Positions 1 through 32,000 of a stretch of DNA of 32,000 bases are shown here, one piece after another. The stretch is taken from contig NZ_LN885086.1 of NCBI RefSeq assembly GCF_001458695.1, positions 1,500,001-1,532,000 on the forward strand. The letters run 5' to 3'. The translations under genes and the position numbers were made by a program. The stretch is from Candidatus Nitrospira inopinata (GTDB lineage: Bacteria; Nitrospirota; Nitrospiria; Nitrospirales; Nitrospiraceae). The notes beneath the pieces were generated by a model. It saw only the letters and a list, made by a program, of their open reading frames with translations, had not been told where the DNA came from and made no database searches. Numbering within the stretch: the stretch's first letter is position 1; each line of letters opens with the position of its first letter.

Positions 1-1
1 T

Positions 2-208
2 ATCTTGAGTCACGTGGCGGATCGACTGGAGATCGCCCCTGATCGGTTGTCATCGGTCATCGAGCGGTACGGCAACACCTCGTCCGCGTCGCTGCCCATC
101 GCGTTGGATGACGCGGTGCGCGGCGGACGAATCGCCGGCGGGGATGTGGTGTTGTTGGGCAGCTTTGGTGGAGGCCTGACGTGGGCGACCGGACTGATAC
201 GGTGGTGA
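2..208 (+). CDS. fabH: 3-oxoacyl-ACP synthase III (FabH), C-terminal fragment; the 5' end lies outside the window
   Basis: The translation ...ERYGNTSSASLPIALDDAVRGGRIAGGDVVLLGSFGGGLTWATGLIRW* matches the conserved FabH C-terminus (GNTSxASIPxALD ... FGGGxTWG). The frame is open to the window edge. Confidence 0.8.
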   Translation: MLSHVADRLEIAPDRLSSVIERYGNTSSASLPIALDDAVRGGRIAGGDVVLLGSFGGGLTWATGLIRW

Positions 209-258
209 AGACGACGCGGCTTCACGGCCGCGCAGGCCTTTTGGCGGGAGCGGCGCCG

Positions 259-2100
259 CTACCGGGCCGGACCATGGTGACCGCTGTGAATCGGCAGGCG
301 AACCATGAACCGGCTGCCTTTGGGCTCATTGGCTTCGACCCAGACTTCTCCGCCGTGTCCTTCGACGATATGCTTCACAATGGCGAGGCCGAGGCCGGTT
401 CCGCCCAACTCGCGGGATCTGGCTTTATCGACGCGATAAAAACGTTCGAAGACGCGCGGTCGATCCGTTTCCGGAATGCCGATCCCCGTATCCGAGACGC
501 TCAATTCGAGAGCTTCCCCCGCCGGGCGGTCGCCCGTCCGCGGTTTTGACGCCCGTCTCGCCGCCACGGTGATGGTGCCGCCCAGCGGCGTGTATTTCAC
601 GGCGTTGTCCAGCAAGTTGGTCATCACTTGAACCAACCGGTCTTCGTCGCCGGCAATGGAAGGCACGGCGTCTTCAAGAAAGGTGACGAGCCGGTGTCCT
701 TTTTTTTCGGCCAGCGGTTTGATCGTCGAGAGCGCGCGGTCGATGACCGCGCGAAGATCGATCGGATCCTGGCGAAACGAGACGCGGCCCGATTCGATAT
801 GCGAAAGTTCGAGCAGGTCTCCGATAATAAGGTTCAATCGATCGCTTTGCTTGAGGATGATATCGAGAAAATTTGCCGCCATCTTCGGGTCGTCCTTGGC
901 GCCGTCCAGCAGCGCTTCCACGTACCCCTTGATCGAGGTGAGCGGCGTGCGCAATTCGTGGGAGACGTTGGCCACGAAGTCCTTGCGGATGGTTTCCAGG
1001 CGGCGAAGCTCCGTAATATCGTGACAAACCAGCACCACGCACGCCTCGTTGTCCCGTTCCCCTCCCGCGAATGAAGCTTCGATCTGCAAACATCGCCCCG
1101 TCAGCGGGAGGATCAGTTCGGCCTCGCGATGGCTTCGAGATCGAAGCGTCGCCTCCACCAGCTCGCTCAACTGCCGGTTGCGGAACAATTCCGCAAACGG
1201 ACGCCCCCGCGCCTCGGCGCGGGAGATGCCGAAGATGCGCTCCAATGCGGGGTTCATTTGCAAGACATAGCCCCGTCGATCCAAGACCATCACGCCCTCG
1301 ATCATGGACGTCAGCACGGCCAACAGTTGCGCCCGGTCTTCGGACAGTTCGGCGAGCTTGGTCTGCATGCGGTCGGCGACTTGGTGGAGAGCGTCGGCGA
1401 GACCATCGACTTCATCGTGTGCGGCGCGCTTGGAAGAGACGGTGAAATCTTCCGATTCCAGACGTCTGACAGCCCGTGCTACGGCCGAAAGCGGTTGTGT
1501 CAGGCTGTGGACAAGCCACACAGTGAACGCCGCGACCGCCAAGAAGACGAGCCCCAGCGCGATGACGATGGTTCGTTTGGCGCGTTCGATGTCTCGGTCC
1601 ATCTGAGTCGTCGCAAGCCCTACGCGCACAATGATCGGACCATGAGGAGCGCCGGACGCCGTTGTCACGGCTCGATAAAGGGTGCGCTCACCGGTTATCT
1701 CGTCGACCCTGATATCCTGGCCCCGTCCCGTGGAGAGGGTCTGTCGGACTTCCGGCTTGTTTGCTTGATTTTCAGGAAAGGGTGGGGCGTCGCCCTGGAT
1801 GGCGCTGTCGGCGATGACGGTGCCGTCCGAGGCGATGAGCGTAACGCGGGCGGCGGCATGGGCGCCAAGCTCGCGAGCGGTGGTTTGGAGATGCGAGGGC
1901 GAAGCAAGGTGATCCGGCGATGCAAACAGAAAGGACAAGTTGTACTCGACGAGCGTGACCGTGGTTTCCAAGACGCTGTTTTGCCGGAGCAGGTGCTGCC
2001 GATCCAACGATCGGACGATGAAGATTCCCGCCATGACGAAAAGACACGCTGTTGCGAAAAGCGCAACGCATGCCAGCTTCCATCTGATCGGGAATTTCAT
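259..2100 (-). CDS. Sensor histidine kinase, PhoR/VicK-type (2 TM, extracytoplasmic domain, HAMP, PAS, HisKA, HATPase_c)
   Basis: H-box FVANVSHELRTPLTSIKGY; N/G boxes NLLDNAVKYT and DTGIGI...GGTGLGLAIVK. Two hydrophobic segments flank a loop of about 170 aa. I moved the start to the ATG at 2100 (MKFPIRWKLACVALF...), because the track's upstream extension overlaps the regulator gene. Confidence 0.85.
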   Translation of the reverse strand: MKFPIRWKLACVALFATACLFVMAGIFIVRSLDRQHLLRQNSVLETTVTLVEYNLSFLFASPDHLASPSHLQTTARELGAHAAARVTLIASDGTVIADSAIQGDAPPFPENQANKPEVRQTLSTGRGQDIRVDEITGERTLYRAVTTASGAPHGPIIVRVGLATTQMDRDIERAKRTIVIALGLVFLAVAAFTVWLVHSLTQPLSAVARAVRRLESEDFTVSSKRAAHDEVDGLADALHQVADRMQTKLAELSEDRAQLLAVLTSMIEGVMVLDRRGYVLQMNPALERIFGISRAEARGRPFAELFRNRQLSELVEATLRSRSHREAELILPLTGRCLQIEASFAGGERDNEACVVLVCHDITELRRLETIRKDFVANVSHELRTPLTSIKGYVEALLDGAKDDPKMAANFLDIILKQSDRLNLIIGDLLELSHIESGRVSFRQDPIDLRAVIDRALSTIKPLAEKKGHRLVTFLEDAVPSIAGDEDRLVQVMTNLLDNAVKYTPLGGTITVAARRASKPRTGDRPAGEALELSVSDTGIGIPETDRPRVFERFYRVDKARSRELGGTGLGLAIVKHIVEGHGGEVWVEANEPKGSRFMVRLPIHSGHHGPAR

Positions 2101-2173
2101 GGGAAGAGGGGAAAATGGCACATCAAGAACGGGAAAATGACAGGGCGCAGAGGAAGAGGAGAGTGGTCGCGCA

Positions 2174-2884
2174 TTATACGTCCCCTGCCGGATCCTTGAG
2201 CTTATATCCCAGCGATTTGACGGAGACGATGGCGTCTTCAAGAATGGGTAACTTCTGCTTGAGTCGTCGGATGTGGACGTCGACTGTTCGGGTCGTGCCG
2301 AAGTAATCATATCCCCAAACGGCATTGAGGAGCACGTCGCGGGTCAACACTCGTCCCGGATGCCGAATCAAGTGCTCGAGCAAGCCGAATTCCTTCGCCG
2401 TTAACACGACTTCTTCCTGGCCCACGCGAACCTCATGGCGCCCGAGGTCCATCGTCAAGGGACCATAGTGGTAATGGGTGGTCCCGGTGGCTTGGGCCCG
2501 TTCCATGCGACGGAAGAGGGCCTTGACGCGGGCCGTCAGCGTCTTGGGGCTGAACGGTTTCGTGACATAGTCGTCGGCGCCCAGTTCGAGGCCGATGACG
2601 GTATCGGATTCTTCGGCTTTGGCCGTCAGCATGATGATGGGCAACATCGCCGTCTCGGGGGCGGCGCGCACCCGCTTGCAGACTTCGAGGCCGTCCATAT
2701 CGGGCAACATGAGGTCTAGCACGATCAGATCCGGCTTTTCTTGAGAGATGAGTTTTAAACATTCCGGGCCCGTTGCGGCGGTGATCACACGAAAGCCGTC
2801 TTTTTCCAGGTACAGCTTAACGAGCTGTTGGATGTCTTTTTCGTCCTCGACAACGAGGACTTTCTTGGGCGAAAAGGCAGGCAT
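2174..2884 (-). CDS. OmpR/PhoB-family response regulator (receiver + winged-helix DNA-binding domain)
   Basis: KVLVVEDEKDI...DLIVLDLMLPDMDG...LTAK...GADDYVTKPFS is a receiver-domain signature. The C-terminus LTAKEFGLLEHL...VWGYDYFGTTRTVDVHIRRLKQKL is the Trans_reg_C signature. It lies 73 nt upstream of the kinase on the same strand. Confidence 0.9.
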   Translation of the reverse strand: MPAFSPKKVLVVEDEKDIQQLVKLYLEKDGFRVITAATGPECLKLISQEKPDLIVLDLMLPDMDGLEVCKRVRAAPETAMLPIIMLTAKAEESDTVIGLELGADDYVTKPFSPKTLTARVKALFRRMERAQATGTTHYHYGPLTMDLGRHEVRVGQEEVVLTAKEFGLLEHLIRHPGRVLTRDVLLNAVWGYDYFGTTRTVDVHIRRLKQKLPILEDAIVSVKSLGYKLKDPAGDV

Positions 2885-3332
2885 AGAGAGTTCTCAGCCT
2901 ACGGATGCGCGGAGGAGCTGTCAAGCACAGGCAGGATAGAGAATGGAAGAGAGCAAGATCTGGCAGGATGTCGGTCATGGGAGGATTGCACACGGTTTCG
3001 GCAGTCTTATTCGTATCGACCCGTTTTGAGGAGCAATTTTTCTAGGAGTGCCTGGGAAGAAATACGCGATTTCTCCTTGTTGCTCAACCTTGATTCAAGA
3101 TCCGACGAAGGGCTCGTCTTTTCTGCGGTAAGAACGCTGCATACGCAAAGACAGCAATCTTTTTGTTGCTTCTGTAGGGAACGTCATACTGAGCGATGCG
3201 GGCTCTATAAATCATAGGGTTGCGCATTTATCTCCGACTCAACCCTTTTCTGTTTCCTACACTCATCTGAAATACGATTAGTTCCTCCCTCGTTTTTCCA
3301 CGAGAATCTCGAACGATTTCGCTTTGGTCTGA

Positions 3333-3348
3333 TGGCACATGCCTTGCT
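3333..3348 (+). promoter_or_regulatory. Putative sigma54 (-24/-12) promoter element TGGCAC-N5-TTGCT
   Basis: The sequence TGGCACatgccTTGCT matches the complete TGGCAC-N5-TTGC(W) core. It is intergenic, on the + strand, about 240 nt upstream of the 3589 start codon. Confidence 0.5.
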
Positions 3349-3497
3349 CATGATTGCCAAAGTAAAAGCAGACGCCTTCTTTGCTCGTCATAGCTCGACG
3401 GGTTTCTTGATCCAAGTTCCCTCATTAAGGGGCGCGGGGTCGTTGAGGCACTTGAGCAGGGTGTCTTGCGAGGTTGTGTGTCGGGTGGCGTCATCTT

Positions 3498-3542
3498 CTC
3501 TTGTCAGGTCGCTCTTGTCAGATTCGGAAGTCGCAGAAGTCG
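3498..3542 (+). promoter_or_regulatory. Two pairs of short direct repeats upstream of the secreted-protein gene (candidate regulator binding sites or 5'-UTR element)
   Basis: CTCTTGTCAG occurs at 3498-3507 and 3512-3521 (14-nt period). GAAGTCG occurs at 3527-3533 and 3536-3542 (9-nt period). They lie 47-91 nt upstream of ATG 3589. Confidence 0.3.
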
Positions 3543-3588
3543 ATGCCGTGCTCGGTCGTTGATCGAAGTCGAATAAAGGAGTTCTGTT

Positions 3589-4815
3589 ATGAGGGTGATA
3601 TGGGCGTGCGCGATAGCCGGTTTGCTCATGGTATGGTCGACCCCCTCGTGGAGTGCGTCGTTGTCGTGGAATGCCAATACTGAGTCGGATCTAGCCGGCT
3701 ATCGCGTGTATCGATGCAGCGTGTCCAACTGTTCACGGACGTCCGGTACTGCCGCGCTTCTGGCGACACTGGGACGAGTGACCAGTTTCAATATTGGAAC
3801 TCCGTCGACGACGCAGTATTACTTTCTCACGGCGTTCGACTATATCGGAAATGAATCGCGGGAAAGCGCGGTTGTCACCTATACTCCGCCCAGTTCCACT
3901 CCCCCGGCCATCGGGGCCAGTCCGACAAGTTTCTCCTTCGCCGCAACCAGGGGAGGTACGAATCCTGCCTCGCAAACCCTCAACATTACCAACACCGGCG
4001 GGGGGACCCTCAGTTGGACGCTGAGTGAGAATATCAGTTGGCTTACTCTAAGTCGGACATCGGGGAGCGGCAATGGTTCGGTGATACTTAATGTGACGAC
4101 CGGGAGTTTGGCCGCCGGGACCTATACCGGCACAATCCTGATTAGTGCCACCGGTGCGTCTTCGGTCACTATTCCGGTGACGTTTACCGTCTCGCCTAAT
4201 GCCGTGCCGATAATTGGAGTCAGTCCGACGAGTTTTTCTTTTACCGCCACACAGGGTGGTGCGAATCCGTCTCTCCAAAGTATGACCATTACAAATACAG
4301 GAGGAGGCACCCTCCGGTGGAGTGCTCGAACCAACGCCAATTGGATTTCGCTCAGCTCGATTGATGGAAGCGGGAATGCCACGATCATGGTAGGGGCTGT
4401 CACGGCCGGTTTACCGGCCGGAACCCATAGTGGACAGATCTATGTTGCCGCTGAGGGAGCCTCTTCGGTGATTGTCCCCATCACGTTTACAATCACGACC
4501 GGCTCTTCCGTATCGCCAGCAGTCAGTGTCAGTCCAACGAGCCTTTCCTTCACTGCAAGAGTGGGGGGAGCCAATCCTTCGTCTCAAACGTTGCGCATTT
4601 CCAATTCGGGGGGTGGGACGCTCAACTGGAGTGTGAGAGGCAACCGTAGTTGGATGTGGCTTAGCCCGACTGATGGCAGTGGGAATGCCACCATCACGGT
4701 AGGAGTCACCACCGCCGGCTTGTTGGCTGGGACCTATAACGGTCAGCTCACTATAGGAGCCGCAGGTACCTCTTCGTTCATCAGTGTGCCGATCACGCTT
4801 ACAATGACCCCCTGA
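3589..4815 (+). CDS. Secreted protein: signal peptide, FN3-like module, three tandem BACON/Ig-like beta-sandwich repeats of about 100 aa
   Basis: Signal peptide MRVIWACAIAGLLMVWSTPSWSA. LSWNANTESDLAGYRVYR is a typical FN3 start. Three repeats share the pattern PTSFSFTAxxGGxNPxSQTLxIxNTGGGTLxWS...W(L/I)xLS...GSGNxTIxV...AGTYxG...(V/I)P(I/V)TxT. AAGGAG lies 8 nt upstream of the ATG. Confidence 0.8.
   Translation: MRVIWACAIAGLLMVWSTPSWSASLSWNANTESDLAGYRVYRCSVSNCSRTSGTAALLATLGRVTSFNIGTPSTTQYYFLTAFDYIGNESRESAVVTYTPPSSTPPAIGASPTSFSFAATRGGTNPASQTLNITNTGGGTLSWTLSENISWLTLSRTSGSGNGSVILNVTTGSLAAGTYTGTILISATGASSVTIPVTFTVSPNAVPIIGVSPTSFSFTATQGGANPSLQSMTITNTGGGTLRWSARTNANWISLSSIDGSGNATIMVGAVTAGLPAGTHSGQIYVAAEGASSVIVPITFTITTGSSVSPAVSVSPTSLSFTARVGGANPSSQTLRISNSGGGTLNWSVRGNRSWMWLSPTDGSGNATITVGVTTAGLLAGTYNGQLTIGAAGTSSFISVPITLTMTP
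3901..4812 (+). repeat. Three tandem protein-level repeats (about 300-306 nt each) within the secreted protein gene
   Basis: Repeat units cover roughly aa 105-204, 205-306 and 307-408 (nt 3901-4200, 4201-4506, 4507-4812). They are conserved at the amino-acid level and diverged at the DNA level. Confidence 0.75.
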
Positions 4816-4913
4816 GGAGACAAGGACGTTTCCTGCTTGTGTCCCGTCCTTCTCTCGTGAAAGGGGAAGACGCAAGGTGTTCTTCTGTGTTTTGCTGGGG
4901 GCTTTTCGGATTG

Positions 4914-4947
4914 CCGGTCGCCTGGCGAAATAAGGATAGGCGACCGG
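4914..4947 (+). terminator. Perfect 10-bp stem hairpin downstream of the secreted-protein gene (possible terminator or stability element; no U-tract)
   Basis: CCGGTCGCCT (4914-4923), a 14-nt loop, then AGGCGACCGG (4938-4947). It is followed by ctattcg, which is not T-rich. Confidence 0.3.
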
Positions 4948-4982
4948 CTATTCGAGTCTTTCCCAAGATGACCCCAATCCTG

Positions 4983-5012
4983 TTGACGATGCCTGGGCGT
5001 CTGACGTATCGT
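4983..5012 (+). promoter_or_regulatory. Putative sigma70-type promoter for ispH
   Basis: TTGACG (4983-4988), an 18-nt spacer, then TATCGT (5007-5012); about 65 nt upstream of ATG 5078. Confidence 0.3.
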
Positions 5013-5077
5013 GGTCGCTCAACACAAGGCCGTAACTCAGACGACATTCTGGAGCCTGGCTGAAGGAGCGACCGATC

Positions 5078-6046
5078 ATGAAAATCTATCTCGCCAATCC
5101 CCGTGGGTTTTGCGCCGGCGTCGATCGAGCGATCGACATCGTGGACCTGTCTCTCAAGAAGTACGGCGCTCCCATCTACGTGCGTCACGAAATCGTCCAT
5201 AGCCGCCATGTCGTGAATTCGCTCAGGCAAAAGGGTGCGGTGTTCGTGGAAGAGTTGAACGAGGTGCCGGAAGGGTCGGTGGTGATCTTCAGTGCGCACG
5301 GCGTGGCCAAGTCCGTATGGGAAGAGGCGCGTCAACGCCGTCTCCACGTGATCGATGCCACGTGTCCCCTGGTGATCAAGGTCCACAACGAAGTCAACCG
5401 GGATTACGCGCAAGGGTACGAGCTGATCCTCATCGGCCATGCGGGCCATCCGGAAGTGATCGGGACATTGGGGCAAATTCCCGACAAGTTCCATCTGGTG
5501 TCCTCCGTCGAAGACGTCGAGGCGCTGCAAGTGGACAACACCGTCAACTTATCGTATGTCACGCAGACGACGCTCAGCGTGGATGAATGCCGGGACATCG
5601 TCACCGCGTTGCACCGGCGGTTCCCGAACATCAAGGGGCCGCATCAAGAAGACATCTGCTACGCGACGCAGAATCGTCAAAATGCGGTCAAGGAGTTGTC
5701 TCGTCTGGTCGATGTCATCCTGGTCATCGGATCGCCGAACAGTTCGAACTCCAATCGCTTGCGGGAATTGGGCGAACGGTGCGGTATTCCTTCCTATCTG
5801 ATCGACTCGGCCAACGATATCGATCCGGTCTGGCTTGAAGGGGCCAAGGCCGTCGGCATCACGGCCGGCGCCTCCGCGCCGGAGGTGTTGGTAACCGAAG
5901 TGGTCGCCTTCCTTCGGTCGACCGGCTCCTCGGAGGTCGAGGAGTTGACCGTGATCGAAGAAGACGTCGAGTTTCTCTTGCCGAAAGAATTAGTTCAAAT
6001 TGAATCTGCCGGCAGCAAGGCTGCGGCCGGGATCGCGGCAGGTTAA
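5078..6046 (+). CDS. ispH: 4-hydroxy-3-methylbut-2-enyl diphosphate reductase (IspH/LytB), MEP pathway
   Basis: [19 protein letters not shown]... with the three cluster cysteines ([20 protein letters not shown]). GAAGGAG is the RBS upstream. Confidence 0.95.
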
Positions 6047-6232
6047 TCAAACGTCCATTCCGCTTCCATGCCTTAGTGGTAGTTCTTTTGATTTCCACAT
6101 TATTACGCCGTCTTTCATTTTGATTTCTTCGGGTCCGTGTGCTACGAAGGGCCGGTTGGTTTTATCGATTTCATTCCGGCCGACGATTGGATTTCGGGAG
6201 GCGTAAGAGTTAAGGAAAAGAGGCAATCATCG

Positions 6233-9200
6233 ATGTATCTCAAGTCATTGGACATGCTGGGCTTTAAATCGTTTGTCGAGGGGAAAATCGAATTTCCAGA
6301 GGGGGTTACCGCGGTTGTCGGCCCCAACGGAAGCGGAAAAAGCAATGTCGTTGATGCGATCCTCTGGGTCTTGGGCGAGCAGAGCACCAAAACGCTCAGG
6401 AGCGAAAAGATGGAGGATGTCATTTTCAACGGCACGACGCTCAGAAAGCCGTTGGGAATGGCCGAAGTCTCGCTGACGATCGGCGGCTTGGATCGATCGT
6501 CGGTGAAGCTCGAGGGAAGCACGGGGTTGCCCGGCCAATTGACCGAATTTCAGGAGCTGATGATCACTCGTCGGCTGTATCGGAACGGGGAGAGCGAATA
6601 CTTCATCAATAAAACCCCTTGCCGGCTTAAAGACGTCCGGAGTCTGTTGCTTGACACTCGCGCGGGGAGCAAGGGACACACCGTGATCGCTCAAGGCCAG
6701 ATCGATCAGATTCTGAACGCCTCTCCGCGGGATCGGCGGGAGCTGATCGAAGAGACCGCCGGCATCATCCGTTATAAAAAGCAAAAGGCCGAAGCGTTAC
6801 GGAAACTCGACGTGACGCAGCAGAACTTGCTTCGGGTCCGGGACGTGATCGCGGAGGTGAAGAAACAGCTCAATTCTCTTGAGCGGCAGGCCCGCCAGGC
6901 GCGAACGTATCAGGCGTTGCAGCAGGAGGCTCGGGGGTTGGAAGTCGAGTTGCTGACGAGAGAATTCAGGGCGTTGCGGGCGGGATTGGCTGAGACGGAG
7001 ACGGCACTCGCCTCGTGTGACGCCAAGGAAGCGTCGATCGCGGCGGAGCAGGCTCGGGTGGCGGCGGAACTGGAGCGGATCCGTCTTCAGGCTATTGCGA
7101 CGAATGAAGCGATCGATCGGATTCGCCGGGCCTTCTCGGACGTAGAGCATCGGCAGGGGCAGGCCCTGACGGCCTCGGAGGTGGCCAGGAATCGGAGTCA
7201 GTTATTCGAGCAACAACGGCAGCAAGAGGCGAAGGAATTGGACGACCTTGCGCAAGTCGAAAAAGACCTGGAAGCCTCGCGTGAGGCGATCGAGGCCTCG
7301 TTGTCGGAGATAGGACGGGAGTTGAAGGACCGTGAAGCCGCCTGCGCCGAGTTGGATAGGGAAGTAACCCGTCTTGTGGGGCAACGGGAGACGGCGGCGG
7401 TCGAGAAGGATCGCGGACATCAAGAGCTCCTCCGATTGGCCGTGCAAGTGGCGAACGCGGAGCAGGCGCTGGCCCAGTTGGCTCTGCGTCTGGACGAGGC
7501 GGCCAAGCGCGAGACGTTGCTGGGGTCGGATCTGGCCGACGCGCTGGCCCAGCGGGCCGCGGTGAATGTGCAGCGTGAGTCGCTGCGGCTGGAGCAGGGC
7601 GAAGCGGGCAAGTTGGTGGAAAGTTTGCGGGAGCACCAAGAACTGACTCGAAGAACCGCGGCGCAGGTCGCCGAAGAACTCCGGGCGCTCGATGAAGTGA
7701 TTTTACGCCGGTCCGAGGAAGCGGCCGCGGTCGATTCTCGATTGAACGCCTTGCAGGGACTGGTTCGGGAAGAAATGGGATACGGGCGGCAGGGAAGCGA
7801 CGAGGCGACGGCGTTGAAGTCTTGCGGCGGCGTCGGGGACGCGCTGGCCGAATGGCTGACTGTTCCATCGGGGCTGGATCGAGCCGTGGAAGCATTCCTC
7901 GGCGAGCGCGTGCACGGATGGGTGGTCGACGAACCGGCTGTCGCGACGCGGGCCGTCGAGTTTCTGCAGGAAAAATCGCTGGGACGCGGGACGTTCATTC
8001 CAAAACAGCCTCGATGGGGACGGGCGGGCGGGCGGGTGGAGGAGTGGTGGACGGCGATGGCGGGACAGCCGGGTGTGTTGGGGCGCGCCGTCGATTTGAT
8101 TCAGACGGAAGGGGATTTGCTTGCCGCTCGCGACAGTTTGTTCGATCGGGTGGTCTTTGTGGAATCTCTGCACGACGCCCTGCGGTTTTGGGAACAACGG
8201 ATGTGGTCGGATCAACGGGGCCCTATATTGGTCACGCGAGCGGGAGAGATTGTAGATGCCTCGGGGATTATCAGCGGGGGGCAGGCACGCGAAGATCGGG
8301 GGTTGCTGGAACGGCGGCGGGAAGTCGTTGATCTGCAAAGGGAACGGATGGTTATCGCGACGGCACTCGAGCGGGACAAGCAGCGGCGGTTGGAATTACA
8401 GGTCAAGGCAGAAGAACTGTCGGCGCAAATGAAGCGGGTCACGGATGATTTGCGCGGGGCCGAGATGCGCGAACTGGCGTTGCGCAAAGATGACGAGGCG
8501 TCGAACCAAGTGTCGGCCGACCTTGACCTCAAGGTGAAACATATTGAGGCGGACATTTCCAGGAACAAGGCGGCCGGCGAGCGATACGCGGAGGAAAAGC
8601 GCGCGATTGAGACGCAGCTTCAACAATGGATGATCGAGAAGGCCGATCGCGAGATAACCTTGGCTCACATGCAGGATCGGCTGGTCGAGATCGACGGCCA
8701 GGGGCGGGCGCTTCAGGAGCGGCTCACCGAGGCGCGACTGCTGTTGGAAGGGCTACGGGCCAAACAGGAGCATGAACAGGCCGATCGGGCTCGCGTCACG
8801 CAGCAGCAGACGGAGATGAACCGACGGCGTCAATCGTTGACCCAACATCTGCAAGAGTTGGCGCGCGCGATTCAGGACAGCAGAGAGGAGCAGGCGAGGC
8901 AGGAAGCGGTCTTCCGGGAACTCAGTGCGTCGGCGGCGCAGCTCAGTGCCGATCTGGCGTCGGCCCAAGAGCGGCAGGCTCAGGAATTGTCCGTTCGCCA
9001 GACGCTGGAATCCGGCGCGGAGGAGATACGCAGAGAACTGGCGGCGGTGCGCGAAGCTCGAATGGGAGTCAAGGTGCGTCGGGCTCAGTTGCAGACTCAA
9101 TTGAACATGGTTGAAAGCACGTTGTCGGGAACCTATCAGTTGGAACCGCGGACGCTGGCCGACGGTCAACCGACGTCCGGCGACCCGGTGGCGGAAGAGA

Positions 9201-9922
9201 GCGAAAGCGCGGCTCCGTCGTTGGCACGGGGTTCGGACGACGAGATCAAGGAGCAACTTCAGAAATTGCGCGAGCGATTGGATCGAATGGGCCCCATCAA
9301 TCTGGCGGCCATTCGTGAACACGAGGAGTTGGAGCAGCGGCACGCGTTTCTCTCAACCCAAGAAGAGGATCTCTCGAACTCGATCGGTTCGCTCAAGGCC
9401 ATTATTCAGCGGATCAACCGCACGACCAAAGATATGTTCGCCTCGACTTTCGAGGACTTGCAGCAAAAGTTCGGCGAAGTGTTCGGCCAGTTCTTCCCAG
9501 GAGGCCGGGCCGAACTTCGGCTCGTCGAGGAGCCGCCTTCGGAAGACGCCGGCGAGCCGGGGGATCAAGAGCCCGGCATCGATATCGTCGCGCAGCCGCC
9601 GGGGAAACGGCTCAAGAGCATCACGATGCTGTCGGGGGGAGAGAAAACTCTGACGGCGATGGCGCTGTTGTTCGCCAGCTTTCTGATCAGGCCGACGCCG
9701 TTTTGTCTTTTGGATGAAATCGACGCGCCGTTGGACGAGGAGAACATCGGCCGCTTTACCGCAGTGTTGCGGGATTTGTCGCAGAACGCTCAGTTCTTGG
9801 TCGTGACTCACAATAAACGAACGATGGCGATCGCCGACTCTCTCTTCGGGGTCACGATGGAAGAGCCGGGAGTCTCCAAGTTGGTGTCCGTACGATTGGC
9901 CGATCTTCAGCCGACCGCGTGA
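6233..9922 (+). CDS. smc: Chromosome partition protein SMC
   Basis: N-terminus MYLKSLDMLGFKSF...GPNGSGKSNVVDAI (Walker A); long coiled coils; a hinge region; LSGGEKTLTAMALLFA (signature motif); CLLDEIDAPLDE (Walker B). I chose the ATG at 6233 (RBS AAGGAAAAGAGG) rather than the track's 6137. Confidence 0.93.
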   Translation: MYLKSLDMLGFKSFVEGKIEFPEGVTAVVGPNGSGKSNVVDAILWVLGEQSTKTLRSEKMEDVIFNGTTLRKPLGMAEVSLTIGGLDRSSVKLEGSTGLPGQLTEFQELMITRRLYRNGESEYFINKTPCRLKDVRSLLLDTRAGSKGHTVIAQGQIDQILNASPRDRRELIEETAGIIRYKKQKAEALRKLDVTQQNLLRVRDVIAEVKKQLNSLERQARQARTYQALQQEARGLEVELLTREFRALRAGLAETETALASCDAKEASIAAEQARVAAELERIRLQAIATNEAIDRIRRAFSDVEHRQGQALTASEVARNRSQLFEQQRQQEAKELDDLAQVEKDLEASREAIEASLSEIGRELKDREAACAELDREVTRLVGQRETAAVEKDRGHQELLRLAVQVANAEQALAQLALRLDEAAKRETLLGSDLADALAQRAAVNVQRESLRLEQGEAGKLVESLREHQELTRRTAAQVAEELRALDEVILRRSEEAAAVDSRLNALQGLVREEMGYGRQGSDEATALKSCGGVGDALAEWLTVPSGLDRAVEAFLGERVHGWVVDEPAVATRAVEFLQEKSLGRGTFIPKQPRWGRAGGRVEEWWTAMAGQPGVLGRAVDLIQTEGDLLAARDSLFDRVVFVESLHDALRFWEQRMWSDQRGPILVTRAGEIVDASGIISGGQAREDRGLLERRREVVDLQRERMVIATALERDKQRRLELQVKAEELSAQMKRVTDDLRGAEMRELALRKDDEASNQVSADLDLKVKHIEADISRNKAAGERYAEEKRAIETQLQQWMIEKADREITLAHMQDRLVEIDGQGRALQERLTEARLLLEGLRAKQEHEQADRARVTQQQTEMNRRRQSLTQHLQELARAIQDSREEQARQEAVFRELSASAAQLSADLASAQERQAQELSVRQTLESGAEEIRRELAAVREARMGVKVRRAQLQTQLNMVESTLSGTYQLEPRTLADGQPTSGDPVAEESESAAPSLARGSDDEIKEQLQKLRERLDRMGPINLAAIREHEELEQRHAFLSTQEEDLSNSIGSLKAIIQRINRTTKDMFASTFEDLQQKFGEVFGQFFPGGRAELRLVEEPPSEDAGEPGDQEPGIDIVAQPPGKRLKSITMLSGGEKTLTAMALLFASFLIRPTPFCLLDEIDAPLDEENIGRFTAVLRDLSQNAQFLVVTHNKRTMAIADSLFGVTMEEPGVSKLVSVRLADLQPTA

Positions 9923-9963
9923 CTGAAAAGGCCAAGCAGACAAAGGGCTTTTCGTGCGGTCGC

Positions 9964-9992
9964 TTGACTCCAACAAGGCCGTTTGTTATAAG
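9964..9992 (+). promoter_or_regulatory. Putative sigma70-type promoter for shc
   Basis: TTGACT (9964-9969), a 17-nt spacer, then TATAAG (9987-9992), in the smc-shc intergenic region. Confidence 0.4.
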
Positions 9993-10118
9993 CCCCCAGG
10001 CGGTCCAGGGCTCATTATTAAAGTGCAGCCGTGAGGGAAGAGATCGTTTGCACAAGATTTCTGTGTCTTGGGAAAAAAAGAGCGGGTCTCGTCCTGCTTC
10101 TCGCGCCGGAAAGATCGT

Positions 10119-12293
10119 ATGAACCTCATTCGCTCGCTTATCAGTCGTCTCTCTGAAGGTCTGCTTTCGACGAGTCCGGGGAAGCTCAGCCATGCCATGG
10201 AGCCTTCGCCATCGCCGTCGCTGCGGCTCGTTTCCGAGAAGATGACGGGGTTGCCGTCGCTGGAGCCGGCGACTCGGCGTGCAACCGGCCATGCTCACAA
10301 CCAGCCTGATGCGATCGACGACGCCATCCGGCGAAGCCAGACGTGGTTCCTGAATCGCCAGCATGCGGAAGGATACTGGGTGGCGGAGCTTGAGGCGGAC
10401 ACTACGTTGACGTCCGAATACATCATGCTCCGCCGATTCCTTGATCGCGTGGACCCCGATCGTGAAGAGAAGGCCGTGCGGTACTTGAAGGCCACGCAAT
10501 TGCCAGACGGCGGCTGGCCGATCTATTACGGCGGACCGTCCGAAATCAGCGCGTCCGTCAAGGCGTACTTCGCCCTCAAATTGACCGGCGTTTCGGCGGA
10601 AGAGCCGTTTATGGTTCGAGCCAAGGAACGCATTCTGGCCATGGGCGGCGTGGTGCATGCCAACGTCTTCACCAAGATCGCCTTGGCGCTGTTCGATCAA
10701 TATGATTGGGAAGGCGTGCCGCACATGCCCGTCGAAATCATGTTGCTGCCGAAGAAGTTCTACTTCAACGTCTACGCCATCTCGTATTGGTCGAGGGCCG
10801 TCCTGATTCCATTGCTCATCGTGTTTGCGTACCGTCCGGTGTGCCGGATTTCGCATGAGCAGGGTATCGATGAACTGTATCCTGTCCCCCGCCGGACGAT
10901 TCGCTATTGGAAATACCCGCCGTTCAATAAAGATCAGGATTGGTTTACGCCGCACAATTTCTTCGTGGCGCTTGATGCGTTGCTGAAGGTCTATGATCGG
11001 ATGCCTCTGCGGGCGTTGCGTAGAAAAGCTTTGAAAAGGGCCGCCGACTGGATGCTCGAGCACATGAAGGGAACCGGAGGGCTTGGCGCCATTTATCCGG
11101 CCATGGCCAACTCCATCATGGCGTTACAGTGCATGGGCTACGACGCGGACGACCCCCTCGTCGTCAAGGCGTTGCGCGAGATCGAGGAATTGGAAGTGTA
11201 CGATTCGGTGGAGTTGGATGGCCGGTCTGTGCCCGCCCTCCATCTGCAGCCCTGCTTTTCTCCGATTTGGGATACGGCGTTGCTCATCAATGCCATGATC
11301 GAGTCCGGCATGCCGCAGGACCATCCCGCTTTGCAGAAAGCCGCGGCGTATCTAATGTCTAGGCAGGCCAAGAAGGAAGGAGACTGGATCGTCTCCTCCC
11401 CCTCGGCCGAACCAGGCGGATGGTACTTCCAGTTTGAGAACGAGCTGTATCCGGACGTCGACGATTCCGCCGTCGTGCTCATGGGCCTCGCGAAATTGAA
11501 GATGGCTCAAGCCGCCGAGCAGCGGGAGTCGATCCGCCGCGGCATGAAGTGGGTCCTGGCCATGCAAGGGTCGGACGGAGGATGGGGAGCGTACGATAAG
11601 GATAACAATCGCGTCGTTTTCAACTACATTCCATTTGCGGACCACCGCGCGCTGCTGGATCCCAGTACATCGGACTTGACCGGACGATGTCTGGAGATGC
11701 TGGGGACGTTGGGGTACGATCGGACGCATCCCGCCGTCGGGCCGGCCTTGGCGTTTTTAAAGAAGGAGCAGGAACAGGACGGCAGTTGGTATGGACGGTG
11801 GGGCGTCAACTACATTTATGGAACGTGGTCCGTCCTGGCGGGCCTTCGCGCCATGGGGGAAGATCCGTCGTCTCCGTACATCCGCCGGGCCGTCTCATGG
11901 TTGGAATCGAAACAAAACCCGGACGGCGGATGGGGCGAGTCCTGCCTGTCGTATGCGGATCCCGCCTTCAGCGGCAAAGGGGAGAGCACGCCGTCGCAGA
12001 CGGCCTGGGCCTTGATGGGATTGATGTCCGCCGGCGTGGTGGATTCGTTCAGCGTCGCGCGCGGGGTGCAATTTCTCCTGCGCCATCAAATGAAGGACGG
12101 GTCATGGGAAGAGGTTCGCCATACCGGTACGGGATTCCCGCGCGTGTTCTACCTCCGTTATCATTGGTACTGCCAGTATTTCCCGTTGTGGGCGCTCGCG
12201 ATGTACCGGAACCTCCGGGCTCGAGGGAAAACCCGGGCGGACGAATTGCGCCTGCATGTCCAGGCCGCCGGGTCGCACCGGACTGAGCATTGA
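10119..12293 (+). CDS. shc: Squalene-hopene cyclase
   Basis: Catalytic motif YPDVDDSAV (DxDD(T/S)A). Repeated QW-type motifs (Q..DGGWG, QEQDGSWYGRWG, QNPDGGWGE, QMKDGSWEE). Length is about 720 aa. The start is uncertain: first ATG at 10119, alternatives at TTG 10068 and ATG 10197. Confidence 0.93.
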   Translation: MNLIRSLISRLSEGLLSTSPGKLSHAMEPSPSPSLRLVSEKMTGLPSLEPATRRATGHAHNQPDAIDDAIRRSQTWFLNRQHAEGYWVAELEADTTLTSEYIMLRRFLDRVDPDREEKAVRYLKATQLPDGGWPIYYGGPSEISASVKAYFALKLTGVSAEEPFMVRAKERILAMGGVVHANVFTKIALALFDQYDWEGVPHMPVEIMLLPKKFYFNVYAISYWSRAVLIPLLIVFAYRPVCRISHEQGIDELYPVPRRTIRYWKYPPFNKDQDWFTPHNFFVALDALLKVYDRMPLRALRRKALKRAADWMLEHMKGTGGLGAIYPAMANSIMALQCMGYDADDPLVVKALREIEELEVYDSVELDGRSVPALHLQPCFSPIWDTALLINAMIESGMPQDHPALQKAAAYLMSRQAKKEGDWIVSSPSAEPGGWYFQFENELYPDVDDSAVVLMGLAKLKMAQAAEQRESIRRGMKWVLAMQGSDGGWGAYDKDNNRVVFNYIPFADHRALLDPSTSDLTGRCLEMLGTLGYDRTHPAVGPALAFLKKEQEQDGSWYGRWGVNYIYGTWSVLAGLRAMGEDPSSPYIRRAVSWLESKQNPDGGWGESCLSYADPAFSGKGESTPSQTAWALMGLMSAGVVDSFSVARGVQFLLRHQMKDGSWEEVRHTGTGFPRVFYLRYHWYCQYFPLWALAMYRNLRARGKTRADELRLHVQAAGSHRTEH

Positions 12294-13126
12294 CCGCCGA
12301 AGATTCCGCCTCTCCGATCGATTCCTTTCCTCTTCCCGGCATGACGCCGATCAAGCGGGTTGCGCTGTTCGCTGCGACTTCATGGGAGATAGAGGCCGTC
12401 CGCGCCGCGTTCGGAACGGAAACTCGGCAGGATGTCGCTCGGCAGGATGTCGATGGGACGGCGGTCCTGGTGTGCAAGGGAGGCACCCGCGAATATTGGT
12501 TGACCAAAACCGGTATCGGGCCGGAGAAGGCCAGCCGGGCCGCCCGGAAGCTGCTGATGCGCCAACCCTTCACCCTGGCAGTTTCAACGGGGTTTGCCTG
12601 CGCCCTTGTCCCAACGGAGATCGGGGCGTTGCTGCTTGGCCGCGAGGTGATTGCCATAGAGAAAGGAGACGCCGGTCGGCTCTCGGTGATGGAGATACCG
12701 GAGGACGAAGGAGACATGATGATTCGGTTCGCCCAGGTGAGCGGGCAAGCCAACCATGTCGGTCGCTTCGTCTCCACTGACCGTATTGTCGGCAGCGCGA
12801 CGGACAAACGATATTTTGCCCGCCTCACCGGTGCGGTCGGTCTGGATATGGAGAGTGCGGCATTAGCGGAGGAGGCACGGCGTGCCCGAGTGCCGTTCGT
12901 CATCGTCCGCACGGTTTCGGACCTCTTGGATGAAGATCTTTCTCTGGATTTCAACCTGTTTCTCCAACCCGCCGGTTGGTTGAAAGGCATGGCCTCGGTG
13001 GCGGGGCATCCCTCCCGATTGGCGGGTCTGTGGCGGCTTCGTCGGCAGAGCCGGACGGCGGCCGGCAATCTGACCGCGTTTTTCAGGCGCTATGTCGGTA
13101 CGGTTGCCGGGCGATTTGAAGCCTGA
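12290..13126 (+). CDS. hpnG: Hopanoid-associated phosphorylase (HpnG, PNP/UDP nucleoside phosphorylase family)
   Basis: GLDMESAALAEEARRARVPFVIVRTVSD and ...VSTGFACAL are PNP_UDP_1 signatures. It sits immediately after shc. The TTG start at 12290 overlaps the shc stop (TTGA); an alternative ATG is at 12341. Confidence 0.8.
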   Translation: MTAEDSASPIDSFPLPGMTPIKRVALFAATSWEIEAVRAAFGTETRQDVARQDVDGTAVLVCKGGTREYWLTKTGIGPEKASRAARKLLMRQPFTLAVSTGFACALVPTEIGALLLGREVIAIEKGDAGRLSVMEIPEDEGDMMIRFAQVSGQANHVGRFVSTDRIVGSATDKRYFARLTGAVGLDMESAALAEEARRARVPFVIVRTVSDLLDEDLSLDFNLFLQPAGWLKGMASVAGHPSRLAGLWRLRRQSRTAAGNLTAFFRRYVGTVAGRFEA

Positions 13127-13142
13127 CGGCTCACGATACTCT

Positions 13143-13913
13143 ATGATCACGATGCTGGAACGGCTCGGACGCTGGACGATGAACGTGGTCGGTGAGATGG
13201 GCCGGATGCTGATCTTCGTGGTTTCGTCCGTTGCCTGGCTGTTTCGCCCCCCGTTCCGGATCGTTCAGATCGTCAAACAACTGCATTTCATCGGATACAA
13301 GTCGACGTTCGTCGTCGTATTGACGGCCGCCTTTACGGGCATGGTGCTGGCTCTTCAAGGGTACTACACGCTTCGGAAATTCGGGTCCGAAGGGCTGCTG
13401 GGTTCGGCGGTGGCGCTCAGCATGATTCGGGAGCTGGGGCCCGTGCTGGCGGCGCTGATGGTGACGGCTCGAGCCGGCTCGGCGATGACGGCGGAAATCG
13501 GCATCATGCGGATTACGGAGCAAATCGACGCGCTCGACACCATGGCGGTCAATCCGCTTCAGTACTTGATCGCGCCGAAGCTTGTCGCCGGCTTGATCGG
13601 CGTCCCGTTGCTGGTGGCGATTTTCGACGTCGTCGGCATTTACGGCGGCCATTTGGTCGGTGTGGAGTTGTTGGGTGTCAATGCCGGGTCCTATTGGAAT
13701 TCCATCGCGTCGTCGGTCGAATGGAAAGACGTGTACGGGGGCATTCTCAAATCCATCAGCTTCGGATTGATCGTCAGTTGGGTCTGCACGTACAAGGGGT
13801 TTTACACCAGGATGAGCGCGGAAGGGTTGGGCACGGCCACGACGGAGGCGGTGGTGTTGTCCTCGGTTCTGATTCTCGTGTGGGATTATTTCTTGACGTC
13901 GGTGCTGTTGTAA
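13143..13913 (+). CDS. mlaE: MlaE-type ABC transporter permease
   Basis: Typical MlaE/Ttg2B sequence (FIGYKSTFVVVLTAAFTGMVLALQGY..., IRELGPVLAALMVTARAGSAMTAEIGIMRITEQIDAL). I moved the start to ATG 13143, downstream of the hpnG stop. Confidence 0.88.
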   Translation: MITMLERLGRWTMNVVGEMGRMLIFVVSSVAWLFRPPFRIVQIVKQLHFIGYKSTFVVVLTAAFTGMVLALQGYYTLRKFGSEGLLGSAVALSMIRELGPVLAALMVTARAGSAMTAEIGIMRITEQIDALDTMAVNPLQYLIAPKLVAGLIGVPLLVAIFDVVGIYGGHLVGVELLGVNAGSYWNSIASSVEWKDVYGGILKSISFGLIVSWVCTYKGFYTRMSAEGLGTATTEAVVLSSVLILVWDYFLTSVLL

Positions 13914-13962
13914 GCGCGGTCGGTCGTCCGGTTGAAGGCCGCAAGTTCTCGTAAGTGATCCC

Positions 13963-14757
13963 TTGATGCGAAGGCCGCAGGCCTCGAACCCCTGGAAGAT
14001 GATCAAACTGGTCGGCGTGACGAAAACCTTGGGCGGGCATCCGGTGCTGCGGGGGGTGGACCTTGTCATTCCGCCGCGGAAGCTGACGACCATCATCGGC
14101 CGCAGCGGAGAAGGCAAGAGCGTGCTGCTCAAACACATGATCGGACTGATGCAACCCGACTCGGGAGAAGTGTGGGTCGATGGGATGGAAATCTCGCGAT
14201 TGCGGGGCCGCGCGCTCAATGACGTCCGCAAGCGATTTGCGATGCTGTTTCAGGGCGCGGCGTTGTTCGACTCGCTGACGGTGTTCGAGAACGTGGCGTT
14301 TCCGTTGCGTGAACGACTTCGCATGAAAGGACCGGAGGTCGCCGGCCGCGTCGAAGAGAAACTGGAGCAGGTCGGTCTGGCCGGGATGGGACATAAATTC
14401 CCCGCCGAGCTGAGCGGGGGCATGCGCAAACGGGCGGGTTTGGCGCGGGCGCTGGTTATGCAGCCGGAGATCATTCTCTTTGATGAGCCGACGACCGGCC
14501 TTGACCCGCTGATGGCCAAGTCGATCCATGATCTCATTACCGGCATGCAGCGCAAATTCGGGTTCACCGCCGTGATGGTCAGCCATGAAATTCCCGAAAT
14601 TTTCGGCATTTCCGACTATGTCGCCATGTTGAAGGGCGGACGCATTGCACTGATGGCGGAACCCCTGGAATTCCAGCGGACGGAAGATCCGGACATTCGG
14701 GAATTCATCTCGGTCGGAGGGACCGTCTCGTTGGGCGCGGTCGCTCCGGGCGGATAA
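13963..14757 (+). CDS. mlaF: MlaF-type ABC transporter ATP-binding protein
   Basis: Walker A GRSGEGKS; signature LSGGMRKRAGLARAL; Walker B IILFDEPTTGLDP. The start is uncertain (TTG 13963, ATG 13966 or ATG 13999). Confidence 0.88.
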   Translation: MMRRPQASNPWKMIKLVGVTKTLGGHPVLRGVDLVIPPRKLTTIIGRSGEGKSVLLKHMIGLMQPDSGEVWVDGMEISRLRGRALNDVRKRFAMLFQGAALFDSLTVFENVAFPLRERLRMKGPEVAGRVEEKLEQVGLAGMGHKFPAELSGGMRKRAGLARALVMQPEIILFDEPTTGLDPLMAKSIHDLITGMQRKFGFTAVMVSHEIPEIFGISDYVAMLKGGRIALMAEPLEFQRTEDPDIREFISVGGTVSLGAVAPGG

Positions 14758-14770
14758 GAGGGAGTACGGC

Positions 14771-15214
14771 ATGGAGAAAAGCAGGCTGGAATTGACCGTC
14801 GGGGTGTTCGTGTTGATCGGGATCGTCTGTTTAGGCTATCTCTCGATCAAGCTCGGCAAGCTGGAATTGGTCGGTGGCGATCTGTACGAGGTGGACGCGC
14901 CGTTTAACTCGGCGTCCGGTCTCAAGCCCGGCGCGGCCGTGGAAATCGCCGGCGTCGAGGTGGGGCGGGTCAAATCGATCGTGCTGAAGGACGATCAGGC
15001 CGTTGTCCGGTTGGCGGTGCACAACAACGTCAAGCTCTACACCGACACCTTCGCGTCGATTAAGACCAGGGGCATCATCGGGGAGAAGTTCGTGTCGTTG
15101 TCGCCCGGCGGAGGAGGCGAGCCGTTGCAAGCGGGCGGCATAATCCGCGATACTGAGTCCGGGTTGGACTTGGAGGAGTTGGTCAGCCAATACGTGCACG
15201 GAAAAGTGAAGTAA
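14771..15214 (+). CDS. mlaD: MlaD-type MCE-domain substrate-binding protein (N-terminal TM anchor)
   Basis: TM segment LTVGVFVLIGIVCLGYLSIKLG followed by an MCE domain (GLKPGAAVEIAGVEVGRV...). GAGGGAG is the RBS upstream. Confidence 0.85.
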   Translation: MEKSRLELTVGVFVLIGIVCLGYLSIKLGKLELVGGDLYEVDAPFNSASGLKPGAAVEIAGVEVGRVKSIVLKDDQAVVRLAVHNNVKLYTDTFASIKTRGIIGEKFVSLSPGGGGEPLQAGGIIRDTESGLDLEELVSQYVHGKVK

Positions 15215-15266
15215 GCAAGTCGATTCTCACGTAGGCCGCGAACGATCTTTATCAGGGGGAAAGAGC

Positions 15267-15926
15267 ATGGCGATATTTCTTCGAGGAGAAGTGAACCGGC
15301 CGGCTCGCGCGTTCCTGAGACGGCGCATGGTGGCGCGGGTCCTCGGTTTTGCCGTCGCTGTCGCGTCGTTGTCTCCGGTTGTCGGGCACGCGGGGGCCCC
15401 GACGGAAGCAATGAGAACGACGATCGACGAAGTGTTGCGCATTCTCCGTCAGGATGAGCTCAAACAGCCGGGGAGAGCGGAGGAACGCCGACAGATGCTG
15501 GAACGAGTCGTAGAGGCCCGCTTCGATTATCAAGAGATGTCGAAGCGCGCGCTCGGCGCCCCCTGGAACACCTTGTCGGACGAAGAGAAACGGGAGTTCG
15601 TAACGCTGTTTCGCACGCTGCTGACGAATTCGTATGCCGACAAGATCGAAACCTATTCCGGCGAAGGCGTTCAATATTTGAACGAACGGACCGAAAAGGA
15701 ATACGCGGAAGTCAGGACGAAGGTGCTGTCGGATAAAACGGAAATCCCTCTTGATTATCGGTTGATTCAAAAATCGAATGACTGGCGCGTGTACGACGTC
15801 GTGATCGACGGGGTCAGCCTGGTGAATAACTACCGGGGGCAATTTGCCAAGATCATCAAGGCGTCTTCCTATGCCGATCTTGTCGAACAACTCCGCAAAA
15901 AGTCCGAAAAGATCAAGTCTCCATAG
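15267..15926 (+). CDS. MlaC/Ttg2D-family periplasmic lipid-binding protein (HpnM-like)
   Basis: Signal-like N-terminus, then RFDYQEMSKRALGAPWNTLSDEEKREFVTLFRTLLTNSYADKI...DWRVYDVVIDGVSLVNNYRGQF, the Tgt2/MlaC signature. As I recall, the TIGRFAM HpnM (hopanoid-associated) model belongs to this family. Confidence 0.8.
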   Translation: MAIFLRGEVNRPARAFLRRRMVARVLGFAVAVASLSPVVGHAGAPTEAMRTTIDEVLRILRQDELKQPGRAEERRQMLERVVEARFDYQEMSKRALGAPWNTLSDEEKREFVTLFRTLLTNSYADKIETYSGEGVQYLNERTEKEYAEVRTKVLSDKTEIPLDYRLIQKSNDWRVYDVVIDGVSLVNNYRGQFAKIIKASSYADLVEQLRKKSEKIKSP

Positions 15927-15962
15927 CCGTCGTATCGTCGCTTCGAAGGTACGAGACCGTTC

Positions 15963-17165
15963 GTGCATCGTCTTGCTCCCATACTGGTACTTGCGCTTGT
16001 GCTCATCGGACCGTGCGGATCTTTTTTCGCGGACTTCGCTCGCGCGGACGTCCAGTACTTTCCCATTCCCGCCATCAGTTCCACCAAGAACGACGGCAAC
16101 GATTACGGCATGATCGTGCCCGCCCTGATCACCGGTCCAGACGGCGAGCTGAAACATCTGATTGCGCCGATGGTGATCTACAACAGTATCGTCGGCGTCC
16201 GAGGGACCTTGAACCTGTTTCATTATCAGCCGGGCGGAAAGGAGCTCAGAGGCATCGCGTCTTGGTCGGAAAAGATCGAGCGGCGGTTCCTTTTAAGCTA
16301 CGTCGATCCCGGCTTCAGCAACGGTCGCTACAGTATCGGGGTCAGCGCCGCCCACTTTAAGAACGCGACGGTGCGGTTCTTCGGTCTGGGTCCGACGACG
16401 CCGCTCCACGACGAAACCAACTATACGGCGTCGGAAACCAGAATCAACTGGAAGTTCGGCATCTATGCGAATGAGGTGACGCAGATCGCCGTCAGTCAGC
16501 GGTTTCGCCACATGGACGCCATTGATCCCGGAGCCACCGTGTTGCCCTTTACCGGGAATCGATTTCCGACGGTTTCCGGGGTGGGGGGAGCCACGATTCT
16601 GGGCGAACGGATTTCGTTTCACTACGATACCCGCAATAACCTCGTCACACCGACCGATGGGATGGCGGTGACGGCCTATGCGGAAATCAACCATAATTTT
16701 CACCCCGGCGCGCAGCCGCTCTATTCCCGCTACGGAATCGAGGTCAAAAAAATGTTTGCGAGCGAATCCAAGCGCGCCATCTTGGTCATTCGTGGCGATC
16801 TCCAGGCGACGATCGGGACGGACGTGCCGTTTTATGAATTGAGTTCGTTGGGGGGGCAGAACAATCTGCGCGGATATGGGGTGGATCGGTATATCGACAA
16901 GCAACTCATCGCCCTAAGCGTTGAGGAACGAATCCACATCCTTCGCACCCGTCTGGCCGGAGTGATGGCGGATTTCGAGATCGCCCCCTTCGTCGATACG
17001 GGGCAAGTGTTCAGCTCGTTTAAGGACGTCAGTTTCAAGGACTACCGTATCACGCCCGGGATCGGGTTTCGGGGGATCATTCGGCCCAACGTTGTGGGGC
17101 GAATCGATTATGGATTCAGCAAGGAAGGGGGCGCTATTTTTGCCGGGCTCGATTTCCCCTATTAG
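15963..17165 (+). CDS. Omp85/'bacterial surface antigen'-family outer-membrane beta-barrel lacking an obvious POTRA region
   Basis: GTG start. Signal peptide MHRLAPILVLALVLIGPCGSFFADFARA. Barrel motif FYELSSLGGQNNLRGYGVDRY. Aromatic C-terminus ...AGLDFPY*. It starts 36 nt after the mlaC-like gene. Confidence 0.7.
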   Translation: MHRLAPILVLALVLIGPCGSFFADFARADVQYFPIPAISSTKNDGNDYGMIVPALITGPDGELKHLIAPMVIYNSIVGVRGTLNLFHYQPGGKELRGIASWSEKIERRFLLSYVDPGFSNGRYSIGVSAAHFKNATVRFFGLGPTTPLHDETNYTASETRINWKFGIYANEVTQIAVSQRFRHMDAIDPGATVLPFTGNRFPTVSGVGGATILGERISFHYDTRNNLVTPTDGMAVTAYAEINHNFHPGAQPLYSRYGIEVKKMFASESKRAILVIRGDLQATIGTDVPFYELSSLGGQNNLRGYGVDRYIDKQLIALSVEERIHILRTRLAGVMADFEIAPFVDTGQVFSSFKDVSFKDYRITPGIGFRGIIRPNVVGRIDYGFSKEGGAIFAGLDFPY

Positions 17166-17264
17166 CGGGCATGAGTCATGGAAGCGGCGATGGCGAGGAA
17201 GCAGCCGATATCAGCTCTCAGTCGTTCCCGGTCCGAGTTCCCGGAGCTTACCTGGTCTAAAGAC

Positions 17265-17293
17265 TTGACACGATAGAAGTCTTGTGTGAGACT
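17265..17293 (+). promoter_or_regulatory. Putative extended -10 sigma70 promoter for dxs, overlapped by a 7-bp inverted repeat
   Basis: TTGACA (17265-17270), a 17-nt spacer ending in TGT, then GAGACT (17288-17293). The inverted repeat AAGACTT (17260-17266) / AAGTCTT (17277-17283) spans the -35 element. Confidence 0.3.
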
Positions 17294-17397
17294 CACCCGC
17301 TAATGCACGTCACGTCGCCCGGCTACTTGACCGTCGCCTCCCGAACGTCCGGTTTCGTACGCGGTTGAGCGGATAGATGCAAAAAGGAGAGCACGCC

Positions 17398-19341
17398 ATG
17401 TCGATTCTCAAAAACATCAACAGCCCGGCTGATTTGAAGCGAGTGTCTCCTGATCGGTTTCCGGCGTTGGCGCAAGAGATTCGTGAGCAGATCATCGATG
17501 CGGTTTCCTCGGTGGGAGGACACCTGGCCTCCAATCTCGGCGTGGTGGAATTGACGATCGCGTTGCACTATCTGCTGGATACACCGACGGACAAGATCGT
17601 ATGGGATACCAGCAATCAATGTTACGCCCACAAACTGCTGACCGGGAGGAGGGAGCGGTTCCATACTCTGAGACAGTATGGCGGGCTCAGCGGTTTCTGT
17701 AAGCGGGAGGAAAGCGAATACGATACCTTCAACGCCGGGCATGCGGGGACCGGAGTCTCCGCCGCGTTTGGGATGGTGGAGGCGCGCGAACAGTTGGGGC
17801 AGAAACACAAAATCGTCTGCGTCGTAGGGGACGGCGCGATGACGGCCGGCATGACGCTGGAAGGGCTTCACCATGCCGGCGGCATGGGCAAGGATTTTTT
17901 GGTGATCTTGAACGATAATCAAATGTCCATTTCCAAGAACGTCGGAGCCATTTCGGCGTATCTGAGCCGGACGATCACCGGAGAATTTTACGGAAAGGTG
18001 CGTCAGGAGACGGGCCAATTGCTGGGGAAAATTCCGCACATCGGTTCGGACATGCAAAAGCTGGCTCGACGAGCGGAGGAGCTGGCCAAAGGCGTGATTC
18101 TGCCGGGATTGCTCTTTGAAGAATTGGGATTTCAATACAGCGGACCCATCGACGGGCATAACTTCGAGCACCTGCTTCCCACGATCGAGAACGTGGTGAA
18201 AATGAGAGGGCCGGTCCTGCTGCACGTGGTGACGAAAAAGGGGCTCGGCTACGAGCCGGCCATGAAGAACCCCGTCTGGTTTCATGCCTGTCCTCCGTTC
18301 GTGCGGGAAACGGGCGCGCCGGCCAAGAAAGCGGCTCGGCCGTCCTATACGGCGATCGCGATCGAGACGTTGATCAAGCAGGCTCGCCAAGACAGGCGGA
18401 TCGTCGCCATTACCGCGGCCATGTGCGAAGGGACGGGGCTGACGGCATTCGAAAAAGAATTTCCCGATCGTCTCTACGACGTGGGGATTGCGGAGCAGCA
18501 CGCGGTGACGTTTGCGGCGGGATTGGCGGCGCAGGGGGTCAAACCGGTCGTGGCCATGTACGCCACGTTCCTTCAGCGCGCCTACGATCAAGTCGTGCAC
18601 GACGTCGCGACGCAAGATCTTCCCGTGGCGTTTCTCATCGACCGGGGCGGGCTTGTCGCGGAAGACGGAACGACGCACCACGGGGCGTTCGACTATGCGT
18701 ACTTGCGTCATGTCCCCAATATGGTCGTCATGGCTCCCAAAGACGAAAACGAATTGCAACACATGGTCAAAACCGCCTTGCAGCACGATGGTCCGATTTC
18801 CGTTCGCTATCCCCGCGGGGTCAGCCTCGGCGTGAAGATGGACGAGTCTCCGACGACGTTGCCGATCGGAAAAGGTGAGTTGTTGAAGGAAGGGACCGAG
18901 GTCGCCATTATTGCCGTGGGCGTCACGGTGTGGCAGGCCTATCAAGCGGCCGAGCGTCTCAGTCGGGAAGGGATTTCAACAGCCGTCGTGAACGCCAGAT
19001 TCGTAAAGCCGTTGGATCGCGAGCTTATCACGGACGTGGCCAGACGAGTTCGCCATGTCGTGACGGTGGAAGAGGGTTGTAAAATCGGGGGGTTCGGATC
19101 CGGCGTGCTGGAATTGCTCTCCGAGGCCCGCGTGACCGGCGTCACGACGAAAATTCTTGGCTTGCCGGATTGGTACATAGAGCAGGGACCTCAGGATCTT
19201 CTCCGCGAGCGATATGGATTGACGGCGGAGGGGATCTACCAAAGCGTAAAAGAACTGATCAGCGGGGCGTCGGTAGAGAGTGACCGGTTCAGCGGCGTGG
19301 CGGGAGAGTATCTCCCCCACGGTGATGAGCAGGGAAGCTGA
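17398..19341 (+). CDS. dxs: 1-deoxy-D-xylulose-5-phosphate synthase
   Basis: MSILKNINSPADLK...GGHLASNLGVVELTIALHY...GDGAMTAGM (TPP motif). AAGGAGAG lies 7 nt upstream of ATG 17398. Confidence 0.95.
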   Translation: MSILKNINSPADLKRVSPDRFPALAQEIREQIIDAVSSVGGHLASNLGVVELTIALHYLLDTPTDKIVWDTSNQCYAHKLLTGRRERFHTLRQYGGLSGFCKREESEYDTFNAGHAGTGVSAAFGMVEAREQLGQKHKIVCVVGDGAMTAGMTLEGLHHAGGMGKDFLVILNDNQMSISKNVGAISAYLSRTITGEFYGKVRQETGQLLGKIPHIGSDMQKLARRAEELAKGVILPGLLFEELGFQYSGPIDGHNFEHLLPTIENVVKMRGPVLLHVVTKKGLGYEPAMKNPVWFHACPPFVRETGAPAKKAARPSYTAIAIETLIKQARQDRRIVAITAAMCEGTGLTAFEKEFPDRLYDVGIAEQHAVTFAAGLAAQGVKPVVAMYATFLQRAYDQVVHDVATQDLPVAFLIDRGGLVAEDGTTHHGAFDYAYLRHVPNMVVMAPKDENELQHMVKTALQHDGPISVRYPRGVSLGVKMDESPTTLPIGKGELLKEGTEVAIIAVGVTVWQAYQAAERLSREGISTAVVNARFVKPLDRELITDVARRVRHVVTVEEGCKIGGFGSGVLELLSEARVTGVTTKILGLPDWYIEQGPQDLLRERYGLTAEGIYQSVKELISGASVESDRFSGVAGEYLPHGDEQGS

Positions 19342-19396
19342 CGCGCTGCGCGAGGTGAGGCCTCGGGCAGCAAACTGAGCGGTCTCGGAATCGTCA

Positions 19397-20581
19397 ATGC
19401 ACATCACCAGGCGACGAACTCGGCAAATTCAGGTCGGCACGGTCAAGATCGGCGGCGATGCTCCGATTTCCGTGCAGTCGATGTGTTCCACGGATACGCG
19501 GGACGTCGAGACGACCGTCGAACAGATCCGCCAGTTGGAGGCCGTGGGGTGCGAATTGATTCGGGTCGCCGTCCCCGATGAAGAAGCCGCGGCCGCTCTC
19601 CCTCGAATCAAAGCGGCCATGACGGTGCCGCTCATTGCGGACATTCACTTTGATTACCGGCTGGCCGTGAGCGCGGCGCGTGTGGTCGATTGCGTGCGGA
19701 TCAATCCGGGCAACATCGGAGCCTGGTGGAAAGTCGAGGAAGTGATCAAGGCGGTCAATGATCGGGGCATTCCGATTCGTATCGGCGTCAACGGCGGATC
19801 GTTGGAAAGGCCGTTGTTGGAGAAGTACGGCTGGCCTTCGCCCGAAGCGCTCTCCGAGTCGGCGCTCAATGCGGTCCATGCGTTGGAGGACGTCGGGTTC
19901 ACCAACATGAAAGTCTCGCTGAAGGCGTCGGACGTGCACCATGCGATCGATGCCTATTGGCTGTTCGCCCATCAGTCGGATTATCCCCTCCATATTGGGA
20001 TTACCGAAGCGGGAACGGCGATGACCGGCGCCGTCAAATCGGCGATCGGCCTCGGCTATCTGTTGGCGAACGGAATCGGGGATACGTTGCGCGTCTCGCT
20101 CGCGGCCGATCCGGTGGAAGAGGTCAAGGTCGGATTTGAAATTTTGAAGTCTCTCGAGCTGCGGCATCGCGGTATTAACGTCATCGCCTGCCCGACGTGC
20201 GGTCGAGTGGAGATCGACGTCGTGCGAATGGCGAATGAATTGGAGAAGAAGCTCGGCCATATCAAAACGCCGCTCAATGTGTCGGTGCTGGGCTGTGTCG
20301 TCAACGGCATCGGCGAAGGCAAGGAGGCCGACATCGGAATCGCCGGCGGCGAAGGCAAGGGCATATTGTTCAAGAAAGGCAAGCTCGTTCGGAAGGTGCC
20401 GATGGAAGAATTGATGGACACATTGATCGAGGAAGTCGAACAGCTTGCCAAGGAGAAAGAAGCCGAGGGTAACGAAAAGGCGGTCTCTCACACGGATTCC
20501 TCGGGATGGCAACCGGGTGCGTCTCAGACGGATCGCCCCTCAACGCTGGGAAGAGAAATTCCCGTCCTGCCTCACCGGTAA
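19397..20581 (+). CDS. ispG: 4-hydroxy-3-methylbut-2-en-1-yl diphosphate synthase (IspG/GcpE)
   Basis: RRRTRQIQVGTVKIGGDAPISVQSM...; cluster ligands CPTCGR and GCVVNGIGE. It carries a C-terminal low-complexity tail of about 40 aa. Confidence 0.95.
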   Translation: MHITRRRTRQIQVGTVKIGGDAPISVQSMCSTDTRDVETTVEQIRQLEAVGCELIRVAVPDEEAAAALPRIKAAMTVPLIADIHFDYRLAVSAARVVDCVRINPGNIGAWWKVEEVIKAVNDRGIPIRIGVNGGSLERPLLEKYGWPSPEALSESALNAVHALEDVGFTNMKVSLKASDVHHAIDAYWLFAHQSDYPLHIGITEAGTAMTGAVKSAIGLGYLLANGIGDTLRVSLAADPVEEVKVGFEILKSLELRHRGINVIACPTCGRVEIDVVRMANELEKKLGHIKTPLNVSVLGCVVNGIGEGKEADIGIAGGEGKGILFKKGKLVRKVPMEELMDTLIEEVEQLAKEKEAEGNEKAVSHTDSSGWQPGASQTDRPSTLGREIPVLPHR

Positions 20582-20693
20582 GCGCGCCGTCGAGAAAAAC
20601 GTTGCCTGCCGAGGTACCGGCCCCTTCGGCTCCCTCTTCGTGCACGACCGACAAAAGATGTAGCTACCTTCTTAATACAGCGATCGTCCTCCC

Positions 20694-22025
20694 ATGAGTC
20701 CTTGGGTCGGAGCGTTCATGGCATCCCCTCTTGCGAGAAGGGTGGTCACCCTTGTTCTCGTGATTGCCGCAGGGATACATGGGTACATTATCTCCTTCGG
20801 GCGATCCTTTCACTTTCGAGATATCGACATCCATCGCGAGATCGGCAGGCGCTTTCTCTCGGGAGAGTATCTCTACGCCAATGACTACTGTTACATGTAT
20901 CTGCCGACCACCGGCATCTATTTCGCTCCCCTGCTGTTTTTCGAACGCAATCTGAGCTTGGTCCTGCGTTACGCCGTTGCGATCGGCTGTTTGGTGATGA
21001 CGATCAGGCTGTTTCAACGGATGTTGGGAGTCGAGACAAGCGCAAGGCCGGCGAATCGCTTATGGCTGGGAGTGGGGGCCGGTGTGCTGGTCCTGCAGTT
21101 CATCCTGAACGATTTGGACGATGGCGGGCCCCATCTTATTCTACTGGGCATCTTGACCGGCGGGCTCTATGCGATATGGGTGGGGAGAGAACGGCTCGGC
21201 GCGGCGTTCGTCGGGCTCGGCATCGCGCTCAAACTCACTCCCGCTCTCTTCGTGCTTTTGTTCGCATGGAAACGGCAGTGGCGTGTGGCCACCTATACTG
21301 TCCTGGCCGTTTTCTTTTGGATTCTGTTGCCTCTCCCGTACATGGGGGCGGCAAGTTGGCGGGACCACCATGTGGAATGGATCAACAATGCACTGTTGTC
21401 CGTGTTTGACCGTCAAGTAGAGGGACGACAAGAAAACGAGCTGCAAAAGGCCAATCTTTCCTTGCGGCACACAATGCTGCGATACCTCGTCGCTTATCCA
21501 AGGACTCATCGGCTTCGCCAAGTTGATCCCGAGTACAGGCCGGTGTTGGATCTTCCCTCCCCGGTTGCCAACGCAATCGTCGGTGCTGCTGCGCTCGGCC
21601 TGCTCGCTTTTTTCGCACGGACCAGCAAGCGGTCGTTCGATGGACCTGGAGATCCCACGTGGGCGAAGGATTGCGCCGGCACCTTGATGTTGGCCCTGTT
21701 TTTGTCTCCCATTACGTGGGATCAACACTTGGTGTGGATGATTCCCGCGGCCTGCGTCGTGGTGGCGGCCGCAGCGCGAATAAACGGCCAATTGAGTCGA
21801 GTCGGGTATGTCATGCTGGGGCTTTATATTGTGCTGACGGTGGTCCTGAATTACGAAGTGGTGGGCTCCGCGAAATGGGAAATGCTGAAGAGTTATCATC
21901 ATCTCGGAATTGCCATGTTCATTTTATTTGGACTGCTGTTACGAAGCGATCCCTCGCCGAAAACCTATCAATCTTCTCTCGGAGACCGATTCACGCAGCC
22001 TTCGAACGTGGTCGGACAGAACTGA
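20694..22025 (+). CDS. Polytopic membrane protein, GT87/DUF2029-like (GT-C fold) glycosyltransferase
   Basis: At least 9 hydrophobic segments. The first loop FRDIDIHREIGRRFLSGEYLY...YMYLP resembles the DUF2029/GT87 acidic-loop motif. An alternative start is ATG 20718, preceded by GGAG. Confidence 0.55.
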   Translation: MSPWVGAFMASPLARRVVTLVLVIAAGIHGYIISFGRSFHFRDIDIHREIGRRFLSGEYLYANDYCYMYLPTTGIYFAPLLFFERNLSLVLRYAVAIGCLVMTIRLFQRMLGVETSARPANRLWLGVGAGVLVLQFILNDLDDGGPHLILLGILTGGLYAIWVGRERLGAAFVGLGIALKLTPALFVLLFAWKRQWRVATYTVLAVFFWILLPLPYMGAASWRDHHVEWINNALLSVFDRQVEGRQENELQKANLSLRHTMLRYLVAYPRTHRLRQVDPEYRPVLDLPSPVANAIVGAAALGLLAFFARTSKRSFDGPGDPTWAKDCAGTLMLALFLSPITWDQHLVWMIPAACVVVAAAARINGQLSRVGYVMLGLYIVLTVVLNYEVVGSAKWEMLKSYHHLGIAMFILFGLLLRSDPSPKTYQSSLGDRFTQPSNVVGQN

Positions 22026-22052
22026 CTCGCGATGGATGCGGCGCGACGCTTG

Positions 22053-22082
22053 TTGTGTTCATGAAAAAGAACCGACTATAAT
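22053..22082 (+). promoter_or_regulatory. Putative sigma70 promoter for tRNA-Cys
   Basis: TTGTGT (22053-22058), an 18-nt spacer, then a perfect TATAAT (22077-22082), 13 nt before the tRNA 5' end. Confidence 0.45.
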
Positions 22083-22095
22083 GCCGCCTCCGTGA

Positions 22096-22170
22096 GGCGC
22101 CGTACCCAAGTGGTAAGGGAGCAGTCTGCAAAACTGCGATGCGGCGGTTCGAACCCGCCCGGCGCCTCCA
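22096..22170 (+). tRNA. tRNA-Cys (anticodon GCA), CCA encoded
   Basis: Hand-folded cloverleaf. Acceptor stem GGCGCCG/CGGCGCC. D arm CCC-AAGTGGTAA-GGG. Anticodon stem GCAGT/ACTGC with loop CTGCAAA. T arm GGCGG-TTCGAAC-CCGCC. Discriminator T followed by CCA. Confidence 0.9.
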
Positions 22171-22602
22171 CCTCATAATCCGTTCTCCCTCCCCTGCTGT
22201 GCCTTTTTGCCGGATCATTGAACCAAGTCTTGGAAAGAGGTCTTGCGGTGTGGGGATCCCATCATTGACTCGGCAGAGTCTTGTCAATCACCCCGGGTGG
22301 CCCCTTCATGCGATGTAGGCCAGAGCAAGATGGAAAAGTTGGCTACTCCCTGTCTGGAGTCGGTCCAGGAAGGTGATATTCAGAAAGGTGAGATGGGGGT
22401 TGGCTCGTGCATAGTATGCTGAGCACTTGTGTGGGGGAAGAGATCGCCAAAACTCTGCCAGAAGACTTGCGTCGCTACCCGTAATTCAAAGGAGGCATCA
22501 GTTACGAAGTCGGCATGAGGATGCTGTTTCTCTGTGCAGGAGAAAGCCTCCATTGATCGTTGTTCTGTCCATCCAAATAGACACAAGTGGTGAATTAGCT
22601 TG

Positions 22603-22674
22603 GATACAGACCAGGATACATATGGATACAGTCTGCTTATGAGCAGACACGTACGTATTAAGTATTAATACTTG
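22603..22674. repeat. Cluster of direct repeats and perfect palindromes in the island leader
   Basis: GGATACA occurs 3 times (22603-09, 22615-21, 22625-31). Hairpin GTCTGCT-tatg-AGCAGAC (22632-22649). ACGTACGT follows. Perfect 14-bp palindrome AAGTATTAATACTT (22661-22674). Confidence 0.8.
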
Positions 22675-23289
22675 TATTTGAAAGAGTCTCGTATCTCATC
22701 CGATCATTCGCTTGCCCGTCGAGATAGCCGCCTGATGATCAAAAAAGAGCTTGTTATCTATCACTTGGGAGAAGCTTGCAACAACTGTAGTTGGTTGGGA
22801 GCTCTGTCCCAAGAGGCTAGCAGGAGAGCGGTGTCAACCTGACCGCTCTGCGGCAGGTAAAGCGTGGCACGGTCTATGCGTGACTCTACGTAGCTGTTTT
22901 GAGCAGAGCCATTGCCCTGCGAGGATGCCCGAGGATGCCATGGAAAGGAGATGGCAGAGAAGGAAGGATGGTCGCAATGATGGGTTGACTGGCGGCGATG
23001 GGTCTCAATGGTCTTGCCTGGTTCCATCAGGCCCACTGTGGGTTAAAGGACAGCTTGTGAGCAGAAGAGTGAAGAAGGTGCTGAATTCTGGCCGGGGAGA
23101 AGCGGCATTCACGGCATAGGCAAAGAGATGATGAAAAAGGGGTGATGAAACACATGGGACGAAGCCGTCGTTGACATGAGGTTTGGGGAAGGAAAGGTCG
23201 CCAGGTTGGGGTTGCTAAGCCGCATGTCGCGAACAGATGTTCGGCGATGGCGCAAGGACGCATTCATACCTAAGGATGGAGGTGCAGCG

Positions 23290-24648
23290 ATGACCCGTAA
23301 AGATGAAGCGAGTGCACTGGCAACATTCGGGGATATTCCATGTTGCCCCAATCTGGACACGGAACCGGTGTGTGACGTGATCGATTTGCGCCGTCGATTG
23401 GTCTTCCCGACCAAGGTGCGTACAGAGAACGGGCAAGTGGTCAGGGTTGAAGTAATCTTTCATATCCGCTTTAAACGCTGCGCGGGTTCGCTGGCGTTGG
23501 GTGATCTGGTTTATACGACTACGTTGCTGCCGGGAGAAAAGGTCAGGCTGGCGACCACGGACCGACGCAGTCGGTTCAGCTTCGACAGCGAGACGAATCT
23601 GAGCTATCGAAGCGAGCAGATGTCGGAAGAGCAATACCGAATGTCGGCGCTTCGCACATTCATGACGGATGAGAATGTCGTGGATCGCGGTCGCGACCGA
23701 GCCTCATCAAGCGGTTCGTGGGATTTTCACGGAGACGCCAGCGGCGGCCTCGGCTTCTTTTCGGTCAGCGCCGATACGAACGCACGGGGGAGCCACAATG
23801 CCCAGTCCGCTCGTGATTATCTTCGCGAACATCGCGCTCATGCCGAGATGGCCGATCACCAATCGGTGGAAGCGACACGGAAGGCGCACTCGCTTTCTAT
23901 TGGCGAGGTTTCTTCTCGAACGCACAAAGAGGGTGAATCGCAAGAACATTTCGAGTCATCCTCACGGGAGTTCAGCAACCCCAATCATTGTCATGCGATC
24001 ACGTTTCTCTTTTACCGCATCAATAAGACCGAGACGATCAAGCTCGAACTGGTGTCGATTGAGCGCCGTGTCATTGATCCGGTGGCGCTCATGCCGGTGC
24101 CGGCGAATCCTCTGCGTACGATCGGGCAAGTTTCCACGATACCTCAGGAGGTCCCGGCCACGAGCAAGACTCGGTTGGAAGTGGAGGCGCGGGCGCTCCA
24201 GAGCGAAGCCCAGTATGCACAAGCGGCGGGGGGAGGCGGCGTGACGCTCGGCCGTTTGGCGCTGACAACGGTTTCCTCCGCCGCCCCGGTCGTTGAATTG
24301 GGCAGACAGGACCCTCTTTCCAAGGAACTGCGAAACGCCGCATTGGCTGAAGTAGATAAGCAACTGGCGGAAGAAGGATTGATCGAAAAGGTCGGTGGGC
24401 CGGTGTCCAAGCGCGCGCAGGAAGAGTTTGGATACGAACGTAAGACCGCCCTGCCGACGGCGGGCGTGATCGTCAAAGGGTGTCTGGATATCTGCAATGT
24501 ATGCGAGCCTGAACTGCAAAGAAAAATGCAGCTCGAGCTGGAACGGATGGAATTGGAAAACCAGCTTCTGAAACGCAAGATCGAGCTGCTCGACAAGGCG
24601 CAGGAGTATCGTTGTTGCCCTGAAGGGGCGAAGGAGGAGAACGGTTGA
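23290..24648 (+). CDS. Hypothetical 452-aa protein: N-terminal beta-rich globular region, Ser/Gly/His/charged low-complexity centre, C-terminal coiled coil, paired-Cys motifs; no signal peptide or TM segment
   Basis: Long ORF with protein-like composition. GGAGGTG lies 6 nt upstream of ATG 23290 (the track ORF starts at 23176). Motifs: IPCCPNLD, TTLLPGEKVRL, NPNHCHAITFLFYRI, CLDICNVCEPE, LQRKMQLELERMELENQLLKRKIELLDKAQEYRCCPEG. Confidence 0.7.
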   Translation: MTRKDEASALATFGDIPCCPNLDTEPVCDVIDLRRRLVFPTKVRTENGQVVRVEVIFHIRFKRCAGSLALGDLVYTTTLLPGEKVRLATTDRRSRFSFDSETNLSYRSEQMSEEQYRMSALRTFMTDENVVDRGRDRASSSGSWDFHGDASGGLGFFSVSADTNARGSHNAQSARDYLREHRAHAEMADHQSVEATRKAHSLSIGEVSSRTHKEGESQEHFESSSREFSNPNHCHAITFLFYRINKTETIKLELVSIERRVIDPVALMPVPANPLRTIGQVSTIPQEVPATSKTRLEVEARALQSEAQYAQAAGGGGVTLGRLALTTVSSAAPVVELGRQDPLSKELRNAALAEVDKQLAEEGLIEKVGGPVSKRAQEEFGYERKTALPTAGVIVKGCLDICNVCEPELQRKMQLELERMELENQLLKRKIELLDKAQEYRCCPEGAKEENG

Positions 24649-24743
24649 TAGCGGTGTCTGTTAAGAAAGAAGACCTCTAAAACGATGGGGCGGTTTTTTA
24701 TCGAGAAAGATTTTTTACTCTCTTTCATAGGAGGATGACAGTC

Positions 24744-26921
24744 ATGGCAATACCAATGCAAGGAGCATGGACGGTTAGAGTAAAATCAAAGAGCGCCGCT
24801 TTCCCTCAGCGATTCATTATAGCTGGGGCCGATTCTGGTAATGGTACCTATGCGGGCGATGTTGGAACGCCACCCGTTTTCGTCACAGGGACAAACTGGC
24901 GTATTCAGATTCAAAATAATCCGGGCAGTGGTTTCATTGATTCGGCGGAGCAGATTAAATTTCCGGTAGTTGTCGGCTCCGAGTACCAATTCGACATCGA
25001 GAGCAATGATGCAGGACCAGATCAGGACTTCAATGACCTGATTCTGACCTGCTCGACTCCCGTTACTGCGACGGATTTCATTGTCTATGGACACGCGAGT
25101 TCATACAGCGGGCGATGTTTTTTCCCCTGTGGGCGTGGTTGGCTGGTTATCGATTCCCACGCGAGCCTGGCGTCTGCACTCAAGTATCCGGCTATTCGGA
25201 AGGCAATCGAAACTGTCTATCCGGAGCGAGCACGAATCAAGCCGATCCCTCAACCGGACCCTCCGCCGTTCGTTCCGATGATGATCCCGCTGAGCGACGA
25301 TCAGCTGATCCCCTCGAAACGTGCGCAAGTCCTCCGTTTACCTAAAGAAGTAGGGAGGTTGAAACAAGCAGCAAAAGCCTCCGAAGGAGGAGAGCATGCG
25401 TTTTCTCTACGGACAGCGGCCATCACGACGGTGGTTGAAAAATCCAGTTTCGTCATAGATCGAATCGGCATCGGTTCCATCGTCGACAAGCTCATACCGT
25501 TGTGCAGCACGGAAACATTGGCCGGCTTCCCTGTCAGTTTTCAAGAGTACGACCGCACCAGTGCCGAACTTGCCGGCGGTCCATATACCGGTACCGGTAC
25601 CAGAGAAGACCTTGGGCAGACCGTGACGGATCGGAATGGTAACTATATTTTCAGATTCTCGATCCCCATCGCCAAGTTCATTGAAGAGAGCAACGTCGAT
25701 GTCGCCCTAGGAGAGGATGAGGTTGTGCAATCGATGCCGGATCTCATCGTCAAATTATTGGATGCGATGGCTCCTGGTGGTGTGGCTTTCGAGAGCGCGC
25801 CTTACTGGAACGTGCCTGTGCTTAAACGTATTGATCTGTGCTTCCCCAAGCCGGCACGAACGGGGTGCCAGGGAGGCCGTAACATCCAGGCTCTGGGCGC
25901 CATTCGTCTGGGCATCTCAGATACGGTTTTCGATGGCGACGGACGAATCACCTGCACGGATACCTCGCTTCCGGATGTCCCGCAGGCCCGCTGCGCCGCG
26001 TGGTCTGGAAGAGTGCGTCTCTTCGGCTGTTTCATCGGCAGCGGAACCCCGGTGACACAGTATACGATTCGTCATCGGCGTAAAAACATGAGCACGGGTG
26101 TCTGGAGTTCCTGGGAATTTTATCAAGAGGGAATGTTCCTCCAGAAGATAGGTTTTATAGCTCCACAACAAATCGGGCCCTTTGATCGCATGCTCGAGGT
26201 GGTGAACGGACAGCCGAAGATGCTGGCCAAGGCCTATGACAATATTGAGCAAAATTTGGCGTGGGCCGCATCGGACTGGTTCTTGAAAGCCGTTATCAGC
26301 ACAGGAGGCGGCACTCCACCCTACGCTCCTTCGCCGGGAACGGTCCAATTCCAGATACAGGGATACGACGCCGCCGGGAATTTTGTCGTCGGTGCCACCG
26401 ACACGGTGACGATGTATATCGATAATACGGTGCCCGCTCTCGACTTGCCGTCGGTGCAGATGGGGACGCAGACGGGAGGCAACTGCGCGCTGTTCAGCCT
26501 TACCGGCGAACCGAACCCTGCAACGCTCACCGTGCGCTTCAAGGCCGTTCAGAATCAGGGGTTCCTAGGGCGATACGATCTTACTGTGCGCAAGGGGAAC
26601 AGCGGGGACTTCCCCGTCATGGCAACAACGGGACCGAGTGGTGAATCGAGCGGTGCGCTCTCGCGTGTTTATGGGCATGGAAGTGCCACCACCTGTGGGC
26701 AACTGTTCGGTACGCGTCCCCCCGACGAGCCGTTAGCCGATGCCGCCGACTACGTGACGGCGTACATCGTTCCTTCCCCCAGTGGTAACTGGCTTGATCC
26801 AGGGCAACCGTTTTGTACCTTCTCGGTGAATGTCAGTGCGACCATGCGCCGGACCAATGGGTATAACTCGGCCGAAGATGGATTTGGACCGGTGCAATAT
26901 CTTTTGGGCATTCAACAGTGA
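24744..26921 (+). CDS. Hypothetical 725-aa protein with an N-terminal LecB(PA-IIL)/DUF4114-like calcium-lectin signature, a Pro-rich linker and a large beta-rich C-terminal region
   Basis: AGGAGG lies 9 nt upstream of ATG 24744. N-terminal domain ...FDIESNDAGPDQDFNDLILTCS (DxDFND loop). Linker IKPIPQPDPPPFVPMM. A prealbumin-like TVTDRNGNYIFRF motif and an Ig-like MYIDNTVP motif. No signal peptide or TM segment. Confidence 0.7.
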   Translation: MAIPMQGAWTVRVKSKSAAFPQRFIIAGADSGNGTYAGDVGTPPVFVTGTNWRIQIQNNPGSGFIDSAEQIKFPVVVGSEYQFDIESNDAGPDQDFNDLILTCSTPVTATDFIVYGHASSYSGRCFFPCGRGWLVIDSHASLASALKYPAIRKAIETVYPERARIKPIPQPDPPPFVPMMIPLSDDQLIPSKRAQVLRLPKEVGRLKQAAKASEGGEHAFSLRTAAITTVVEKSSFVIDRIGIGSIVDKLIPLCSTETLAGFPVSFQEYDRTSAELAGGPYTGTGTREDLGQTVTDRNGNYIFRFSIPIAKFIEESNVDVALGEDEVVQSMPDLIVKLLDAMAPGGVAFESAPYWNVPVLKRIDLCFPKPARTGCQGGRNIQALGAIRLGISDTVFDGDGRITCTDTSLPDVPQARCAAWSGRVRLFGCFIGSGTPVTQYTIRHRRKNMSTGVWSSWEFYQEGMFLQKIGFIAPQQIGPFDRMLEVVNGQPKMLAKAYDNIEQNLAWAASDWFLKAVISTGGGTPPYAPSPGTVQFQIQGYDAAGNFVVGATDTVTMYIDNTVPALDLPSVQMGTQTGGNCALFSLTGEPNPATLTVRFKAVQNQGFLGRYDLTVRKGNSGDFPVMATTGPSGESSGALSRVYGHGSATTCGQLFGTRPPDEPLADAADYVTAYIVPSPSGNWLDPGQPFCTFSVNVSATMRRTNGYNSAEDGFGPVQYLLGIQQ

Positions 26922-26922
26922 G

Positions 26923-27282
26923 ATGCGTTTCTATTGGCTGATTATAGGAGTGCTCGCTGTCTGGAGGGTAACCCACCTGTTCTCCGCCGAAGACGGGCCG
27001 TGGCAGTTACTGGCTCGGCTTCGGCGGTGGGCAGGTGAGGGACTTCTTGCAGAGCTGCTGGATTGTTTCTATTGCCTAAGTCTCTGGATTGCAATGCCAA
27101 TAGCCTGGTTGATCGGAGAAGAATGGAAAGAACAAGTGTTGCTGTGGCTCTCTTTTTCAGGAGGAGCCATTCTTTTAGAGCGGGTGACTGGCCGAAGCCA
27201 CATTGCTCCGGCCTTATATCATGAAGAGCCTACATATAAGGAGCATAGAGGTGAAGACCATGGGATGCTGCGGAAAGAATAG
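26923..27282 (+). CDS. Small membrane protein, DUF1360-like
   Basis: The ATG lies 1 nt after the upstream stop (TGAgATG). MRFYWLIIGVLAVWRVTHLFSAEDGPW...LLDCFYCLSLWIAMPIAWL matches the DUF1360 pattern as I recall it (W/YR.T.L...D, C..C.S.W). It has 3 hydrophobic segments. Confidence 0.55.
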   Translation: MRFYWLIIGVLAVWRVTHLFSAEDGPWQLLARLRRWAGEGLLAELLDCFYCLSLWIAMPIAWLIGEEWKEQVLLWLSFSGGAILLERVTGRSHIAPALYHEEPTYKEHRGEDHGMLRKE

Positions 27283-27547
27283 ACCGAATCTGCAGAGAGA
27301 GGACGGTGTCATCAGACAACCAATCGTATCTGTTCATCGAACGCCGGACTTTCACTATTTTGAATATATTGGAAGAACGAGCCTTACCGCCCTAGGCCCT
27401 ATCACGGGCAGGCATTACCGGTTTGAGCGTTCAGGTGCCAGAGTTGCTATAGATGCGCGTGATGCCCCATCAATGATTGGAGTGCCAAACTTGCGGAAAG
27501 TTCATCTGCCGGATGAGGCAGGGAACAATAGGATTGAGCCTAGATGA
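27260..27547 (+). CDS. Hypothetical 95-aa soluble protein beginning MGCCGKN
   Basis: ATG 27260 is preceded by GAGGTG (6 nt) and overlaps the upstream gene by 23 nt. Its composition looks globular (FHYFEYIGRTSLTALGPITGRHYRFERSGARVAIDARDAPSMIGVPNLRKV). Confidence 0.5.
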   Translation: MGCCGKNRPNLQREDGVIRQPIVSVHRTPDFHYFEYIGRTSLTALGPITGRHYRFERSGARVAIDARDAPSMIGVPNLRKVHLPDEAGNNRIEPR

Positions 27548-27940
27548 AGAGGGAAAGAACCGACGGTAGGATGGAGTCCATTTCGAAATTCCCCTCTAAG
27601 AGGCAGGCACAATTTCTTTCGTTGGCAAAGCCACGGCTCAGCTTTCTGTTAGGCAGCTTTCTTGACAAGTCTGCTAAGCAAGAGAGCTTGAGGAAGGTGC
27701 TGCCTGCATGTTTCTCTTAGCCCCTGAAATCTAGGTATCATGAGGAATATTGGGCGGCATCTCCAGTTTTCCAATCAGTTGATTTCTCCGACAGCTCCAT
27801 TGATGAGCCGCTGTAGGAGATAAAAATCTCATTGCTTTTATGCCCTTGCGCCTGGCGATCATCATTTCCTGCTCATCGGCTGCCAGTCTCAGCTTTATGC
27901 TGACTTGCATGGCATTGGCCACACATACCTTGCTGCAAAA

Positions 27941-27970
27941 TTGACGGTTCTTTGGAGCGGATGTTAGAAT
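27941..27970 (+). promoter_or_regulatory. Putative sigma70 promoter for hpnH
   Basis: TTGACG (27941-27946), an 18-nt spacer, then TAGAAT (27965-27970); about 80 nt upstream of ATG 28050. Confidence 0.45.
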
Positions 27971-28049
27971 CCGCCCGTTTGCGAGCGAGTACGATTCGTG
28001 CGGCGGTTCGCCGCTGTTATCACGACAAAACGAGTGGAAGGAGAACGGA

Positions 28050-29066
28050 ATGGCCGTCCCCGTATCTCAAATGTTGACCGTCGCGAGCTACGTGCTTTCG
28101 AAAAAATTGAAGGGAGTCAAACGCTATCCGCTGGTGCTAATGCTCGAGCCCTTGTTTCGTTGCAACCTGGCTTGCGCCGGATGCGGCAAGATTCAGTATC
28201 CCGACCATATTCTTGATAAACGGTTGACCCCCGAACAGTGCTGGGCCGCAGCCGAGGAGTGCGGCGCGCCGATCGTGGCGATTCCGGGCGGCGAACCACT
28301 CATTCATCCGGAAATCGGGCGGATTGTCGAGGGGTTGGTGGCGCAAAAACGGTATCTCTATGTGTGCACGAACGCGATTTTGCTGGAAAGGAAACTCAAG
28401 GAGTTCAAGCCGTCGCAGTATTTGACGTTCAGCGTGCACATGGACGGGCTCAAGAACGAGCATGATATGGCCGTCTGCCGTGACGGTGTGTATGAGATCG
28501 CCGTCAGGGCGATCAAAGAAGCGTTGAAACTAGGCCATCGTGTGACCACCAATACCACGCTCTTCGATGATGCCAATCCCGATCGAGTGCGCCAGTTTTT
28601 TGATGAAATGATGATGCTTGGCGTTGAGGGGATGATGATTTCGCCCGGCTACAGTTATCAAAAAGCCCCTGACCAGCAACACTTCCTCAAGAAAGCCAAA
28701 ACCAAAGAATTGTTCTCGAAAATTCTCAGCCGGCCCAAGAGCTCATGGAAGTTCAATCAGTCGCCGCTGTTCTTGGATTTCCTGATGGGGAAACGAGACT
28801 ATCACTGTACGCCGTGGGGCAATCCCACCTATAACATTTTTGGATGGCAAAGGCCCTGTTATCTGTTGCAGGACGGCTACGCGAAAACCTTCCAGGAATT
28901 GTTGGATACGACGGAATGGCAGAACTATGGCACGAGCAAAAACGAGAAGTGCGCCGAGTGCATGGTCCACTGCGGGTATGAGGCGTCGGCGGTGAACGAT
29001 ACGTTCGGCTCGCTGTCAGGGTTCGTGCGCACCGCCAAACTCACATTATTGCCGACGCTGCGATAG
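28050..29066 (+). CDS. hpnH: Adenosylhopane synthase (hopanoid biosynthesis radical SAM protein HpnH)
   Basis: MAVPVSQMLTVASYVLSKKLKGVKRYPLVLMLEPLFRCNLACAGCGKIQYP (CxxxCxxC) and a C-terminal Cys cluster (CAECMVHCGYE). GGAAGGAG is the RBS. Confidence 0.9.
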   Translation: MAVPVSQMLTVASYVLSKKLKGVKRYPLVLMLEPLFRCNLACAGCGKIQYPDHILDKRLTPEQCWAAAEECGAPIVAIPGGEPLIHPEIGRIVEGLVAQKRYLYVCTNAILLERKLKEFKPSQYLTFSVHMDGLKNEHDMAVCRDGVYEIAVRAIKEALKLGHRVTTNTTLFDDANPDRVRQFFDEMMMLGVEGMMISPGYSYQKAPDQQHFLKKAKTKELFSKILSRPKSSWKFNQSPLFLDFLMGKRDYHCTPWGNPTYNIFGWQRPCYLLQDGYAKTFQELLDTTEWQNYGTSKNEKCAECMVHCGYEASAVNDTFGSLSGFVRTAKLTLLPTLR

Positions 29067-29162
29067 AGTACGCCATGAAGGGCGAGCGGGGGCTAAGGTG
29101 TTTGTAAAGGAAGACCGACGAACTCGCTCCATCTCATTGTTGCTTGCGGTGACTTCCCTCTC

Positions 29163-29555
29163 ATGACCGACACGAAGAATCATGCGTCAAGTGGTTCGAC
29201 TTCTCTCCAAGGTCGAGTGTTTAAGCCGGCGACGGCGCGGGAATTGGGCGAAGCCGTGGAGCTTGCGCTGGACTACCGTGGCGATGTCACACTGGTGCTG
29301 ACTTCCGGCGAGTCCATAGAAGGATACTTGTATAACCGGGAAGCCGACGGAGTCGACCCATGGATCGAGATCTTCCCCGTCGATGATCCATCGCCCCGGC
29401 GAATTCTCTACAGCGCGATCGAGACGATCGCATTTACCGGAGAAGATACGGCGGACGGCAAGTCCTGGGAAGCGTGGGTGTCGAAAAAAGAATCTGAACG
29501 ACGAGCCGAGGCGAAGCGAGTCGAGGAGGACGCGCGCAACCGCGGGTTGCTGTAG
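29163..29555 (+). CDS. Hypothetical 130-aa protein with a charged helical C-terminus
   Basis: The ORF has protein-like composition, but I recognise no family and see no clear RBS. Confidence 0.45.
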   Translation: MTDTKNHASSGSTSLQGRVFKPATARELGEAVELALDYRGDVTLVLTSGESIEGYLYNREADGVDPWIEIFPVDDPSPRRILYSAIETIAFTGEDTADGKSWEAWVSKKESERRAEAKRVEEDARNRGLL

Positions 29556-29693
29556 CTTCTTTATAACCGGTTTCATTCCTTCCGAGCCGATGGTCTGAGC
29601 ATGGGTTTGATCGTTTGTGTGTGCCGACGAAATGAGGTTGTTCATCCCAAGAGAGCAGATCGTCATGTGGACCGAGCAGGGTGTGTCATCTCA

Positions 29694-29722
29694 TTGACAA
29701 AGAGAGGGGGCTGTGCTAAAAA
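29694..29722 (+). promoter_or_regulatory. Putative sigma70 promoter
   Basis: TTGACA (29694-29699), a 17-nt spacer, then TAAAAA (29717-29722), upstream of the 29815 gene. Confidence 0.35.
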
Positions 29723-29814
29723 ACCCCGCCCTAAATCTGGTAAAACGGTGCCTGCCGAGCCTTGAAGTGTATTGTCGGGTTGTCGGAACCCGATCAACAG
29801 GCGAGCTTCGGAAC

Positions 29815-30351
29815 GTGGCTCGACTCAAACGGTGGGAGAGGATTTCGGTCAGGCCGGCCGCAATCGTATGTTGGGCTGTCGTAGGTGCGATGGTTCCTTC
29901 TTGGGTTTCTGCCACTCATGAGGCGGACCACCGTTTTGCTGTCGATGGGTATGTCTGTGGGGTGGATGGAAAGGGAGTTGCGGGCATAGACGTTTTGGTT
30001 AAAGACACCAAGATTGCTTACGGTCAAGTTGTTAAAACGGATAGCGACGGATACTACAAAGCGATCTTTCACCTCCATAACGACAACCTTGGCGACCCTA
30101 TTCTGGTTGAGGCAAGGGGGGAACAGCAAAACCACAGAGTCCAGTTCGATCCGAAAGATCTGGAGTCCGAGCGAAAGATTCGGGTCAATTTTGGAACCGG
30201 CTGCGAAGCGAGCGATTCTCCTCCGTGGTTGTGGATGGGGATGGGGGTTATAGTTGCGGGAGCCGGAGCGCTTCTTGGGTTGAAAGTGGTCCGTTCCGGG
30301 CGCAAACCGGAACGGACGAAGGAAAAGTCGCAGGGCAAGCGAAAATCGTAA
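29815..30351 (+). CDS. Exported carboxypeptidase-regulatory-like (prealbumin-fold) domain protein with a C-terminal TM anchor and basic tail
   Basis: The GTG start at 29815 gives a signal peptide MARLKRWERISVRPAAIVCWAVVGAMVPSWVSA|THE. Domain motif VDGYVCGVDGKGVAGIDVLVKD...VKTDSDGYYKA. TM anchor WLWMGMGVIVAGAGALLGL followed by RSGRKPERTKEKSQGKRKS. The start is uncertain (the track ORF starts at 29713). Confidence 0.55.
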   Translation: MARLKRWERISVRPAAIVCWAVVGAMVPSWVSATHEADHRFAVDGYVCGVDGKGVAGIDVLVKDTKIAYGQVVKTDSDGYYKAIFHLHNDNLGDPILVEARGEQQNHRVQFDPKDLESERKIRVNFGTGCEASDSPPWLWMGMGVIVAGAGALLGLKVVRSGRKPERTKEKSQGKRKS

Positions 30352-30457
30352 TCGTTTTTTAATGATAGCCCGTGGGGGCCGTACCGATCTCATGTGTCGG
30401 TCGGGGTGAGTTCGAGGTTTCGTGGGCGGGACACTGTGTGCGGTTGCAATGGTGAGC

Positions 30458-30505
30458 GCTTTTACAGGATGTTGTCATCCATGTAGAAGCGTTTTTTTAT
30501 TTTTA
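30458..30505 (+). terminator. Rho-independent terminator
   Basis: Extended hairpin: GCTTTTACA (30458-30466) pairs with TGTAGAAGC (30482-30490), with one G-U pair. It encloses an inner stem GGATG-ttgt-CATCC. GTTTTTTTATTTTTAT follows. Confidence 0.65.
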
Positions 30506-30574
30506 TCCGTCTTCATAAAACCCCGTGGGTGTCCGAAGGTGGGCCGGGAGTAAGGGGTCATCAGGAGAGAAGTC

Positions 30575-31084
30575 GTGCGTGTCGCGGTGCAAGCCGTATT
30601 GATTGTCAGCCTGGGGTTACTGGTCTCCTGTAGCGCCGAAGAGGGTGGATTGGGAGACGGACCGATCGTTCCCCCTCCTCCGCCGCCGCCGGAATATGCT
30701 GAGAAACATATGCCTGCAGGGTGGTGGAACGACCAGGCCAAAATGGAAGAGGGGCGAAAGATCTACCTGGGTGAGGCGAACCCCGACGTCAATTGCGCCA
30801 GTTGTCATGGGAAAGACGGAAAACCGGTCAAGGCTGGCGCGCGCGACTTTCGCAATGTCGAACGGATGAAGCTTGCCTCCGATTCGGTATGGTTTTGGCG
30901 CATTGCCGAGGGAGTTCCCAACACGAAGATGAAGGGCTGGAAGAGCAAGCTTTCGGAAGAAGATATGTGGAAGCTGGTGCTCTATGAACGGAGTTTTGCG
31001 TTGTCCGGAAAGGCATGGAGCGACGAGAAAAAGCAGTGGGTTGATGTCGGGAGCATTCCAACGCCCCCAGCCGGTGAGGAATAG
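30575..31084 (+). CDS. Mono-haem c-type cytochrome lipoprotein with a poly-proline tether
   Basis: GTG start with CAGGAGAGA as RBS. Lipobox LLVSC. PPPPPPP tether. Haem motif CASCHGKDG with distal NTKMKGW. Class I cytochrome c layout. Confidence 0.8.
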   Translation: MRVAVQAVLIVSLGLLVSCSAEEGGLGDGPIVPPPPPPPEYAEKHMPAGWWNDQAKMEEGRKIYLGEANPDVNCASCHGKDGKPVKAGARDFRNVERMKLASDSVWFWRIAEGVPNTKMKGWKSKLSEEDMWKLVLYERSFALSGKAWSDEKKQWVDVGSIPTPPAGEE

Positions 31085-31157
31085 GCGCGAAGGTCTGAAG
31101 GTCTGGTGGGGCAAAGATTCTTTTGTGTGACCTTTTGTGTGAATGGGACGTCACGCT

Positions 31158-32000
31158 ATGAACATACGGCTTCGTAATCTCACTGCGATCGTCGTGTTTC
31201 TCGGGCTTGTTTCAGCGGGGCTTTCCGACGTCTATGCGCAAATGCCTGGGGCGGCGGTCGAGTTTCCGTACACGGGGAACCGAACCGCCGTGTGGATTGT
31301 CGCGCAGCTCCATACGCTTCTCGGCGCGTTCATTCTCGGGGCTCCGATGTTCATCGTCATGGCTGAATGGCTTGGACATCGCAAGCAGGATTCCCGGTAT
31401 GATCGCATGGCTCAAGAGATCACAAAGATCACGGTCATTCTTTTCAGCATGACGGCTCTGACCGGCGGACTCTTTATTTTTGTACTTCTGGCCGCCTATC
31501 CCCAGTTCACGACCTGGTTCATCAATCAATTTTATCTTGTGTTCGCCGTGATCTATCCGCTGCTGTTCATCGTCGGGACGATCGTGCTCTACGCATACTT
31601 TTACAGTTGGGACGCCTGGAAAGGAGAGAAAAAAGGGCGTCATATCGCTTTGGGCGTGCTGCTTAATCTGATCTGTCTGGCGACGATGTTCGTGATCAAC
31701 GGCCCGACGTCGTTTATGAATACCCCCGTCAGAAGCGAGGGGGTGTCGCCGATGGAAGCCCTGGCCGCGGCGACCTTGTGGGACAAAATCGCGAACACGA
31801 GCTGGATGCCGCTTAATCTCCATCGCATCGACGGAAACGTCGCGTTTGGGGGGTTTGTGGCGGGCTTGATCGCCGCCTATATGTACATGGGGGCGCAGAA
31901 CAGGGAAGATCGTGCCTATTACGACTGGATGGGTTTTGTTGGAAACCTGATCGCCGTGGGCGCCATGCTTCTTCAGCCCTTTACCGGATTATTGTTGGCC
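31158..32000 (+). CDS. Cytochrome bd-type oxidase subunit I-like membrane protein, N-terminal 281 codons; continues beyond the window end
   Basis: My own translation from ATG 31158 is open to position 32000: MNIRLRNLTAIVVFLGLVSAGLSDVYAQ...TAVWIVAQLHTLLGAFILGAPMFIVMAEWLGH...NLHRIDGNVAFGGFVAGLIAAYMY. This is CydA-like, with a conserved His in helix 1 and multiple TM helices. It is not in the ORF track because it has no stop in the window. The track's 31212-31823 (-) ORF is its antisense shadow. Confidence 0.7.
   Translation, partial: MNIRLRNLTAIVVFLGLVSAGLSDVYAQMPGAAVEFPYTGNRTAVWIVAQLHTLLGAFILGAPMFIVMAEWLGHRKQDSRYDRMAQEITKITVILFSMTALTGGLFIFVLLAAYPQFTTWFINQFYLVFAVIYPLLFIVGTIVLYAYFYSWDAWKGEKKGRHIALGVLLNLICLATMFVINGPTSFMNTPVRSEGVSPMEALAAATLWDKIANTSWMPLNLHRIDGNVAFGGFVAGLIAAYMYMGAQNREDRAYYDWMGFVGNLIAVGAMLLQPFTGLLLA

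Follow-up and report, generated by a model that had tools for sequence, protein, structure and literature searches.

An N-terminal domain with a divergent PA-IIL/DUF4114-like calcium-lectin fold in a large adhesin-like protein encoded by a conserved three-gene cassette of Candidatus Nitrospira inopinata

The window considered in the current analysis is a stretch of 32,000 nucleotides from Candidatus Nitrospira inopinata. An unannotated protein of 725 residues, referred to here as A, is encoded on the plus strand at window positions 24744-26921 and is followed by two small genes, B and C. The open reading frame of gene A as listed runs from an ATG at 24735 and comprises 728 residues. The true start has been assigned to the ATG at 24744, giving 725 residues, since a GGAGG is situated 9 nt upstream and the homologues begin with MAIPMQG. 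Translation of positions 24744-25073 of the plus strand gives MAIPMQGAW...FDIESNDAGPDQDFNDLILTCSTPVTAT, and nucleotides 24999-25046 encode residues 86-101 of A, ESNDAGPDQDFNDLIL. The length of the protein, these coordinates and this segment had been given in an earlier reading made from the letters of the DNA (the sequence-only reading), and all of them are exact by translation of the window. Promoter and terminator scans of the locus have given background level only. The features of the locus are as follows.

24730 to 24734, plus strand: Shine-Dalgarno GGAGG, 9 nt 5' of the ATG at 24744 (homologue N-termini MAIPMQG).
24744 to 25064, plus strand: residues 1-107 of A, PA-IIL/DUF4114-like calcium-lectin-fold beta-sandwich of about 10 strands (AF2, Foldseek, hhalign).
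25002 to 25037, plus strand: residues 87-98 of A, predicted Ca2+-binding beta-hairpin loop S-N-D-A-G-P-D-Q-D-F-N-D (alignment register, conservation).
25065 to 25238, plus strand: residues 108-165 of A, extension of the lectin-like domain (DSSP of the full-length model, pLDDT about 70-89).
25239 to 25448, plus strand: residues 166-235 of A, Pro-rich linker, poorly conserved and of low confidence (pLDDT; gapped columns of alignment A1).
25449 to 26921, plus strand: residues 236-725 of A and the stop codon, conserved and almost all-beta body (pLDDT mostly 80-96).
26923 to 27282, plus strand: gene B, small membrane protein of 119 residues (ATG one nucleotide past the stop codon of A).
27260 to 27547, plus strand: gene C, protein of 95 residues starting with MGCCGKNR (23-nt overlap with the end of B).

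The extension that follows the N-terminal domain is made up of a beta-hairpin (111-122/133-136) and helices (139-163) according to DSSP of the full-length model, and contains C125 and C129, which are invariant in the homologue alignment and belong to a total of eleven cysteines invariant in A across the homologues. The sequence-only reading had described a Pro-rich linker leading into further beta-rich domains. This is what the model reveals, with a linker at residues of about 166-235, whose pLDDT falls below 50 at 167-173 and 186-235 and whose columns are variable and gapped in alignment A1, followed by about 490 residues that are almost all beta. This body is a string of beta-sandwich domains with the motifs TDRNGNYIFRF, PQARCAAW and QPFCTF. 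It has no match in Pfam, NCBIfam, PADLOC or PHROG, and in Foldseek it is matched only at low TM by the MG arrays of C3/C5, lambda gpJ, SiiE and strings of FN3 domains. The all-beta model makes the labels 'prealbumin-like' and 'Ig-like', proposed earlier for this part, plausible, although they are not backed by a match to any family. A phage tail or receptor-binding origin was considered and set aside, as a Foldseek search of viral structures with the full model gave generic FN3/Ig-array matches with TM of about 0.1. A defence system was likewise discarded in view of the lack of a PADLOC match.

Gene B is situated 3' of A in 34 fetched loci. Its product has about three hydrophobic helices, the motif LLDCFYCLSLW and a charged C-terminal tail, and matches DUF1360 weakly (E = 6e-4, below cutoff) and phrog_781 with an E-value of 4.7e-8; the literature on DUF1360 held nothing informative for B. 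With its three transmembrane segments, CxxC motif, charged tail and PHROG match, B is the holin-like partner in the speculative reading given further below. The product of gene C has a conserved core, FEY.G.T.LTA.GP.TG..YRF...G....VD.RDAPS...VPNLR, and no family has been assigned to it in any of the libraries searched, including NCBIfam, PADLOC and PHROGs.

Clustered at 90%, the family of A has more than 700 homologues, all of them described as 'hypothetical', and at 50% it falls into 288 clusters. Its hosts include nitrifiers, polyphosphate accumulators, members of the Acidobacteriota and Chloroflexota, and others. Throughout this family A is accompanied by a small protein with three transmembrane segments and a small MxCCG protein in one cassette. 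The cassette of the window is flanked by the isoprenoid/hopanoid genes dxs, ispG and HpnH and by a GT87 gene. This context has been rejected as a functional clue and is taken to be incidental, since the flanking genes are different and unrelated in every other genome. An upstream open reading frame of 490 residues with coiled-coil character (23176-24648), without an NCBIfam, PADLOC or PHROGs assignment, was also considered as a partner. It has been rejected, being found only in a near-identical Nitrospira relative (L007) and absent beside the other homologues.

The N-terminal domain was modelled separately with AF2 as residues 1-112 of A (pLDDT 94.3, pTM 0.86). In a Foldseek search of this model against the PDB, the best 24 matches are all lectins of the PA-IIL family, with a probability of 1.00 and TMq of 0.51-0.67, and comprise LecB, CV-IIL, RS-IIL, BC2L-A, the C-terminal domain of BC2L-C and thrombocorticin. 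The first PDB match outside this family has an E-value of 0.21, any other beta-sandwich thus trailing by a factor of more than 100 in E-value. The full-length model of A recovers the PA-IIL family again (TMt 0.57-0.66). As modelled, residues 1-107 form a small antiparallel beta-sandwich of the LecB type, a fold that has about 9 strands in LecB. The assignment of these residues to a LecB-type module in the sequence-only reading, which would have fallen had no structure or profile matched the calcium-lectin fold, is thus upheld by a structure search whose best 24 matches are of the PA-IIL family alone. The identity to the matched PDB lectins is 13-22%, and a TM of about 0.6 with an rmsd of 4-5 Å indicates a substantially diverged fold.

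The evidence from sequence is weaker. A Pfam scan of the window protein and of its residues 1-110 returned nothing at E<=10. No match to PF07472 (PA-IIL; gathering score 21 bits) was obtained at E<=10 in the 47 family members tested, so that the gathering score was not reached in any of them. DUF4114 (PF13448; gathering score 27 bits) is the most recurrent of the weak Pfam matches, being seen in 21 of the 47 members, always below threshold and at best with E = 0.0072. In a phmmer search of PDB sequences, LecB and CV-IIL alone reach E<=10 and are aligned in register with the Ca loop, and an HMM of the 47 N-terminal domains searched against the same sequences did not find LecB and gave a single, spurious match to EatA. 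With a low-diversity profile hhalign gave a probability of 8.5%. The result improved only after divergent copies of the domain were added, and a 99-sequence domain profile compared with 5 PA-IIL lectins gave E = 2.3e-4 over 66 columns at a probability of 44.5%, most of the similarity falling on the loop and the strands beside it. The score of 27.3 exceeds the mean of a column-shuffle null by about 7 SD (mean 11.5, SD 2.2, maximum 19.7), and none of 150 shuffles reached it. The restriction of the phmmer matches to LecB and CV-IIL and of the Foldseek matches to PA-IIL lectins, together with this distance from the null, places the resemblance beyond chance.

Proteins that carry the domain in other architectures match the domain profile with E-values of 1e-39 to 1e-11. 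Among the related proteins, P0146 scores 40.9 bits with DUF4114 and 24.7 bits with PA-IIL, both above the gathering scores, P0201 scores 31.9 bits with DUF4114, also above the gathering score, and P0204 is just under it at 26.5 bits. In these related proteins the Pfam alignments of DUF4114 and PA-IIL fall on the D-x-D-(F/Y)-N-D motif, and the loop of P0268, ESEDGVDNDYDDLV, may be compared with GSEDGTDNDYNDAV of LecB. The domain of A is linked transitively to both Pfam families through such intermediate sequences. The affiliation with PF07472 and PF13448 suggested earlier therefore stands in part: DUF4114 is connected by the weak matches and by carriers in other architectures, but the window protein matches neither Pfam model. 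Because of this, and because the domain HMM misses LecB, the domain is regarded as a superfamily-level relative and not as a Pfam member.

The acidic loop is where the resemblance to the lectins is closest. In the model of A it joins strand 80-88 to strand 99-106. In the register given by phmmer and hhalign, the LecB ligands E95, D96, D99, D101, N103 and D104 correspond to N88, D89, D93, D95, N97 and D98 of A, and P106 of A is aligned with P112 of LecB. The hairpin that bears the motif is topologically equivalent to that of the lectins, and three independent alignments agree on the register. The C-terminus of LecB as given in the sequence-only reading, GSEDGTDNDYNDAVVVINWPLG, is correct, with 100% identity to 1our_A. 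The D-x-D-(Y/F)-N-D loop pointed out there is in register with the LecB Ca loop and strongly conserved among the homologues. All six ligand positions are D, E or N in 201 of 240 copies of the domain (84%), which answers the earlier concern that the acidic residues might vary. Alignments A1 and A2 show no variation at D93 and D98 and almost none at N88, D89, D95 and F96. D-x-D-[FY]-[ND]-D-[LV]-[IV]-L, exactly or with slight variation, is found in 119 of 120 homologues, the window protein having D93-Q-D-F-N-D-L-I-L, and A also has the C-terminal motif of the DUF4114 type, D-x-D-(F/Y)-N-D followed by three hydrophobic residues. Degenerate loops are seen in about 6% of the copies and D95 is replaced by V or I in one subclade, and the site is therefore dispensable in some lineages. 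In LecB, N21 and the specificity triad of residues 22-24 come from a shorter loop. At position 17 of the domain, 214 of 240 copies have S, N, E or D. The pairing of S17 and Q22 with N21 and Q26 of LecB is given only by a low-confidence global hhalign alignment.

A shares with the PA-IIL lectins the beta-sandwich fold, at a TM of 0.55-0.67, and six side-chain ligand positions in register, and differs from them in several respects. Its loop has a one-residue insertion relative to LecB, E95 is replaced by N or D, and the specificity loop of LecB (residues 22-24) is not recognisable. The PA-IIL lectins bind fucose or mannose in a Ca2+-dependent manner and assemble as dimers or tetramers. LecB is a tetrameric lectin of about 114 residues and A a multidomain protein of 725. 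The Ca site of LecB is completed by an adjacent monomer, which contributes the carboxylate of its C-terminal Gly114 (PMC1903359). The tail of the LecB site is at a free C-terminus, and an invariant W-P-x-G C-terminal end is seen in alignment A3, whereas the domain of A is N-terminal, is followed by 618 residues and has no W-P-x-G-COOH tail. As this position removes the trans carboxylate of Gly114, the site of A cannot be equal to that of LecB.

To our knowledge PA-IIL domains proper are C-terminal or stand-alone in every case. The LecB-like domains of BC2L-B, -C and -D are C-terminal (the C-terminal domain of BC2L-C is 2xr4), and A resembles superlectins of the BC2L-C type in joining a lectin-type module to further domains, although the module is C-terminal in BC2L and N-terminal in A. 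DUF4114 domains occur as modules of larger multidomain proteins, most of them exported. The view that an N-terminal, fused context is unusual for this fold holds for PA-IIL proper and not for DUF4114, which already occurs in the N-terminal region of the large multidomain protein PilY1.1 of Myxococcus (PMC9109919). In PilY1.1 it has been proposed to be a Ca-dependent sugar-binding module, and a D-to-A mutation of the Ca site abolishes motility at the colony level with pili still assembled (PMC9109919). A shares with the DUF4114 domains of Myxococcus xanthus PilY1.1 and PilY1.2 the D-x-D-(F/Y)-N-D motif embedded in a large multidomain protein. The partner in PilY1 is a beta-propeller, whereas the partners in A are unannotated beta-sandwiches in a protein that lacks a signal peptide and belongs to a cassette without pilus genes. 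A is, like SiiE, all-beta and adhesin-like, but its similarity to SiiE/BIg is generic, with TM below 0.2.

No N-terminal hydrophobic segment, signal peptide or transmembrane helix has been found in A (maximum 19-residue Kyte-Doolittle mean of 1.33), in keeping with its earlier description as cytoplasmic-looking, and an extracellular role would for this reason need a route of export independent of such a signal. LecB too has no signal peptide, yet it gets to the outer membrane and is also abundant in the cytoplasm (PMC3466170). Other carriers of the domain include one protein with a Tat-like leader, one with a lipoprotein-like leader and two toxin fusions with eCIS-core/Tox-MPTase3, which is consistent with an extracytoplasmic binding module. 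The divergent carriers P0229 and P0253 do not have B and C alongside.

Taken together, we consider it probable, at roughly 60%, that residues 1-107, a divergent form of the PA-IIL/DUF4114 calcium-lectin fold, serve as the Ca-dependent recognition head of an adhesin-like protein encoded in a coupled and horizontally spread cassette. By analogy with LecB, the loop S87-D98 most likely chelates Ca2+, probably as two closely spaced ions, and a sugar would be bound by this Ca2+ through its vicinal hydroxyls. The site must be completed otherwise than through the trans carboxylate of LecB, which holds for embedded DUF4114 domains too, given that the domain is N-terminal and the trans C-terminal carboxylate is missing. 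The domain would act as a ligand-recognition head carried by a flexible Pro-rich linker on a large, non-enzymatic adhesin-like body of beta-sandwiches, and we infer a location of A outside the cytoplasm or in the matrix. On this reading A is produced from a cassette of three translationally coupled genes, in the order A, the three-transmembrane protein B and the MxCCG protein C, and horizontal transfer has carried the cassette between phyla that include Nitrospirota, Acidobacteriota, Chloroflexota and Proteobacteria.

The domain could also be a PA-IIL/DUF4114 relative in which Ca2+ serves structure, rigidity or sensing only, much as it stabilises the beta-sandwich domains of some adhesins, and which binds a protein or an inorganic surface rather than a carbohydrate. 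We regard this as unlikely, though it draws on several observations. Neither the trans C-terminal carboxylate nor the specificity loop of LecB is recognisably conserved, the rest of A resembles in Foldseek Ca-binding adhesins such as SiiE, and no DUF4114 domain is known from direct evidence to bind sugar, which the PilY1.1 study infers (PMC9109919). Against this, the proteins with this fold and loop whose structures have been characterised are all Ca-dependent lectins (LecB, RS-IIL, CV-IIL, BC2L-A, the C-terminal domain of BC2L-C and thrombocorticin). No other element of the domain is as conserved and exposed as the loop, as would be expected of a ligand site more than of a purely structural one.

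A cytoplasmic A is a rather improbable alternative, in which the loop would bind some intracellular ligand, such as a glycan used for storage or as an envelope precursor, a nucleotide-sugar, a divalent metal or phosphate, with B and C keeping the protein tethered on the inside of the membrane. The absence of a signal peptide or transmembrane segment, the overlapping genes of a membrane protein (B) and a small soluble protein (C), the position of the cassette amid isoprenoid/hopanoid genes and a GT87 gene, and the abundance of LecB itself in the cytoplasm (PMC3466170) would all suit it. The flanking genes, unrelated in every other genome, deprive the hopanoid neighbourhood of its weight, eleven invariant cysteines and an array of beta-sandwiches like that of adhesins are features met more often in proteins outside the cytoplasm, and other carriers of the domain bear export signals or toxin fusions. 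Free cytoplasmic Ca2+ is moreover normally too low for sites of the LecB type, which counts against such a location. Convergence or a chance resemblance, with a short acidic D-x-D-x-N-D motif on a generic beta-sandwich unrelated to PA-IIL/DUF4114, would agree with the missing Pfam match, the failure of the family HMM to find LecB, the 13-22% identity and the hhalign probability below 50%, but is very improbable in the face of the PA-IIL-only Foldseek matches with their E-value gap, the equivalent hairpin in one register, the hhalign score that exceeds the shuffle null by about 7 SD and, already sufficient to disfavour it, the transitive profile links through intermediate sequences above threshold for both Pfam models.

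An extension of the lectin-like reading is that A, B and C form a self-contained module, horizontally mobile and Sec-independent, that produces and positions a matrix lectin-adhesin. In it the holin-like B would release or anchor the leaderless, Cys-rich A and C would be an adaptor. We put this forward as a decidedly speculative and doubtful proposal.

PA-IIL/LecB lectins are important drug targets and are known mainly from a few proteobacterial pathogens as domains of about 114 residues that stand alone or lie at the C-terminus. The domain of A is a form of this known lectin fold below the reach of Pfam and in a new N-terminal architecture. With it, the PA-IIL fold and the Ca loop reach into a large environmental family that is unannotated and escapes Pfam. 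Its occurrence on toxin-like proteins with Tox-MPTase3 and eCIS-core suggests that the module has been reused as a targeting domain. For a conserved three-gene cassette described so far as 'hypothetical', Ca-dependent glycan recognition, as it may be deduced here, offers a testable functional handle. The hosts of the cassette play key roles in the treatment of wastewater and in the nitrogen cycle of soils, and the proteins behind the cohesion of their floc and biofilm matrix are poorly understood. If the Sec-independent reading is true, the cassette would represent a new non-classical route of export or anchoring, and the Ca-dependent matrix lectins that it supplies to floc and biofilm formers such as Nitrospira, Accumulibacter, Nitrosospira and Acidobacteriota would be a new class.

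The best-supported reading of protein A, the product of the gene studied here, is that its N-terminal lectin-like domain (aa 1-107) is a divergent module of the PA-IIL/DUF4114 superfamily, whose acidic hairpin would bind Ca2+ and, through the metal, carbohydrate; an adhesin-like protein built of beta-sandwiches may then use the domain as its recognition head. Translation of 24744-25073 (+) gives MAIPMQGAWTVRVKSKSAAFPQRF...YQFDIESNDAGPDQDFNDLILTCSTPVTAT, and nucleotides 24999-25046 encode residues 86-101, ESNDAGPDQDFNDLIL, as claimed in the sequence-only reading, which also gives LecB, the PA-IIL lectin of Pseudomonas aeruginosa, correctly (the full LecB sequence is 100% identical to PDB 1our_A). 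The ORF finder listing opens the frame at ATG 24735 (728 aa). Since GGAGG lies 9 nt ahead of ATG 24744 and the N-termini of all the homologues read MAIPMQG or MxIxMQG, protein A is assigned 725 residues (24744-26921).

The calcium-lectin fold proposed for the N-terminus is borne out by the AlphaFold2 models, which match PA-IIL-family lectins in Foldseek. The full-length model (30-sequence alignment) has a mean pLDDT of 81 and a pTM of 0.73, with residues 1-120 at ~87-94, and matches all branches of the PA-IIL family in the PDB with probability 1.00 and TMt of 0.57-0.66: CV-IIL (2boi), BC2L-A (2vnv, 2wr9, 4aoc), LecB (1gzt, 1ous, 5a6q), RS-IIL (1uqx) and the C-terminal domain of BC2L-C (2xr4). 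Sponge thrombocorticin (7f9f) is a weaker match (TMt 0.44). The alignments span the entire ~114-residue lectin. Modelled alone (pLDDT 94.3, pTM 0.86), residues 1-112 have as their best 24 PDB matches exclusively PA-IIL-family lectins or thrombocorticin (TMq 0.51-0.67), and the first non-lectin, a SOD circular permutant, appears at E = 0.21. At the level of predicted structure the PA-IIL fold assignment is solid, and the TM of ~0.6, rmsd of 4-5 Å and identity of 13-22% mark the domain as a distant relative of these lectins.

At the level of the single sequence, the match to LecB is weak but specific. Among all PDB sequences only LecB/PA-IIL and CV-IIL match protein A at E<=10 (E = 0.32-0.88), pairing residues 28-106 with LecB 38-112 and bringing both acidic loops into register. 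An HMM of 47 N-terminal domains did not recover LecB from the PDB sequences. For profile-profile comparison an alignment of five PA-IIL lectins, each sequence verified, was used as template, and the initial comparison gave a probability of 8.5% (E = 0.004, 24 columns). With the domain profile enriched by divergent copies from an exhaustive HMMER search (99 sequences below 65% identity, Neff 5), hhalign gave 44.5% (E = 2.3e-4, 66 columns), pairing A 31-102 with LecB 41-108. The score of 27.3 is ~7 SD over the column-shuffle null (mean 11.5, SD 2.2, maximum 19.7; 0/150 as high), and the reversed template scores 11.0.

The enriched alignment pairs S87, N88, D89, G91, P92, D93, Q94, D95, F96, N97 and D98 of protein A with S94, E95, D96, G97, T98, D99, N100, D101, Y102, N103 and D104 of LecB, respectively, A90 being a one-residue insertion in the window protein. 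In the model of aa 1-112 the acidic segment is predicted to form a long beta-hairpin loop between strands 80-88 and 99-106, as in the published LecB site, where two Ca2+ are held by a single extended beta-hairpin loop, a second loop of lesser length and the Gly114 C-terminal carboxylate from the neighbouring monomer (PMC1903359). Loop conservation in homologues had been set beforehand as a test, and the loop is kept: 119 of 120 homologues have D-x-D-[FY]-[ND]-D-[LV]-[IV]-L or something very near it, and of 240 domain copies 201 (84%) carry D/E/N at each of the six ligand positions. D84, D93 and D98 are invariant in 30 full-length homologues (down to ~45% identity), with N88, D89, D95 and F96 at least 90% conserved. 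A subclade of full-length homologues (P0100, P0102, P0114, P0120; aa ~85-100) has V or I at the LecB D101 equivalent (D-P-[VI]-[FY]-D-D), and ~15 copies (6%), fragments among them, retain at most three of the six positions, so the rest of the protein has been retained through repeated losses of the predicted Ca site. Copies listed with the acidic loop mostly gone are P0182, P0186, P0189, P0208, P0210, P0216, P0222, P0241, P0243, P0249 and P0257.

LecB N21 is paired with S17 by a low-confidence global alignment, and 214 of 240 copies carry S, N, E or D at position 17. A trans C-terminal carboxylate is impossible in protein A, because the chain runs on 618 residues past the domain, and without this ligand the site cannot equal that of LecB. 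The domain might thus bind Ca2+ and recognise no glycan; beside structural matches that fall on lectins, we regard this as unlikely.

The rest of protein A is organised as follows.

aa 108-165, beta-hairpin with invariant C125 and C129, then short helices
aa 166-235, Pro-rich, variable, low-confidence
aa 236-725, conserved, nearly all beta

The Pro-rich linker and beta-rich remainder described from the sequence are thus present, and scans for a signal peptide and for a TM segment found neither. Eleven of the 12 Cys are invariant. For the body, Foldseek gives low-TM matches of a generic kind, to multi-beta-sandwich proteins (C3/C5 macroglobulin-domain arrays, lambda tail-tip protein J, SiiE, FN3 strings, FXIII), and no family in Pfam, NCBIfam, PADLOC or PHROG matches it. 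An intracellular role would agree with the missing leader. LecB, however, is leaderless too, its PDB chains being the full ORF product, and occurs in the cytoplasm as well as on the outer membrane (PMC3466170). The missing signal peptide is therefore no argument against a surface role, and we consider an intracellular one improbable.

The window protein itself has zero Pfam matches, even at E<=10. When 47 N-domain members were scanned individually, DUF4114 (PF13448) was the commonest weak match (21 members, best E = 0.0072) and PA-IIL (PF07472) matched none; among full-length members DUF4114 is weakly matched in 9 of 30 and no other Pfam family recurs. Against gathering scores of 27 bits (DUF4114) and 21 bits (PA-IIL), the profile relative P0146 scores 40.9 and 24.7 bits, P0201 31.9 bits and E = 0.012, and P0204 26.5 bits and E = 0.0094. 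The proposed membership of these families thus fails for the window protein and holds for some of its profile relatives, P0146 passing both cut-offs. The loop of P0268, ESEDGVDNDYDDLV, is almost identical to that of LecB, GSEDGTDNDYNDAV. Through these proteins the window domain is linked transitively, by sequence, to both families, and beside this link convergence as the source of the likeness to LecB is highly improbable.

An exhaustive profile search (E<=1e-3) has identified 288 clusters at 50% identity, the majority belonging to the same ~720-aa family. Other carriers of the domain are listed below.

P0146, 1896 aa, three copies
P0201, 971 aa, two full copies and one partial
a DUF1565/beta-helix protein, internal position
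proteins of ~600 aa
proteins of ~130-250 aa, one with a Tat-like and one with a lipoprotein-like leader
P0255 (aa 320-421) and P0258 (aa 310-410), toxin-like proteins, extreme C-terminus

The last group suggests that toxins of the polymorphic or eCIS-delivered kind reuse the domain for targeting. P0255 comprises eCIS_core (PF13699), Tox-MPTase3 (PF15639) and the lectin-like domain, and P0258 the latter two. In P0146, P0201 and P0234 (605 aa) the two or three copies have extremely K/R-rich linkers between them and alternate with conserved modules bearing 'FWGDPHF.GGDGG.FDVQG..GKTYNLL', which may be akin to the GDPH motif of autoproteolysis in VWD/RGM-type domains. P0229 (628 aa; locus L042 4001-5887), of the ~600-aa group, has an N-terminal lectin-like domain and a body unlike that of protein A; the body in this group contains a hydrophobic segment and, C-terminally, a 'GDSGS' motif that may indicate a trypsin-like serine protease. 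An unannotated 563-aa gene lies downstream and transposases flank the locus.

Two small genes, B and C, follow gene A and form with it a cassette, in an isoprenoid/hopanoid-type neighbourhood (17377-22025 and 28050-29066, +).

17377-19341, +, dxs
19397-20581, +, ispG/GcpE
20694-22025, +, GT87-family membrane glycosyltransferase
26923-27282, +, gene B, 119 aa, ~3 hydrophobic helices, motif LLDCFYCLSLW, charged tail
27260-27547, +, gene C, 95 aa, 23-nt overlap with B, MGCCG start, conserved C-terminal core
28050-29066, +, radical-SAM protein with DUF3463, looks HpnH-like

The ATG of gene B is one nucleotide past the stop codon of A. Gene B has a weak DUF1360 match under the cutoff and a phrog_781 match (E = 4.7e-8); gene C has no family in any library searched. 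Across loci L001-L039, B has ~115-135 aa, about three TM helices and a DCFYC(L/V)S(L/V)W motif, and C has ~80-95 aa, the start M(G/S/P/A)CCG and the core FEY.G.T.LTA.GP.TG..YRF...VD.RDAPS..VPNLR. By tblastn, 34 fetched loci from many phyla, nearly every locus with enough downstream DNA, have both genes immediately downstream of A; both are absent at two divergent carriers of the domain (P0229, P0253). Apart from A-B-C, the neighbouring genes vary from genome to genome. An upstream ORF adjoining A (23176-24648, +; 490 aa, coiled-coil-like charged C-terminus) has no match in Pfam, NCBIfam, PADLOC or PHROGs. It was rejected as a cassette member, being confined elsewhere to a near-identical contig of Nitrospira sp. 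W63 (L007, 97% identity).

More than 705 homologues of A are present in a database clustered at 90%; every one is labelled 'hypothetical' and none has a Pfam domain. The GTDB species representatives contain 35 loci. The closest genome is a Nitrospira (95% identity for protein A), and the others include further Nitrospirota, Acidobacteriota (Pyrinomonadaceae, Bryobacteraceae, Thermoanaerobaculia, Terriglobia), Chloroflexota, Ca. Accumulibacter and Rhodocyclaceae, Alpha- and Gammaproteobacteria, Longimicrobium, Eisenbacteria and Lentisphaerae. Further homologues occur in Nitrosospira and Armatimonadota. The patchy spread, the 75-84% identity across phyla and the unrelated flanks point to horizontal transfer of the cassette. 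The complete reference genome of Candidatus Accumulibacter phosphatis (L026, NC_013194.1 2008846-2017080) encodes the full A-B-C, with 43% identity in A.

The domain is structurally related to the PA-IIL lectins and DUF4114 and, by analogy, may work like them. It differs in falling below the HMM membership scores of both Pfam families and, from PA-IIL, in having no C-terminal carboxylate ligand; its proper place is in a new, sub-threshold superfamily branch that belongs to neither family. The N-terminal context, described from the sequence as unusual for this fold, is less so, since N-terminal DUF4114 modules within large proteins are already known, as in PilY1.1 (PMC9109919, PMC13190605). Present evidence does not make this a system of a new kind. 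The novelty lies in the A family, with its unannotated beta-sandwich body, its invariant A-B-C cassette and its spread in environmentally important bacteria. Transcriptomic and proteomic datasets exist for Accumulibacter and may serve as a source for A-B-C expression and localisation, and the remote-homology call supplies a function that can be tested for a hypothetical family of wide occurrence.
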